Source: Candidatus Latescibacterota bacterium
GTDB lineage: Bacteria; Latescibacterota; UBA2968; GCA-2709665
Assembly (NCBI GenBank): GCA_965219455.1
Contig: OZ244744.1
Coordinates: 1,536,001 to 1,600,000, forward strand
Length of the DNA: 64,000 nt
Reading direction: 5' to 3'
Part shown: piece after piece, positions 1 to 64,000 of the stretch
Position numbering within the stretch: position 1 is the stretch's first letter
How the letters are laid out: every line of letters starts with the position of its first letter
Translations under genes and position numbers: made by a program
The notes under the pieces: model-generated
The model's input: the letters and a program-made list of their open reading frames with translations, nothing else
Told to the model about the DNA's origin: nothing
Databases searched by the model: none

Positions 1-1
1 G

Positions 2-550
2 GACTGGTCCTATTCGCTGGACTTCAACGAGAAATGCCGCGACGTGGGCTACCTCCTGGACTTCCTCGCGCAAATACGGGAAAAAAGGGGTGGCGCCTTC
101 GAACGCGTGGCCTATATCGAGCAGCCCACCGCCCGCGACCTCCGCGCCAACCCGGAGAACAAAATGCACGAAGCCGCCGGAATCCGGCCCGTGGTGATCG
201 ACGAATCCCTCGAGGATTTTGAGAGCCTGCTGCTGGCCCGCGACCTCGGGTATTCCGGCGTGGCGCTCAAGACCTGCAAGGGTCAGTCGCAGGCCCTGTT
301 GATGGGCGCCGCCGCGAAGAAATACGGCATGTTTCTATGCGTGCAGGACCTCACCTGCCCCGGCGCCTCGTTTCTGCACTCCGCAGGCCTGGCCGCGCGC
401 GTGCCCACGGTGACGGCCATCGAGGGTAACGCGCGACAATACTGCCCCGATGCCAACGGCATTTGGGCGGATCGCTATCCCACGGTCTTTAATATTACGG
501 ACGGCTCCGTGGATACATCCGGACTGACGGGTAACGGCTTGGGACATTGA
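2..550 (+). CDS. Enolase-superfamily (mandelate racemase/MLE-like) protein, 5'-truncated by window
   Basis: Frame open from base 2 ([12 protein letters not shown]...); motifs LDFNE, YIEQP, VIDES, ALKTCKG fit the enolase barrel metal ligands. Confidence 0.75.
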
Positions 551-680
551 CGGGCGGAATCGGGATTCATCCCCGTGGCGGACCAGGGTCCCCCCATAAC
601 CGGTCATATCCGCCATAAAAAATCTCCAGTGGATGCGCGTTGGACAGGTTGCGCCGGCATCCAGCGCAAAGGATACGCTC

Positions 681-1691
681 ATGAAGGCCAGACAGCTCGT
701 TTTCTCCGGAAAAATGGTGGTCGAAACCGTCGACGTCGAAGTCAGGGACACCCCGGGACCCGGCGAAGTCCTGGTCGAAAACCTATACGGCCTCATCAGC
801 CCCGGCACCGAACTGGCGATGTTCACGCAGACACACGTGGGTTTCCCACTGCGGGACTTCGCCTATGCCAAATACCCCTTCTACCCCGGATACGCCTCCG
901 TGGGCCGGGTGCTGCTTGCGGGCCGGGACGTCGATACCGTCCAGGAAGGCGACCTGGTTTACGTGAGGGGAAAGCACGCCTCCCATTCTCTCGTCTCTTC
1001 GCGCCGGGCCCCGCTGAAGCTACCTGACAACCTGGCGATTGAACATGCTCCGTTCGCGGTACTCGCACAGATTGCATTAACGGCCGTGCGTCTTTCAAGC
1101 GTCCGCCTCGGCCATACCGTCGCCGTGTTCGGCCAGGGTCTCATCGGCAACCTGGCGGCACAGTTGATGACTCTGTCAGGCGCTCGCCGGGTCATCGGCA
1201 TCGATTCGGTTCCGGAGCGGCTCGCCATCTCGAAGGCCTGCGGCATCGCCGCCGGCGTCAACCCGGAAACGGAGAACCTGCAGGATCGCGTCAACGCGCT
1301 CACCAACGGGGCGGGCTGCCAGATCGTGGTTGAAGCCACGGGCAACCCGGAGGTGGCCCCACAGGCCATCAGGGCAGCCGCCCAGATGGGACAGGTCATC
1401 CTTTTGGGCAGCCCGCGCGGCAGCGCCGAAATCGACCTCTATTTCGATCTTCACCGCACCGGCGTGTCCGTAATCGGCGCGCACGGCTCCAGGCAGGTCG
1501 ACGCGACGCAATTCGGCGACCCGGACCCCGACGAACTCATGCTGGACTTTATCGCCCGCGAGCGCCTGAAAGTCGGCCCCCTGCTCACCCACGTCCTGCC
1601 GGCCTCCCGGGCCGCCACGGCATACCGGGGCCTCCTGCAAGAAAAAGACGCCTATCTCGGCGTCCTCCTGGACCTCACCCGCTGGGAGTAA
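681..1691 (+). CDS. MDR-superfamily (zinc-binding dehydrogenase-like) oxidoreductase
   Basis: ISPGTE, PGY, GQGLIG Rossmann motif, VVEATG; ATG 681 follows AAGGA. Confidence 0.85.
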   Translation: MKARQLVFSGKMVVETVDVEVRDTPGPGEVLVENLYGLISPGTELAMFTQTHVGFPLRDFAYAKYPFYPGYASVGRVLLAGRDVDTVQEGDLVYVRGKHASHSLVSSRRAPLKLPDNLAIEHAPFAVLAQIALTAVRLSSVRLGHTVAVFGQGLIGNLAAQLMTLSGARRVIGIDSVPERLAISKACGIAAGVNPETENLQDRVNALTNGAGCQIVVEATGNPEVAPQAIRAAAQMGQVILLGSPRGSAEIDLYFDLHRTGVSVIGAHGSRQVDATQFGDPDPDELMLDFIARERLKVGPLLTHVLPASRAATAYRGLLQEKDAYLGVLLDLTRWE

Positions 1692-1698
1692 GGCGCGC

Positions 1699-2982
1699 AT
1701 GCGAATCGTCCACGCAGATCTGGAACTGCAGCGACAACCCTTCGCCAGGCCCTTCGCGTTCAAGGGCGCGGCCTTCCACGAAAAGTGGAACCTGATCGTA
1801 AGGCTCCGGGACGAAGACGGTACCGAGGCCGTGGGCGTGGGCGGCACGGCCGTGCTCTGGTCCGACCCCGACGTGTTTTCGAATCATACCGAAGTCGGCG
1901 GCAATATCCTCATGTCCGCGCTTCTGGAATTCGCGCTTCAGCAGGCGGTGAACCGCGAATTCGCGGACCCGCCCTCCCTGTTGTCGGAACTCGTCCCGCA
2001 GGTGCACGACTACGGCAAGACCGTCACCGCCAACCCCGGGCTGCGCCTTACGTTTACGCTCATCGCCCTGGTCGCCCTGGACAACGCCGCGTGGATGCTC
2101 CACGCGAAGCGTAACGGGATCACAACGTTCGACAATCTCATACCGGGTGCGTTCCGCCCCTTTTTCACGAGCCGCCAGACCCATCTGGGCGTGGCCCCCG
2201 CCGCAGGCTACACGATGCCGTTGGACGAACTGAAAGCCATCCTGGATACCGGCGTCTACATCCTGAAGATCAAGATCGGCCATCCGGGCGCGGAGGCGGA
2301 CATGGTCCGAAAGGACATCGCGTGGCTCAACCGCATCCATGGTGTTGCACGGGGTTACGAATCGCCGATGACGGATTCCGGGAACGTTCTCTACTATCTC
2401 GACGCGAACGCACGATACGCCAAGAAAGAAACCATGGCCCGCCTGCTGGACCACACTTGGAAAACCGGTATTCACGAGCACCTCGTTCTCATCGAAGAGC
2501 CCTTTAAGGATCCCGATGAGATCGACGTGGGCGACCTGCCGGCCCGTTTCGCGGCGGACGAGAGCGTACAGACCGAGGAGGACGTGTACACCCGGACCCA
2601 CCAGGGGTACGGGGCCATCGCCATCAAGCCCGCGGGCAAGACCCTCTCGCTTGCGTTCCGGATGGTCCGCGCCGCGGCGGAGGCCGGCGTGCCGTGTTTC
2701 GTAGCCGACAACGGATGCATTCCCCTCCTGGTGGAGTGGAACAAGAACATCGCTGCCCGCCTGCCGACGTTCCCCGGTATCAAGGGCGGGTTCATCGAAT
2801 CCAACGGCCCGGAAAGTTACGGCAACTGGGCCGATCTGCTTTCGGCGTACCCCGTCCCCAACGCGCCCTGGCTCACGCCCAGGTCCGGCGCCTTTGTCCT
2901 GGACGAAGACTACTACCGGCGCAGCGGCGGCGTGTTTCTCGATCCGGTACCCTACGCCGGGATGTTCCGTTCAAACGCCTGA
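1699..2982 (+). CDS. Enolase-superfamily protein (L-Ala-D/L-Glu epimerase/MLE-like)
   Basis: KIKIG (KxK), YLDAN, IEEP, ADES motifs. Confidence 0.8.
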   Translation: MRIVHADLELQRQPFARPFAFKGAAFHEKWNLIVRLRDEDGTEAVGVGGTAVLWSDPDVFSNHTEVGGNILMSALLEFALQQAVNREFADPPSLLSELVPQVHDYGKTVTANPGLRLTFTLIALVALDNAAWMLHAKRNGITTFDNLIPGAFRPFFTSRQTHLGVAPAAGYTMPLDELKAILDTGVYILKIKIGHPGAEADMVRKDIAWLNRIHGVARGYESPMTDSGNVLYYLDANARYAKKETMARLLDHTWKTGIHEHLVLIEEPFKDPDEIDVGDLPARFAADESVQTEEDVYTRTHQGYGAIAIKPAGKTLSLAFRMVRAAAEAGVPCFVADNGCIPLLVEWNKNIAARLPTFPGIKGGFIESNGPESYGNWADLLSAYPVPNAPWLTPRSGAFVLDEDYYRRSGGVFLDPVPYAGMFRSNA

Positions 2983-3077
2983 TCCACGATTGCTTCGTCA
3001 GGCCCGTACGGCGCAGCGCAACCGGAGACCCCCGCCGCCGTGGGGCGGTAATCGACCTCTAAACGATGGAGTATGCC

Positions 3078-4715
3078 ATGCAATCGCCTCACGGTATCGC
3101 CCACCACGCCTTTCGCCCATCGGTGATGGGAAAGAACGGGCTTGTTGCCTCCGGCCATCCCCTGGCATCCCAGGCCGGCATCAGCACGCTCATGGCCGGC
3201 GGCAACGCCATCGACGCCGCGGTTGCGACGGCCGCCGCGCTTGGCGTGGTCGAACCCGCTGCATCGGGCGTGGGAGGCGACGGTTTTCTGCTCATCTACC
3301 GGTCCGATACCGGCCGCGTCTCGGCCGTCAACGCCACCGGCGCCGCCCCCGGGGCGGCCACCCGAGAAATCTATCTGAAACGGGGCGGTATCCCCATGAA
3401 GGGCATTCTGAGCGTCTCCGTCCCCGGCCTGGTGGACGGCTGGCTCATCGCCCACGAGCGCCACGGCATTCTCGACCTCGAACGGGTCCTGGATCCCGCC
3501 GTCTCCTTTTGCGAAAACGGATTTCCCGTCAGCCACAAATTGTCCGGCAGCCTTGCCGGCCGGACCGCGGGCTTTGCCTCGGACCCGTTCACCCGCGACG
3601 TGCTTACAAAGGACGGCCAACCCCTCGCCCCCGGCGACGTCCTTCGCCAGAACGACCTGGGCGCCACGCTGCGCCGGATCGCCGCCGATGGCCGGACGGC
3701 CCTGTACGAAGGCGACGTCGCGGAGGCCATCGTCGCATTCAGCCAAGCCCGCGGCGGCCTGCTCACCCGTGAAGACCTGGCGAACCACCACGCCCGGTGG
3801 GACGATCCGATTCAAACCACGTACCGCGGCCACACCGTCTATGAGATGCCGCCAAATTCCAGCGGCCATATTCTGCTCCAGGAACTCAATATCGTCGAGC
3901 GTTTCGATCTGCAAACCCTTGGCTGCAACTCGGCCGGGTGCATCCATCTGATGGTGGAGGCCAAAAAGCTCGCGTTTTCGGACAGAGAAGCCTATGTTGC
4001 CGATCCCGATTGGCTGGATATCCCGCTCAAGGGCCTCCTCTCCAAAGCCTACGCGGAACAGCAGGCGCGGCGTATCGACCTCAATCGCGCGGCAACCGAC
4101 GTTCCCGCCGGGCGGCCCGAATCCCATGAAGACACCACCTGCTTCTGTACGGCCGACAGGTGGGGAAACGCCGTCTGCGTGCTACAATCCATCCAGTCCG
4201 GATTCGGCTCCGGTCTGATCGCCGGAAACACGGGCATCCTTCTCAACAACCGGATGACGTACTGGCATCTGGAGGAAGACCACCCCAACTGCCTCAGACC
4301 CGGCAAACGGGTACGACACACCATGAACCCCGTCATCGTGACGCGGAACAACAAGCCCGTTCTCGTGTGCGGAACGCCGGGCGCGGACACCCAGGTACAG
4401 ACCAATCTCCAACTCATCACGCACATTCTGGATTTTGGCATGACCCCGCAGGAGGCCGTGGAGGCGCCCCGGTGGCGCAGCTTGCAGAACCCGATGGAGT
4501 CCACCGTACCGCATACCTGCGAGGACGTGCTGCAGCTCGAGGGCCGGTTTTCCGCAGACGTCCGCGAGGGCCTCGCCCAGCGGGGCCACGACCTTCGGAT
4601 CCTGGGCGACTGGGACGGCCCCGGCAGCGCCCAGGCGATCCGCATTCTCCCCGAAACCAACACGCTCATCGGCGGGTCGGACCCGCGTCGGGACGGCTAT
4701 GCCGCGGCCTGGTGA
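3078..4715 (+). CDS. ggt: Gamma-glutamyltransferase family protein
   Basis: GGNAIDAAVA, SGVGGDGF, PPNSSG, nucleophile region EDTT, LNNRM, GTPGAD, DPRRDG; ATG 3078 after GGAG (3066 is an alternative start). Confidence 0.92.
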   Translation: MQSPHGIAHHAFRPSVMGKNGLVASGHPLASQAGISTLMAGGNAIDAAVATAAALGVVEPAASGVGGDGFLLIYRSDTGRVSAVNATGAAPGAATREIYLKRGGIPMKGILSVSVPGLVDGWLIAHERHGILDLERVLDPAVSFCENGFPVSHKLSGSLAGRTAGFASDPFTRDVLTKDGQPLAPGDVLRQNDLGATLRRIAADGRTALYEGDVAEAIVAFSQARGGLLTREDLANHHARWDDPIQTTYRGHTVYEMPPNSSGHILLQELNIVERFDLQTLGCNSAGCIHLMVEAKKLAFSDREAYVADPDWLDIPLKGLLSKAYAEQQARRIDLNRAATDVPAGRPESHEDTTCFCTADRWGNAVCVLQSIQSGFGSGLIAGNTGILLNNRMTYWHLEEDHPNCLRPGKRVRHTMNPVIVTRNNKPVLVCGTPGADTQVQTNLQLITHILDFGMTPQEAVEAPRWRSLQNPMESTVPHTCEDVLQLEGRFSADVREGLAQRGHDLRILGDWDGPGSAQAIRILPETNTLIGGSDPRRDGYAAAW

Positions 4716-4732
4716 ACGGTCGGAGAGCCTAG

Positions 4733-4891
4733 CAGCCCGTTGAAAAAGTCCATCCGGGCTGCGGCCGGCTCTTGTGGCCGAATTACTGCGTTGCACTCCC
4801 TCCCCGAATCCCCGATTCAACTCGGTCGCGCGCCTTGTCTTCGGTCACAATGGCTCGGCCTCGCCTGCAGAGCAACTTTATCAACGGACTG
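4733..4891. mobile_element. 159-bp MITE (family A), copy 1
   Basis: Imperfect TIRs CAGCCCGTTGAAAAAGT / ACTTTATCAACGGACTG; flanks CTAG/ATAG; near-identical to 22303-22461. Confidence 0.85.
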
Positions 4892-4906
4892 ATAGAGGAG
4901 CATCCC

Positions 4907-5701
4907 ATGTCACGTTACGAAGATTTCCAGAGGGACGGCTACTTCATCCACTCCCGGCCGGTGATTCCCGGAGACCTCGTCCGACTCGCAATGGAAGGCG
5001 TGGACGACGTGCTGGCGGGCCGGTACGAAACGGGGATTCCGCCGCAGCCCTCCTACTGGAATCCCGGCGACGACCCGAACAAGCTGGGCAAGGTCGAAAT
5101 GCCCCAGCTAGCCAATCGCGCCATTAGGGAACTTGTCAGCCACCCGAACCTCGGCAGCCTTGCCGCGGAAGTCACCGGTGCAAAACGGGTCCAGGTCTGG
5201 TGGGTCCAACTCCTTTCCAAGCCCCCCGCGAGTATGGACGCGGGATCCGGCGTGAGCGTCGGCTGGCACCAGGATCGGCAATATTGGAAAGCCTGGAAAG
5301 AGGGAAGCGAGCTGTTCACCGCGTGGGTCGCCGTATCCGACGTGGGACCCGACACGGGCCCCATGGCCTTCGTGAAGGGCTCCCACAAATGGGGTCTGCT
5401 CAACCAGGGCGCCTTTTACATCGACAACAGCGACGACATCGAGATGCAGCGCGACCAGATCACGCTTCCCCTGGGCGAAACGTGGCGGGAGGTCGAAGCC
5501 ACTATGTCCCCCGGCGGCGTTTCGTTCCACCATTGCCTCACCTTCCACGGCAGCCGCCCCAACCGCTCAGGCGTGCCGCGGCGGAGTTTCGCCATCCACA
5601 TGCGTACGGAGAATTCATACCCCGTCTCCCAACCGGAAGGCACCCTCGCCCAGTTCATCCATAACACGGAAACCTGTCCCGTGGTTTACGGACACGAATA
5701 A
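4907..5701 (+). CDS. Phytanoyl-CoA dioxygenase (PhyH) family Fe(II)/2-oxoglutarate oxygenase
   Basis: WHQD, TAWVAVSD, GSHKW, HHCLTFHGS.PN, RRS motifs; RBS GAGGAG before ATG 4907. Confidence 0.9.
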   Translation: MSRYEDFQRDGYFIHSRPVIPGDLVRLAMEGVDDVLAGRYETGIPPQPSYWNPGDDPNKLGKVEMPQLANRAIRELVSHPNLGSLAAEVTGAKRVQVWWVQLLSKPPASMDAGSGVSVGWHQDRQYWKAWKEGSELFTAWVAVSDVGPDTGPMAFVKGSHKWGLLNQGAFYIDNSDDIEMQRDQITLPLGETWREVEATMSPGGVSFHHCLTFHGSRPNRSGVPRRSFAIHMRTENSYPVSQPEGTLAQFIHNTETCPVVYGHE

Positions 5702-5767
5702 TCCCATTCGCGTCCCTCAATCTGATAGGGTCGGCCGGCGCTTCGCCAGCAGGCACGACTCTCACAA

Positions 5768-5809
5768 AAGAAAACGCAACGGCAGTAAATCCTGCCGTTG
5801 CGTTTTCTT
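5768..5809. terminator. Probable bidirectional intrinsic terminator
   Basis: Perfect stem AAGAAAACGCAACGGCAG / CTGCCGTTGCGTTTTCTT between convergent genes. Confidence 0.8.
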
Positions 5810-5875
5810 GTGTTTCGTTCAACGTGAACCGACGCGGCGGTCCCGCCCGCGTTGTTCCTTATCGGCAATGACGAC

Positions 5876-8488
5876 CTAATAGTTGAAGCTGTACTTCGCG
5901 TACCAGAACGCGCCGCCGAAACCGAACGGGCTGAACTGGCTGTACTTGTTGCCCGTCCTATCCCGGGCTTTCTGGTGTTCGTCGGGATAGGTATTGAGGA
6001 TGTTCTGCACGCCAATGGCGATCGCGGACCTGTAATCGTCAAATGAGACACTGGTTTCCAGGTCGAAAAGAACCTTGCCACTGTAGACCTGATCGTCTTC
6101 GGAATCGTACCACTCGCCGAAGTAGCTGGCGCGCCCCAGGACGTCCCAGCGGCTCGTGAGCGTCTGCGTGAGGGTCAGATTCCCACGCTGTTTGGGAAGG
6201 TTCTCCTCCAGTTCCCTGATCCGGAGGTCGTCCAGAATCTCCGGATTGTGGTCGGTGACCTTGCTGCCCGTATAGTTGTAGGCGATATTCATGGCGCCCA
6301 AACCCACGGGCACCGAGAACACCACGTCCACCCCCTGGGTTCGGGAATCGAAGTCGTTGGTGAAGAAGCGAAATTCCTGCAGGCCCGCCGCGCTCGTGAG
6401 ACCCTCCCTGACGAGCTGGTCCCGCTCCGTATCGGAAAGCGAAAAGTCCTGTGAGACCGTCAGGCGGTCGTTCACCTTGATGTCAAAATAGTCGACTGTC
6501 ATACTTGCCTTGCCCATATCCACGATGACACCCAGTGAAATGTTCTTGGACTGCTCGGAATCGAGAGGCCTGGCTCCCTTCAACGCGGCCGCGCGGCTGG
6601 TGGAGGGGACCGTTCCGTTGTTCACCAGGTCGTTCTTCTCGAAATTGAACTCCGTGGTGATGTTGAAGGCGTTCTGCTGGCCCGGGGTGGGCGCCCTGAA
6701 GCCCGTGCTGTAACTGCCGCGCACCCTCAAGTTTTCGGAAATACCGACGTTTGTGGCAACCTTGTAGTTGGAGGTGGCGCCGAAGTCGTCGAAATTCTCG
6801 TAGCGCAGGGCAAGGGCAAGGGACCAATCGTCCACGGGTTGAACGTCACCTTCGGCGTACACGGCCGTGTTGGATCGACCCCATCTGCCGGCGGCCACTT
6901 TACTGAAACCCGAAAACCCGTTCGTCGCCGGTTGAAATCCCTGGCTGGCCAGCGGCTGGCCGATAATGTAGGACTCGATCTGCCCCTCAACGATCTCGAA
7001 TGTCTCTTTTCGATATTCAAGACCGCCAGCGAGGAAGACCTGGGCGTTCACGGGGTAGGTCACGCCGAAGTCCAGGTTGACGTCCGATTGAATGTAGGTG
7101 CCCGGGTCGAAATACGTGGGCGTAGCGGGCCCCATCGAGGCGTTCACCGTGTTGAAGATAAAGTAGTCCGCCTCGTGGCGGCCGTAGGACATGCTCAGGT
7201 CCCACGATGCCAGATCCTGCTCCCCGATACCCGTGCCCTTCACGCCGAGCAGGACGGATTCATCCGTTGTAAATGCGCCGAATCGGGGCGTGAAGCCGCC
7301 GGGGAATATTTTCAGGAAGGCGAAGCAATTGGGGTCATCCCGGACCTGAAGCCACGCATTCTCGTCTGGCCTGTTGTCGATGATGGGTACGGACGGACAT
7401 TCACTGCCCTGACCCACGCCGTCCAGATCGCCAACCAGGACAGATGCCGTCTCGGGTTCGCCATCGCCATCCAGATCGATCAACGGCCCCTTGAAGACGC
7501 CGCTGCGCGTATGGGGATTCCGGAAATAGAACCCGCCTTCGGTTTCTTTATTGGCATAGTTCGCGTGACCGTAGAAATCGACGCTCTCGCCAAGGGTGGA
7601 GCCGTAGTTGGCGAAGAATTTCAAGTCGTCGCGAACGAAGGGCTGCCCCCATATCTGGGCGGGATTCGCCACCTCGATATTGCCCGCCGCAATCAGATCC
7701 GCGGCGTCGGTGCGCTGAACAGAGCGAATGGTTTCGCCCGTGTTGCCGTATTCCAGGCTGAGGTTTGCCCACGTGTTTTCATTGCCCAGGCCAATATTGA
7801 AGGCGGCCGTGAACATCTCGCCGTCGCCAAGGAACTTACCCTTCCCGTCCTGGAAACTGCCCACCTTGACATTCGCGGCCATTCCCTCGTGGTTGGTTTT
7901 CAGGCGGAAGTCCAACACGCCCGCAATGGCGTCCGATCCGTACTGCGCCGAGGCGCCGTCGCGGAGGACCTCCACCCGTTTCAGGGCGATTGCGGGGATG
8001 GCAGACATGTCGGGCCCCTGCGCGCCATCGGCAACACCGTTGCCCAGCCAGTGAATCACGGCGGCCCGGTGGCGGCGCTTGCCGTTGACGAGCACCAGTG
8101 CGTGGTCGGGCGCCAGTCCCCGCAGGTTGGGCGGCCGGACAACCGTTCCAGCGTCGCTGATCGGCTGGGTGTTGACGTTGTATGACGGGATGATGTTTCG
8201 CATCAGATCGGCCAGATCCGTGCCGCCCTGCTTGATGAAATCCTCGGCGCTGACCACGTCGATGGGCACGACCGATTTCGTCACCGAGCGCGCCCGCCGT
8301 GAACCGATCACGACCATTTCTTCGAGTTCTACAATTTCATCGAGAATGATCTCCATGGAATCGGCGTCGGCGGTAGCTTCGGCTTCCTGCGATACGGAGA
8401 CACCGGCCATGGAATGAAGGACGGCGACTGTAAGCGCAACGGATCTGCAAATGTTCTTCGCAGTAAAAACTCTCGAATCGAACGTCAT
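5876..8488 (-). CDS. TonB-dependent outer-membrane receptor
   Basis: Signal peptide, TonB-box-like EEMVVIGSR, plug LRGL..VLVNGKR and VEVLRDGASAQYGSDAIAGV, TGFRAP, aromatic C-terminal strand YSFNY. Confidence 0.95.
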   Translation of the reverse strand: MTFDSRVFTAKNICRSVALTVAVLHSMAGVSVSQEAEATADADSMEIILDEIVELEEMVVIGSRRARSVTKSVVPIDVVSAEDFIKQGGTDLADLMRNIIPSYNVNTQPISDAGTVVRPPNLRGLAPDHALVLVNGKRRHRAAVIHWLGNGVADGAQGPDMSAIPAIALKRVEVLRDGASAQYGSDAIAGVLDFRLKTNHEGMAANVKVGSFQDGKGKFLGDGEMFTAAFNIGLGNENTWANLSLEYGNTGETIRSVQRTDAADLIAAGNIEVANPAQIWGQPFVRDDLKFFANYGSTLGESVDFYGHANYANKETEGGFYFRNPHTRSGVFKGPLIDLDGDGEPETASVLVGDLDGVGQGSECPSVPIIDNRPDENAWLQVRDDPNCFAFLKIFPGGFTPRFGAFTTDESVLLGVKGTGIGEQDLASWDLSMSYGRHEADYFIFNTVNASMGPATPTYFDPGTYIQSDVNLDFGVTYPVNAQVFLAGGLEYRKETFEIVEGQIESYIIGQPLASQGFQPATNGFSGFSKVAAGRWGRSNTAVYAEGDVQPVDDWSLALALRYENFDDFGATSNYKVATNVGISENLRVRGSYSTGFRAPTPGQQNAFNITTEFNFEKNDLVNNGTVPSTSRAAALKGARPLDSEQSKNISLGVIVDMGKASMTVDYFDIKVNDRLTVSQDFSLSDTERDQLVREGLTSAAGLQEFRFFTNDFDSRTQGVDVVFSVPVGLGAMNIAYNYTGSKVTDHNPEILDDLRIRELEENLPKQRGNLTLTQTLTSRWDVLGRASYFGEWYDSEDDQVYSGKVLFDLETSVSFDDYRSAIAIGVQNILNTYPDEHQKARDRTGNKYSQFSPFGFGGAFWYAKYSFNY

Positions 8489-9215
8489 TGCAAAATTCCT
8501 TTGCTGCAGGTTTCAGGATTCGGGTCTGTGATCCAATCGTTTCAACCCTGACACACGGCCGACAACATTGAATGAAATCGCTATGAATCAATTCACAAAG
8601 ACCCGACGGAATCATCTTGGCGTTGAGGAAAAAGACTCGGACTCAAGGACGCTTCAATCCGAATCGTCGTTGCGACTGAAGGGTGTACAGACAACTCCTC
8701 CCTCGTCACCATAGGCGATATCTCCTATTCTATTGTAAGCGGGTGTCACAGCGTTTCTTTTTGACGGAATCTAAATCCGGGGAGGTTCACCGGCGAAAAA
8801 TCGGGAATGAGATCCGCGGGAGAAAATGCGCCGGGTGATATGAATTGCAACACTCTTTATACTAAGATAGTAAAATCGCGGCAATTCGCAACAGGTTCAG
8901 TAAGAAAATATTATGTTTAACCTCGATTCGACAGAAATCCGCACCCTTATACATTAGCTATATTTACGTTTTAATCCTTTTTTTCCGGCTTAGTCTACAC
9001 GCCCGACGTCCTGCACGAGATTTCTCCGGCACGGACGGGCTGTCACTGGCGCGAACGCCTCGTCGTCGTTGCGGCCGCCGTTCGACGGCCGGGTGCAAGT
9101 GTCGCATTTTGCGACAGTGGTTGTCAGCCCCACGTAGGCGGCCAACGGCACGGCAACGGAATTCCGGCTTTTTCCGCGTAGATTCCAGCCCGGGCGCCGT
9201 GACGCTTTCCGATCC

Positions 9216-9244
9216 TTGACTTGCGCCACCAAAAGGAATATACT
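9216..9244 (+). promoter_or_regulatory. Sigma70-type promoter
   Basis: TTGACT-17 bp-TATACT upstream of the CDS at 9374. Confidence 0.7.
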
Positions 9245-9373
9245 TCTGCTCGTCTCATCTGCCAACCCATCGTTCCGGGCGAGGCCGTCATATCAATCGC
9301 AGGCCGGGCAGGTTTGGCGCCACGACGGCGATTTGTTTTTGCTCTTATCATCTGCTCTTCATAGAGGACTGAA

Positions 9374-10342
9374 ATGGACACGGTGAAAGTTGTCATCATG
9401 GCCGGGCCCTGGACCGAATGGAAGGAACAACTCCAATCGGTGTCTCCCCGCGTTGTGGCGGTCGCCGCGCATTCAGACGGCGCTCTTCTGCGGGAAATTG
9501 CGGATGCCGAAGTCGTCTTCGGCCGCCTGCCGCGAGCCCCCTTTCTCAAAGCCGGAAGACTTCGATGGGTGCAGAGTATCGGCGTGGGATTCGAGACCAT
9601 GCTCTATCCCGAGATGATCGAGAGCGACGTGATCATCACCAACACCGCCGGCGCCTTCGACGCCGCCATGGCCGAATCCGCGCTCGCGTTCATGCTCGCC
9701 CACGCGCGCGGCCTCATGCACTTCGAACGCGAAAGGAAAGACCGCACCTGGAACCAGCACAGAGATATGGTCTCGCAGATCGACGGAAAGACGGCCTGCG
9801 TGCTCGGTCTGGGCTCCATCGGACGCAGCATCGCCATCCGGCTCCACGCCCTCGGACTCACCGTGACGGCCGTGGACGCCCAGGCCGAAACACCGCCTTC
9901 CGGTGTGCGACGCCTTTACAGACCGGATGAGATGCTCAATGCCCTTGCCGACGCGGACTACGTTGTGGTGGCGCTCCCGCAGACCGAAAGCACCCAGGGG
10001 ATCATCGACGCGGCGTGCTTCAACCGCATGAAGGAAACGGCGTTTCTGGTCAATATCGCGCGCGGGCCCATCGTGAATGAATCCGACCTGATCCGGGCCC
10101 TCCAGGAGAAACGCATTGCCGGCGCCGGCCTGGACGTCTTCAAGGAAGAACCCCTTCCGGATGCCAGCCCGCTGTGGGACATGCCCAACGTCGTGTTCGC
10201 CCCCCACTCCGGCGGATACTCCCCCGAGGGCCGCGAAAATGTCCTTCGAGTCTTCAAAGAAAATCTCAGACGCTATCTTTCCAAAGAACCCCTTCTGAAC
10301 GTAGTGGACAAAGAAAAGGGATACCTCATCCAGACGGCCTGA
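9374..10342 (+). CDS. D-2-hydroxyacid dehydrogenase
   Basis: GLGSIG, NIARG, LDVF.EEPL, PHSGG. Confidence 0.93.
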   Translation: MDTVKVVIMAGPWTEWKEQLQSVSPRVVAVAAHSDGALLREIADAEVVFGRLPRAPFLKAGRLRWVQSIGVGFETMLYPEMIESDVIITNTAGAFDAAMAESALAFMLAHARGLMHFERERKDRTWNQHRDMVSQIDGKTACVLGLGSIGRSIAIRLHALGLTVTAVDAQAETPPSGVRRLYRPDEMLNALADADYVVVALPQTESTQGIIDAACFNRMKETAFLVNIARGPIVNESDLIRALQEKRIAGAGLDVFKEEPLPDASPLWDMPNVVFAPHSGGYSPEGRENVLRVFKENLRRYLSKEPLLNVVDKEKGYLIQTA

Positions 10343-10437
10343 AGGCACCTACTGCGATGCCTTTGAATACCGGCTCCGCACAATTGCCGGCGTTCTGAGT
10401 TCAACCGGGTTACGGCCCGGCCGAAAGCGTAAATCTC

Positions 10438-11688
10438 ATGTCATCTCCTGCCGCCTTCTCCGTCAACGACGCTGTCGCCCTCGCCTTCGAAAATCAACCG
10501 ATTGTAGACATCCATACCCACCTCTATCCAGCACAAATGGGCTCGCTGTGTCTCATGGGCCCGGACGAACTCCTCACCTACCACTACCTGAAAGCAGAGA
10601 CCAGCCGTCAGCTTCCGCCTGAAATCACCGTCGCACAATTCAGCGCCCTGCCGAAGCCGCGTCAGGCCGACGTCGTCTGGCGCACCCTCTTCGCGGGCGA
10701 CGGCAGTCCGCTCTCCGAAGCCCAGCTCGGCGTGGTGACCGTTATGTCAGCGCTGGGCCTGAACCCCAGGACGGACAGCCTGTCCGAATTCCGCGCTTTC
10801 TTCTCCGGGACAGACCCCGAAGACTACATCGATCTTATCTTTCGGAAATCCGGTGTGGCAAGTGTCTTTATGACCAACGATCCCCTGGACGATCAGGAGG
10901 GCCCCATCTGGCAAGCCGGATTCGATAGAGACCCGCGGTTTGAAGCCGCGCTCCGGCTGGACAGCGCCCTGGCGGGCTGGCCCGCGCCCGTCGCGAAATT
11001 AAACGCACTGGGTTACGAGGTGGAAACGGATCTCTGCGCCCGAACGATTGCAGAACTTCGCCGTTACCTCAACGAAGGGTGCACGCGCATGGACGCCCGT
11101 TACATGGCCATCTCCCTCCCGCCGGATTTCGTCTATCCCTCCGAGTCTCCCGTAGCCAGGCTGCTGCATGCCGCGGTCTATCCCACCGCCAGGGAGCGCG
11201 GGATTCCCGCGGCCATGATGGTTGGCGTCAGGCGCCAGGTCAACCCGCTGTTGCAGGACGGCGGCGACGGCATGGGAAAATGGGATGTCGCCGTCCTGGA
11301 AAACATCGCGCGGGAATGGCCCGAGGTCAATTTCCTCGTGACGCTGCTTTCTCGCGAAAACCAGCACGAACTCTGCGTGGCCGCCCGAAAATTCCCCAAT
11401 ATTCTCCCCTTCGGCTGCTGGTGGTTTCTGAACAACCCCAGCATTATCCAGGAAATCACGGCCGAACGCCTTGAACTGCTCGGAGCCGGCTTCGTGCCTC
11501 AACACTCCGACGCCCGGGTCCTGGACCAGCTACTCTACAAATGGACCCACTCCATCAAAGCCATTGCGCCGGTCTTCGTGCGGAAGTACGAAGCGTTGAA
11601 GCACGCCGGCTGGCCGCTGACCGAACGGGACATCCGCAATGACATCGCCCGAATGTTCGGCGGCGGCCCCCTCAATGCGAGCTCTTGA
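10438..11688 (+). CDS. Glucuronate (uronate) isomerase, amidohydrolase superfamily
   Basis: DIHTH, LLTYHYL, MTNDP, GCWWFLNNP, QHSDARVLDQL.YKW.H. Confidence 0.85.
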   Translation: MSSPAAFSVNDAVALAFENQPIVDIHTHLYPAQMGSLCLMGPDELLTYHYLKAETSRQLPPEITVAQFSALPKPRQADVVWRTLFAGDGSPLSEAQLGVVTVMSALGLNPRTDSLSEFRAFFSGTDPEDYIDLIFRKSGVASVFMTNDPLDDQEGPIWQAGFDRDPRFEAALRLDSALAGWPAPVAKLNALGYEVETDLCARTIAELRRYLNEGCTRMDARYMAISLPPDFVYPSESPVARLLHAAVYPTARERGIPAAMMVGVRRQVNPLLQDGGDGMGKWDVAVLENIAREWPEVNFLVTLLSRENQHELCVAARKFPNILPFGCWWFLNNPSIIQEITAERLELLGAGFVPQHSDARVLDQLLYKWTHSIKAIAPVFVRKYEALKHAGWPLTERDIRNDIARMFGGGPLNASS

Positions 11689-11690
11689 AG

Positions 11691-12878
11691 TCAGCGCAGC
11701 CAGGACCATTGCGCGGCCACCGTGGCCTCGTCGCCGAATCTTTCCATCACCCGCGCTTTTTCGGCAGGCCCCGCCAAGAGCAGCCCCACCAGCCGATCGC
11801 ACGTCAATTCCACCTCTTCGTCCGTCATCTCCATCGCATCCACGGTGAAATATCCCTCATCCGTATGGTGCGCGCGAAGCCGGATGGACGGATCGCCCTC
11901 CATCATCGCGAGGTTGATCACGGCAGCGCTCAATCCGGTTTTGTCCGCGTCCACCGTGACACGCGCGCGACTGAACGGATTGCCGTTGGGATCCGGATCC
12001 ACGCTGAGACCGATGCCGTCGATGCCCTCCAGGCGCGCCATCACCCGGTTCATCTTCCGGTTTTGCTCCGCCTCCCAGCCCCCCACGTCCAATCGCATCC
12101 GGTACTCCAGCGCCGCCATCGCGCCCACGATTCCCTCCTTGCCCACCTTCATCGGCCTCCCGATCCCCCGGTTCTGAAGGTTCAGCGCCCGCACCAGGTC
12201 CTCCCGGCCGCAGACCACGCCGGCCGTGGCGCCGGAGAGATACTTGTGCCCGCTGCAGATTACCAGGTCCGCCCCCGTGTCCACGATCTTTCTGATCAGA
12301 AACGACTGCGCCGCCCCGTCGACGATCACGGGGACGCCGAACTCGTGCGCGATCTCGACCACCCGCGTCAGGGGCAGGGCGCCGTACCGGACGGTATGGT
12401 GAGAAACCACGAATACCACCGCCGCCGTCCGGTCTCCAATGGCATGCCTCAGGTGCTCCTCGGTCGAACGGTGCACCGTCCCGATCTCCACGGCCACGGC
12501 GCCGGCCAGCCGGATCATCTGCGTTACCGGCGCTCCGAAGTTCACCGCGTGACCCTTCTGAATCACAACCTCGTTTGCCATCCCGGTTGTGTCCGGAAGT
12601 TGCCAGACCCGGCCGAGGTCGTTTCCGGTCATCGTGGCCGCCACCCCCAGCGAAATGCCCGCGGCCGTGCATGCGGTCACGCACCCCCACTGAGCGCCCG
12701 TGGCGCGTGCGATCACCTCACCCGCGCGGTCCTGGAGTTCATCCAGGTCGTAGAAGCGGCCCATAGCCTGCGTCACCTCTTCAACCACTTCGGGCAACAC
12801 GATCGCCCCCGCCAGGTGCGTCATTTTGCCACAAGCGTTGATAACACGAGTCAACCGGTACTTCTCGTACAAATCCAT
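11691..12878 (-). CDS. SelA-like PLP-dependent enzyme (DgaE/D-glucosaminate-6-phosphate ammonia-lyase-like)
   Basis: VINACGKMT.LAG, QKGH.VNFGA, VDGAAQ, SGHKYL (PLP Lys), GIGRPMKVGKE; GGAGG RBS. Confidence 0.85.
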   Translation of the reverse strand: MDLYEKYRLTRVINACGKMTHLAGAIVLPEVVEEVTQAMGRFYDLDELQDRAGEVIARATGAQWGCVTACTAAGISLGVAATMTGNDLGRVWQLPDTTGMANEVVIQKGHAVNFGAPVTQMIRLAGAVAVEIGTVHRSTEEHLRHAIGDRTAAVVFVVSHHTVRYGALPLTRVVEIAHEFGVPVIVDGAAQSFLIRKIVDTGADLVICSGHKYLSGATAGVVCGREDLVRALNLQNRGIGRPMKVGKEGIVGAMAALEYRMRLDVGGWEAEQNRKMNRVMARLEGIDGIGLSVDPDPNGNPFSRARVTVDADKTGLSAAVINLAMMEGDPSIRLRAHHTDEGYFTVDAMEMTDEEVELTCDRLVGLLLAGPAEKARVMERFGDEATVAAQWSWLR

Positions 12879-12976
12879 TGAGGTCCCTCCGTACAGGAAA
12901 AATGCGAGCGACAATACCGGCCGCCCGCCTTTCCCGGTGTCCCGTCCCGAATGTTTTCGGAACGGCTTCCCGCCGG

Positions 12977-14347
12977 TTAACTTCCCACCGCCTCGTCCAC
13001 CGACTCGCCCAGCACCGCCAGGCCTTCGGCCACCGCTTCCCCGGTAATGGTCAGCGGCGGAGCGATCTTCACCGTCTGCCCCCAGGATCCCACCGGCGCG
13101 AAAAACAGCAGCCCCTTGTGAAAACAGCGTTCAACCACGTCGAATGCCAGATCCGGGTCGGGCTCCTTCAAACCCGGTTTGACCATCTGCAACCCCGCAA
13201 CCAGCCCCTTGCCCGTGCAATTGCCGATCACGAGCGGATGACGGGCCTGAATCGCGCGCAACCCATCCATCATTACCGCCTCCAGCCGGGCGGCATTGCC
13301 CGCCAGGTCGTCTTCCACGATTTTTTTCAAGCTGGCCAGCGCCGCCGCCGCGCAGACCGGATTTCCGGTATGCGTGCTGGTCATGGATCCGGGCGGGTAT
13401 TGATCCATCACCTCCGTCCGGCCGATCACGCCGGACAGGGGCAGGGAACTGCTCACGCCCTTTCCGAATGTAATCAGATCCGGTGTGACGCCGTAGTGCT
13501 CGAACCCCCACATTTTTCCGGTTCGTCCGAACCCCGCCTGTACCTCGTCGAATATCAGCAGAGCCCCGTGCGCCCGGCACCATTCGGCCAGGGCTCGTGC
13601 ATATTCCACCGGGAGAAAGTCCGGGCCGACGCCCTGGTAGGTCTCCACGATCACCCCCGCCACGTCGTCGGCCTTCATCCCTTTTTCGTTCAGGGTCGCG
13701 CAGAAGTGGTCGAAATCGGTATTCTCCGTCCAGTATCCGTCCGGAAAGGCAACCTGTACAATGGCGGGATCCTCATTCACAATCCAGTCTTTCTGTCCGG
13801 GCATCCCGCCGGCCTGCTGCGCCCCGAGCGTGCGCCCGTGAAAGCCACGCTCAAACCCCACGATCCCGACCTTCCGGTTCCCGCCCTGCATTATTCCCCA
13901 GGTGCGAGCCAGTTTGATCGCATTCTCGGTGGCCTCGGAACCGGTGGTCAGCAGAAATACCTTATCCAGACCTTCCGGCGCCAGTCCCGTGAGGGTTTCG
14001 GCCAGTGCCGCCCTTGCGGCGTTGGGAAACACGTAGCTGTGAAGGAGTCCGTTGTCGACCTGTTCCAGAATGGCCCTCCGCACCTCCGGCATCCCGTGGC
14101 CCGCATTGGTCACCAGCACCCCGGAACTCCAATCCAGCCACATATTCCCGTACCTGTCGTGAACCTGGACGTCTTCCGCCCGATCCCACACGACCGGGGG
14201 CTGTCCGCGCATCGAAGAAGGCTCATGGGTGCGAAGCGCCTCGAGCACGGGAACCGACTCCGGATGCGGCAATCTGGAGGCGATTCGCCGATATTTTGTG
14301 TCCACGCGGGGAACGTCCCGGGGTGTGATATCGAACTCCCTGCCCAT
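12977..14347 (-). CDS. Class III PLP aminotransferase
   Basis: LDWSSGVLVTNAGH, TTGSEATE, FHGRT, FDEVQAGFGRTG, FGKG, STHTGNP; AGGAGG RBS before 14347. Confidence 0.92.
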   Translation of the reverse strand: MGREFDITPRDVPRVDTKYRRIASRLPHPESVPVLEALRTHEPSSMRGQPPVVWDRAEDVQVHDRYGNMWLDWSSGVLVTNAGHGMPEVRRAILEQVDNGLLHSYVFPNAARAALAETLTGLAPEGLDKVFLLTTGSEATENAIKLARTWGIMQGGNRKVGIVGFERGFHGRTLGAQQAGGMPGQKDWIVNEDPAIVQVAFPDGYWTENTDFDHFCATLNEKGMKADDVAGVIVETYQGVGPDFLPVEYARALAEWCRAHGALLIFDEVQAGFGRTGKMWGFEHYGVTPDLITFGKGVSSSLPLSGVIGRTEVMDQYPPGSMTSTHTGNPVCAAAALASLKKIVEDDLAGNAARLEAVMMDGLRAIQARHPLVIGNCTGKGLVAGLQMVKPGLKEPDPDLAFDVVERCFHKGLLFFAPVGSWGQTVKIAPPLTITGEAVAEGLAVLGESVDEAVGS

Positions 14348-14435
14348 CGCATCCTCCTGAAAAAAAACGAGCCGCGAGACTCGGCGCCGCCCGAACCGGA
14401 CGTTGCGGCGTCTCGCGACCCGCTGCGCCCCGCCC

Positions 14436-15719
14436 CTATAGAGCCTTTTTGTAAATCCGCTGAAATACCGCTTCCGGGCCCTCGTCAATCCGGTTCGGAT
14501 CGATAATGGTGATGCCGTCCTCCCCGAACCGCGCCGTCACCGGCGTCCCCTTGCCTTCATGCAGATATTTGAAGTTCAGATCCCGCACCCGCCTGGCCGC
14601 ATCCACAATCGCGACCGTAATCCGCCCATCCGCCGCCGTGGGATAGATCTCGTCCACGTCCTCCCGCGTCTCTCCCAGGAACTTGATCCGGCAGGCGGCA
14701 ACCAGCCCCACCGTGATGCTGTCCACGCCGTATCCGATATACGCATCCGAGCCGTCCGGACGCCTGACGTCGCGGGTCATATGATTATTCACCGTACGGC
14801 TGCCGCCCCCGTCGTACCAGAAACGCAGACCCCGGTACTGCTGGTCCGACTCCACCTTGCCGTCGGTGCCCACAATTTCATGGCCCTGATTCACGGGGCC
14901 CTCGAAATCATCGGGCGTTATCCAATTATTGTGGAAATAGATGCTCATACCGTTATCGAATTCCACGCGCACCTGAACCGCGTCGTAGGCGTTGATCCCG
15001 TCCCGAACCAGCCGCTTCTTCTGTCCGACCGCGGATAGCGCGACGGGTTTGCTCCTGAAATAGTTGTAAATCAGGTCCGTCCAGTGTGGACCGACATAAC
15101 TGAACGGATCGCTCTGCTCCGCCCACTTGAACGTGCTCGTGGACACCTCCAGCGGCTCTTCGAGCACGGCCTGCCCGTAGAGCGGCTCTCCGATCCGCGT
15201 GGACAGATCGTGCTGGACGCGCAGATGATCCGGATCGTATCGCTTGTGCATATCCACGCAGACCACCAGCCCCTTCTCGTCGGCCACGTCGATGATCTCG
15301 TCCGCCTCCTCGATCGACAGACACATCGGTTTCTCCATCACCACGTGCGTCCCGTTCCGGAGCGCGGCCAGCGTCACCTCGGTATGCAGATGATCCGGCG
15401 TAACCACCGCCATGACGTCGAGGTCGGGGAAATCGCGCAACACGTCTTCCCACGGCTTTTCTCCCCAGTACGGTCCTGGCTCGCACCCCGTGGAAGCTTT
15501 AAAATTATCCCGCGCGCGTTCCGCCGACGCCTGCGACCGCGTGGCCACGGCCACCAGATCGAACTGTATATCGGCCAGGTCCCGCGCCCACCGGTCCAGG
15601 CCGACCCGCCCGAGATTTCCACTGATTCCCATCCGCTGCAGATCGGCGAACGCCCGGGCATGAACGTCTCCGCCGAACATCCCCGCGCCGATCAGCGCGA
15701 TTTTCATCGTGCGCTGCAT
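14436..15719 (-). CDS. Gfo/Idh/MocA family oxidoreductase
   Basis: IGAG, TPDHLH, HVVMEKP, HKRYDP. Confidence 0.9.
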   Translation of the reverse strand: MQRTMKIALIGAGMFGGDVHARAFADLQRMGISGNLGRVGLDRWARDLADIQFDLVAVATRSQASAERARDNFKASTGCEPGPYWGEKPWEDVLRDFPDLDVMAVVTPDHLHTEVTLAALRNGTHVVMEKPMCLSIEEADEIIDVADEKGLVVCVDMHKRYDPDHLRVQHDLSTRIGEPLYGQAVLEEPLEVSTSTFKWAEQSDPFSYVGPHWTDLIYNYFRSKPVALSAVGQKKRLVRDGINAYDAVQVRVEFDNGMSIYFHNNWITPDDFEGPVNQGHEIVGTDGKVESDQQYRGLRFWYDGGGSRTVNNHMTRDVRRPDGSDAYIGYGVDSITVGLVAACRIKFLGETREDVDEIYPTAADGRITVAIVDAARRVRDLNFKYLHEGKGTPVTARFGEDGITIIDPNRIDEGPEAVFQRIYKKAL

Positions 15720-15839
15720 TCGTTACCTCGCTTTCCCGCTTTGTCGGTTCTCTCCCCGTAGCACCAGAACCTTGTTTTCGTTTCATCGATTCGAGCGGCC
15801 TCGACGTCCGCGCGGCGGGAACCGCGCCCAACGTGCGAG

Positions 15840-16574
15840 TCATCTCGTAAAGACGGTACCCCTCACATAGTCCGCATCGTCCGAAACCAGAAACGCCAGG
15901 ACCTTTCCCACACCCTCCGGATCTCCCAAGCCCTGTCTCATCTCCTCCAGGGACCGCCCCTCCAGACTCGCCTGTTTCCTCAACACGCCCATCTTCAACG
16001 GCGTTTCAAGGCTCCCGGGACACAACGCATGCACCCGGATTCCCCTGGAGGCCAGTTGCGGCGCGAGCACCAGAGAGAGCCCGTGCACCCCGCCTTTGCT
16101 CGATCCGTATGCCGCGGACGAACTGCCTCCCCGCACGCCGGCGCCGGAAGACACCAGCACGAGCACCCCGCCGCCGGACCGCTCCAGAACCGGCGCCACA
16201 TACTTGCACATCAGAAAACTTCCCTTCAAATTCACGTCGACCACCCGATCCCAGGTCTCCTCTTCGAACAGATCGACGGGGACCAGCGCGCCTTCCAGAA
16301 TGCCAGCGGAATGAATCAGACCGTCGATCCGTCCGAACGCGCCGACCACGTCCTTCACCATCGCCCGAACCCCGGCCTCCACGCGTACGTCCACATCGAA
16401 CCCCCGGGCGGCGCCCCCCGACCCCTCGATTTCGCTAACCGTTGCCGTAACGCCGTCCACGTCGCAATCCGCGACCCCCACGCGAGCGCCGGCCCGTGCG
16501 CAACAAAGCGAAGCGGCGCGGCCGATGCCCGAGGCCCCGCCGGTTACCAGAATCACCTTCTTCTTCAACGGCAT
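15840..16574 (-). CDS. Short-chain dehydrogenase/reductase
   Basis: TGGASGIG, YGSSK catalytic motif, CPG. Confidence 0.93.
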   Translation of the reverse strand: MPLKKKVILVTGGASGIGRAASLCCARAGARVGVADCDVDGVTATVSEIEGSGGAARGFDVDVRVEAGVRAMVKDVVGAFGRIDGLIHSAGILEGALVPVDLFEEETWDRVVDVNLKGSFLMCKYVAPVLERSGGGVLVLVSSGAGVRGGSSSAAYGSSKGGVHGLSLVLAPQLASRGIRVHALCPGSLETPLKMGVLRKQASLEGRSLEEMRQGLGDPEGVGKVLAFLVSDDADYVRGTVFTR

Positions 16575-16676
16575 CTCACCCTCGCGGGTCGAATCCGGCC
16601 TGACGGGCCAGGCGCCTGGCGCTACGGAACGGGAAAATGAATTCCCGCGTCGGTTGCGCCCCGCGTTCCGCGGCAC

Positions 16677-18104
16677 CTATTGCGTTATCGCGTACAGCGT
16701 ATTGCGGGTGCCAATGTAAAGCACCCCGTCTTCTGCGACCGGCGTGGTGTATACCGCGCTGCCCATATTGATTTCGTTGATCTTCTCGAACGCTGCCGAG
16801 GCCTTGAAGATCATTACGTCGCCGTCTTCATCGCCAATGTATACCTTGCCATCGACCACAAAGGGCGACCCCCAGATGGCGGCGTAGGCATCGTAGGTCC
16901 AGTGCGGCTTTCCTGTCTTCAGGTCAAGACAATAGACGAATCCGCTCAGGTCCGCCGCATACAGCAACCCATCCTGTATGGCAACCGTCGACATGGTCCG
17001 GTTAAAATCCTTGTCTCCCAGATGCCAGACAACGTGGGTGCCCGTTACGTCCCCTTTTCCAGTCGCGTCAATCGCCCACAGATGACCCACTCCTTCGCCG
17101 TGTTCGGGATCCTGTCCCACACCGATATAGACCTTGTTGTCGTAGATCACCGGCGTGGCGATTACCGCGTTGCGTGTGCCGCGTCCGCCTAGCTCCCACT
17201 CCGAATCCTTCGGATTGCAATCGAACTTCCAGATCAATTCGCCCGTCTTCGGCGCCACGGCATAAATCCATCCGTCCCCTCCCGGCAAGACAACCTGGGG
17301 TTCTCCGTTGATCATTCCATACGTCGGGTTCGACCACTGCCCATGCAGGATGTTCGTGCCGGGATAGGCCTTCTCCCAGACAAGTTCCCCGGTTTTCAGG
17401 CTGAGGGCGATAAAACTGGGCGCGAGCGGTGAAGGGATGGCGACGTGGCCTTCATCCACGCCGTTGCTGGTAATCACGAATAGCATGCCGTCCGCTCCGA
17501 CAGGCGAACAGGTGGCCAGATTGTGCGGGAAGACATCCAATTCTTCCATCATGTCGAATTCCCAGACAATATCCACGCCAACCTTCCCGGTTACGTCTTC
17601 GCCCTGATACGGCCCGTCGTTTTCCGAGTCCAGAAACCCCTCCGTATCCGCGCAGACCACGCGCCCCTGGTTGGAAACATAGTACAGACGCTGGTCCTGG
17701 ACAAATGGCGTGGAGCAGACCCCCTGCAGCGGCCAGTCGTTCACCCTTCCAGCCGGCAGCTTCGGATGGGCCGCCTGCCACAGAAACTTACCGTCGGATT
17801 CCCGGAATGCCATCACCACGCCGCGGTCGCCCTTGATATCGGGATTGCGTTCGCCGCGGTTGTTCGTCCCCATAAACACCTTGCCGCCCAGCAGTACGGG
17901 CCCGGCGTACGACTGGGAGCCGAGAGCGGCCTTCCACTTGATATTCTCGCCGGTGATCGGATTCCAATCCGTTGGCAGGTTCTTTTCATCCGATACCTGG
18001 TTTCGCGAGGGCGTGAATCCCCACATCGCGGTCTCCTGCGCGCGTGCGTCCGAAACCGCCCAGATCACAATCATAGCGCCGCATACAACCCATCTCGATT
18101 TCAT
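16677..18104 (-). CDS. Secreted PQQ-like beta-propeller repeat protein
   Basis: Signal peptide; repeated ..G..LW / STP / SP blade motifs. Confidence 0.85.
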   Translation of the reverse strand: MKSRWVVCGAMIVIWAVSDARAQETAMWGFTPSRNQVSDEKNLPTDWNPITGENIKWKAALGSQSYAGPVLLGGKVFMGTNNRGERNPDIKGDRGVVMAFRESDGKFLWQAAHPKLPAGRVNDWPLQGVCSTPFVQDQRLYYVSNQGRVVCADTEGFLDSENDGPYQGEDVTGKVGVDIVWEFDMMEELDVFPHNLATCSPVGADGMLFVITSNGVDEGHVAIPSPLAPSFIALSLKTGELVWEKAYPGTNILHGQWSNPTYGMINGEPQVVLPGGDGWIYAVAPKTGELIWKFDCNPKDSEWELGGRGTRNAVIATPVIYDNKVYIGVGQDPEHGEGVGHLWAIDATGKGDVTGTHVVWHLGDKDFNRTMSTVAIQDGLLYAADLSGFVYCLDLKTGKPHWTYDAYAAIWGSPFVVDGKVYIGDEDGDVMIFKASAAFEKINEINMGSAVYTTPVAEDGVLYIGTRNTLYAITQ

Positions 18105-18147
18105 TGGTGTCTTACTCTCCCGGAGTCTGCGTTCGATGTTGGAACCT

Positions 18148-20322
18148 TCAATACACGCTCACATTGTCATAATAGATGTTCGCCGGCGAGTACCCGTAAA
18201 GTCCCGGGCTGCCTTCCCGTATGGGCAGCGGATCCTCCGCCTCGATCGTCCAGGCGTCGGGCTCCGGGTCGCCCCGTTTCCACACTTTGCCGCGGACCAC
18301 GGCCCGACCGCCCACGATATCCACCCTCATCTTCATCGTATACCAGACGTCGGGATCCCATGCGAAGTCCACGCGTTTTGCCATCCGCAGATCCGAGGAC
18401 CAGGACCGGACCTCCAGCCGCTGGTAAGCGCCCTGCAGGTCCAGGATGTATCGGTGCGCGATCAGGCCCACGTCCGGACGCCAGCGCCTGCGCCTGCCCC
18501 CCATCAGATCGGCCTGGAGGGTATATCCCTTCATATCGGGCGGACCAATGTACAGATTGGACCGGTCCAGTCCGCGCGCCGCGGGCGGCTTCACCAGAAC
18601 CCTGTTTCCATCCTGCTCCTCAACCCTGAACCCCCTGCCACCCCACACCCAGTGGCGCGGATTCTTGCCAGCAGGGATCCCCTCAAAGTCCTCCGTCCAG
18701 GGCGGATCGGGGACCACCCGCACCCACGCCCTTGCGGTCAGCCCCCCGGAGGTGGCAACCACCCACCCGGCCTGTCCGTGTTTCGCCGGTGTAAACCGTT
18801 CGTTCTTGACCCGCCCGGCCAGGCCTTCGAGGGACCATTCCACTTGCACCTCCCCGATCAACCGCCCCCGCTCGTCGTACGCCCGGGCGCTCAGCGGCAG
18901 CGCCTCGTCCGACGCCAGTGTTTTCTCGGCCGGCACGACCAGAAGCGAGGCTGGTTGGACGCCTGACGGTGCGCGCGGGTGCCCCACAAACGGCGTGGGC
19001 GTGGGCGTGAACGCCGCGTCCCTGTCTCCCAGGCAGAACAGTCCCGCCTCGGTTGCGAAGTAGACCCGGCCGTATGCGACGGCCACCGAACCGTAGATTT
19101 CCGCGAGCCTCCCGCCGGGCATCGTAATCTTCTTCTCGTCCAGCGCCTGCGCGCCCGCGTCCCCCACCTTGAGAATCCGGACTCCGCCGTTGACTTCCGT
19201 GACGTACAATTTGCCGTCGGCCCACGTGGGTGAGCCCTTGCCCACCGTGCCGATATTCTGCTCCCAGTTTTTTTGCCCGGTCTGGGCGTCCAGGCAGTGT
19301 ACGTTCGCCGAATTGTCAATAACGTACAGGCGCCCCGCGTGAAGGGCGGGGGAAGCATACCCCGCCGCGATCCCGTCCTGGCGCCAGATCTCCTTTCCCG
19401 TGCCCGCGTCGATGCATACCACCCGACCCATCGTGGTATTGTCCACGTTTTCTTCGCTGTGGGTCGCGTACACCCGATTGTTACCCGCAACCGGAGAGGT
19501 GTTGATACCCCGCTTGCTCAGCGGGAACCCCCATACCACTTCCCCCGTCCCGGCCTTGAAGGCAAAAACACCTCCGTTTCCGTTGCCGGCGATCAACAAC
19601 CGCTGGCCGTCGACGGTCGCGGATATCGGCGTGGAATATACGGTCAGGTCGGCCTGCCCGCCCCCACCCGGGCGCGCCATCCAAGCGGTCTCTCCAGTCC
19701 GCTTGTCGAAGGCCATGTACCGGTGGGAGGGCGGGCGGTCCGCCCAGCCCCGGTTGCCCATGCTGATAACAACCAGGTCTCCGTCTACCACGGGCGTATG
19801 CAACCGGCCTCCGTAGCCCGAAAACCTGTTGAATTCCTCGGTCAACGACCGGGTCCACAGAATCCGGCCATCACGGTCGAAACACAACAGCAGACCGTTT
19901 ACGAGGTGCACGTACACATTGCCGGTTTCCCCGTCGGCGCCCGGATTCGCCCAGCCCAGGCGGTTGAACGTGATGGTGGAATGCCATACATTGAACTTGT
20001 GCTCCCATACCAGCCTACCGTCTTGCGCGTCAAAACAGGCAACGTGTTCCTGTCTGGTCACGCCTTCGCCGGTTCTTCCGATCACATATACGCGCCCGTT
20101 CAGAATCACCGGCGTGGACCGGCCGATAAACTCCGACCGCCAGACCAGATTCTCTCCATCCGGAGTCCAACCGGAGATCAGGCCGCTCTGCGATGAAGCA
20201 CCGGTCTGCATCGGACCGCGCCAGTGCGTCCAGTCCGATGCCGTGGAAATATTCGACGATACGACCTGAAGGCCACCGATCAGGCAGGCCGCAAGGATGC
20301 GAGGTTTCAGCCACCTTTTCAT
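18148..20322 (-). CDS. Secreted PQQ-like beta-propeller protein with C-terminal beta-rich extension
   Basis: Signal peptide, DWTHWRGP, many DA..G..VW blades, C-terminal WTEDFE...YYDNVSV domain. Confidence 0.85.
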   Translation of the reverse strand: MKRWLKPRILAACLIGGLQVVSSNISTASDWTHWRGPMQTGASSQSGLISGWTPDGENLVWRSEFIGRSTPVILNGRVYVIGRTGEGVTRQEHVACFDAQDGRLVWEHKFNVWHSTITFNRLGWANPGADGETGNVYVHLVNGLLLCFDRDGRILWTRSLTEEFNRFSGYGGRLHTPVVDGDLVVISMGNRGWADRPPSHRYMAFDKRTGETAWMARPGGGGQADLTVYSTPISATVDGQRLLIAGNGNGGVFAFKAGTGEVVWGFPLSKRGINTSPVAGNNRVYATHSEENVDNTTMGRVVCIDAGTGKEIWRQDGIAAGYASPALHAGRLYVIDNSANVHCLDAQTGQKNWEQNIGTVGKGSPTWADGKLYVTEVNGGVRILKVGDAGAQALDEKKITMPGGRLAEIYGSVAVAYGRVYFATEAGLFCLGDRDAAFTPTPTPFVGHPRAPSGVQPASLLVVPAEKTLASDEALPLSARAYDERGRLIGEVQVEWSLEGLAGRVKNERFTPAKHGQAGWVVATSGGLTARAWVRVVPDPPWTEDFEGIPAGKNPRHWVWGGRGFRVEEQDGNRVLVKPPAARGLDRSNLYIGPPDMKGYTLQADLMGGRRRRWRPDVGLIAHRYILDLQGAYQRLEVRSWSSDLRMAKRVDFAWDPDVWYTMKMRVDIVGGRAVVRGKVWKRGDPEPDAWTIEAEDPLPIREGSPGLYGYSPANIYYDNVSVY

Positions 20323-20440
20323 AAGCACAATGCCCCTATGGTTCTGTCCCGGAAAACTGTCACCATTATTCCGCCTGCCTGCGAAGGTGAGACAGCACGC
20401 ACAGGCAGGCCGATTCATCACGTCTCGGTCCCTTGTTTAC

Positions 20441-20468
20441 ACTGAGCCTGTCGAAGCGAGCCTGTCGA
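20441..20468. repeat. REP-like repeat remnant (CTGAGCCTGTCGAAG type)
   Basis: CTGAGCCTGTCGAAGCGAGCCTGTCGA; same motif class as 51680-51753. Confidence 0.45.
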
Positions 20469-20499
20469 TACGCGCTCGCCGGCGTGGCGCAGAACACAC

Positions 20500-20964
20500 T
20501 TACCGAAATGCGCCTTCCGCAATATCCGATTCCCCCACAAACTGCTTGAGATGCTCTATTGCCCTTGCCAGATCGCTCCTGACCCACGGATCTCTCTCTG
20601 TCCGCATCGCCAGTTCCAGAACGGCAATAGCCTCCGGCTGTTCGATATGCATAATCGCGACCACCGCCTGCTGGCGCAATCGGCGGCTTCTGTCTGTAAG
20701 GAAATGCAACAGATCGGGCAGCGCTTCGCTGGCGCCCAGCATCCCCAGCGCCCATATCGCTTTGGCGCGCACCTCGGGTACCGTATCCCTCAGCGCCTGG
20801 CGCAAATGGGGAACCGCCCCGACCACGCGACGCGCGCCCAGATAGGCCGCGGCATCCTCGCGTTCCTGCGCCGTACCCCATCGAAGCCGTGTAAAATGAT
20901 CGCTGTCGCCGCCGCAACACGGCAACCCGATCGAAAATAGAAGAATAACACTCAGGCTGCGCAT
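20500..20964 (-). CDS. HEAT-repeat protein, possible lipoprotein
   Basis: Hydrophobic N-terminus with Cys; [10 protein letters not shown] and [13 protein letters not shown] repeats; overlaps hemL stop. Confidence 0.75.
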
Positions 20965-22241
20965 TCTTTCAGGGCCGTGTATTGCGCTTTAACCGTCCGG
21001 TCGATATCCGCATCGGTATGCGCCAGAGAAACAAACGTCGCTTCAAACTGGGAAGGCGCCAGATACACGCCCTGTTCCAGCATCAGCCGGAAGTAACGTG
21101 CGAAGGCATCCTGGTCGGATGCCACGGCGGCTTCGTATCGTGTAGGAGGACGATCCGTAAAAAACAGGGTCATCATGGAACCGACCCGGTTCAGGCGAAA
21201 CGGCAACCCGAGCGACTTCAGGTTCTCCCGGAAACCGGCTTCCAGCGCGGCGGCTTTGCCCTCGAGCGCCTCATACGCGCCCGGTTCCCGGAGTTGCCTG
21301 AGCGTTTCGTAACCGGCCGTCATCGCAAGGGGATTTCCGGAAAGCGTCCCGGCCTGCGACACTCCTTTTCCAAGTGGCGATATATGCGACATGATCTCCC
21401 GGCTGCCGCCGAATGCACCCACCGGCAACCCTCCGCCGATTATTTTGCCGAGCGTGGTCAGATCGGGTGTGATCCCGTAAAGCGCCTGCGCGCCGCCCGG
21501 ATGAACCCGGAATCCGGTAATTACTTCATCGAAAATCAGCACAATGCCCGACCTGGCGGTGAGTTCGCGCAACCCTTCGAGGAATCCCCCGGCCGGCGGA
21601 ATCACGCCCATATTGCCAGCCACAGGCTCCACGATGATCGCCGCGATTTCGTCCGTGTTCTCCGCTACAATTCGCTGTACCGCCTCCAGATCGTTGTAGG
21701 GCGCGGTGACGGTTCCCTCGGCCGTGCCGGCGGTCACGCCGGGGCTGCTGGGCACCCCCATGGTGAGCGCGGACGACCCCGCCCGGATCAGGAAACTGTC
21801 CGCGTGCCCGTGCCAGCACCCCTCGAACTTGATCACCTTCTCGCGGCCGGTATATCCCCTCGCCAGGCGCACGGCGGACATTGTGGCCTCCGTGCCCGAG
21901 TTCACCATCCGCACCATTTCCACACCGGGCACGAGGTCGGTGACCAGCCTGGCCATTTTGACTTCGATTTCCGTGGGCGCCCCGAAACTGGTTCCCTGCT
22001 CGCAGATCCGCTTGAGCGCCTCAACCACGCGTGGAGGCGCATGACCCAGAATCAACGGACCCCACGAGCAGACGTAGTCGATATACTCCCGTCCGTCCGC
22101 GTCGTACACCTTCGAGCCGCGTCCTCGCGTTATGAAAAGCGGCTGGCCGCCCACCGGGCCGAACGCCCGCGCCGGGCTGTTCACCCCGCCCGGAATCACC
22201 CGTTGCGCCGCTTCGAATAACTCTCCCGAACGGTTGTTCAC
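20952..22241 (-). CDS. hemL: Glutamate-1-semialdehyde 2,1-aminomutase
   Basis: [47 protein letters not shown]. Confidence 0.97.
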
Positions 22242-22302
22242 AAAACACCCCCCGATGCAACGGCCGTTGTGTGATTTAACGACAGTCGATGCCAGCCCTT
22301 AA

Positions 22303-22461
22303 CAGCCCGTTGAAACAGTCCATCCGGGCTGCGTCCGGCCCTTGTGGTCGAATTACTGCGTTGCACTCCCTCCCCGAATCTCCGATTCGACGCGGTCGCG
22401 CGCCTTGTCTTCGGCCACAATGACTCGGCCTCGCCTGCAGAGCGACTTTTTCAACGGACTG
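22303..22461. mobile_element. 159-bp MITE (family A), copy 2
   Basis: TIRs CAGCCCGTTGAAACAGTC / GACTTTTTCAACGGACTG; perfect TTAA duplication on both sides. Confidence 0.9.
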
Positions 22462-22508
22462 TTAATTATTGGATTTTGTCATTCATTGTCAAGTGGCGAT
22501 TATTGGGC

Positions 22509-22536
22509 TTGCAACGGCGCCGACGAAACGTATATT
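22509..22536 (+). promoter_or_regulatory. Probable promoter of the tRNA gene
   Basis: TTGCAA-16 bp-TATATT ending 14 bp before the tRNA 5' end. Confidence 0.55.
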
Positions 22537-22550
22537 TGTCCAACGCCTTC

Positions 22551-22793
22551 GCGGCAGTAGCTCAGAAGCTGTTTTAAAATTCCCGGTGAGTTCCCGAGCG
22601 CGAGCGAAAAGGTGTCGGTCAAGGCGGGCGAATTCGCCCCTATCTCAAAGATAAGGGTGGATTTGACCAACGCAGACCGAGGGGTTTGCAGCCGCGCGAA
22701 GACCGCCGGGGGTTTTAAGACAGCTTCTCAATAGGATAGAGCATCTGGCTTCGGACCAGACGATTGGGGGTTCGAGTCCTCTCTGCCGCACCA
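22551..22793 (+). tRNA. tRNA-Arg(UCG), interrupted by a MITE after position 14
   Basis: Joining 22551-22564 to 22731-22793 gives a 77-nt cloverleaf: acceptor GCGGCAG/CTGCCGC, D-arm GCTC/GAGC with A20, anticodon arm TCTGG-CTTCGGA-CCAGA, TTCGAGT T-loop, encoded CCA. Confidence 0.9.
22565..22727. mobile_element. 163-bp MITE (family B) inside tRNA-Arg
   Basis: TIRs GAAGCTGTTTTAAAATTCC / GGGGTTTTAAGACAGCTTC; TCA duplicated at 22562-64 and 22728-30; internal nested inverted repeats. Confidence 0.9.
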
Positions 22794-22841
22794 TCCAAAA
22801 CCCCGGTCACCTGATCGCGGTTTTGCCTCCCCGATCTTTAC

Positions 22842-25613
22842 ATGCCGCTTACCCACGACGCCATCCGAATCCGGGGCGCCCGCCAGCATAACCTGCGGAG
22901 CCTCGATCTCGACATTCCCAAAAACCGGTTTGTGGTCATCACGGGGCCATCCGGCTCCGGGAAATCCTCGCTTGCGTTCGACACCATCTACGCTGAAGGA
23001 CAGCGCAGGTACGTGGAGGCGATGTCCGCACACGCGCGCCGTTTCCTGGAGGTGATGGAGAGACCCGACGTGGACGGCATCGACGGCCTCTCTCCCGCCG
23101 TGGCGATTCAACAGCGCCGGGCCTCGGGAAATTCCAGGTCGACGGTTGGAACCCTCACGGAGATCCACGACCATCTCAGGATCCTGTTTGCCCGGGCCGG
23201 TCTGCCGCATTGCCCGGAATGCGACAAACCCATTTCGTGCCAGACCGTTGGCGAAATCGTTGACACCGTGCGCGCCCAGCCCGACGGTACGCGGCTCAGG
23301 ATCCTGGCGCCACGGGTCCGGAACCGGAAAGTTGCGTTCGACGAGGAACTGGAACGTCTGCGGCGCGACGGGTACGTGCGCGTGCGAATTGACGGGCGCG
23401 ACCGTTCGCTGGACGAAGAGATTCGCCTGGATCCCACTCTGCCGCACACCGTCGACGCCGTTGTGGACCGGCTGGTCGTCCGTCCGAAAATTGAACGCCG
23501 GCTGGCCGACTCGCTGGAAACCGCGTTAGCCCTCAGCGGCGGCGGCGTTTTTGTGGATATCCTCGAAGGACCGGAGTTGAGCTTTTCCACGCAATTCATC
23601 TGCAGAAACTGCGACGTCGGCTTTGAAGAATTGACGCCGCGTCTGTTCTCGTTCAACAGCCCGTACGGCGCCTGTCCGGCCTGTAACGGAGTGGGCGTGA
23701 GGACCGAAATCGATCCTGACCGGGTCGTTCCGGACACAAACCGATCCATTGCCGAGGGCGCGATCGCACCCTGGGGCGTCCCCAGAGGCCGTGCGGCGCT
23801 CGATCTGCTCCAGCGTCTCGCGAACCGATATCGTTTCGATCTCGCCGCACCATTCGGTTCCCTTTCACCCAGAGTGAGGGAGGCCATTCTGTGGGGCGAC
23901 AAATCCCTCCAATTCGACGGCGTGATCCCGCTCCTCAACAGGCGGGTTGCGGATACCGCGTCGGACGAAGGCGGATCCAGGCTGGACTCGTACGTCCGCA
24001 CGGTCGACTGCTCCGACTGCGCCGGCGCCAGGTTGCGAAAGGAGGCCCTGGCGGTCAGAATCGCCGGCAGGAACATCGCGCAGTTTGCTGCGATGAATAT
24101 CCACGTGGCCTGCGATTTCGTCGATAGCCTGAAGGGAAGGCTGGACCCTCCGGAGGTCGTTGCGCCGATTCTTCATGAAATACGCAACCGGCTTGCCTTC
24201 CTGAGGGACGTGGGCGTGGGGTATCTCACCCTGGAACGAAACGTGGCATCGCTCTCCGGCGGCGAGACGCAGCGTATCCGCATGGCCACGCAGATCGGCG
24301 CGCGCCTGTCGGGGGTACTCTACGTCCTGGACGAACCCAGTGTCGGTTTGCACCCCCGAGACAACCGTAAACTCATCCATACGCTTCACACGCTCCGCGA
24401 CCTTGGTAATACCGTTCTGGTCGTGGAGCATGATCGGGAAACCATGCTGGCCGCGGACCATCTGATCGACCTCGGACCGGGAGCGGGCGAGCAGGGCGGC
24501 GAACTTATGGCCCAGGGCACCGCTCAGGAAATTATCGCGGCCGGGGAAAGCCTCACGGGCGCGTACCTCTCCGGCCGGAAGACCATCCCCCCGCCTCCCG
24601 ACAGACGGCAACCCACCGGCCGAATGGTATTGAAGGGCGCGCGAGGGCACAATCTCAAGTCCATTGACGTCGCCCTCCCACTGGGCATTTTTGTCTGCGT
24701 CACCGGTGTGTCCGGATCCGGCAAGAGCACACTGATCAACCGGACACTGTATCCGGCCCTGGCGAACAGGCTGCACAACGCCACCGCCGCACCGCTTGAA
24801 CACGACGGTATCGATGGCCTGTCACAAATCGACAAAATCATTCGAATCGATCAGGCGCCGATCGGGCGGACTCCCAGATCTAACCCGGCCACATACACAG
24901 ACCTCTTTACGGATATCCGCGAACTCTACGCGCAGCTGCCCGAATCCAGGGTTCGGGGCTATACAGCCGGGCGATTCAGCTTCAACCTGAAGGGCGGGCG
25001 TTGCGAGCCCTGCCAGGGCGACGGCCTGCGTCGGATCGAAATGCACTTCCTTCCGGATGTCTACGTGACCTGCGATGCCTGCGGCGGAAGCCGGTACAAC
25101 AGGGAGACCCTGGAAATCCGTTACAAGGGCTGTTCCATCGCCGACGTCCTGAACATGACGACGGAGAGGGCGCTCACCTTCTTCAGAGATATTCCGAGCG
25201 CACAGCGTAAACTGAAAACGCTTGCGGAGGTCGGCCTGGGTTATATCCGGCTGGGCCAATCCGCAACCGTCCTCTCCGGAGGCGAAGCGCAACGCATCAA
25301 ACTGGCCTCTGAACTTTCCCGTGTGGCAACCGGAAAAACCATGTATATTCTGGACGAACCGACAACCGGGCTGCACTTCGAGGACATCCGGTCGCTCATT
25401 TCCGTTCTGGACCGGCTGGTGGATAAGGGCAACTCCGTCGTTGTGATCGAACACAACCTGGATGTGGTCAAGCGGGCGGACTGGATTGTTGATCTCGGTC
25501 CCGGCGGTGGCGATTCCGGCGGCCGGGTCGTCGCCGAGGGGCCCCCGGAACGCGTTGCCGCGGCGCCGGCTTCCCACACAGGCCGCTTTCTCAAAGAGGT
25601 GATCGCACTATGA
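22842..25613 (+). CDS. uvrA: Excinuclease ABC subunit A
   Basis: GARQHNL, two Walker A motifs (GSGKSS, GSGKST), LSGGE twice, LDEP twice, Zn fingers, FSFNSPYGAC. Confidence 0.98.
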   Translation: MPLTHDAIRIRGARQHNLRSLDLDIPKNRFVVITGPSGSGKSSLAFDTIYAEGQRRYVEAMSAHARRFLEVMERPDVDGIDGLSPAVAIQQRRASGNSRSTVGTLTEIHDHLRILFARAGLPHCPECDKPISCQTVGEIVDTVRAQPDGTRLRILAPRVRNRKVAFDEELERLRRDGYVRVRIDGRDRSLDEEIRLDPTLPHTVDAVVDRLVVRPKIERRLADSLETALALSGGGVFVDILEGPELSFSTQFICRNCDVGFEELTPRLFSFNSPYGACPACNGVGVRTEIDPDRVVPDTNRSIAEGAIAPWGVPRGRAALDLLQRLANRYRFDLAAPFGSLSPRVREAILWGDKSLQFDGVIPLLNRRVADTASDEGGSRLDSYVRTVDCSDCAGARLRKEALAVRIAGRNIAQFAAMNIHVACDFVDSLKGRLDPPEVVAPILHEIRNRLAFLRDVGVGYLTLERNVASLSGGETQRIRMATQIGARLSGVLYVLDEPSVGLHPRDNRKLIHTLHTLRDLGNTVLVVEHDRETMLAADHLIDLGPGAGEQGGELMAQGTAQEIIAAGESLTGAYLSGRKTIPPPPDRRQPTGRMVLKGARGHNLKSIDVALPLGIFVCVTGVSGSGKSTLINRTLYPALANRLHNATAAPLEHDGIDGLSQIDKIIRIDQAPIGRTPRSNPATYTDLFTDIRELYAQLPESRVRGYTAGRFSFNLKGGRCEPCQGDGLRRIEMHFLPDVYVTCDACGGSRYNRETLEIRYKGCSIADVLNMTTERALTFFRDIPSAQRKLKTLAEVGLGYIRLGQSATVLSGGEAQRIKLASELSRVATGKTMYILDEPTTGLHFEDIRSLISVLDRLVDKGNSVVVIEHNLDVVKRADWIVDLGPGGGDSGGRVVAEGPPERVAAAPASHTGRFLKEVIAL

Positions 25614-26251
25614 TCCGCATCGACTTCGGCACCCTGTACGAATTTGAACGGGAAGACAACAATCGCCGGCGGGAAAACCGGAAAAAAATCCAGGACTTCC
25701 TCAGCCTGTGTGAAACCCACCAGGCCACCATCGTCGAACAGCGGGATTGGAATACGCGAGACCTCATCCACTTCCTGGGTATCTCGCCGGACCTGGTCTT
25801 CACCATTACGATATCGGAAAAATACCTGGGCGTACAAACCAGCCAGATTCGCGAGAAATTCCAGACATTCAAAGCCGATTACGTTTCCGTACCCGACAGG
25901 CACGCGGTGTCCGTCGAACAGCCTCCTGCGGACAAACTGGGCCTGCACGACGTGGTGAACTGCTCGGGGTGCGGGAAGACCACGCCCTACGACGGCTACT
26001 TTCAGCACTGTGTGCGCTGCGGCGAAAAGCTGGACACACTGGTGAAAACCTGCAAAACCTGTAACAACGGCGTCCTGTACCATCCCTCGTACGCCTGCTG
26101 CCCCATCTGCGGGAACGAACTGCAACCGGATTACGACAGCCCCCCACTGAACGAACTGGATCCCCACGGCCTGATCTGGGGCATCTCGAACAAAGAAGAA
26201 ACCGCCGAAGAAGGCGAAGACCTTTTCGGCGGCGGCGGCCCGCTTGGATAA
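25610..26251 (+). CDS. Hypothetical protein with tandem CxxC zinc ribbons (double-zinc-ribbon-like)
   Basis: CSGC, CVRC, CKTC, CPIC; ATGA overlap with uvrA stop. Confidence 0.75.
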   Translation: MIRIDFGTLYEFEREDNNRRRENRKKIQDFLSLCETHQATIVEQRDWNTRDLIHFLGISPDLVFTITISEKYLGVQTSQIREKFQTFKADYVSVPDRHAVSVEQPPADKLGLHDVVNCSGCGKTTPYDGYFQHCVRCGEKLDTLVKTCKTCNNGVLYHPSYACCPICGNELQPDYDSPPLNELDPHGLIWGISNKEETAEEGEDLFGGGGPLG

Positions 26252-26624
26252 GGAAAAACGGACCCCAATAATCCACCGAGAGCTTGCAAACGTCGAGGGC
26301 TTCAGAGAACCGTACAGTATGGGTTTTCACCAACTACAGGAGAAATCACGGCTGTAAATTGGCGATCGCGATTAATAGCCATCTGCCTAACGAGCTCTAC
26401 GAGGCATGCTTAACCCACGAACATAGCAACAGCATAACTACGCCCTGTACATATACGCATTGAGACAGGGCGTTCTGAGATCAAAAAGCGAATTCTGACG
26501 CTACCAATACAAAAACCGCTGTCCGCAACACATTTCTTCAGATTACAGTCGAAATAATACAATTCATGTTAATGATTCAGGATAGAACGCAATGGCCGGA
26601 AGTCGAATAGCCCCTTAGGAGCAC

Positions 26625-29549
26625 ATGATGGCACGACGACGCACCCGCCAATCCAAACGCCCTATTGAGTCCTATGACCACCAGGACAAAGAGCGGCTGA
26701 ACAACCCGCCTGTCGGCCTGGTCACGCCCGAGACCGATCGGGACGCGGGACGGAAGACCTACGCCTTTGACCCTCACCTGGACCCGCAGCTGCAGTGGGC
26801 AGGGAAGGCGGAGCACACCTCCTTCGACGTATCCACAGTATCGCTACACGTCCATGAGCGCATTGACCCCCGCACCATTATCGAGGCCGCCCGCAAGCGC
26901 AACGAAAATGGCGCCCCGGTGCAGGGCAGCCTGTTCGAGCTGCCGGAGGAGAACCCGCCGGTCCGCAGCGCAATCGAGTTCTACAAGCACCGCCACAACT
27001 GGACCAACCGCCTGGTAGCGGGCGACAGCCTGCTGGTAATGAACAGCCTTCTGGAGAAGGAGGGCATGGCGGGCAAGGTGCAGATGGTCTACATCGACCC
27101 GCCCTACGGCATCCGGTACGGCTCCAACTTCCAGCCCTTCGTCAACCGGCGCAACGTGAGGGATGGCCGGGATGAAGACCTGACCCAGGAGCCGGAGACC
27201 ATCAAGGCCTTCCGAGACACCTGGGAACTGGGCGTTCATTCCTACCTTTCTTATCTACGGGATCGTTTGTTGCTAGCTAGGGAACTGCTGACCGAGAGCG
27301 GTTCCTGCTTCGTGCAGATTTCTGATGAGAATGTGCATCGAGTGCGTCAGATTATGGATGAGGTGTTTGGGGAAAAGAACTCCGTTGCGTCAATACGGTT
27401 TAGACGTGGGGGGTTTCAAACTTCTGCCCATCTTCCAGAAACCCACGATTTTATACTCTGGTATGCACGCGACGAAGATCGGTTGAAGTTCAGGCGACAA
27501 TTCCTTCAATCGGACCGCCGAGAGGCATTCCCGGGTCAGACTCTATTTGCGGAAAACGAAGAAGGCCAATATGAACGAATCGATCGATCTGCTATTGGAG
27601 ATCATATCCATCGGGTCTTCCGACATCGTGCTGCATATAGCGCCACAGGGTCTGATGCGTCCAGATTCCCCTTTAAGTTTAACGGCAGAGAGTTTTTGCC
27701 ATCAGGACAGCGAGGTTGGTCAACAAACAAAAAAGGTATGAAGAGGGCTGAAAGAGCGAACCGGCTCATCGTCATAGGAAATACTCTGGAAAGAAAAATG
27801 TACTTTGAAGATTCTCCTTTCCGAACTCTTTCTACAAATTGGGATGACACGATAACAAGTGGATTCGGCGAAGACAAAACGTATGTAGTGCAGACCCAGA
27901 CACTGGTAATACAGCGATGCATCCTGATGACCACTGACCCGGGTGAATTGGTGTTCGACCCGACCTGCGGCTCCGGCACAACCGCATACGTCGCCGAGCA
28001 GTGGGGACGCCGCTGGATTACATGCGACACCTCCCGGGTAGCCACTTCCTTGGCCAAGCAACGGCTTATGACCGCCCTTTTCGACTACTACGAGTTAGCT
28101 CATCCCAACGAAGGCGTGGGCAGTGGGTTCAACTACAAGACTGTTCCACACATCACTCTTGGTTCGATCTCCAACAACTCAGAGATTGACAGCATTTGGG
28201 AGCACCACCAGCAGGCGATAGAACCGCTTCGAGAGAAGCTAAACGCTGCTCTGGGCGAGAGTTGGGAAGAATGGCAGATTCCTCGCAACGCGGACAATAG
28301 ATGGCCGGAGGAAGGGCGTAAGGCGCATGCGGCCTGTTGGGAAGGGCGCAACGCACGGCAAAAGGAGATTGATGCATCCATGGCTTGCCACGCCGGACAT
28401 GAGACACTGTACGACCAGCCGCTGGTGGACACGAGCAAGAAGCGGGTCGCCGGCCCCTTCAGCGTCGAGGCCGTGCCGGCCCCAGCGGTGACACCCATCG
28501 ACGACGTGTACGAGGCCGAGCCTCTGCCCGCCGATGACACGGTGGCCCGCTCCGGCGAAACGGTGCGCCAAGCAGAGTGGCGGGACGAGTTATTGAGGAC
28601 GGGAATCCGGGGCAAGGCGAGGCAATTCATCCGCTTTGCTCGTTTGGAACCCTTGCCAGGCTTTCGCTACCTCCACGCGGACGGCCAGAGCTTGCCCAAC
28701 AAGGACGGCGCTGACACGGTACGTGAAGGTCCGGCGCAAGCAGCCCAGCGTATTGTCGTGTCTTTCGGACCCGATCACGCGCCATTGGAGCAACGGCAGG
28801 TGAACCATGCCCTCCAGGAAGCCGAAACGCTTAGGCCGAGCCCCAGGGTCATCGTCTTCGCCGCCTTCCAATTCGACCCCGAAGCGGCCAAGGATATCGA
28901 CGAGACCAACTGGCCGGGCATCGCCCTGCTGAAGGCGCAGATGAACGCCGACCTGCTGACCGGGGATCTGAAACGCAAACGGGCCAGCAACGAGAGTTTC
29001 TGGCTCATCGGGCAGCCTGACGTGTTGGTACATCAAATAAGCAAGGGTCAGAACACTGGTATGTGGCAAGTAGCGGTTCAGGGATTCGACTACTACAATA
29101 CTAAGACCGGTGACGTGGAATCAGGCGGAGAAGATAAAATCGCGATGTGGATGCTCGACTCGGACTACGACGGCCGTAGCTTGTACCCACGACAGGTGTT
29201 CTTCCCTATGGCCGGGACCAGAGACGGATGGACTCGCCTGGCCCGCAACCTCAGGGCCGAGATAGACGAGGAGTTGATCGAAGCCTATCGTGGCGCGGTC
29301 TCCCTGCCCTTCGATTCTGGCGAGCACGGTCGTATTGCAGTGAAGATCGTGGACGATCGGGGTATCGAAAGCCTGAAGGTAGTGACTCTGGAGCCAGACC
29401 GAAGCATCGTTCCTACGCAAGGCAAACTCAGCATCGAAGAGATAATCGCTGAACGTTCCAAAAAAGTTCCTAAAGAGGAGTGGGACCGATTGCCCTCAGA
29501 CCTGATCGACAACTTGGACCATTACCTCTATGGGACCGACAAGCGATGA
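26625..29549 (+). CDS. mod: Type III R-M adenine methyltransferase (Mod) with fused C-terminal antitoxin-like peptide
   Basis: AGGAG RBS; GDSL, YIDPPYG (motif IV) before DPTCGSGTT (motif I), i.e. beta-class; family-type end VKIVDDRGIESLKV followed by 51 extra residues. Confidence 0.9.
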   Translation: MMARRRTRQSKRPIESYDHQDKERLNNPPVGLVTPETDRDAGRKTYAFDPHLDPQLQWAGKAEHTSFDVSTVSLHVHERIDPRTIIEAARKRNENGAPVQGSLFELPEENPPVRSAIEFYKHRHNWTNRLVAGDSLLVMNSLLEKEGMAGKVQMVYIDPPYGIRYGSNFQPFVNRRNVRDGRDEDLTQEPETIKAFRDTWELGVHSYLSYLRDRLLLARELLTESGSCFVQISDENVHRVRQIMDEVFGEKNSVASIRFRRGGFQTSAHLPETHDFILWYARDEDRLKFRRQFLQSDRREAFPGQTLFAENEEGQYERIDRSAIGDHIHRVFRHRAAYSATGSDASRFPFKFNGREFLPSGQRGWSTNKKGMKRAERANRLIVIGNTLERKMYFEDSPFRTLSTNWDDTITSGFGEDKTYVVQTQTLVIQRCILMTTDPGELVFDPTCGSGTTAYVAEQWGRRWITCDTSRVATSLAKQRLMTALFDYYELAHPNEGVGSGFNYKTVPHITLGSISNNSEIDSIWEHHQQAIEPLREKLNAALGESWEEWQIPRNADNRWPEEGRKAHAACWEGRNARQKEIDASMACHAGHETLYDQPLVDTSKKRVAGPFSVEAVPAPAVTPIDDVYEAEPLPADDTVARSGETVRQAEWRDELLRTGIRGKARQFIRFARLEPLPGFRYLHADGQSLPNKDGADTVREGPAQAAQRIVVSFGPDHAPLEQRQVNHALQEAETLRPSPRVIVFAAFQFDPEAAKDIDETNWPGIALLKAQMNADLLTGDLKRKRASNESFWLIGQPDVLVHQISKGQNTGMWQVAVQGFDYYNTKTGDVESGGEDKIAMWMLDSDYDGRSLYPRQVFFPMAGTRDGWTRLARNLRAEIDEELIEAYRGAVSLPFDSGEHGRIAVKIVDDRGIESLKVVTLEPDRSIVPTQGKLSIEEIIAERSKKVPKEEWDRLPSDLIDNLDHYLYGTDKR

Positions 29550-29965
29550 CTACGGTATTCGCTGATGCTTCATATTGGATAGCTATTTTTCGAGAGAATG
29601 ACCAATGGCACAACGCGGCAGTTACAGCGCGTCGACGACTGGGCACAACATCGCTCGTAACCACCGATGAGGTGTTGACGGAGTTTCTTTCTGCGATGTC
29701 CGGGTCCCAAGATGTGATACGGAGAGAGGCTGCAGCGGTAGTACGTGACATCTTGGATAATCAGGGCGTTCGGGTTGTTCCCCAGACCCACGAGTCTTTC
29801 CTTGACGGTCTTGATCGGTATGAGAGACGGCGGGATAAGCATTACAGCCTTCAGGACTGCATTTCCATGAATGTTATGGAAGCGCAGGGAATCACCGACG
29901 TTCTGACCAGCGACCACCACTTCGAGCAAGAGGGCTTCGCGATCCTGATGAAGTCGATCTCGTAG
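29546..29965 (+). CDS. PIN-domain (VapC-like) toxin
   Basis: VFADASYWIA, EVLTEF, SLQDCISM, TSDHHFEQEGF carry the PIN acidic residues; ATGA overlap with mod stop. Confidence 0.9.
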   Translation: MTTVFADASYWIAIFRENDQWHNAAVTARRRLGTTSLVTTDEVLTEFLSAMSGSQDVIRREAAAVVRDILDNQGVRVVPQTHESFLDGLDRYERRRDKHYSLQDCISMNVMEAQGITDVLTSDHHFEQEGFAILMKSIS

Positions 29966-29973
29966 GGCCGAAC

Positions 29974-32793
29974 ATGGAACGATCGTCAATTGACCGACTC
30001 ATCATAAACAAGCCCTATAAGGAGCCTGCGGAGCACTGGCGCTACAACCGGGAGAGGCGAACATTCTCACGGGCGGGAGGTCGTCGGCCTGCGGGCTACC
30101 TCATAGCGTCGGGGGATTCCAAGACCTTCGACGACCCGGGCATCTTCGTTGAAATCCCTCTGGTCAATCAGATTCGGACACGCGTAAAATCGTGGCGGGA
30201 CACCAGCTATCCCGGCGTGACAACAATAACCAAACGCCTCTTGGAGCATTGGACGGACTCGGAGGAGTTCGAGAACCGTCGGTTCTTCTTCTGCCAGCTT
30301 GAGGCGGTAGAGACGCTGATTTGGCTGACTGAAGCGCCCGATAGCGAGAAGGTAGGGATAGAGATTCCCGGTGACGGCGGCGAGTTCCGTCGCCTATGTG
30401 CCAAGATGGCCACAGGAACGGGCAAGACAGTGGTTATGGCTATGGTCATCGCCTGGCACATCCTCAACAAGGTCGCATATCCCCAGGACACCCGCTTCGC
30501 CAAGAACGTGCTGGTGGTCGCCCCCGGCCTCACCGTCAGGAGCCGCCTCGCCGTCCTGGAACCATCCAATCCTGAAAACTACTACGGGGCGTTCCATATC
30601 GTGCCCTCACCTTTCTTGGACCGGCTTCGCCAGGGGAAGGTGATAGTACGCAACTGGCACGCCCTCAACTGGGAGACCAATGAACAGATTGCCAATAAAC
30701 GGAGCGTGGACAAGCGAGGAGCCAAGAGCGACGAGGCCTATGTGCGTGACGTGCTGGGCGACATGGCCGGAGCCCGAAACCTGTTCGTCATCAACGACGA
30801 AGCGCACCACGCCTGGCGGGTGCCAGCTGAGTCCAAGGTGAAGGGCGTCGCCAAGGCCGACATCGAGGAAGCGACCAAGTGGGTGGGCGGCCTGGACCGG
30901 ATTCACAGTGTGCGTGGCATCCTCACCTGTTACGACTTCTCGGCCACACCCTTTGCTCCATCAGGCAAGAAAAGCTCAGATGAGGCCCTGTTTGACTGGA
31001 TCGTGAGCGACTTTGGACTGAACGACGCCATTGAATCGGGCTTGGTGAAGACACCGCGTGTGGTGATCCGCGATGACGCAGTGCCGGATTCCAAGACCTA
31101 CAAGTCCCGCCTGTACCACATATACAACGATCCAGAGGTGAAGGACGATCTGAATCGCCGTGCGCAGGCCCACGAGCCGCTGCCTGACCTGGTGACTAAT
31201 GGGTATTACCTGCTTGGCTATGACTGGAGAGAGGCTGCCAGAGATTGGCGAAAAGCAAAGTTCAGGACACCGCCAGTGATGATCACCGTCGCTAACCGCA
31301 CCGAGACGGCGGCTCGGATTAAGCACGCCTTTGACCGCAAGCGCATCTTGATTGACGAGCTCTGCAATGAGAAGCGGACTCTGCACATTGACTCCGGTGT
31401 ACTCAAGCGGGCTGAAGCGTCCGAGGAGCCGATAGCGGAAGTCATAGCGGACGGTGAAGGCGAATCTAAGAATGGAGTGGTGGCTCAGAGGCTCACCGCA
31501 GACCAGAGGGCTGAGCAACTCAGGAGGATGGTGGATACAGTGGGGCGGCCGGGGCAGCCGGGCGAGCAAATACAGAACGTCATCTCGGTGGGGATGCTCT
31601 CTGAGGGCTGGGACGCCAAGACTGTGACTCACATCATGGGACTCCGTGCGTTCACCAGCCAATTGCTGTGTGAGCAAGTGGTGGGTCGGGGCCTTCGCCG
31701 CACTTCCTACGACGTAAATGACAAGACCGGCATGTTCGAGCCTGAGTACGTCAACATATTTGGCGTGCCCTTCACGTTCTTACCCCACCAATCAGACGGC
31801 AGCGTAGCGCCGAAACCTCCAACCCCAAAGACTACCGTTGAGTCGGTGGCCGAGAAGGCCGCGTTCGAAATCACATGGCCCAATGTCATACGCATCGAGC
31901 ACGTTTACCGGCCCCGTCTCTCTCTCGATTGGGGACGAGTCGAGCTCCTTCGCCTCAATGCCAGCGAAACGGCCCAAGTCGCCGAGCTTGCTCCGGTAGT
32001 GGACGGGAAACCCGACGTCTCCAAGGTGAGCAGCATTGACCTGGAAGCGCTGGCTAAGGAGTACCGGACACAGAAAATCATCTTCGAAACGTCACGGGAT
32101 GTCTACGACCAGATGCAAGCGTCGTGGTCGGGAAGCCGGGAGTCACTGATCGCCCAGTTGGTGAAACTGGTCGAGCAGTTCCTCCTGTCGGACAGATTGT
32201 CCATCACGCCTCCTTTGTTCTACCAGGACCACACTGCCCGGCGGCTCGTCATTGCGCTCAATATGACCAAGGTGGTGCAACACGTCTGGGACGCTGTTCG
32301 TGTCGAGAACACGGAGAGGCTTGAGCCTGTATTTGACCGTGACCATCCTATCCGTTCGACTGCCAACGTGGCGACCTGGTACACCGGCAAGCCGTGCCAC
32401 TTCACTGAGCGTAGCCACGTCAACATGTGCGTGTACGACAGCACCTGGGAAGCGTCGGAAGCGTTTGAGCTAGACCACAACCCCGTGGTTGATGCCTGGG
32501 TGAAGAACGACCACCTGGGTTTTGAGGTGCTCTACGTATACCGGGGGGTGGTCCGAAAGTATCGTCCTGACTTCATCATCCGTCTTAAGTCAGGGAGTCT
32601 GCTGGTTCTGGAGACGAAGGGACAACCCGACGAACAGAGCCGCTCCAAGCGCCGTGCATTGGAACAGTGGACCCAGGCCGTCAACCAGCACGGAGGCTTC
32701 GGGTGGTGGTCGTCCGACGTTTCCTATAGCCCTGAGGACATCAAGGATATCCTACGGAAACACGGTAGGGCAGAGGTTGGCAAACTCGGATGA
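29974..32793 (+). CDS. res: Type III R-M restriction subunit (SF2 helicase + PD-(D/E)XK nuclease)
   Basis: MATGTGKT, DEAHH, SAT, EGWD, QVVGRGLRR, C-terminal YRPDF...LETKG. Confidence 0.92.
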   Translation: MERSSIDRLIINKPYKEPAEHWRYNRERRTFSRAGGRRPAGYLIASGDSKTFDDPGIFVEIPLVNQIRTRVKSWRDTSYPGVTTITKRLLEHWTDSEEFENRRFFFCQLEAVETLIWLTEAPDSEKVGIEIPGDGGEFRRLCAKMATGTGKTVVMAMVIAWHILNKVAYPQDTRFAKNVLVVAPGLTVRSRLAVLEPSNPENYYGAFHIVPSPFLDRLRQGKVIVRNWHALNWETNEQIANKRSVDKRGAKSDEAYVRDVLGDMAGARNLFVINDEAHHAWRVPAESKVKGVAKADIEEATKWVGGLDRIHSVRGILTCYDFSATPFAPSGKKSSDEALFDWIVSDFGLNDAIESGLVKTPRVVIRDDAVPDSKTYKSRLYHIYNDPEVKDDLNRRAQAHEPLPDLVTNGYYLLGYDWREAARDWRKAKFRTPPVMITVANRTETAARIKHAFDRKRILIDELCNEKRTLHIDSGVLKRAEASEEPIAEVIADGEGESKNGVVAQRLTADQRAEQLRRMVDTVGRPGQPGEQIQNVISVGMLSEGWDAKTVTHIMGLRAFTSQLLCEQVVGRGLRRTSYDVNDKTGMFEPEYVNIFGVPFTFLPHQSDGSVAPKPPTPKTTVESVAEKAAFEITWPNVIRIEHVYRPRLSLDWGRVELLRLNASETAQVAELAPVVDGKPDVSKVSSIDLEALAKEYRTQKIIFETSRDVYDQMQASWSGSRESLIAQLVKLVEQFLLSDRLSITPPLFYQDHTARRLVIALNMTKVVQHVWDAVRVENTERLEPVFDRDHPIRSTANVATWYTGKPCHFTERSHVNMCVYDSTWEASEAFELDHNPVVDAWVKNDHLGFEVLYVYRGVVRKYRPDFIIRLKSGSLLVLETKGQPDEQSRSKRRALEQWTQAVNQHGGFGWWSSDVSYSPEDIKDILRKHGRAEVGKLG

Positions 32794-33121
32794 TGTGCGG
32801 TCCAGATAGGCCCTACCCTCTTTGGACGTGATCACCCACCGCATAGTTCGCAGTACATTACGCTCTGGCCCACCAAACTGCACATAATCGAGAACTTTCA
32901 AATTGAGGATCGATTTGGACCCGTAGTCAAGCGTGTATCCCGCCTTGTTGTGCGAAAGAGCGTTGCGAGAGAGGAGAGAGCAGGATAGACACTCACGTCC
33001 CCACCTTTTCCGTATCTTCCGGTTTCATACGAGTCATCGCCACCTCGCGGCCTACGGGCGTCGGCCTGTCCTTTGTAAAGACGAAATTGCAGAGATAGGC
33101 GCTGTCGGGTCCCCTTCGTTC

Positions 33122-33694
33122 TCAGACACCCGCTTCAGGGTCGTAGATGAAATTCCTCTCGGCGTCGGCCAGCAGGGGGAGTTCCAGGTCCTTCCCTGAA
33201 AGGATCGGATCGGCAACCGGCCAATCGATGGCGATGGCCGGATCGTCCCATACAATGCCCCGGTCCAGATCCGGTGCGAATTCGGCGGTAACTTTGTACG
33301 CGAACTCGGCCTCGTCGCTCAACACGCAAAACCCGTGCGCAAAACCCTCGGGAATGAAGAACATCCTGAAATTCTCTTCAGACAGCACAACCCCTTCCCA
33401 TTGTCCGAAGGTGGGAGCGTTCCTGCGGATATCGACGGCCACGTCGAACACCTCGCCCTTTACAACCCTGACCAGCTTGGCCTGGGCCTTCGGATGCAAC
33501 TGATAGTGTAACCCCCTCAGAACGCCCCTGACCGAATGGGAATGGATATCCTGGACGAACTTTGTGGAAATTCCGTTCGCCTCGAAATCAGACTTCTTAT
33601 AGGATTCCATCAGAAAACCGCGACTGTCTTTGAAAACCCGGGGCTCGACCAGGATGAGTTCGGGAATTCTCAGCCTTTGAAACCGGAATGGCAT
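33122..33694 (-). CDS. rfbC: dTDP-4-dehydrorhamnose 3,5-epimerase
   Basis: DSRGFLME, LRGLHYQ, QAKLVRV, DVAVDIR, GFAHGF. Confidence 0.96.
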   Translation of the reverse strand: MPFRFQRLRIPELILVEPRVFKDSRGFLMESYKKSDFEANGISTKFVQDIHSHSVRGVLRGLHYQLHPKAQAKLVRVVKGEVFDVAVDIRRNAPTFGQWEGVVLSEENFRMFFIPEGFAHGFCVLSDEAEFAYKVTAEFAPDLDRGIVWDDPAIAIDWPVADPILSGKDLELPLLADAERNFIYDPEAGV

Positions 33695-33733
33695 CCAACT
33701 TCCTTTCCCGGAGAAATAGACGCGCATTTCGGA

Positions 33734-34768
33734 TCAGGAGTGCCGGGACGACACCTGCGTCCAGCCTTCCTCGTTCACGTCGATCCGCTTCAGGAGGGGT
33801 TCCCACCAGGCGCGATTGTCGGCGTACCAGAGTACCGTTTCTTTGAACCCGAGTTCGAAAGAAATCTCCGGGCGCCATCCGAGTCGGGTACGTAGCTTGT
33901 TCGAGTCCAGAAGGTACCTGCGGTCGTGTCCGGGGCGGTCCGGAACGTAGGACTTGTATGACGCGTCAAACCCGAGTACATTCAGAATCGTGTCTGCAAT
34001 CGTTTCGACGTCCACCTCAACGCCGCTGCCGACATTGTAGGTCTCTCCGACCCGGCCTTGTTTCAGGATCAGGTCGATGGCCCTGCAGTGGTCCAACACA
34101 TGGAGCCACTCCCGTTTGTTCCGGCTGCTCTTGTAGAGCGTCATCTTCTTATGATCCAGAACCTTAGTGACAAAAAGAGGAACCACCTTTTCCGGGAACT
34201 GGTAGGGTCCGTGGTTGTTCGCACAATTGGAAATCGTGACCGGCAGCCCGAATGTCTGATGGTACGCCCGGACCGCCAGGTCGGCCGCCGCTTTGGATGC
34301 GTTGTAGGGCGTACGTGGCTGATAGGGGTCGGTTTCCGAAAAGCTTGCCTCCGAATCGAGCGGCAGGTCCCCGTAGACCTCACAGGTTGAAATATGGTGA
34401 AACCTGGGCACTCCGGCGTCGTGCGCCGCCCGGAGCAGGCGCTGTGTCCCCAGCACGTTCGTCTCGTAGAAAACGTCCGGATTCACGACCGCACGACTGT
34501 TGTGGGACTCGGCGGCGAAGTTCACGATACAATCCGGCCGGTCCCGCTCGAAAAGATCTCGAGTCAACTCATAGTTGCCGATATCTCCTTGAACGAACTC
34601 ATACCTGCCGGGATATGTTTCCGCCACGTCGGAAAGGTTATCGAGGTTTCCCGCATACGTGAGCAAATCGTAGTTTACAACTCTGTCATCCGGATATTTG
34701 GACAACCAGTATCGAACAAAGTTCGAGCCGATAAACCCAGCGCCACCGGTCACAAAAATCTCGGCCAT
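33734..34768 (-). CDS. rfbB: dTDP-glucose 4,6-dehydratase
   Basis: TGGAGFIGSN, LTYAGN, FAAESH, PYNASKA, DRPGHDRRY. Confidence 0.95.
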   Translation of the reverse strand: MAEIFVTGGAGFIGSNFVRYWLSKYPDDRVVNYDLLTYAGNLDNLSDVAETYPGRYEFVQGDIGNYELTRDLFERDRPDCIVNFAAESHNSRAVVNPDVFYETNVLGTQRLLRAAHDAGVPRFHHISTCEVYGDLPLDSEASFSETDPYQPRTPYNASKAAADLAVRAYHQTFGLPVTISNCANNHGPYQFPEKVVPLFVTKVLDHKKMTLYKSSRNKREWLHVLDHCRAIDLILKQGRVGETYNVGSGVEVDVETIADTILNVLGFDASYKSYVPDRPGHDRRYLLDSNKLRTRLGWRPEISFELGFKETVLWYADNRAWWEPLLKRIDVNEEGWTQVSSRHS

Positions 34769-34780
34769 AATGGTCCCCTA

Positions 34781-36483
34781 GCGCGGCTTCGCTTTGCTCA
34801 GCCGCAACCAAATAGGTGGTAGTCAAGAGCAGATTGTTTTTGGGTATGCAAAACGGCGTTCATCCCCTATGATGGTGGTACCCACCGCCATCAATGGAAG
34901 GAGGAACGCCGTGAAAGACTTCGTGGACCAATGTAGTGAAAAAATCACCGGAGTGGTATCCTGTTTTGATCGGGTTCTGTTCAAAGGGTACCTGCCGCTG
35001 GGATTTGGAACTGCGATGGAGCGGTTCATCAGCAATCAGGGTTTGTTGTTGAAGGACTTCAAGCGTTTTGTGATGACGCATTCCGATACGATCAAAGCCC
35101 ACGCGGAGGCGATGGCAAACAAGCACGAGCGCCCGTTCATCTATCTGCAACGCAACACCATCAGGAAAGAGGACGAAGCGCGACGGTTGGCAAAACGCGA
35201 TGGGATCACGCAAGGCCTGGTCTGTGTGTTTCGGGCCCTGGAAGGCTGCCAGAGTTTCAAGCTGGTGCCAGGGGAAGGAAGGCCTCGCCTGATCAACGCA
35301 CAACGGAAATGCCTGTGCTACTACTTCTACTGGATTGACCGGGAGTTTGGACTGATGCATATCCGCATCCAGTCCTGGTTCCCGCTGGTGGTACAGATCT
35401 GTCTCAATGGCCACGAGTTCTTGGCGCGCAAGCTCGACAAACACGGCATCGCCTATGAAAAATTGGACAACGCGTTTGTCTGGATTGCCGATGTGGACCG
35501 GGCGCAACGCTTTGCCGATCGTTTTGTGGGCAAGAATTGGCCGCGCATTCTCTCTGCGTTCGCCCGCAAGGTCAACCCCCTGCTCAACGACCTGCTTTTG
35601 GGCATGGACTACTACTGGGTCGTTGACCAGGCCGAGTTCGCCACCGACGTGATGTTCCAAAACCCCCACGCCCTGAAGGCGCTGTATGAAAACCTGCTCA
35701 GACACACGGTGCTGTGCTTCTCTCCCCAGGACATCTTGACCTTCCTGGGCCGCAAACTCCACGGCAACTTTCAGGGTGAAGTCCTCACGGACTTCAAAAA
35801 CAAACGCCACAAAGGCGCAAGAGTCAAACACCGGATGTGTGAGAACTGGATTAAAATGTACGACAAACACGGGTGCGTACTACGCGTCGAAACAGTGATC
35901 AACCATCCAAGGCAGTTCAAGGTTCGCCGCTGGGGCATACGGCGAGGACAACGCGTGATGGGCTGGTATCCCATGGCCAAAGGCGTGGCCAACCTCTACC
36001 GCTATCGGGAAATCTCGTTGACGGCCAACCAACGCTACTTTCAGGCGCTGTCCGCAGCCCCTGACGCCGCTACCGGACATCAAAGCCTCACCACACTGGC
36101 GCGGCCACGCAGGCACAAGGGACGTACCTATCGGGGCTTTAACCCCGCCGACCTTTACGACCTCGACCTGTTTACCGCTGTGTTGAAAGGCGAACACGCC
36201 CTTATGGGCTTCCGCAACCAGGACATCCGAACACACCTCTTCCAACAACCCGCATCCCTTCTGCAACGCACTCGGCACGCCAATGCCACCAGCCGCCTCC
36301 TCAAACGTCTACACGTCCGCGGCCTGATTGCAAAAATCCCACGGTCCAGACGATGGCGCGTCACACCCGCGGGGCACAAAACACTCGCCTTGTCTTTGAC
36401 CCTTTACCATCAACACCCTACCACTAAACAAGCAGCATGAATAATTATCTACGCATTTTGCGTAGAAGTCACACTGTAAGACT
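34781..36483 (+). mobile_element. Putative IS-like element without terminal inverted repeats, inserted at CTA
   Basis: CTA at 34778-80 and 36484-86; removal rejoins the antiporter stop directly to the rfbB RBS and ATG; hairpins at 34783-34805 and 36448-36466; single ORF opposite to host operon. Confidence 0.75.
34911..36440 (+). CDS. Putative transposase: Rep_trans-like motifs plus C-terminal winged-helix
   Basis: AAGGAGG RBS, GTG start; QAEFATD, KMYDK, LRVE motifs; C-terminal SRLLKRLHVRGLIAKIPRSRRWRVT. Confidence 0.65.
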   Translation: MKDFVDQCSEKITGVVSCFDRVLFKGYLPLGFGTAMERFISNQGLLLKDFKRFVMTHSDTIKAHAEAMANKHERPFIYLQRNTIRKEDEARRLAKRDGITQGLVCVFRALEGCQSFKLVPGEGRPRLINAQRKCLCYYFYWIDREFGLMHIRIQSWFPLVVQICLNGHEFLARKLDKHGIAYEKLDNAFVWIADVDRAQRFADRFVGKNWPRILSAFARKVNPLLNDLLLGMDYYWVVDQAEFATDVMFQNPHALKALYENLLRHTVLCFSPQDILTFLGRKLHGNFQGEVLTDFKNKRHKGARVKHRMCENWIKMYDKHGCVLRVETVINHPRQFKVRRWGIRRGQRVMGWYPMAKGVANLYRYREISLTANQRYFQALSAAPDAATGHQSLTTLARPRRHKGRTYRGFNPADLYDLDLFTAVLKGEHALMGFRNQDIRTHLFQQPASLLQRTRHANATSRLLKRLHVRGLIAKIPRSRRWRVTPAGHKTLALSLTLYHQHPTTKQAA

Positions 36484-37461
36484 CTAAAAGAACAATACCC
36501 CCGTTAGAAGCAGATACACCCCGTATACCGCCAAAAGCACGAAACCTTCGATTCGGGTCAGGCGGTGGCCCGTACGCATCATGAAAAGCATCGCCAGCAC
36601 AATCGCCAGCATGGCCGGAAACGAAAAATGGATCACTTTGGTCGACACCACGAGCGGATTCACAACCGCGGATGCCCCGGCGATCCAGCAGATATTCAGG
36701 ATGTCCGCACCCAGAATATTGCCTACCACGATCTCTCCATGTCCCCCCCGCGCGGCCGTCACGCCCGTGGCGATTTCCGGCAACGACGTACCGATGGCAA
36801 CAACCGTAAGCGCAATCACAGCTTCGCTGACGCCCAGAGCCGAGGCGATGGTTACTGCGGATCCCACAATAAAATGACTGGATATCAACACCCCGACCAG
36901 CCCCACGCAGAACCAGAGCAGCAACATCCCCGGACCGCGTCCCTCAATTGACGCCTCGATCTCCTTCAGTTCCTCCAACCGGTTTCCTTCTGCCTCGGAA
37001 GATCGACGACGCGTCACATAGGTAAATACCGTGTACGCCACGAACAGCAGAAGCAGTACCCCTCCCTCGACGCGCCCCAGGCGCCCGTCAAACGCCATCG
37101 CGTAAGCGGCCAGATCCACGACAATCAAAAATATCCCGGTCGTCCGTAACAAATATGGATTGATGAGAATCGGCGTCCCTGCCACGAGGACGCCCAGCGG
37201 CAGCGCAACGCCGTCGTCCACAATCACGGAACCGACGGCATTGCCCAGTGCCATTTCCGGATGCCCCTCAAGTGCGGATAGCACGGACACGGCCAGTTCG
37301 GGCGAGGTTGTCGCCAGGCTCACCAGCACGATGCCGATCAGCATTTTCGGCACGTTCAGATATTCGGCAACCCCCACCGCTCCGTCCACAAACCAGGAAG
37401 CGCACTTGGCAAGAACCAGGAAACACACCGCCAGAACGCCGATCGCAACCGGTATACTCAT
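36484..37461 (-). CDS. Calcium/sodium antiporter (YrbG/CaCA family)
   Basis: Two alpha repeats TTSPE..GNAVGS and GTSLPE..GNILGA; about 10 hydrophobic segments. Confidence 0.92.
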   Translation of the reverse strand: MSIPVAIGVLAVCFLVLAKCASWFVDGAVGVAEYLNVPKMLIGIVLVSLATTSPELAVSVLSALEGHPEMALGNAVGSVIVDDGVALPLGVLVAGTPILINPYLLRTTGIFLIVVDLAAYAMAFDGRLGRVEGGVLLLLFVAYTVFTYVTRRRSSEAEGNRLEELKEIEASIEGRGPGMLLLWFCVGLVGVLISSHFIVGSAVTIASALGVSEAVIALTVVAIGTSLPEIATGVTAARGGHGEIVVGNILGADILNICWIAGASAVVNPLVVSTKVIHFSFPAMLAIVLAMLFMMRTGHRLTRIEGFVLLAVYGVYLLLTGVLFF

Positions 37462-37532
37462 TAAAAACAAGTCCTTGTCAATCCAAATTAGCCAGTCAAT
37501 AGCGATCGGGCGGCCCCCGGCGGGCGCCTGGC

Positions 37533-39854
37533 TCATCTGCCGGCGACTCTGGCCACCCAGATGCTGAATTCGTATAGCAGCACGAGCGGCAGCGCCATCA
37601 TCAGTTGGGAGATCGGATCCGGAGGCGTGAGCAGGGCCGCCAGTATAAAACCGATCACCATCGCATACCGCCTTCCCCGGCGCATTCGATCCGCGGTCAA
37701 CAGGCCAATCCGACTCAGGAAAAACGCCGCTACCGGCAGTTCGAAAACGACACCGAAGGCAACCAGCAGTCTCAATACAAAGCCGATGTAATAACCGATA
37801 TCGAACTGGGGGTCGACGCCGGTGCCCTCGCCGATCATAATCAGGAACCGAAACGACAGCGGCACCACGCTCAGGTAGGCAATGGCGCCTCCCAGAACAA
37901 AACAGATCGACGATGAAAAAACAATAAAAGATACGTACCGCCGCTCCAATGTCAATAAACCCGGCGCAACGAAGATCCACAATTGATACAGGAGAAACGG
38001 CAACGCCAGGATCGCACCGCCCACGAGGGTAATTTGAAGTTTGACGAGAAACATCCCCATCGGCTTCAAATATATAAGCTTGACGGGCGGTTCAACCGGC
38101 GCCACGCCCAACAGCTCCATTACAGGGGTCACGTCCCGAACGGGCAACACGAGCCACCCCAGGATGCGGTCCGAAAATATCCCGCAGATTACGGCTCCGA
38201 CCACAAGGGCCGCCAGCCCCTTCAATATGCGCCACCGGAGTTCCTCCAGATGATCCAGAAAGGGCATTGGCTTGTCGTCGACACCCGCGAACGGTTCGGG
38301 GGCGCGTTCGGCGGGAGTTCCGGCGTCCGGGGGCAGAATCGACGGCGTTGCATCCATCGTGTGCCGTCGGAAGGCCATCGCCACCAGAATTGCGCCAAGA
38401 ACCAGGCAGAGTTGGGAGAATAAGTCTCCGTACCTCGTATAGAGCGTCTTTGCGCTTCGTGGCGCCACCCCCTGTGTCAGCACGGCCGGATGGAAAATTC
38501 CCGTTGTCCCCGACTTCCGTCCATAGGCGTCAATAAACGTGGACACGCCTGTATTCGCGCAGCGTACCACGGCCCGCCGGTTCTCGATGGCGCGAAACAC
38601 CGCCGCCTCGGCATGCTGATAGGGTCCGGAAGTTCGACCGAACCAGCCATCATTGGTAATGATCACCAGAAATTCGGCGCCCAGGTCCACAAAAGCCCGA
38701 ACAAAACCCGGAAAGACCGAATCGTAACAGATCAGCGCGGCGAACCGGGCCTCAGGACCATTGAATACAGTCCGGCTCTCTCCGGAATCCCAGTTGCCCC
38801 CCACGAACCCGCCGCCGGTGAACCGGATCGTCCGCAAAAAAGGCAATATATCCGGGAACGGCGCACGTTCGCCGAACGGCACCAGGCGAGTCTTGTCGTA
38901 GTATCCCGTGATCCCTTTTCCGGGGACGAACAGAAACGAGGAGTTGTACACCTTCACCGGGTCGCCAACCTCCAGTCGGTACGCACCCGTATAAAGGAAG
39001 ATGTCCAGCGAGTCCACCATCGCCTGCACCCGCTCGCGATGGTGCCGGTACAATTCCCCTTTCAGATAGCCGACCGCCGTCTCGGGCCACACCACAAGCT
39101 TCGCCCCCTGCCCTGCGGCCTTTGCGGTCATCGGCTTCAGCTTGCCGAAATTGTAATCGAAACCCCTGTATTCTTTGGCCACCGGGGGCATATCCGGCTG
39201 GACCACGCCCACCGGCACGGCCTGCTCATCCGGATCATTCTTCAACGTCAGATACCCGTTCGCAGCCGGTCCCGCAAAAAGGGCCGCCAGCCCCGCAGCC
39301 CATACCCAGCGCCGTGCCCGGTTCCTCCACAGCATCAGCAAGCTCAGATTGACCACCACAATCCAGAACGAAACCCCGTACACCCCCGTCACTTCAGCAT
39401 ACTGAATCAGCCACAGATACGCCGTCTGCGAATTTCCGAGCACCACCCATGGAAACCCCATATCTCCCAGAGAATTGAAATACTCGAACGCAACCCAGAG
39501 AATGGGCGCGCTCCATATGCCCGCCTCGCCGTACCGCCGCACGACGCGGGCGAACGTCCACAGAAACAGCCCGCGAAACAGGGACATGTAGAAAACCGCC
39601 CCGGCCATGCCCGGCGGCGTGATCGAACCGATCCAGTAGAGTGTCGCTCCGTAGAAAAATATCCCCTGAACGAACCCGGCGCCAAAGGCCTCCCGGCCGC
39701 GCAGCCGTTCCGCCGAAATCAACAGCGGGATAAGCGCCCCGTAAGACAGGAAACCCAGGGGCAGGGGTGGGAACGCCGCGCCCAGGACAAGACCCGAAAC
39801 CGCCGGAAACACCACCATCCATTTCCAGTCTGTGCCCTGCCTCGCCTCCGTCAT
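37533..39854 (-). CDS. lnt-tatC: Fusion of apolipoprotein N-acyltransferase (Lnt) and Tat translocase subunit TatC
   Basis: Lnt WPET, KTRLVPFGE, ICYD, TNDGWFG, RAIENRR, ANTG; Pro-rich linker; TatC HLEELR, YQLW.FVAPGL, FELP, TPPDP, LYE; no stop between domains. Confidence 0.9.
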   Translation of the reverse strand: MTEARQGTDWKWMVVFPAVSGLVLGAAFPPLPLGFLSYGALIPLLISAERLRGREAFGAGFVQGIFFYGATLYWIGSITPPGMAGAVFYMSLFRGLFLWTFARVVRRYGEAGIWSAPILWVAFEYFNSLGDMGFPWVVLGNSQTAYLWLIQYAEVTGVYGVSFWIVVVNLSLLMLWRNRARRWVWAAGLAALFAGPAANGYLTLKNDPDEQAVPVGVVQPDMPPVAKEYRGFDYNFGKLKPMTAKAAGQGAKLVVWPETAVGYLKGELYRHHRERVQAMVDSLDIFLYTGAYRLEVGDPVKVYNSSFLFVPGKGITGYYDKTRLVPFGERAPFPDILPFLRTIRFTGGGFVGGNWDSGESRTVFNGPEARFAALICYDSVFPGFVRAFVDLGAEFLVIITNDGWFGRTSGPYQHAEAAVFRAIENRRAVVRCANTGVSTFIDAYGRKSGTTGIFHPAVLTQGVAPRSAKTLYTRYGDLFSQLCLVLGAILVAMAFRRHTMDATPSILPPDAGTPAERAPEPFAGVDDKPMPFLDHLEELRWRILKGLAALVVGAVICGIFSDRILGWLVLPVRDVTPVMELLGVAPVEPPVKLIYLKPMGMFLVKLQITLVGGAILALPFLLYQLWIFVAPGLLTLERRYVSFIVFSSSICFVLGGAIAYLSVVPLSFRFLIMIGEGTGVDPQFDIGYYIGFVLRLLVAFGVVFELPVAAFFLSRIGLLTADRMRRGRRYAMVIGFILAALLTPPDPISQLMMALPLVLLYEFSIWVARVAGR

Positions 39855-39997
39855 AATTCCGGTTCCTCCAAACCCTTCTGCCGGTTCTTCACCGGCCGCG
39901 TTGCGACCATCCAGGCTGCGGGACAGAAAAACCGGTTGGCCGCAAGCAGTGAGTCCCGCCAACCGGTTGGGTTGAACCCCGCCCCAAAAACCCACTT

Positions 39998-40079
39998 AGA
40001 ATATAAGCGAATGAACCCTTTTGTCAAACCGGTACCATTCGCCCTCAACCGCTTGACAAGCCATGGGAAATTCCATAAT
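39998..40079. promoter_or_regulatory. Back-to-back divergent sigma70 promoters (lnt-tatC / bioF)
   Basis: Minus-strand TTGACA (40022-27) with TATATT/TATTCT at 16/18 bp; plus-strand TTGACA (40053-58) with CATAAT at a short 15 bp. Confidence 0.5.
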
Positions 40080-40132
40080 TTCCGTTCACATTTCGCCGCC
40101 TCTCACCCGCATTTACTGACGGTATCCCTCCA

Positions 40133-41296
40133 GTGCTTCCCCATCTCGCCACGGAGCTGGACAATCTGAAAGCCCTCGGGCTGTACCGCAGCCTCCATCT
40201 GGTGGAAGGCGCGCAGGGCCCCAGAGTCCGCATCGACGGCAAAGAACGTCTCCTCTTCTGCTCCAACAACTACCTCGGGCTTGCAAACCACCCCATTCTG
40301 AAAGAAGAAGCGGACGCTGCGCTGCGTACGTACGGGCTCAGCGCGGCGGCCTCCCGGCTCATTTCCGGCAATATGGAACCGCATCGGACACTGGAACGCC
40401 GGCTGGCCCGTTTCCTGGGAACAGACTCGGCCCTCTGCTTTCCCACCGGCTACATGGCGAACCTGGGCGCGGTGAGCGCGCTCGTGGGGCCCCAGGACGC
40501 GATCTTCAGCGACCGCCTGAACCATCGCAGCATCATCGACGCCTGCCGGCTCTCCCGCGCGAAAACCCTTGTCTATCGCCACCGGGACGTCGACCATCTG
40601 GACAAGCTGCTCCGGACCCAACACCCATTCCGCCGGCGCCTGATCGTCACCGACGGGCTGTTCAGCATGGACGGCGACCTTGCCCCCCTGCCCGATCTTG
40701 TGGAGGCTGCGAACCGGCACAGTGCCATGCTTATGGTTGACGATGCCCATGGGACCGGGGTGCTTGGCGCTTCCGGCCGGGGGATCCACGAACACTTCGG
40801 CATTGCCCGGGGCATCGACATTCTGACGACCTCCGGCAGCAAGGCCCTGGGCGCGTACGGCGGATTCGTCGCCGGAGATACGGAACTCATCGACCTGCTG
40901 ATCAATCGTGCCCCGGCCTTCGTATACACTTCCGCCCTGCCACCCGACGCGTGCGCGGCCGCTACGGCCGCGTTGGGACTCATCGAAACCCGGTCGGACC
41001 TGCGAAAAAGCCTCCGGCGAAACGTCCACGCCGTCCGCAGCGCCCTGCACGACATCGGTTTCGATCTCATGGGCTCCCGATCACAGATTGTTCCGATCCT
41101 TATCGGCGACGCGGACCGCACCGTGGCGATTTCTGACCATCTCTTCCAGGAGGGGATCTTTCTGAGCGGCATCCGGCCGCCAACCGTACCCGAGGGCGAG
41201 AGCCGCCTTCGCCTCACGCTCATGGCCGACCACAGCGAGGAGGATATCAACCGTCTCATCCAGGCACTGGCAGATGTCCGCACGGCTTTCTTTTAG
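40133..41296 (+). CDS. bioF: 8-amino-7-oxononanoate synthase
   Basis: SNNYLGL, ASRLISG, GYMAN, NHRSIID, FSMDGD, DDAHG, SKALG, IRPPTVP. Confidence 0.92.
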   Translation: MLPHLATELDNLKALGLYRSLHLVEGAQGPRVRIDGKERLLFCSNNYLGLANHPILKEEADAALRTYGLSAAASRLISGNMEPHRTLERRLARFLGTDSALCFPTGYMANLGAVSALVGPQDAIFSDRLNHRSIIDACRLSRAKTLVYRHRDVDHLDKLLRTQHPFRRRLIVTDGLFSMDGDLAPLPDLVEAANRHSAMLMVDDAHGTGVLGASGRGIHEHFGIARGIDILTTSGSKALGAYGGFVAGDTELIDLLINRAPAFVYTSALPPDACAAATAALGLIETRSDLRKSLRRNVHAVRSALHDIGFDLMGSRSQIVPILIGDADRTVAISDHLFQEGIFLSGIRPPTVPEGESRLRLTLMADHSEEDINRLIQALADVRTAFF

Positions 41297-42488
41297 CATT
41301 CTTGCCGGCGTTTTCGCGCTGAACGTCTTTCAGGCGCCCATGCATTCGGCGACCCTGAACGGCACCGTAAGAGACGGCGCGACGCTGACGCCGTTGCCGT
41401 ACGCAACGGTTGTCCTGCCGGAACTCAAACGCGGGGACCATACGGACCTCTATGGCCGATTCACGGTGGCCGACCTGCCACGGGGTCCCATTCGCGTCCG
41501 GGTTTCATTTGTCGGCTATCGGACGGAACTGCGGGAGATTGTCGTACCCGACACTTCGGAAAGCCGACTGGATATCCTGCTATCCCCGTCTCCAATAACG
41601 CTCAAGGCCCACGTTGACCTGCCACGTCCCTCCCTCAAGGATCTCCTGAAAAACATCGGTCAAAAACCCCGCGAAAACGTCTTTCACACGCGCTACGCGC
41701 ACCTCCGGACCCATCGTTTTGAGTTACGCGGCGTTCAGACCCTCTACGCCGGCAGCGATACCCGTTCGCGCGTCCTTGCCCGAATCGATTACGACGGCCG
41801 GGGGTATTATCGAAATCCCGGGGGGATCGCCCAGGTCGTCACGGCGTACCGGTCTCGCAGCGCGCCGGCCCAGCAATTCGGCATGCATCCCGGCGTCATC
41901 GTAGATATCCGCAGCGGCCGCCTCAACGGCCGCGATTTTGACGTGGGACCTCTACCGTTGGAATCCGACGCCAGAAGAGATTACCGGTATCGTCTGATAG
42001 GTACCGTACAGATGGGCGACGTAGCCGTGCACAAAATTCAAGTCGAGCCCAAAAAAAAAAGAAGCCCCGCACTCGAAGGGGCCATCTGGATTTCCGCAAC
42101 CGACTTCTCGCTGGTGGGCTACGACCTGCGCTTGAACAGGAAAGGCCGAAAATCACTCGGCATCAAGGAACTGCGCACCTACCAGGAAAACGCGCTCTAT
42201 TACGACCGCTATTGGCTGCCCGTACTACAAACCGTACGCGTTACCACCGAGACGGGCGCATTGGCTGAACAGACCACGCGCATTAGCGGCTATACCCTTA
42301 ACCCCGCCCTTCACGACTCCCTTTTCAGCCGGGCCTCGTTTTCAATGCACCCGGACGCAACCCGACTCGGCGCCGCCTATTGGAAAGCCCGCGAGGACAG
42401 CCTGCAGACCGCACAGCGCCAGGCGATGCTGATGCTGCTCGAGACAAATGCCGTGCCTGGAGGGTGGAAACGCTTTTTGAGTCAATAG
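41274..42488 (+). CDS. Secreted protein with N-terminal carboxypeptidase-regulatory-like domain
   Basis: Signal peptide, G.V.D..T..PLPYATV...G.F...SFVGY; beta-rich C-terminus (EGAIWI, YWLP). Confidence 0.7.
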   Translation: MSARLSFSILAGVFALNVFQAPMHSATLNGTVRDGATLTPLPYATVVLPELKRGDHTDLYGRFTVADLPRGPIRVRVSFVGYRTELREIVVPDTSESRLDILLSPSPITLKAHVDLPRPSLKDLLKNIGQKPRENVFHTRYAHLRTHRFELRGVQTLYAGSDTRSRVLARIDYDGRGYYRNPGGIAQVVTAYRSRSAPAQQFGMHPGVIVDIRSGRLNGRDFDVGPLPLESDARRDYRYRLIGTVQMGDVAVHKIQVEPKKKRSPALEGAIWISATDFSLVGYDLRLNRKGRKSLGIKELRTYQENALYYDRYWLPVLQTVRVTTETGALAEQTTRISGYTLNPALHDSLFSRASFSMHPDATRLGAAYWKAREDSLQTAQRQAMLMLLETNAVPGGWKRFLSQ

Positions 42489-42590
42489 CGGATAGGTCGG
42501 TTTGGACGGCGCGCCCGCATGACTCGCAATGCCCCGCATCCCGGGACACTAACGTCAGCATTGCACAAAGGGGAAGGCAAGGAGATACAG

Positions 42591-43352
42591 ATGCGTCAAC
42601 AGACGGCTGCACCGAAAGCGCTCAACCGCATTCGTGTTGTCCTTACGGGCACCAAGGAGCCCGGCAACATCGGTGCGGTGGCGCGGGCGATGAAAAACAT
42701 GGGCCTCTCACGGCTCTATCTTGTGGACCCGCCGGACCATACCTGCGGCGACGCGCGAAAAATGGCCCACGGTTCCGGAGACGTGCTCTACGGCGCGACG
42801 GTATGCGAATCGCTTGAAGAGGCCCTGGCCGGCACGGTACTCTCCGTGGGAACGACCCACCGGAAACGCGAGCACCTCGACATCATGTACGGGCCGCGGC
42901 ATGTGGCGGAGAAGCTGGTCTCCCTGCCGCAGGATAACGAAGCCGCCCTCGTATTCGGCCGAGAAGAAAACGGCCTGACCAACGATGAAATGCGGCTCTG
43001 CAGCATGATCGCCAATATCCCGACCGCCCACCGGTATCCCTCCCTGAACCTTTCCCAGGCCGTTCTCATCTTCGGCTTTGAATGCTTCCGCGCGGCATCC
43101 AGGCCCCGCGAATTGCCGGAGCTTGACCTCGCGTCCTTTGAAGAGATGGAATCCCTCTACGCCCACATCGCGTCCGCGATGGACAAGCTGGGCTTCCCCG
43201 CCGACTACATGCCGAAGGCCTTCCCGCGGTCCATCCGCCGCCTCTTCGGGCGCCTCTCCATGGATCGCCGAGACGTTGCCACCATGCACCGGATCTTCCG
43301 CCAGATCGACAAATTCGTCGCCGTACACAAATCGGATGCCGAGTCAGGATGA
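42591..43352 (+). CDS. trmJ: SPOUT RNA methyltransferase, TrmJ/LasT family
   Basis: PGNIGAVARAMKNMG, VFGRE.NGLTN, SLNLSQAV; AAGGAG RBS. Confidence 0.85.
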   Translation: MRQQTAAPKALNRIRVVLTGTKEPGNIGAVARAMKNMGLSRLYLVDPPDHTCGDARKMAHGSGDVLYGATVCESLEEALAGTVLSVGTTHRKREHLDIMYGPRHVAEKLVSLPQDNEAALVFGREENGLTNDEMRLCSMIANIPTAHRYPSLNLSQAVLIFGFECFRAASRPRELPELDLASFEEMESLYAHIASAMDKLGFPADYMPKAFPRSIRRLFGRLSMDRRDVATMHRIFRQIDKFVAVHKSDAESG

Positions 43353-43432
43353 CCAGTGGGCGAAGGATTTCGAAGAAAGGGCGGACTTCACGATAGGCGG
43401 CCCCAGCCGCCTTCACCGAAAGAGCATCCCGG

Positions 43433-44611
43433 ATGAGAATGCGCCATTCATTCAGCATTGCCCTGTTGTTGGTTGGCGTCCTGTTCGCGCGGGCCAGCCT
43501 CGCCGGGAAGGAAAACCCCTTCAGCCTTCCGGAAGGCGCTCTCGCCCGCCTGGGCAAAGGTGATATCAGTTTTAATGACAGAGCGGTAGCCTATTCACCG
43601 GACGGCGCGCGCCTGGCGGTGGCAAGCAGCATCGGTATCTGGCTGTACAATGCCCACACCGGCGCCGAAGTGGCCTTGTTCGCGGGGCACACGCGGTATG
43701 TCCTTGCGGTATCGTTCTCCCCGGATGGCGCCACCCTGGCCAGCGGGAGCAATGACAATACGATTCGGTTATGGGATGTTGCCAGCGGTCAGGAGAAAGC
43801 TACCCTGACTGGGCATACGCGCAGGGTCCATTCGGTATCGTTTTCGCCTGACGGATCTGCCTTGGCCAGTGGAAGCAGGGACGGTACGATTCGGCTGTGG
43901 GACGTGGTCAGCCGTCAGGAGAAGACCACGCTGACCGGGCATAAAGGGTCTGTAGCGTCCGTGTCGTTTTCGCCGGACGGGTCCACCATAGCCAGTGGGA
44001 GCTCCGACAAGACGGTACGTTTGTGGGACGTGGTCAGCGGTCAGGAGAAAGCCGCCCTGACAGGGCATGCGAGTAGGGTCCTATCGGTGTCGTTCTCGCC
44101 GGATGGGTCCACACTGGCCAGTGGAAGTGGGGACGAGACGGTACGGTTGTGGGACGTGATCAGCCGTCAGACAAAAGCCACCCTGACAGGGCATGCGAGT
44201 AGGGTCCTATCGGTGTCGTTCTCGCCGGATGGGTCCACACTGGCCAGTACGAGCGAGGACGGGATCGTACGTTTGTGGGATGTGGTCAGCCATAGGGAGA
44301 AAGGCGTCCTGAGGGGGCATATCGAGGTTGCCACGGCCGTGTCGTTCTCCCCGGATGGACTCACCCTGGCCAGTGGGAGCGGAGACGGTACGATTCTGCT
44401 TTGGGACATGTCCCCATACGTCACTCCTTGGATCCCCGATTCCGACTTCGATGGCGACGGTACCGTTAGCTTCACGGACTTTCTACAGTTTGCAGCACAG
44501 TTCGGATTGAGTCAATCCGATGAAGACTACGACGCACGATATGATCTGGACGGCGACGGCACGATCGGGTTTGGCGATTTTCTAATCTTCGCCAACGCAT
44601 TCGGTAGATAA
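43433..44611 (+). CDS. Secreted WD40-repeat protein with C-terminal dockerin/EF-hand-like domain
   Basis: Six 42-aa GH..V.SVSFSPDG..LASGS.D.T.RLWD repeats; DFDGDGTVSFTDF and DLDGDGTIGFGDF. Confidence 0.92.
   Translation: MRMRHSFSIALLLVGVLFARASLAGKENPFSLPEGALARLGKGDISFNDRAVAYSPDGARLAVASSIGIWLYNAHTGAEVALFAGHTRYVLAVSFSPDGATLASGSNDNTIRLWDVASGQEKATLTGHTRRVHSVSFSPDGSALASGSRDGTIRLWDVVSRQEKTTLTGHKGSVASVSFSPDGSTIASGSSDKTVRLWDVVSGQEKAALTGHASRVLSVSFSPDGSTLASGSGDETVRLWDVISRQTKATLTGHASRVLSVSFSPDGSTLASTSEDGIVRLWDVVSHREKGVLRGHIEVATAVSFSPDGLTLASGSGDGTILLWDMSPYVTPWIPDSDFDGDGTVSFTDFLQFAAQFGLSQSDEDYDARYDLDGDGTIGFGDFLIFANAFGR
43685..44410 (+). repeat. 126-bp coding tandem repeats (WD40 units)
   Basis: 68 bp identical at 44055 and 44181 (period 126). 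Confidence 0.85.
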
Positions 44612-44698
44612 GCGTCGTCCGGTTAACGTCGCGCCTTAAGGTCAAATTGCGCAGTGTCCGCGGCGCACGCACGAATTGCCCGTGTGCATCAATACAAA

Positions 44699-44724
44699 GG
44701 GCAGACAGGAATGTCTGCCCCACC
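44699..44724. repeat. REP-like palindrome
   Basis: GGGCAGACA-GGAA-TGTCTGCCC-CACC hairpin. Confidence 0.6.
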
Positions 44725-44812
44725 TTCAAACCCGCTTCTTCAACGTCGCGACAAGCCATTGTGGGGGGTGGAGATGATTGATTCGCGAATAATGCAGCCT
44801 GAATGTTGCTCA

Positions 44813-44890
44813 TTATTTCCCCACAACTCTGCTGCGCCGTTCCATCAGAACAACGTCCCGCCAGACCCCGTTCAGCCGGCCTAAGCGTTC
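44813..44890 (-). pseudogene. C-terminal relic of a phosphinothricin-acetyltransferase-like GNAT
   Basis: Translates ERLGRLNGVWRDVVLMERRSRVVGK*; N-terminal part not found. Confidence 0.6.
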
Positions 44891-44953
44891 CTTCGGCTGT
44901 GTTCTCTCCGACTCGCGGTTCCGCCGTCGTGGGGGCCATTGCCTCGCGATTCT

Positions 44954-45526
44954 TCAAAATCCGATCGTTTTCTCCATAACGATGACATCCCGCACCAGAC
45001 CGCATGGGAGTCTGTCGGAAGATCGGCTTACCTCAGTGTATCCGTGAGCGTGGTAGAAGAGAGGAGCCGCGACGTTGTACTCCGTATAGCGCAATCTGGC
45101 GCAGGCATGATCCGCTCTGTGTATCTCCTCCTCGGCCACCTGCAATAGTATGCTACCGATTCCACTTCTCTGGAAGGAGGGATGGACCCACAGATCGGCG
45201 ACTTCGTGACCGTCGGTGCTTGTTAGTCCAAGGATTAGTGACCGGATTGTTGCCACCGTGACCATCGGCCAGATTTCCGGGAATCGTTTGCTCTCGGAAT
45301 CCGCTTCCATCCAATCCCGTACAGCCTGAATCGGGGCGAGTTCGCAGTTTCCGGAGAGCCAGGACCGTTGCGCCAGGTCAACAAGCGCCGGGACGTCTGC
45401 CTCAACCGCACGCCGGGTTGTGATTGCAGGTCTAATCGCGTTTTTGCCAGAGGGATGGAGAATGGGAAACTTCCACGACGATGTTATTCGTAACGGGTCA
45501 GAGGTTGTATTCGCTCCCTTGCGCAA
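44954..45526 (-). CDS. GNAT acetyltransferase (true start probably downstream of 45526)
   Basis: LWVHPSFQRSGIGS.LL acetyl-CoA motif, N..A..FY..HGY. Confidence 0.85.
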   Translation of the reverse strand: MRKGANTTSDPLRITSSWKFPILHPSGKNAIRPAITTRRAVEADVPALVDLAQRSWLSGNCELAPIQAVRDWMEADSESKRFPEIWPMVTVATIRSLILGLTSTDGHEVADLWVHPSFQRSGIGSILLQVAEEEIHRADHACARLRYTEYNVAAPLFYHAHGYTEVSRSSDRLPCGLVRDVIVMEKTIGF

Positions 45527-45600
45527 TAGCAGACATCACTGCGGTCTTGTCTAAGTCCCGGGGAACATTGATTGAATTAGGCGTCGCGGGAAGCGGCTGG

Positions 45601-45921
45601 TTATGGCCCAACTTGCACGAAAGAGCGTGGTTTCAGCGAAGCAAGGGCTTCTTCAAGCTTGGGCAGGAGCGGCATCAGCGCGTGTAATTCGTTCGAGTGC
45701 GCACGCAGGATCACGACCGCAATGGGGAGGACAAAGAGGTTCTGTTGGTACCGAAGATTCTTGTCAACGGTGATAAACGCATCAAATTCCGACGCCGCAA
45801 GGCTGAGCACATCACCGTTCCTGATACCACCCCATCCCATAGCAACCACTGTCCGCACGGTATGGCCAGGCAGGTATTGCCGCACGCGACGGGGAACGGA
45901 CTCGTCAAGAAGTAGACGCAT
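45601..45921 (-). CDS. DUF5615 PIN-like toxin
   Basis: MRLLLDESVP, GW.G..NG, FITVDKNL.YQQN; overlaps the upstream antitoxin. Confidence 0.88.
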   Translation of the reverse strand: MRLLLDESVPRRVRQYLPGHTVRTVVAMGWGGIRNGDVLSLAASEFDAFITVDKNLRYQQNLFVLPIAVVILRAHSNELHALMPLLPKLEEALASLKPRSFVQVGP

Positions 45922-46123
45922 CGGCGAAAAGGCGTGCTTTCGCGGCTTCGAGCACAGCTACTGCTGCCTTGCGGGAAACAGAGGGAAAGTCCTCCAGGAA
46001 CTCCTCAAGCGATGACGTTCCTTCCAGGTAGTCGAACAGGTTCTGTACTGGCACCCGGGTCCCCTTGAAACAGAGTGCCCCACTCATGATCTCCGGGTCG
46101 CGACTGATGTAAGTTGCTTCCAT
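45905..46123 (-). CDS. DUF433 antitoxin
   Basis: DPEIMSG...F.GTRVPV..L.DYL....SLEEFL.DFPSV; GGAGGT RBS. Confidence 0.9.
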   Translation of the reverse strand: MEATYISRDPEIMSGALCFKGTRVPVQNLFDYLEGTSSLEEFLEDFPSVSRKAAVAVLEAAKARLFADASTS

Positions 46124-46395
46124 CGATACCTCCGAACTCGAAAACCCTTCAGATTGGCCGAAACCAGGAACACAATTGCCAAAATGATAAGAGCTGCAAA
46201 TCACGATCAAATGCCGCAAGGTGGTTCAGCCTGTCATGACTGGAATTATGGCAATTAACGTCGCAACTTACTCATTAGCAGTGCTTTACCTTAGATTTCG
46301 GCTCGTCCTCTTCGAATGCAATGCGGTTCCGCAAATTCCCCGTATTGAGTTAAAGATAACTCGGTACCGTAATCGCAGCCAAACCAATTCTCTCA

Positions 46396-46414
46396 GAAGC
46401 TGTTTTTAAATTCC
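46396..46414 (+). mobile_element. Solo terminal repeat of MITE family B
   Basis: TCA|GAAGCTGTTTTTAAATTCC matches the 22565 end at 18/19 and has the same TCA flank. Confidence 0.65.
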
Positions 46415-46422
46415 AAACCGCG

Positions 46423-46798
46423 CTAACGTGAGGAGGGTCTGAGCGGCTTCATCGTAACGGTCCAAAGACCCGACATGCCGAAAAGTTCAGCGTCCTCGGG
46501 ATAAACTTTCATCGGCCGTAACTCAAGAATCTCGAAGTAGTGTTTTAGTATGCCTCGCAATCGATCTTCCGAGTAGCCGATACCCGGCGGCATCTTTCCC
46601 GTTTCGTATATCTGCCGGTCCTGATGCGCCCCAGTTCAAAGTATCTGACCAGATTCTCGTCCGGGACATTCCTCAGAAAAGGTGGGGTCCGCTTGCCCTT
46701 CGTATAAAAGGACTCCCAATCTACCCTTCAGCCAGGGAATGATCAAGACGCTCTGCGTCTTTGACGGTATGGATGTGACTTCGCGAGATATCTTCCAT
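46423..46798 (-). pseudogene. Class I SAM methyltransferase pseudogene (frameshifts, internal deletion)
   Basis: N-part DWESFY...PPFLRNVPDENLVRYF joined out of frame to C-part IYETGKMPPGIGYSEDRLR...FGMSGLW; no SAM-binding GxG motif. Confidence 0.6.
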
Positions 46799-46844
46799 TC
46801 GAAGCACCACATTTGGGGGTGGCGTCGGGCTTTTCAAACCGTCC

Positions 46845-47567
46845 TCAAAAATGAGAATCTCCAAGATGACCCTTCAACTCGAGGTGTAGCGCGTCGGCGA
46901 TTCGTCTTGCGAAGGCGTTTACACCCGGTAGCTCCGAATAGTTGTGCGAATACACCAGCACGTTGACGTTTTTATATTTGGCGTACTCCAGCAGATAGAG
47001 ATTCGTCTCCCCTGTGACGTACAGGTCGATCCCGAAATGCAACGCATCTCGCAGAAAGGTGGTATAGATTCCCGCGCCCGTTACCGTGGCTACCCTTCGC
47101 ACGGTCCGGTTCGCGTCATGTACCCTGCAGGGCTCCTCGCACAGCAGAGACGTGAGGTTTGCGCGCACCGTGGCCAGGCTGGCGGGTTCGGACAGTTTGC
47201 CCACCCTTCCCGCGTTTTCGGCCAGCGTGGCCACAGGCGTACAACCGATTTCCGATAGCAGCATTGCCGAGGTTCCGAAATCCGCCAGGTCGAGCGGGAG
47301 GTGCGCCCAGATGTGCGTGAGTCCGTGCTTCCGTAAGAGAGACCGGACCTCTTCCCTTTGTTCGAACATGAACTCCCAGGCATCGTGATGTGTGACAATG
47401 ACATCCACGTTCCGTTCGACTGCCGCCCGTATCGTCTCCGGCGTAATCGTGGTCGCAAAGCCCACCGAAACGGGATGATGGTCGCAATATCCGGCAATAC
47501 CCCATTCATCCGGGTGAGCATCCAGCAGTTCCCTGGTGAACAGAATGTCCATCATTTCGCGAATCAT
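46845..47567 (-). CDS. Nif3-like dinuclear metal-centre protein
   Basis: IVTHH, HLPLD, TGAG, YVTGE, HNYSE. Confidence 0.88.
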   Translation of the reverse strand: MIREMMDILFTRELLDAHPDEWGIAGYCDHHPVSVGFATTITPETIRAAVERNVDVIVTHHDAWEFMFEQREEVRSLLRKHGLTHIWAHLPLDLADFGTSAMLLSEIGCTPVATLAENAGRVGKLSEPASLATVRANLTSLLCEEPCRVHDANRTVRRVATVTGAGIYTTFLRDALHFGIDLYVTGETNLYLLEYAKYKNVNVLVYSHNYSELPGVNAFARRIADALHLELKGHLGDSHF

Positions 47568-47682
47568 AAACCCACCTCGCGCCTTCTCGGTTTATCTCCG
47601 CCGATCTGCCGTCAGCGCCAACGGGGCCCGGACGGCGCCGCATACACACACAAGTGTGTATAGGCTCGAGAGGGCCCTTGCG

Positions 47683-48570
47683 TCAAAGGACCATCCACAC
47701 GCCAGTCACACAGAACACCACGCCCGTCACCAGCCGCAGGGTCAGCTTCTCCTTCAGAAAGATGACCGCCATCACCAGCCCCAGAACGGGGGAGACAGAC
47801 GCCAGGGTGGCCATCTTCGCGGGTCCGATCCGGCTGATCGCCATCAAGTACAGCATGGATCCGGCGCCCACGCCGACGATCCCGCTGGCGGCCACAATCG
47901 ACAGCGCCCGCCGTTCGATATCCCGGATGCGCATCACCGGGCCGGTCCATGCCCGGGCCAGGAAGAGCAACGCGGCCGTGATCGGCACGCGGACACTGTT
48001 GGCCTGAACGGCCGTCAAGTGCGTGATCGCCGGTTTGAGCATCACCGTGCTCAGGCCCCATAGCAGGCAGGCGAACAGCGCCAGGGATGTGCCCAGCGCG
48101 AGCCGAACGGGCCGCTCAGCGGAGGGCTGTCGGGACCGGCTTGAAAGAAAAATCACCCCAACGGCCACGAGACAGATCCCAAGGAAGAATCTTTGGCTGA
48201 ACGGATTCTGCAGCAGGGCCCACTCGAAGAAAAACGTGGCGAGCGGGAAGGTTCCGGACAGCGCCATCGCACGCGACACGCCGATCTCCTTGATTGCCGC
48301 CAGGTACATCGTCTCGCCGATGGCCATCCCGATCACCAACCCGCCCACCAGCAGCGCCCACTCCGTTCCGGTGACGTGGGCGTAGCTGGAAAGCGGCGGC
48401 CCGAACGGGAGCAGCGCCCAGAAAATAACCGTGGCCACGGCGCACCGGATGCCGTTCATCATCGCCGGAGGGATCACCTGTGACTGCGTGCGGACCATCA
48501 GGCTGTTCAACGCCCAGACGAGCGAGCACAGCAGTCCGAAGACCTCACCGGGAGAGATCGAAAACCCCAA
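47683..48570 (-). CDS. DMT/EamA family transporter
   Basis: About 10 TM helices in two repeats; IG..RA and FLKEKL motifs; TTG start. Confidence 0.88.
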   Translation of the reverse strand: MGFSISPGEVFGLLCSLVWALNSLMVRTQSQVIPPAMMNGIRCAVATVIFWALLPFGPPLSSYAHVTGTEWALLVGGLVIGMAIGETMYLAAIKEIGVSRAMALSGTFPLATFFFEWALLQNPFSQRFFLGICLVAVGVIFLSSRSRQPSAERPVRLALGTSLALFACLLWGLSTVMLKPAITHLTAVQANSVRVPITAALLFLARAWTGPVMRIRDIERRALSIVAASGIVGVGAGSMLYLMAISRIGPAKMATLASVSPVLGLVMAVIFLKEKLTLRLVTGVVFCVTGVWMVL

Positions 48571-48748
48571 TTTGGCTCCCCGAGCGGATTCCAGGAATCA
48601 AGATCTGACGAGAGCGGGAGAGACGATTCCGCGATTCTGGTGCGGGCGCTAACCGTCCCGTTCAGGCGGCGCATACGCGGAACGCGGGGGAAGGGGGCGT
48701 TCGCGTCGAAAAACGACAGCGGGCTGATCGAGCATTGTACCGGGTCGA

Positions 48749-49156
48749 TCAGACCTGGTATTTCTGGCCCGAATCGGGCTCGCCATGCTCGTTGGCGATA
48801 ACGTAGAAGACCAGATCCTCGGATTGGCTGGCATTTCGGATCCGGTGCCGGATGCCCGCCGGTTGCATGAAGCAGTCTCCGGCGACGGCTTCGGTGGAAT
48901 CACCTTCACGATCGACCACGGCGCGGCCGGAGACGACAATGAAGAATTCCCACGTGCGGGCATGCGAATGCACCGGGCATGGGCGTGCGCCCGGGGGCAG
49001 ACGCGTCATTTCAACGTCGAACGGATGGGGCGTTTCCGGGGTGTTTCCCAGGGCGACCGATACATTGCGGCGATAGCGTTCGTAGCTTCCGGTCTTCCAG
49101 GTCCACTTCTGATGAACTTCAGGTACGTCGTCCAGATTGATCTTCCAGGGGTTCAT
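48749..49156 (-). CDS. Cupin-domain protein
   Basis: LPPG...PVHSH..WEFF.V.SG, GD...PAG..H.IRN; GGAGGT RBS. Confidence 0.88.
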   Translation of the reverse strand: MNPWKINLDDVPEVHQKWTWKTGSYERYRRNVSVALGNTPETPHPFDVEMTRLPPGARPCPVHSHARTWEFFIVVSGRAVVDREGDSTEAVAGDCFMQPAGIRHRIRNASQSEDLVFYVIANEHGEPDSGQKYQV

Positions 49157-49438
49157 GATTTGCTGACCTCCGGGATTGGTTTGGGGGTTTGAGTTCCACC
49201 CTGGCTTGAAAGTCCCGGGGGATTTGCCGGGTGGGATGTGGATATAAATCGCGGGGACGGATCTCCCCGTAAACGACATGGAGATTTACAGGCCGGACGT
49301 CGAGCGTATTATTGCGGTTGGAGATGCGGGTTGTTGACGTTGTTGCGTGCGGAGGGTGGGCCGGGAGGTCGTATTTCTGGGAAGTGTCAGCCCATGGTGG
49401 CGAGGTGGTGGCATAGCCGAAAATATCGAGCCTACGGT

Positions 49439-49615
49439 CTACTTTGGCTGACCCGCGTTTTCGGCTCGTTTAGGCGCGAAGCCAATGAAATTCCTCCCGC
49501 TGGTTTTTTCTCGCTCCTTAATGTCTCTATATATGGCATGCAGATCATAGTTGAACTTCCTGGCATGCGCTTCGCGTATCTTCCTTACTTCCTCCACAAC
49601 CGAATCTCGCCTCAT
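49439..49615 (-). CDS. Small antitoxin-like hypothetical protein
   Basis: D.VVEEVRKIREAHARKFNYDL.AI pattern, recalled from partners of PIN toxins; GGAGG RBS. Confidence 0.65.
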   Translation of the reverse strand: MRRDSVVEEVRKIREAHARKFNYDLHAIYRDIKEREKTSGRNFIGFAPKRAENAGQPK

Positions 49616-49662
49616 CACGTCATTCCTCCAGTGGTGCCTGGCCACGGATCTCTGCTTCCCTG

Positions 49663-49899
49663 TCAGCCGCTGATGTGTGAATTCAGGATGGACTCCAAAA
49701 TCTCTGGTGTCATTCCTCGTTCTCGTGCCTTGCGGCTGATCTCGCTCATAATCACTTCAAGAGGCTTTTTCGCCCGTCCCACCTCGCTAAGCTTGAGACT
49801 GAGCAGGGCATTCAACTTGCACTGATCCGATTTGTTGGCTTTCTCATAGGCCTGAGCCGCCTCAGTGCTGACACGAATTCGAATAACTCTTGTTTCCAT
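49663..49899 (-). CDS. Small antitoxin-like hypothetical protein
   Basis: IRVSTEAAQAY...IMSEISRKARERGMTPEILESIL pattern, recalled from genes upstream of PIN toxins. Confidence 0.65.
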   Translation of the reverse strand: METRVIRIRVSTEAAQAYEKANKSDQCKLNALLSLKLSEVGRAKKPLEVIMSEISRKARERGMTPEILESILNSHISG

Positions 49900-50130
49900 A
49901 TCGTTCTCCATTTCAATTTTCAACTAGTCGAATCTCAAAAACACAGTTTGAATTTACCGTTAGCCACCCCGATCAACAAGGCAAATTCCAAGCCAACGGA
50001 TTTTTCCGGTCCATCCAGCACCGACTGCCAGAGTCCGGGCAAAGGGCGCTTTTGCACAGACTCACTCAACGTTTTGCGAAATTCGTATTCGAGAAAACAA
50101 GGTGACGTGCCGCAACCAGGTACGTAGGTG

Positions 50131-50835
50131 TCAGCCAGATTGGACCCTTGAGGACTGTATTCTGTTTAGTTCGGTTAATGACATCCTCCCATCCGGATTT
50201 CGATACAACCACGTACGGAGGTTTTTCTTTACAGCGGGCCACTGGCTATCCAGAAGCGCATACCAGGCGGTGTCTCTGTTTCGACCCTTAATGATCATGT
50301 GCTGACTGAAGATCCCCTCGAACCTGAAACCGAGGCGAATCGCTGCTCTACGGGAACGCTCGTTCAGGGAATCGCACTTCCATTCGACCCGCCGATATTT
50401 GAGCCTGTCGAATGCCTCGCAGAGCATCAGATACACGGCCTCGGTGTTTACGTTCGACCGCTGGGAATCCGGCGAATACCAGATTTGGCCGAGTTCAAGG
50501 CGTCCCATATCGGACGCGATGTTCAGAAAACTCACCATCCCAACCCGCCGCCCCGATTCGCGATGGTGGACGGTAAGGAAGATCGGATCGTTCGACCCTG
50601 CCCCGTCCTCGAGCCAACTTCGCATATCGTCTACGCTTTCAAAGGGACCGTAACCCATGTAGGTCCATATCTGCTCACCCATAGCGGATCCGTGAGAGCA
50701 CTCGTACAGCTCCCCGGCATCGGCCTCCGGGCTGACAGGCGAAAGAGTAATCAACTCGCCGTCGTAGTCCGCCCGACGAGGCATGGCGTCGTGGGCGATG
50801 GGTTCAACGATATCCCCAACAGGAAGGGACGACAT
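50131..50835 (-). CDS. GNAT N-acetyltransferase, RimJ/RimL-like
   Basis: ELGQIWYSP..QR, YRRVEWKCDSLN..SRRAA.RLGF.FEG, KGRNRDTAWY. Confidence 0.92.
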   Translation of the reverse strand: MSSLPVGDIVEPIAHDAMPRRADYDGELITLSPVSPEADAGELYECSHGSAMGEQIWTYMGYGPFESVDDMRSWLEDGAGSNDPIFLTVHHRESGRRVGMVSFLNIASDMGRLELGQIWYSPDSQRSNVNTEAVYLMLCEAFDRLKYRRVEWKCDSLNERSRRAAIRLGFRFEGIFSQHMIIKGRNRDTAWYALLDSQWPAVKKNLRTWLYRNPDGRMSLTELNRIQSSRVQSG

Positions 50836-50882
50836 GGCAATTCCTCGTTGTTATGGTAATCGCGTGATGAGAGACGTTCATG

Positions 50883-51065
50883 TTACGAAATTCCGAAATC
50901 CTGGCACGGATCCGATTTCTTCGAACGTGCCCGGTCTACGACTCTGTAGGCATACTCACGCTCTTTTTCGCGGACCATTGCGCCCAGACGGTCCACGTCA
51001 TAATCGTGCTCCCGTGCAATATCCTCTTTGATCTTCCACAAGGCGACGATGACTTCATCCGTCAT
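50883..51065 (-). CDS. Small antitoxin-like protein, similar to 49439-49615
   Basis: MTDEVI..LWKIKEDIAREHDYDV; AGGAGGT RBS; overlaps the toxin relic. Confidence 0.65.
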   Translation of the reverse strand: MTDEVIVALWKIKEDIAREHDYDVDRLGAMVREKEREYAYRVVDRARSKKSDPCQDFGIS

Positions 51066-51160
51066 CGGGCAGACCTCCTACGATCTCCTGTGGGGTGCGG
51101 ATTTCCGGACTGGGATACCCCCATGCTTAAGACAGATTTCTCGAAATCGTGTCTCGCGCG
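51055..51160 (-). pseudogene. C-terminal relic of a PIN-domain toxin
   Basis: REICLKHG / GYPSPEIRTPQEIVGG (frameshift in a G-run) resembles the P.I.TP.E ending of this PIN subfamily. Confidence 0.55.
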
Positions 51161-51163
51161 CCT

Positions 51164-51586
51164 TCAATCGGACCGCCCCGCGAACGTCTCCTCGCCCCAT
51201 TGCTCCTGTTTCTGCCTGAGTTCTGCGATTTCTTCGTCTGTCAGACGCTCTCGATCCGTCATGATCGTCTTTTCGATGAATTTCAGTTTCAGTATCCGTC
51301 TGGTCAGCCACTCCCAGCCATCGGCGTTCGCCGGATGCGGATAGATATCATCGGGACCGATCGCCTCGGAAACGGTATAGAGGAATCCCGGTGTGACGCC
51401 ATTGTGCTTCACGTTACATGAGTAGGACAGGGACTCGTCCTGTTTCGACACGGTGACAAGCGTGGGCCTGTGAGAAAACGCTTTCGCCAGATTTCGGATC
51501 TGCGTGATCGAACTTCCGGTGCGAAGTTCCGTCAGCTCTCGCTGAGAGCCATGGTACCAGGTAAGATCGAAGTCGCACTCTGGCAT
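51164..51586 (-). CDS. Hypothetical protein, possible ADP-ribosyltransferase fold
   Basis: WYHGS, SSIT...LA..F, GFLY.V, EWL. Confidence 0.55.
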   Translation of the reverse strand: MPECDFDLTWYHGSQRELTELRTGSSITQIRNLAKAFSHRPTLVTVSKQDESLSYSCNVKHNGVTPGFLYTVSEAIGPDDIYPHPANADGWEWLTRRILKLKFIEKTIMTDRERLTDEEIAELRQKQEQWGEETFAGRSD

Positions 51587-51679
51587 GTTATTACCGGGAG
51601 CAGTAAATTGTCGACATCTATTGCGCCTGCTACGGTGGAGAGGAACTTGCCCAAACGGGGACGCTGAGTCTGCCTGCAT

Positions 51680-51753
51680 TGAGCTTGTCGAAATGTCGAA
51701 GCGCCCGCGTTTGGGCACCCTTTTTCCTTCGCCGACCCTTCGACAAGCTCAGG
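51680..51753. repeat. Inverted REP-like pair
   Basis: TGAGCTTGTCGAA ... TTCGACAAGCTCA(GG) inverted match. Confidence 0.65.
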
Positions 51754-51855
51754 GAGCGGCTCAGGATGCCGGGTCAATGTTGTGTAAAAAAGGCAAACTA
51801 TCGTGTGCTCCCTGTGATAATCCTGACATCCTGATTGGAGATCCAAGAGCGCCGA

Positions 51856-52611
51856 CTATCCCCAGGTCCCGTCCTTCTGCAGCAGAAAGCTTGCGTCTCG
51901 CCGATCCCGACGATAGGTCGTACAGTACAGTATTCTGAAACCCGCCGCAGTCAGTTCTTCTCTATAGCCCTTCAGACTGCGCCCGCGCCCCATTAAGAAT
52001 ACCTTCTTGTCTTTTACGTCCTGCCATCGGCTTCCCTGGCATTTTTGGAGAGGGACGCCCGAAGTGTTCGCGCCCGTCTTTCTGCAGAAGTCAGCGAACG
52101 AATCCACCCGACCTTCATGGGCCTCCGGGTCGTGCGAACCGAACAGGATGAAATATCCTCCGTCCCGCATGACTCTCCTGATGTTTCTCAGGTAGTTTTT
52201 CCGGTGGGCGTCGACGACCAGCATATGGAAACAAAAGCAGTCGACTACAATGTCGAACCCGCCGGCCGGTAACCCATCCGGATCCAGTGCATTCGCTACC
52301 TCGAATCTCGCATCAGCGCCAGCTTCGGCAGACCGCTGTCTCGCGCGTTCGATAGCGGCCTCCGAGATGTCAATGCCCAGGTACCGATATCCCATCCCGG
52401 CCAGGAAGATTCCGACCGTGCCGTCCCCGCATCCCAGGTCCAGTATCCGGGCATCCGTCGGCGAATGCGGGATGCTTCGGAGCATTCCCTCAATACGCTT
52501 AAGAGCTCTCTTCTGAGATGCGCCGTCGCCAAGGTACGTGAATCCTTCCTCATAGGCGACACGATAGTTGTGATCGTACGCCCTATAGTACGATCTGTCG
52601 TCAAACTTCAA
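51856..52611 (-). CDS. Class I SAM-dependent methyltransferase
   Basis: ILDLGCGDG, GIDISE.AI, FD.VVD..CFH; TTG start after GGGAG. Confidence 0.9.
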   Translation of the reverse strand: MKFDDRSYYRAYDHNYRVAYEEGFTYLGDGASQKRALKRIEGMLRSIPHSPTDARILDLGCGDGTVGIFLAGMGYRYLGIDISEAAIERARQRSAEAGADARFEVANALDPDGLPAGGFDIVVDCFCFHMLVVDAHRKNYLRNIRRVMRDGGYFILFGSHDPEAHEGRVDSFADFCRKTGANTSGVPLQKCQGSRWQDVKDKKVFLMGRGRSLKGYREELTAAGFRILYCTTYRRDRRDASFLLQKDGTWG

Positions 52612-52625
52612 CTCAACGCTCCCAT

Positions 52626-52889
52626 CTAATGCGAAACCGACGTGGACACGTTTCCTCTGCCGACAATCGCAGACAGGATTCCGAGGAACAGTGCCAGCTT
52701 CAGGGACGCGAACCATGAAATCTCCCCTGCGATGAGTCCCTGCTCAACGGCGCCGGGGAAGAGATCGGGAATCGTCCACGCCCAGAGGATCTTGATGAGG
52801 AACAGTGCGGCGAAGATGACGCCTGCTGCCAGCAAAAGAAATCCCTGTAGCGCTGCTGCCACGCCCGCTGCGATCCATCCTTTTTTCAT
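52626..52889 (-). CDS. Small membrane protein
   Basis: Two hydrophobic segments, WAWTIPDLFPGAV..GLIA..ISW; GGAG RBS. Confidence 0.7.
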   Translation of the reverse strand: MKKGWIAAGVAAALQGFLLLAAGVIFAALFLIKILWAWTIPDLFPGAVEQGLIAGEISWFASLKLALFLGILSAIVGRGNVSTSVSH

Positions 52890-53208
52890 ATTCGTCTCCA
52901 ATTGAAATGACATCTGCCGAAATTTACAGCGGCTGACGGCGCCCTCCGGATACGACCGCTTCTATATTCGAGCAACAACGGGACGGACCACCCGCTGCCG
53001 GGACAAACCGGCCACCCGTTCACTCCCGCCAACGGCTGCGCGTCGGTGTCTGCTGATTTCCGCTCTTGTATTATACACAAAAACGACCTCGATTGAGGCC
53101 GCTTTTTTCTTTTAATTATATGTTGGATCCGACCCTGGAAATGGGGCCCAACGGCCCATCATATTCCTCCCGTAACGGAGTCGATTCGCGCCGCCTGACG
53201 TCAGTATC

Positions 53209-56200
53209 CTAAAGCGTGACAGGTTTCAGGGAATGGGATCGGATCTCAAATTCACTGCCGGTGAGCAGCCGGGAAAGTGTGTTGGTCATCCGGACGATGA
53301 TTCGGTTCTTTCCGGGTTTGAGCCATTCGGTTCTCGCCGTCCACTTGTAGGGCGCCCAGGCTCTCGTACCCAGGGTACGGCCGTTTATGGCGACCTCTAC
53401 AATATCGGAGACGTCTTTAAGTTCCTCCTCCAGCGAAAAAACAAACTGTTCGGACTCGGGAGGCTCGCTAAACGTCATATCTTTTGTATACACAACCGTA
53501 CCCGCATAGTAGGGCATTTTCTGGTTGTCGAGTTCACCCGGGAAACCACGGTCAACCGGTGCTATAATTCGGAGATTGTGGTTGAGCCAGCGCCTGACAC
53601 CGAATTTTCCGAAGAGGTAAAAGGCATCGACCAGGCCTTGATCGAGGTGGTCGAGTTCCACGCGGATGGCGAGGACGTTCCTGCCGGTGGTAGCGCGACG
53701 CACAACCGCGCAAGTGACGTTGTTATGGTCGTACCGGAAGGTGGGCCGGAATGCTTTTCCGGGCAGGCGGACACCGTTCAGGTAGATCTGGTAATCACCC
53801 AGAATGGCGCTGCGGTCCATCACCAGGGAGAGCTTGGAAGGCACGACGTCGGCGGAAAATGCCGTTCTGAACCAGCAGACAAGGGGAAATTCGATGCCCG
53901 GACCGGCGGGCTGACCCGGTCCGCCGCTGTTGAACGTGAAGGGCAGACTGGAAAGAGAAGGCAGATCTCTGATCTGTTCAACCATCGGTTTGGGGGTTAC
54001 GGACGTCCAGCGGTTATCCCTGTAGCCCGGTTTGTGCCAACCCTGCTCGATACCCTTTTTCTGCGGATCGAGTTGCATCTGGAACCTGTCCATGCGCAGG
54101 CAGTTATCCTCTTCGGGGTCGACTTTCCACGGGTCGTTCGAGTCGGGACGCAAAATGGCCGGCGTTTCCAATTCCGTCAGCGGCTGGGGTTTGTCTTCCG
54201 ATGCAACAATAAGGTGGGATTGCAAGCGTTCGAAGTTGAGGTCGAGCGTAACCCGATCGCCTTCCCGCTCCGCCATTAATGAGGTCCGCCTGCCGGTCTC
54301 CAGGTCCCACCGTTCCAACTTGCGGCGTTTTGACGGCACCGTTATGGTGATCCGGGATGTAAAGGCGTTTCGATCGGTATTCGTGAAGAAAAACAGATCT
54401 TCCTTTGGCGTTTCTCTCCTCTGAGACAGGATCGCCGAACCGTTCTTTTTGTCGGTTTCAACAATCACGTCAGGCGGAAGGATGCGGTGGAGTAAATCGC
54501 CCAGCATACGCGCGCCGCGGTTTTTTTCGACGGAACCTCCCGTGCGGATGAAATAGAGGTCTCCCCTCTGAATGAGATGTACCCCCAGTTCGTGACCGAT
54601 ATAGTCGCGTCTCATTCTGCCGGGTTCCATATCGGTGAGACGGGAGAATGCCTCGACGACCGATGGACCCTCCTGAATGTCTTCAATCGGCAGCAGGCCG
54701 AGACAGATGACTTTGCCGCCGGCGTTGATAAACTCCCGGATGCGTTCAAACGCGTCTCGCTCCAGGTTTGTGATTGGCGGCAGGATGAGCACATCGTAGC
54801 GAGCTGCGCCAATCTGCAGCCGGTCACCGGCGATACGCGCCGTAGCCAACGTCTCCGGATCCAGGGAGTCGAAATCACGCTGCATCTGGCAAAGGGATTC
54901 TATCAGGTACGCCCAATCCGTGGCGAGGCGCTGGGTAAGCTTGGCCTCATCCTCATCGTAACCTATATATTTCCATCCGAGACCGGGGCTGCCCAGGTGC
55001 GCCCAGAGGCTCGTTGCCGGATCGAGAAGGGCCAGATTAGCCCTTCGACGTCCCTGGCTGAGGACGTACGAGAGGCGGCCCGCGTAGTCCGCGAGAAGCC
55101 GGAAATGTTTCCAGTAGGGGTTCTGGTGAAAAATCGAGGGCGGATTGTGGTGCTTGCGCAGCCCGTCGAGGGTGTAGGACAATCCCCGTGCGTGAAACAG
55201 GTTCGCACCGAGAGCGCCCATCCGGTCGATCGTCCATTTCATATCCTGTAGAGTCAGAGACCAGCCGGTATCCTGGAAACAGGTGTTGAATGTGCGGCCC
55301 CCGTCGTGGACGGATACGGAAAATCTGGGGTTGCGGCGATAAGCCGCGGCATGCGCATCCCCGTCTCTGAACCCGCCAACCTTTTCACCGCCTCCGCTCG
55401 TGCCGGGGATGTGGACGTTGCTCCTGTGGGCGTTCCTGAAAACAGTGACGTCGGCTGCGTGCAGCACTTTGTGTTTCGCACACCACGTCCCGAGGACCTT
55501 ATGGAAGTTATCTCTGAGCATTTCGCTCAGGGTCTGGAAGTAATCGTACCGGATCCGGGCCGTATTCGGGCCGAAATAGGTCATCAGCGCCGGGAGACAG
55601 TTAAGCAGGTCGTACTGGTTGCGCTCCCGAAATACCCTGGGCAATGTCGGAGACCAGGGCCATCTGCCCGGAATGGAAGACGCCTCGGTGGTTATAATGC
55701 CCTGGATCACGCCGCCAAACCTGTTTGCCAGCCCCTTGGCGTACCGTCCGTGGGTGGTCTCAAGAAAACAGGCGACGGCTTCCGCGTTGAAGGGATCGAA
55801 GTGGATTCCGTGAGATTCCGCCGCGTCGCTTTCCCGCTGTAAGAAGACGAGTACTCTCCAGCGTCCCGGCGGCGCCTTCCAGAACAGGCGATGCGTAAGG
55901 TGGCGGGCGAGAAATCGTTTGTTATAGTATGCCGCGTCGCCCGTGTTTTCGTCGTATATCTCGTGGCGCTGATTTGCGCCGATAAAATCCCCGATATCCG
56001 TTACACTTTCCCAGAGGCACCGGTCCCGCTTGAGCGGAACGGCGAGCGCGCGCAATACCGTGCCCCACGGCAGTTCCATGTCGACTTGCTGGCCGCCCTG
56101 AACGGTGATTTCATCGAAGGTGAGGTGCTGGGCACGATACTGCGGGTAACCCAGCGAAACCTGGCCGCCGCTGATGCTGTGGGGGTGGGGGTATTCGCCC

Positions 56201-56451
56201 TGGAGCCAGACCTGAAGCCCGCACTCCCGGGCGGTTTCCACCGCCAGCCGTACACGATCGAACCAGACTTTTGAGAGGTATGGAATCCGAAGCCCGGGCC
56301 CCGCGGAGAGACAGAAACCACCCAGGCCTTTGTCGCTCATCTCCCGGATCTGGCGCACAATCTCGCCTTCTTCGATGGTGCTGTTCCATGACCAGGAAGG
56401 CAGAATGCGAAAGGGGGCGGGGGGATTCAGGAATGTGCTGGTATCCATCAT
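53209..56451 (-). CDS. GH106-like (alpha-L-rhamnosidase-like) glycoside hydrolase fold protein
   Basis: F.NPP...P.W.WN, GLGGF, YLS..WF, R.DYFQT, PPS, YYAGT..Y, RAWAPY, LKPGKN.I.V..TNT. Confidence 0.7.
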   Translation of the reverse strand: MMDTSTFLNPPAPFRILPSWSWNSTIEEGEIVRQIREMSDKGLGGFCLSAGPGLRIPYLSKVWFDRVRLAVETARECGLQVWLQGEYPHPHSISGGQVSLGYPQYRAQHLTFDEITVQGGQQVDMELPWGTVLRALAVPLKRDRCLWESVTDIGDFIGANQRHEIYDENTGDAAYYNKRFLARHLTHRLFWKAPPGRWRVLVFLQRESDAAESHGIHFDPFNAEAVACFLETTHGRYAKGLANRFGGVIQGIITTEASSIPGRWPWSPTLPRVFRERNQYDLLNCLPALMTYFGPNTARIRYDYFQTLSEMLRDNFHKVLGTWCAKHKVLHAADVTVFRNAHRSNVHIPGTSGGGEKVGGFRDGDAHAAAYRRNPRFSVSVHDGGRTFNTCFQDTGWSLTLQDMKWTIDRMGALGANLFHARGLSYTLDGLRKHHNPPSIFHQNPYWKHFRLLADYAGRLSYVLSQGRRRANLALLDPATSLWAHLGSPGLGWKYIGYDEDEAKLTQRLATDWAYLIESLCQMQRDFDSLDPETLATARIAGDRLQIGAARYDVLILPPITNLERDAFERIREFINAGGKVICLGLLPIEDIQEGPSVVEAFSRLTDMEPGRMRRDYIGHELGVHLIQRGDLYFIRTGGSVEKNRGARMLGDLLHRILPPDVIVETDKKNGSAILSQRRETPKEDLFFFTNTDRNAFTSRITITVPSKRRKLERWDLETGRRTSLMAEREGDRVTLDLNFERLQSHLIVASEDKPQPLTELETPAILRPDSNDPWKVDPEEDNCLRMDRFQMQLDPQKKGIEQGWHKPGYRDNRWTSVTPKPMVEQIRDLPSLSSLPFTFNSGGPGQPAGPGIEFPLVCWFRTAFSADVVPSKLSLVMDRSAILGDYQIYLNGVRLPGKAFRPTFRYDHNNVTCAVVRRATTGRNVLAIRVELDHLDQGLVDAFYLFGKFGVRRWLNHNLRIIAPVDRGFPGELDNQKMPYYAGTVVYTKDMTFSEPPESEQFVFSLEEELKDVSDIVEVAINGRTLGTRAWAPYKWTARTEWLKPGKNRIIVRMTNTLSRLLTGSEFEIRSHSLKPVTL

Positions 56452-56593
56452 GTAGCTGGCCGGTTTTAAGTGGGCGCGGCGTCTGAAGGCTGCGGGCGCA
56501 CGCGGGTTGGCGGGGTTTCGCGATGGATCACCCACCGACGACAACCTGTCGACATTCGCTTCGGAGGCCAAGGATCCTGTAGAAGCGCTCCGG

Positions 56594-56827
56594 CTAAGCC
56601 TTCGCCGCGCATGTCTCACAGAGATAGGTTACGGTTCGATAACGTTCCGCGAGGCGTGTGAGCTTGATCCGACCCTCCTTTTGCCTGCAGCGCTCGCAGG
56701 GGCGCTCCAGGGGAGGTTTCGGCCCGGCTTCGCAGACCTCGCAACGATAAGTGATCTGTTTCTCGCCATTGAAAACCCGGGTGGAGACCCGTGTGGCGAG
56801 ACGCTTTTCGCACGTTTCACAGAGCAC
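56594..56827 (-). CDS. Small protein of two McsA-like zinc-finger modules
   Basis: CETC...AT...NGEK....CEVC, then CERC...LCETCA. Confidence 0.65.
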   Translation of the reverse strand: MLCETCEKRLATRVSTRVFNGEKQITYRCEVCEAGPKPPLERPCERCRQKEGRIKLTRLAERYRTVTYLCETCAAKA

Positions 56828-57176
56828 CTGAAATGACTTCTCCGGAAGCTGAGGATGTGCGGGATTCCAACCCCTGTAAATTTCAAAAAGATGTAATGTA
56901 CTATTTAATAAGGAAAAGTCAAGACAAAGCGTATATTGATGTATTTAATTAATTGTTAATTAATCATTTACGAAAAATAAGAATGATAAATACGAATCGT
57001 TCGCATATCGGTCTTTACCGGTGCGCGGTCCGGGTCCGCCCCAGGTGACATGCCTTGAATGGTGGCGATTAAGTATTTGTTTTTAAATGCAGAGCAGCCG
57101 CCTGCACCTGCTTTGTCCGGTCGCCGGTCAGAATTTGTGGTCTCGGTCGATTTTTTTTATTATACTTGATATCCAA

Positions 57177-57773
57177 ATGAAAAGACGCATTTGCGCGCTT
57201 GTGCCGGCCGCCGGTATGTCGACTCGCATGGGGTCTCCCAAACAGCTATTGCCGTTCGGTGGCAAGACGGTGCTTCAGACCGTGGTCGATACGCTGCTGG
57301 AGGCCAATCTGGACGGTATCCTGGTGGTGCTTGGCCACAAGGCAGATACCGTGCGTGGGAGTCTGGCGGAGCGGCCGGTGAAGTTTCACGTGAATCCGGA
57401 TTACCGCAAGGGGATGTTTTCAAGTATCCTGTGCGGGCTTTCCTCGTTGGCGGAGTCGGCCGATGCCGCGCTGATCGCCCTGGGCGATCAGCCGCACATC
57501 CGTTCGAGTGTGGTCAGGAAGGTGGCCGCGGCGTATCACAACGGCAAAAAGGGGATAGTCGTTCCCGTTTACGGGGGCAAACGAGGCCACCCGGCCCTGG
57601 TGGATCTGGGTCGTTATTTTCCGGAAATCCAATCCCTGACCGGCGAATACGGGTTGAAACCCGTAATGCGCGGGTACCCGGACGATACGCTCGAGGTTGA
57701 CGTCGAGGATGAGGGGGTGTTGCGGGATATCGATACGCCGGAGGAATATCGGGCGGAATTGGACAGGCGCTAA
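57177..57773 (+). CDS. MocA/MobA-like nucleotidyltransferase
   Basis: AAGMSTRMG.PKQLL, NPDY..GM.SS, LGDQP, GHP, DIDTPEEY. Confidence 0.9.
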   Translation: MKRRICALVPAAGMSTRMGSPKQLLPFGGKTVLQTVVDTLLEANLDGILVVLGHKADTVRGSLAERPVKFHVNPDYRKGMFSSILCGLSSLAESADAALIALGDQPHIRSSVVRKVAAAYHNGKKGIVVPVYGGKRGHPALVDLGRYFPEIQSLTGEYGLKPVMRGYPDDTLEVDVEDEGVLRDIDTPEEYRAELDRR

Positions 57774-57786
57774 CAGTCCGTTGATA
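57774..57786 (+). mobile_element. Possible solo end of MITE family A
   Basis: CTAA|CAGTCCGTTGATA is the exact reverse complement of the last 13 bp of 4733-4891. Confidence 0.45.
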
Positions 57787-57820
57787 CAGGCGCGTCGCCG
57801 TTATCCTGTCCGGTAACGGT

Positions 57821-58648
57821 TTACGACGGCGAAAGCTGCGCTCCCCCGTCGACACGGAGGATCTGGCCGCTCACGAAACTTGCCAGGGGCGAAACGAAGA
57901 ACTGTACGGCCCGCGCGATCTCATCCGGATACGCGTAACGGATCAGCGTGGGCCGGTTCATTGCATTCAGAAGTTCCGGGTCGGCCTGTCCCGTGGCAAC
58001 AAAACGACCGCTGGGGGAATCGCCCGGCGCAACCATGTTCACGGTAATATTGTGTTCCCGGAGTTGATCTGCCATGCAACGGGTATAATGGGTTTGGGCT
58101 GCTTTGGCCGTGGCGTAAACGGGGCCTCCTCCGGGCCGGCCGGTGAAGCTGTCCACCGAGCCTATATTGACGATTCTGCCTCCCCGGCGTTGGATCATGC
58201 CCGGAACGACGGCGCGGCAGCAATGCAGGGTTGTGGCGAAGTTCCTGTTGAATACGGCCTCGACGTCTTCCAGAGGGATGCCCAGGGTATCGTTGGGTTT
58301 TGGTTTTCCGCCCGCCGCGGCAATGTCGCCCCCGGCGTTATTGACCAGAATGTCGATCGGTCCGAGTTCGCTTTCGATCTGTTCAACGGCGGCTTTGACC
58401 TGTTCAGGGTCAGAGACGTCCGCAAATACGGTGATGACGGCGTTGCCCGTTTTTGCGATTTCCCGGGCTACGTGGGTCGTGGACGGGGCCTCGTTGAACT
58501 CCGCCGCCGTCTGGTCGGATCGTCCGTGGACAACCATGGAAGCGCCGCAACGCGCCAGACGTTCCGCAATCGCCCGGCCCAGGCCCCGTGCGGAAGCCGT
58601 GACCCACGCGACTTTGCCTGCCAGGAGTTCGGGATGTACGTATTCCAT
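57821..58648 (-). CDS. Short-chain dehydrogenase/reductase
   Basis: TASARGLG, LVNNAG, YATAK, VAPG, VSGQ.LRVDGG. Confidence 0.92.
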   Translation of the reverse strand: MEYVHPELLAGKVAWVTASARGLGRAIAERLARCGASMVVHGRSDQTAAEFNEAPSTTHVAREIAKTGNAVITVFADVSDPEQVKAAVEQIESELGPIDILVNNAGGDIAAAGGKPKPNDTLGIPLEDVEAVFNRNFATTLHCCRAVVPGMIQRRGGRIVNIGSVDSFTGRPGGGPVYATAKAAQTHYTRCMADQLREHNITVNMVAPGDSPSGRFVATGQADPELLNAMNRPTLIRYAYPDEIARAVQFFVSPLASFVSGQILRVDGGAQLSPS

Positions 58649-58973
58649 ATGGTCATGACCTCCGTGGGGGAAGGCGTCTCACGCACCGCAAATCCAAGAA
58701 TTACAAAGCCGAAGTGGCGCTCCTGAGAGGCAGGGGCGGAAGGCTTGGAAAAGATACACCGTCCAGGGCCTTCTTGCAAGTCTGGAAGAATTGGCGGTGA
58801 ATGGTGACATATTTCTGGGACGGGACACTAGCTGCCTGTCGGAGAACCCCAATTTTGGGCGATCATCATACAATATATTGGTTTAATGTTTCTAAATAAC
58901 ACTATATATTGTATTCCGAGAGATGCTGGCATAGGTATTCCGACAGGCTCCTGGAAACCGGGAGGATTCGTTT

Positions 58974-60017
58974 ATGGGTAATCGGACCGTCGGTTTTGCA
59001 ATGATCGGAAGCGGCGTGGTGGCGGACTATCATATTGGCGCGGTACAGGATACCGAGGGCGCCGAACTGGTCGCCGTATACAGCCGAAGCGAAACGCGCG
59101 CCAGAACCACGGGAGAGGCACACGGCGTGCCCTGGTTTACGGATTACGAAGCCATTCTCCGCCTGCCAGAGGTGGATGTGGTTTGCATCTGCACCCCCAG
59201 CGGCGTGCGCATTCCTATCGTGACGGATGCGGCGGCGGCGGGCAAGCATCTGATTGTGGAAAAACCTCTGGATGTATCGATTCAGAATATGGATCGCATT
59301 ATTCGAGCGGCCGGGGACGCACGCGTGAAACTAATGGGGGTTTTCCAGTTGCGGTACGGGGAGGCGGTCAACAGGGTGCGTGCCGCGGTTCAATCCGGCG
59401 GTCTCGGCAGGATGGTGCTGGGTGACGCCTATATCAAGTGGTTCCGGCCCCAGGCCTACTACGATGCGGACGATTGGCGGGGCAACTGGGCGATGGAGGG
59501 CGGTGGGGCACTGATGACGCAGGGCAGCCACACAGTGGATCTGCTCCAGTGGATTATGGGACCGGTAAAGCGCGTCTACGCCAGGATGGGCACGTTGATT
59601 CACGATATCGAGGTTGAAGATACCGTGGTTGCCACACTGGAATACGAAAATGGAGCGTTCGGGGTGGTTGAAGCGTCTTCCGCCGCGTATCCCGGTTTGC
59701 CGGCACGGATGGAATTTTCCGGAGACCGTGGTACGGTTGTGGTGGAAGCGGACCAGATTACCAAATGGGACGTCGAGGGCAAAAGCGTGGAAGAGACGGC
59801 GGCGGATACAACCGACGTGGCCAGGGCGGCATCCGATTCCACGACCTTCGGCACGGAAGGACACAAGGCGCAGATCGCGGAGATGGTTCGTATTCTGAAT
59901 GAAGGCGGCGATCCGACAATCGATGGTCCGGAGTCGAAGCGGGCCATCGAAATCATCCTGGCGATTTACGAATCGGCGAGGTCGGGCAACCCCGTGGCGC
60001 TGCCGTTCAACGGGTGA
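58974..60017 (+). CDS. Gfo/Idh/MocA family oxidoreductase
   Basis: IGSG, CTPSG, GKH..VEKP, GGGALMTQGSH.VD, EVED. Confidence 0.93.
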   Translation: MGNRTVGFAMIGSGVVADYHIGAVQDTEGAELVAVYSRSETRARTTGEAHGVPWFTDYEAILRLPEVDVVCICTPSGVRIPIVTDAAAAGKHLIVEKPLDVSIQNMDRIIRAAGDARVKLMGVFQLRYGEAVNRVRAAVQSGGLGRMVLGDAYIKWFRPQAYYDADDWRGNWAMEGGGALMTQGSHTVDLLQWIMGPVKRVYARMGTLIHDIEVEDTVVATLEYENGAFGVVEASSAAYPGLPARMEFSGDRGTVVVEADQITKWDVEGKSVEETAADTTDVARAASDSTTFGTEGHKAQIAEMVRILNEGGDPTIDGPESKRAIEIILAIYESARSGNPVALPFNG

Positions 60018-60047
60018 ACCCGGATCTTCTATTTTTAGGAGCGTTCT

Positions 60048-61049
60048 ATGGAGCCAGTCAAAATTGTGGTGACGGATTATATCGAACCCGACCTGAAATG
60101 GGAAGAGGAGGCGCTCGAAAAATACGGGAATGTCACATTTGAATATCATCAGCTCAAGTTCACGTCGGACGACGAACTGGTCGCAAAGATCGGTGGCGCG
60201 GATATGATTCTGGTGAATATGGTGAAGATGACCGCCGGCGTTATCGATCAACTGGACAGGTGCAGGCTGATCCTGAGGCACGGCGTCGGATACGATAACG
60301 TGGACGTGGCGGCGGCGACGGCAAAGGGTATCCGGGTCGCCTACGAGCCGGACTATTGTTCGGATGAGGTGGCGGAACACGCCATTACGTTGATGCTGTC
60401 CGGCTGGCGCAAGCTGAATGTGGGCCGGAAGATTCTTGAGGCGTCGAGTCGAAACGGGATCTGGGATTTCACTGAGGTATACCCGGTCTATTCCGTCAAG
60501 GGCAAGACCGTGGGCATTATCGGATGTGGCCGCATCGGGAGCCTGACGCTGCAGAAACTGGCCGGTTTTGAAGTAAATATCCTGGTCTGCGATCCGTATC
60601 TTTCCGAAGAGCGCCAGAATGAACTGGGTGTGCGGGTGGTGGACCTGGACACGGTTCTGAAAGAAGCGGATATGATTACGATTCACGCATCGCTCGACGA
60701 GGAATCGTATCATCTCATCGGCGAAGGGGAACTCCGGGCGATGAAATCCCACGCCTATCTGGTGAATACGGCCAGAGGCGGTCTGGTTGACGCGGATGCG
60801 CTTGCCATGGCGCTGCGGGAGGGGTGGATCGCGGGCGCCGCCATCGACGTGTACGAGCAGGAACCGCCCGATCCGGACATGGATTTGTTCAATCTGGAGA
60901 ATGCCCTCCTCGCGCCGCATCTGGCGTGGTATTCCGAAGAGGCGAACTGGAGCATGCGAGAGAAGGTAATGGAGGACTTCGTGCGATTTATAGAGGGGCG
61001 GCCACCGCGGTTCCTGATCAACAAGGAACTGGCACGGGAGGGTGCGTGA
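60048..61049 (+). CDS. D-2-hydroxyacid dehydrogenase (CtBP/SerA-like)
   Basis: GVGYDNVD, GCGRIG, NTARG, DVYEQEP, PHLAWYS. Confidence 0.92.
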   Translation: MEPVKIVVTDYIEPDLKWEEEALEKYGNVTFEYHQLKFTSDDELVAKIGGADMILVNMVKMTAGVIDQLDRCRLILRHGVGYDNVDVAAATAKGIRVAYEPDYCSDEVAEHAITLMLSGWRKLNVGRKILEASSRNGIWDFTEVYPVYSVKGKTVGIIGCGRIGSLTLQKLAGFEVNILVCDPYLSEERQNELGVRVVDLDTVLKEADMITIHASLDEESYHLIGEGELRAMKSHAYLVNTARGGLVDADALAMALREGWIAGAAIDVYEQEPPDPDMDLFNLENALLAPHLAWYSEEANWSMREKVMEDFVRFIEGRPPRFLINKELAREGA

Positions 61050-61072
61050 ATCAACCTGTCGGGAGATCTGAT

Positions 61073-62410
61073 ATGGCGCAGGTCGCAGACGCAATCACGT
61101 TGGAACGGCGGAAGATCCCGGGACCCAGGTCCATTGCGTTGCTGGACGTTTCCAGCCAATACGAACCGCCGTGCATGGCCGATCAGGTGCCGGTGGTGTG
61201 GGACCACGGCGAGGGTGTCTGGGTGTGGGACGTGGACGGCAACCGGTTTCTGGACTTCACCTCCGGAGTGCTGGTGACCAATCTGGGACATTCCCACCCC
61301 CGCCACGTCGAGAGTATCCGGAAACAGGCCGGACGCCTCATGAACTGTTATTCGTTCCCGACGCCGGAGCGGGTGACGCTGTCAAAGCGCCTGACCGATC
61401 TGCTGCCTGAAAATATCGATCAGACATTCCTGCTCACGACGGGGGCCGAGGCGACGGAGGCGGCGATCCGCATTGCGAAACGGTTCACGGGCAAGCACGA
61501 GGTACTGTCATTCTACGGTGGATTTCACGGTCGAACTTACGGCCCTATGAGCGTAGCCGGGAATATGAAGACAAAACGTGCGTTCGGCCCACAGTTGCCA
61601 GGCGGAATTCTGGCGCCGTTTCCCTATTTTTACCGGGATTTCTACAATAGCGAGACGGAAGAGGAATGTGCACAGCGATGCCTCGAAAACCTGGACCGGA
61701 TTATCGACTCGACGTCCACCGGCGACGTGGGCGCCGTGATCACCGAACCCTACCAGGGAGGGGCGGGTTTCATTTTCCCTCCTGCCGGCTGGTTGAAGGG
61801 GCTTGAAAGGTGGGCGCGGGACCGGGGGTTGGTCTTCATTCTGGACGAAGTTCAATCCTCGTTCGGACGTACTGGAAAGTTTTTCGCGCTGGAGTGGGAG
61901 AACCTGCGTCCGAATATGGTCTGCCTTGGCAAGGGCATAGGCAGCGGGATGCCCGCTTCCGCGCTCGCCGGCGAGAGCCGGATATTCGAGTGCATGGGGG
62001 TCGGTGAGATGTCCAGCACCTGCGGGGGCAACCCGCTGGCCAGCGCCGCGTCGCACGCTGTACTGGACGTAATGGAAGACGAGAGACTGCCGGAAAACGC
62101 CCAAAGCGTAGGCGATTATATGATGGCACGGTTTCAGGCGCTCCGGGCGAAATACGAAGTCCTGGGCGACGTGCGAGGGCAAGGGCTGGTGATCGGCCTC
62201 GAGTTCGTAATGGACCCTGACGACAAGACACCCGCGCCGGAACTGACCTCCGATCTCCTGCTGAGGGCGGGGGAGTACGGTCTTCTGCTCGGCAAGGTCG
62301 GATTGTACGGAAATGTCGTACGGATCGCGCCTCCGCTGGTAATTACGGAAGAGGAAGCGGGGATGGGCATAGACATCCTCGACCGTGCGCTGGAAGAACT
62401 CGTCGGGTGA
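61073..62410 (+). CDS. Class III PLP aminotransferase
   Basis: LDFTSGVLVTNLGH, TTGAEATE, FHGRT, DEVQSSFGRTG, LGKG, STCGGNP; in-frame GTG at 61046 is an alternative start. Confidence 0.92.
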   Translation: MAQVADAITLERRKIPGPRSIALLDVSSQYEPPCMADQVPVVWDHGEGVWVWDVDGNRFLDFTSGVLVTNLGHSHPRHVESIRKQAGRLMNCYSFPTPERVTLSKRLTDLLPENIDQTFLLTTGAEATEAAIRIAKRFTGKHEVLSFYGGFHGRTYGPMSVAGNMKTKRAFGPQLPGGILAPFPYFYRDFYNSETEEECAQRCLENLDRIIDSTSTGDVGAVITEPYQGGAGFIFPPAGWLKGLERWARDRGLVFILDEVQSSFGRTGKFFALEWENLRPNMVCLGKGIGSGMPASALAGESRIFECMGVGEMSSTCGGNPLASAASHAVLDVMEDERLPENAQSVGDYMMARFQALRAKYEVLGDVRGQGLVIGLEFVMDPDDKTPAPELTSDLLLRAGEYGLLLGKVGLYGNVVRIAPPLVITEEEAGMGIDILDRALEELVG

Positions 62411-62513
62411 CCCGGCAGGTATCCATCCGGAACCGGGGCGCCGTCGGACCGCCCCGGCAACAGCGGATCCAGCGAAACGCAAACTCACGCGCCGGATCCG
62501 GGGGAGTGCACAC

Positions 62514-63749
62514 TTGAATAATGATTTATTGAAGGCGGCAATCGAGACTCACAAGGAAAATGCGGTCAGGCTGCTCTGCGACCTGATCCGTATCCCGTCC
62601 GTGCGCGGGGACGAAGGAGACGCGATGCGCATGTTGCACGCGCGAATGAAAGACGTGGTGGACGAGCGGGAACTGCTGCCGGTTGCGGACACGATTCAGG
62701 AGGATCCCGACTATTCGTTCAAGCTGCCGGATCTCAGCTACGCTGATCGGCCGAATCTGAGGGTCGTCAGAAAGGGAATTGGCGGCGGACGGTCGTTGAT
62801 TGTGAATACCCACCTGGACGTCGTGCCGGCCTCGTCGGACCAGGATCGGCCGTTCGATGGGCGGGTGGAAGACGGGGTCGTTTTCGGCCGCGGTGCGTGT
62901 GATTGCAAGGGACAGGCGGCCATGTTTTACCTGGCGCTTGCCGCCCTCAGGGAGATGGGGATTGCGCTTAAAGGGGATCTGATCGGGCACCTGGTGATTG
63001 AGGAGGAGTGCGGCGGCAACGGAACGCTGGCCTTTGTCCGTGGAAACGACCGGGCGGATGCGGCCCTGGTGCTGGAGCCCTCCGAAATGAAGATCCTGCC
63101 GTCGATACGCGGCGCGGTATGGTTCACGGTGAACGTATACGGACGGGCAGGCCACAGCGGCCAGGCGGGGCGCACGGTAAGCGCGCTGAAGGAGGCCATG
63201 CGGGCAATTGAGATTCTGGAGGGATATCACGGGAGGTTGTTGACGGAATCCAGGGGACACCCGCTCTACGATGCGTATGACAACCCGATGCCCATCACGT
63301 TCGGAACACTGGAGGCCGGGGACTGGCCGGCAATGGCGCCGAGAAAGGCGACGTTCAAGGGGGTTCTCGGATTTCTGCCGACCCGGACCAAGGAAGAGGT
63401 GATGCGCGAGATGGAGGAGGCGTTGAAAACCGAGGGTGGAGACTGGCTTCCGGACCATTTCGATATGGAGTTCATCTACCGGCACGACTGCAACGAAGTG
63501 CCCCCCGATCATCCCATCGTGAAGACGCTGGAACGGGCCTGCAGTGCAAGCGGACAGGCCACTGAGGTCGCGGCGATGCCGGCGTCGTGCGACGCGTGGT
63601 TTTACTCGAATCTGATCGGCGTTCCCGCCGTAGTGATCGGCGCGGGAACGCTGGGCGTGGCCCACTCCAGCCAGGAGCAGATCCCCGTGCAGGGCCTGGC
63701 TGACGGGGCCGAGGTACTCGCGCGCGCCATCATGGATTGGTGTGGGTAA
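62514..63749 (+). CDS. M20 family (ArgE/DapE-like) deacylase
   Basis: NTHLDVVP, GRGACDCKG, EEE, EP, GRAGHS, AHS; TTG after GGGGAG. Confidence 0.9.
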   Translation: MNNDLLKAAIETHKENAVRLLCDLIRIPSVRGDEGDAMRMLHARMKDVVDERELLPVADTIQEDPDYSFKLPDLSYADRPNLRVVRKGIGGGRSLIVNTHLDVVPASSDQDRPFDGRVEDGVVFGRGACDCKGQAAMFYLALAALREMGIALKGDLIGHLVIEEECGGNGTLAFVRGNDRADAALVLEPSEMKILPSIRGAVWFTVNVYGRAGHSGQAGRTVSALKEAMRAIEILEGYHGRLLTESRGHPLYDAYDNPMPITFGTLEAGDWPAMAPRKATFKGVLGFLPTRTKEEVMREMEEALKTEGGDWLPDHFDMEFIYRHDCNEVPPDHPIVKTLERACSASGQATEVAAMPASCDAWFYSNLIGVPAVVIGAGTLGVAHSSQEQIPVQGLADGAEVLARAIMDWCG

Positions 63750-63813
63750 ACGCACATCGCCGGAAAGCGCGGACAGGAAGGCGCGCCCGGCCGACAGCGG
63801 AGAATACGATTCG

Positions 63814-64000
63814 ATGAAGATGCTTGGGGTTGGGATCATCGGATTCCACCACCTTCATTCCCTGGATTATCTTCCACATTTCGAAGCCATCGTCCAGACG
63901 GAGGTGCGGGCTGTCGCCGAGGCGGATCCGGTGTATCTCAAGCAGGTGTGCGGGCGGACCGGGATTGATGGATACGTGGATTACAACGCGCTTCTGGCGC
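63814..64000 (+). CDS. Gfo/Idh/MocA family oxidoreductase, 3'-truncated by window
   Basis: MKMLGVGIIGFHHLH...AVAE...YVDYNALL. Confidence 0.7.
   Translation, partial: MKMLGVGIIGFHHLHSLDYLPHFEAIVQTEVRAVAEADPVYLKQVCGRTGIDGYVDYNALLA

Follow-up and report, generated by a model that had tools for sequence, protein, structure and literature searches.

A tRNA-Arg(UCG) gene interrupted by a MITE in a Candidatus Latescibacterota genome

Introduction

Sequences that part the halves of a tRNA gene have been described in several forms, including the group I introns found in the anticodon loops of bacterial tRNAs, archaeal introns with a bulge-helix-bulge structure, and the split tRNAs of Nanoarchaeum. 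Among repeats that form hairpins, the Correia (NEMIS) elements of Neisseria are transcribed and cut by RNase III, while among mobile elements a 3-bp target-site duplication of the form T-N-A is typical of part of the IS5/PIF-Harbinger group. MITEs of bacteria and archaea, such as those of Haloquadratum and Sulfolobus, are moved by a transposase that acts in trans and whose own element has matching ends (PMC3119063, PMC3718332). A small mobile repeat can also reside inside the gene of a structured RNA, as does the Rickettsia palindromic element (RPE) in the tmRNA gene of R. bellii (PMC1458961). Literature searches with general terms turned up neither a bacterial tRNA gene split by a MITE nor any MITEs of Latescibacterota.

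Here we examine a locus of this kind in a 64,000-nucleotide stretch of DNA (the window; G000:C1:1536001-1600000, contig OZ244744.1) from an uncultured, sponge-associated Candidatus Latescibacterota bacterium, whose genome (G000) is a complete MAG of 5.84 Mb in one contig with 58% G+C; sponge metatranscriptomes are among the sequencing runs that hold the stretch. An earlier sequence-only reading of the window had proposed that a tRNA-Arg(UCG) gene is split in its D-arm by a rod-shaped MITE, most likely as a recent knockout. We compare the locus with its counterparts in related genomes, place the inserted element within its family, and weigh the knockout against other explanations of the same arrangement.

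Results

The interrupted gene lies on the forward strand in two parts. The 5' part (22551..22564, 14 nt) carries the acceptor 5' strand, U8, A9, the D-stem 5' strand and A14, and the 3' part (22731..22793, 63 nt) carries the D-loop, the D-stem 3' strand, the anticodon arm, the variable loop, the T arm, the acceptor 3' strand and an encoded CCA. Between them is an insert of 163 bp (22565..22727), flanked by two copies of the trinucleotide TCA at 22562..22564, corresponding to tRNA positions 12-14, and at 22728..22730, which places the insertion point after A14 in the D-arm. The split of a tRNA-Arg(UCG) gene by an element with terminal inverted repeats (TIRs) and a TCA duplication had thus been located correctly to the base. 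ARAGORN reads the two parts, rejoined in a script, as a 77-nt tRNA-Arg(tcg) in which the acceptor stem pairs at 7/7 positions, the D stem has 4 bp and all stems are paired, which bears out the complete cloverleaf with CCA proposed from the 14-nt and 63-nt parts.

The two closest sister species, G011 and G013, carry the uninterrupted gene. Aligned with both, the window shows one clean gap of 166 bp (163 bp plus the 3-bp duplication), such that each sister genome provides an empty site; the 14-nt 5' part has the same letters as the first 14 nt of their genes, and the rejoined gene is identical to each at 75 of 77 positions. Pairing is still perfect in the acceptor, anticodon and T arms of the interrupted gene, and only 1-2 of the 77 tRNA positions differ from the sister species. 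The A at 22763 (variable loop, tRNA position 46; G46A) is unique among 20 full-length genes, being G in 19/19 intact relatives; it is also A in the strain-matching contigs of runs X1 and X3, while most of the remaining contigs with a match to the 3' part have G there. The substitution points to relaxed constraint.

The gene sits between hemL and uvrA. On the reverse strand upstream lies hemL (20952..22241), encoding glutamate-1-semialdehyde 2,1-aminomutase (NCBIfam TIGR00713, 613.2 bits against a cut-off of 527.3), which is syntenic across the order; downstream, uvrA (22842..25613, forward strand; NCBIfam NF001503, 1357.2 bits against 1147) starts 48 nt past the tRNA 3' end. The upstream promoter of the sequence-only reading agrees with a predicted site, TTGCAA-16-TATATT, on the forward strand at 22509..22536, ending 14 nt before the tRNA 5' end; the promoter search returned 3 promoter-like sites compared with 0.4 +/- 0.6 in shuffled sequences, and the hexamers, read by eye, are kept in 15/15 spacers of the genus. 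Between the tRNA and uvrA, an inverted-repeat pair on the forward strand (22796..22825) forms a hairpin conserved in 15/15 genus spacers, after which there is no T run and at which no terminator-like site was called.

The hemL-tRNA spacer also holds a second, unrelated MITE (22299..22465) of 163 bp plus a 4-bp NTAN duplication (here TTAA), whose arms (22299-22320 and 22444-22465) are 91% complementary and which ends 86 bp upstream of the tRNA. This second family has 38 full copies in G000, up to 97% identical, with an exact 4-bp duplication at 27 of 35, and its empty site in the spacer occurs in one contig of X7 (joint 22298->22462). The same spot is filled in G002, G003, G004, G008 and G010 and empty in G011 and G013, making it either a hot spot or a long-lived polymorphism. 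In the spacer of G010 (L037) a further insertion is nested within the copy of the upstream MITE, and the spacer of G014 (L035) carries a different insertion of ~190 bp.

The 163-bp insert itself has the TIR GAAGCTGTTTTAAAA, with terminal arms (22564-22586 and 22706-22728) of 23 nt that are 87% complementary in an inverted-repeat search. It is predicted to fold as a single long hairpin of -89.7 kcal/mol (z -9.55; 0/200 shuffles equal), and the nested inverted repeats and rod shape noted earlier are contained in this fold. BLAST of the insert against G000 gave 43 matches, 17 of them full or near-full copies. Eight other full-length copies are 88-91% identical to the one in the tRNA gene, while a subfamily of seven copies (186-190 bp) shares 73-76% identity; a single copy of 131 bp and a number of fragments are also found. 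T-N-A flanks each of the 17 full or near-full copies, duplicated exactly at nine and with one base off at eight. The family is present in 14/14 congeners, in 2/2 genomes of a neighbouring genus and in 28/41 relatives searched, and among the genomes searched it is limited to the genus of G000 and one neighbouring genus; a published description of it was not found with general search terms. Given its TIRs, its target-site duplication, its numerous copies and the empty site found in G011 and G013, the insert is a true MITE, a non-autonomous DNA transposon, as had been supposed. In addition, the terminal repeat of the MITE has a lone match at window position 46396 (G000:C1:1582396); a second end is missing within 6 kb, and the match may be a fragment.

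Compared with an 18-copy consensus, the tRNA copy shows nine differences, only two of them private, a pattern that fits an insertion of some age that nonetheless took place long after the MITE family arose. As for an autonomous partner, a fuzzy scan of the genome for the TIR found no pair of ends more than 250 bp apart, and the PF13359 transposase has 0 matches in G000. PF01609 has 39 matches, representing at least five IS families, and the ends of the five families that were delimited do not match the MITE TIR. Their copies are 97-100% identical to each other, from which it appears that transposition in this IS-rich genome is recent or ongoing. A habit of targeting tRNA genes was also considered and rejected: in-silico excision restores a tRNA at 1/16 full copies, the one in tRNA-Arg, and at 0/38 copies of the upstream family, indicating that the insertion into a tRNA gene was a one-off.

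A DNA search with the 3' part of the gene gave a match in 41/41 relatives. The best 19 loci were those of G011, G013 and 17 further genomes, drawn from other genera and a second family, and ARAGORN found an intact tRNA-Arg(tcg) at every one (19/19); the hemL-tRNA-uvrA order is the same at the checked intact loci and kept across the two families. The other 12 of the 14 congeners (G001-G010, G012 and G014; spacers L031-L042) have at hemL-uvrA only a relic of 66-68 nt from which the D-loop and D-stem 3' strand are deleted. The relic still shows a recognisable acceptor stem, anticodon arm and T arm together with CCA, and promoter and downstream hairpin are retained at these loci. ARAGORN called no tRNA in 11 of the 12 spacers and a 68-nt, D-arm-less tRNA in one. 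In total, 13 of the 15 species of the genus are without a normal tRNA-Arg(UCG), via two different lesions, and with only a relic in 12/14 congeners the gene is dispensable in the genus.

On a uvrA tree, 11 short-form species form a clade that shares a basal polytomy with G000, G013 and the pair (G011, G003); the short-form G003 pairs with the intact G011 at a support of 91/93. A tree uniting all 12 short forms, a group named after the tree had been seen, is not rejected (AU p = 0.068), so a single D-arm deletion event in the genus is possible. Whether there was one deletion event or more, the MITE entered the G000 lineage separately and later, at a time when that lineage still had its full gene. 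The relics were also considered as footprints of MITE excision, and this was rejected: the least deleted of them, in G001, keeps a base beyond the insertion point, and none has a doubled TCA. TIR-like letters after GCTCA in G007 and G009 were likewise set aside as a trace of the MITE, since these relics are of the same length as the others and plain substitutions suffice.

ARAGORN made 52 tRNA calls in G000, among them Arg ACG, CCG, CCT and one good TCT, and neither ARAGORN nor a DNA search found a second tRNA-Arg(UCG) gene in the genome. Calls for a tRNA-Cys(ACA) and a second tRNA-Arg(TCT), at G000:C1:2761865-2761942 and 3663239-3663315, have atypical sequences and are probably false positives. 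TadA is encoded (164-165 bits against a cut-off of 150). By established decoding rules, the ICG anticodon, formed when TadA deaminates ACG, can read CGU, CGC and CGA, and CCG reads CGG; a cell with tRNA-Arg(ACG), TadA and tRNA-Arg(CCG) therefore tolerates loss of the UCG gene, in line with the earlier suggestion that this isoacceptor may be dispensable. CGA accounts for 11.2% of Arg codons in G000, or 9.1 per 1000 codons across 1082 long ORFs.

It had been expected that standard tRNA scanners would miss the interrupted gene, and the opposite was found. ARAGORN reports a seemingly intact 77-nt tRNA-Arg(tcg) on the forward strand at 22717..22793, a chimera in which the end of the MITE stands in for the 5' strand; three acceptor-stem positions fail to pair, and the D stem has 3 bp. 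The Rfam tRNA model gives the interrupted gene 29.1 bits, barely passing the cut-off of 29, compared with 68.1 bits for the intact genes of G011 and G013. Four of the D-arm-deleted relics were scanned with Rfam and scored 38.7-46.7 bits against the same cut-off, and would thus be annotated as tRNAs. The practical risk at this locus is over-annotation rather than omission.

Very probably, the locus records nothing more than a MITE knockout of an isoacceptor that can be spared, at a date after the split from the nearest species; other explanations were weighed against this reading. Misplacement of a MITE copy inside the tRNA gene during assembly is opposed by the perfect 3-bp duplication flanked by exact gene halves, which is a signature of transposition and not of misassembly, by a copy that has its own sequence with two private changes, and by a genome that forms a single contig. 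Moreover, the right junction is bridged by contigs from the runs of several studies (X1, 22651-23000, with 0 differences; X9, 22570-22833, with 1 difference; X3, from 22698). What can be said for an artefact is that the left junction is bridged by none of the contigs listed from other runs and has 0 exact matches in JGI metagenome contigs; X1 and X3 contigs give no cover over 22497-22550. Taken together, we consider the chance of such an artefact to be vanishingly small. The empty-allele joint (22564->22731) occurs in none of the X1, X3, X7 and X9 contigs, although contigs drop rare variants and absence of the allele is not implied. Two X7 contigs have a loose end before 22727 that resembles the uninterrupted 5' part of the tRNA; their upstream letters differ (consensus agreement 0.73), and they are taken as likely tRNA genes of other organisms. 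It is likewise very improbable that the interrupted gene still gives a working tRNA, split or enlarged. In such a product the MITE rod would project from the D-loop, where it might be left in place or be cut back by RNase III, the acceptor and D stems then holding two pieces together. In its favour, the genome encodes RNase III (122.9 bits), the three helices that remain have stayed whole, and in a 243-nt fold of the whole gene the acceptor stem closes around the MITE, which forms one rod extended by the D-stem strands. However, the minimum-free-energy form of that fold lacks the anticodon and T arms, and tRNA function requires docking of the D-loop with the T-loop, exactly where a 163-nt stem or its stub would sit. 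Further arguments against a product are that literature searches gave no precedent, that twelve congeners live without the gene, and that G46A is unique to the G000 copy. Excision at the RNA level fares no better: Rfam, at the gathering threshold, detects neither a group I intron nor any other intron family in the window, and the tRNA splicing endonuclease (PF01974) has 0 matches in the 100% complete G000, with a positive control in four archaea. A 265-nt contig of an RNA library (X9) is continuous from a point within the MITE to one 40 nt beyond the tRNA, may stem from DNA carry-over and is uninformative on small RNAs; in this one RNA library examined there is no sign of excision. The earlier idea of excision or an enlarged tRNA consequently finds no support; that no working tRNA is made is inferred rather than observed.

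Against the knockout stand the intact helices, the fact that CGA is not a rare codon, and the conservation of the promoter-relic-hairpin module. Across the 66 pairs of the 12 short-form species, mean identity is 83% in the relic, 79% in the 75 nt upstream (with the promoter) and 86% in the downstream spacer with the hairpin, as against 66% at four-fold sites of the adjoining uvrA, and in the 29 most distant pairs the relic is 84% identical compared with 57% at four-fold sites, synonymous sites being an imperfect neutral yardstick. The module looks constrained by this comparison, though probably not as a strict tRNA: the three helices are fully paired in only 5/12 relics, one of which has an altered anticodon, T-loop changes occur in two other relics, and in all 7/12 have helix non-pairs or changes in the T loop or anticodon loop. 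An identity above that of synonymous sites hints at some remaining function of the locus, possibly a non-decoding one, in which promoter, tRNA or tRNA-like fold and hairpin would serve as a 5' leader or processing handle of the uvrA message. Decoding loss, through D-arm deletion in 12 species and the MITE here, would then be tolerated while the module stays, which is compatible with a knockout as far as decoding is concerned. The 48 nt between tRNA and uvrA, filled by a conserved hairpin without a T run, the gene order kept across two families, the promoter hexamers kept in 15/15 genomes and the identities given above all speak for such a leader, whereas the X9 contig ends at 22833, before uvrA, and may be DNA, and the non-pairs and loop changes in seven of the relics show that any constraint is not on a strict tRNA fold; on balance we regard a role as promoter and leader of uvrA as unlikely, though it is our favoured guess for the conserved module. 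Less likely again, and in our view rather improbable, is that the tRNA-Arg(UCG) locus of the genus is alive in a broader sense, with promoter, acceptor stem, anticodon arm, T arm and CCA under purifying selection and a transcript that acts as a D-arm-less tRNA, as a two-piece or enlarged tRNA after RNase III trimming in G000, or as a tRNA-like handle 5' of the uvrA message.

Discussion

On the knockout reading, events at this locus can be reconstructed as follows. A MITE that duplicates a 3-bp T-N-A target entered U12-C13-A14 of the only tRNA-Arg(UCG) gene of G000 and moved the D-loop 166 bp away from the D-stem 5' strand. The gene would then no longer encode a normal tRNA and would be a pseudogene, its loss presumably borne by the ICG and CCG isoacceptors. 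The description of this knockout as recent holds only in a relative way: the insertion is younger than the split from G011 and G013, whereas a copy only 88-91% identical to its paralogues, with two private changes, in a gene bearing the unique G46A, does not suggest an insertion of the immediate past.

The element resembles the MITEs of Haloquadratum and Sulfolobus (PMC3119063, PMC3718332) in that it is short and non-coding, ends in TIRs, makes a target-site duplication of constant length, exists as numerous diverged copies, folds like a rod and is missing from the corresponding site of relatives. It is unlike them in that no transposase element with matching ends was found in G000, and in that the family is confined, among the genomes searched, to the genus and its neighbour. 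The T-N-A duplication at 17/17 copies, exact in nine, resembles that of the IS5/PIF-Harbinger group. In G000, PF13359 is without a match and the 39 PF01609 matches have, where checked, ends that differ from the TIR. The MITE is accordingly only a candidate member of IS5/Harbinger, no cognate transposase having been found in G000.

The nearest parallel to the interrupted gene is the RPE in the R. bellii tmRNA gene, where too a short mobile palindrome lies inside the gene of a structured RNA (PMC1458961). The likeness is one of description, not alignment, and unlike the gene in that account the tRNA gene of G000 is redundant, with no function shown for the interrupted form (PMC1458961). Resemblances to other systems are more distant. 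As in tRNA introns and split tRNAs, parts of a tRNA gene are parted by extra sequence that could pair with itself, but the window has no Rfam intron family and the genome no splicing endonuclease, and the target-site duplication together with transposon copies elsewhere identifies the insert as a DNA-level insertion. Like the Correia/NEMIS elements, again by description only, it is a MITE that forms a rod, would be part of a host transcript and occurs in a cell that has RNase III; the target-site duplication is different.

Insertion of a MITE into a tRNA gene is an ordinary kind of event, here in a gene that has decayed in sister species too. The locus nonetheless constitutes an annotation trap, in that ARAGORN and Rfam both give a tRNA-Arg(UCG) at the interrupted gene and Rfam also gives one at each of the four relics scanned, with the consequence that automated tRNA inventories of these MAGs will overstate their decoding capacity. 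For the biology of the genus, one gene has been inactivated in two ways, by D-arm deletion and by MITE insertion, and in G000, a symbiont genome rich in repeats, the loss of a redundant isoacceptor appears to have been caught in the act. Should the conserved relic module turn out to be functional, it would represent an unusual bacterial tRNA-like element tied to uvrA.
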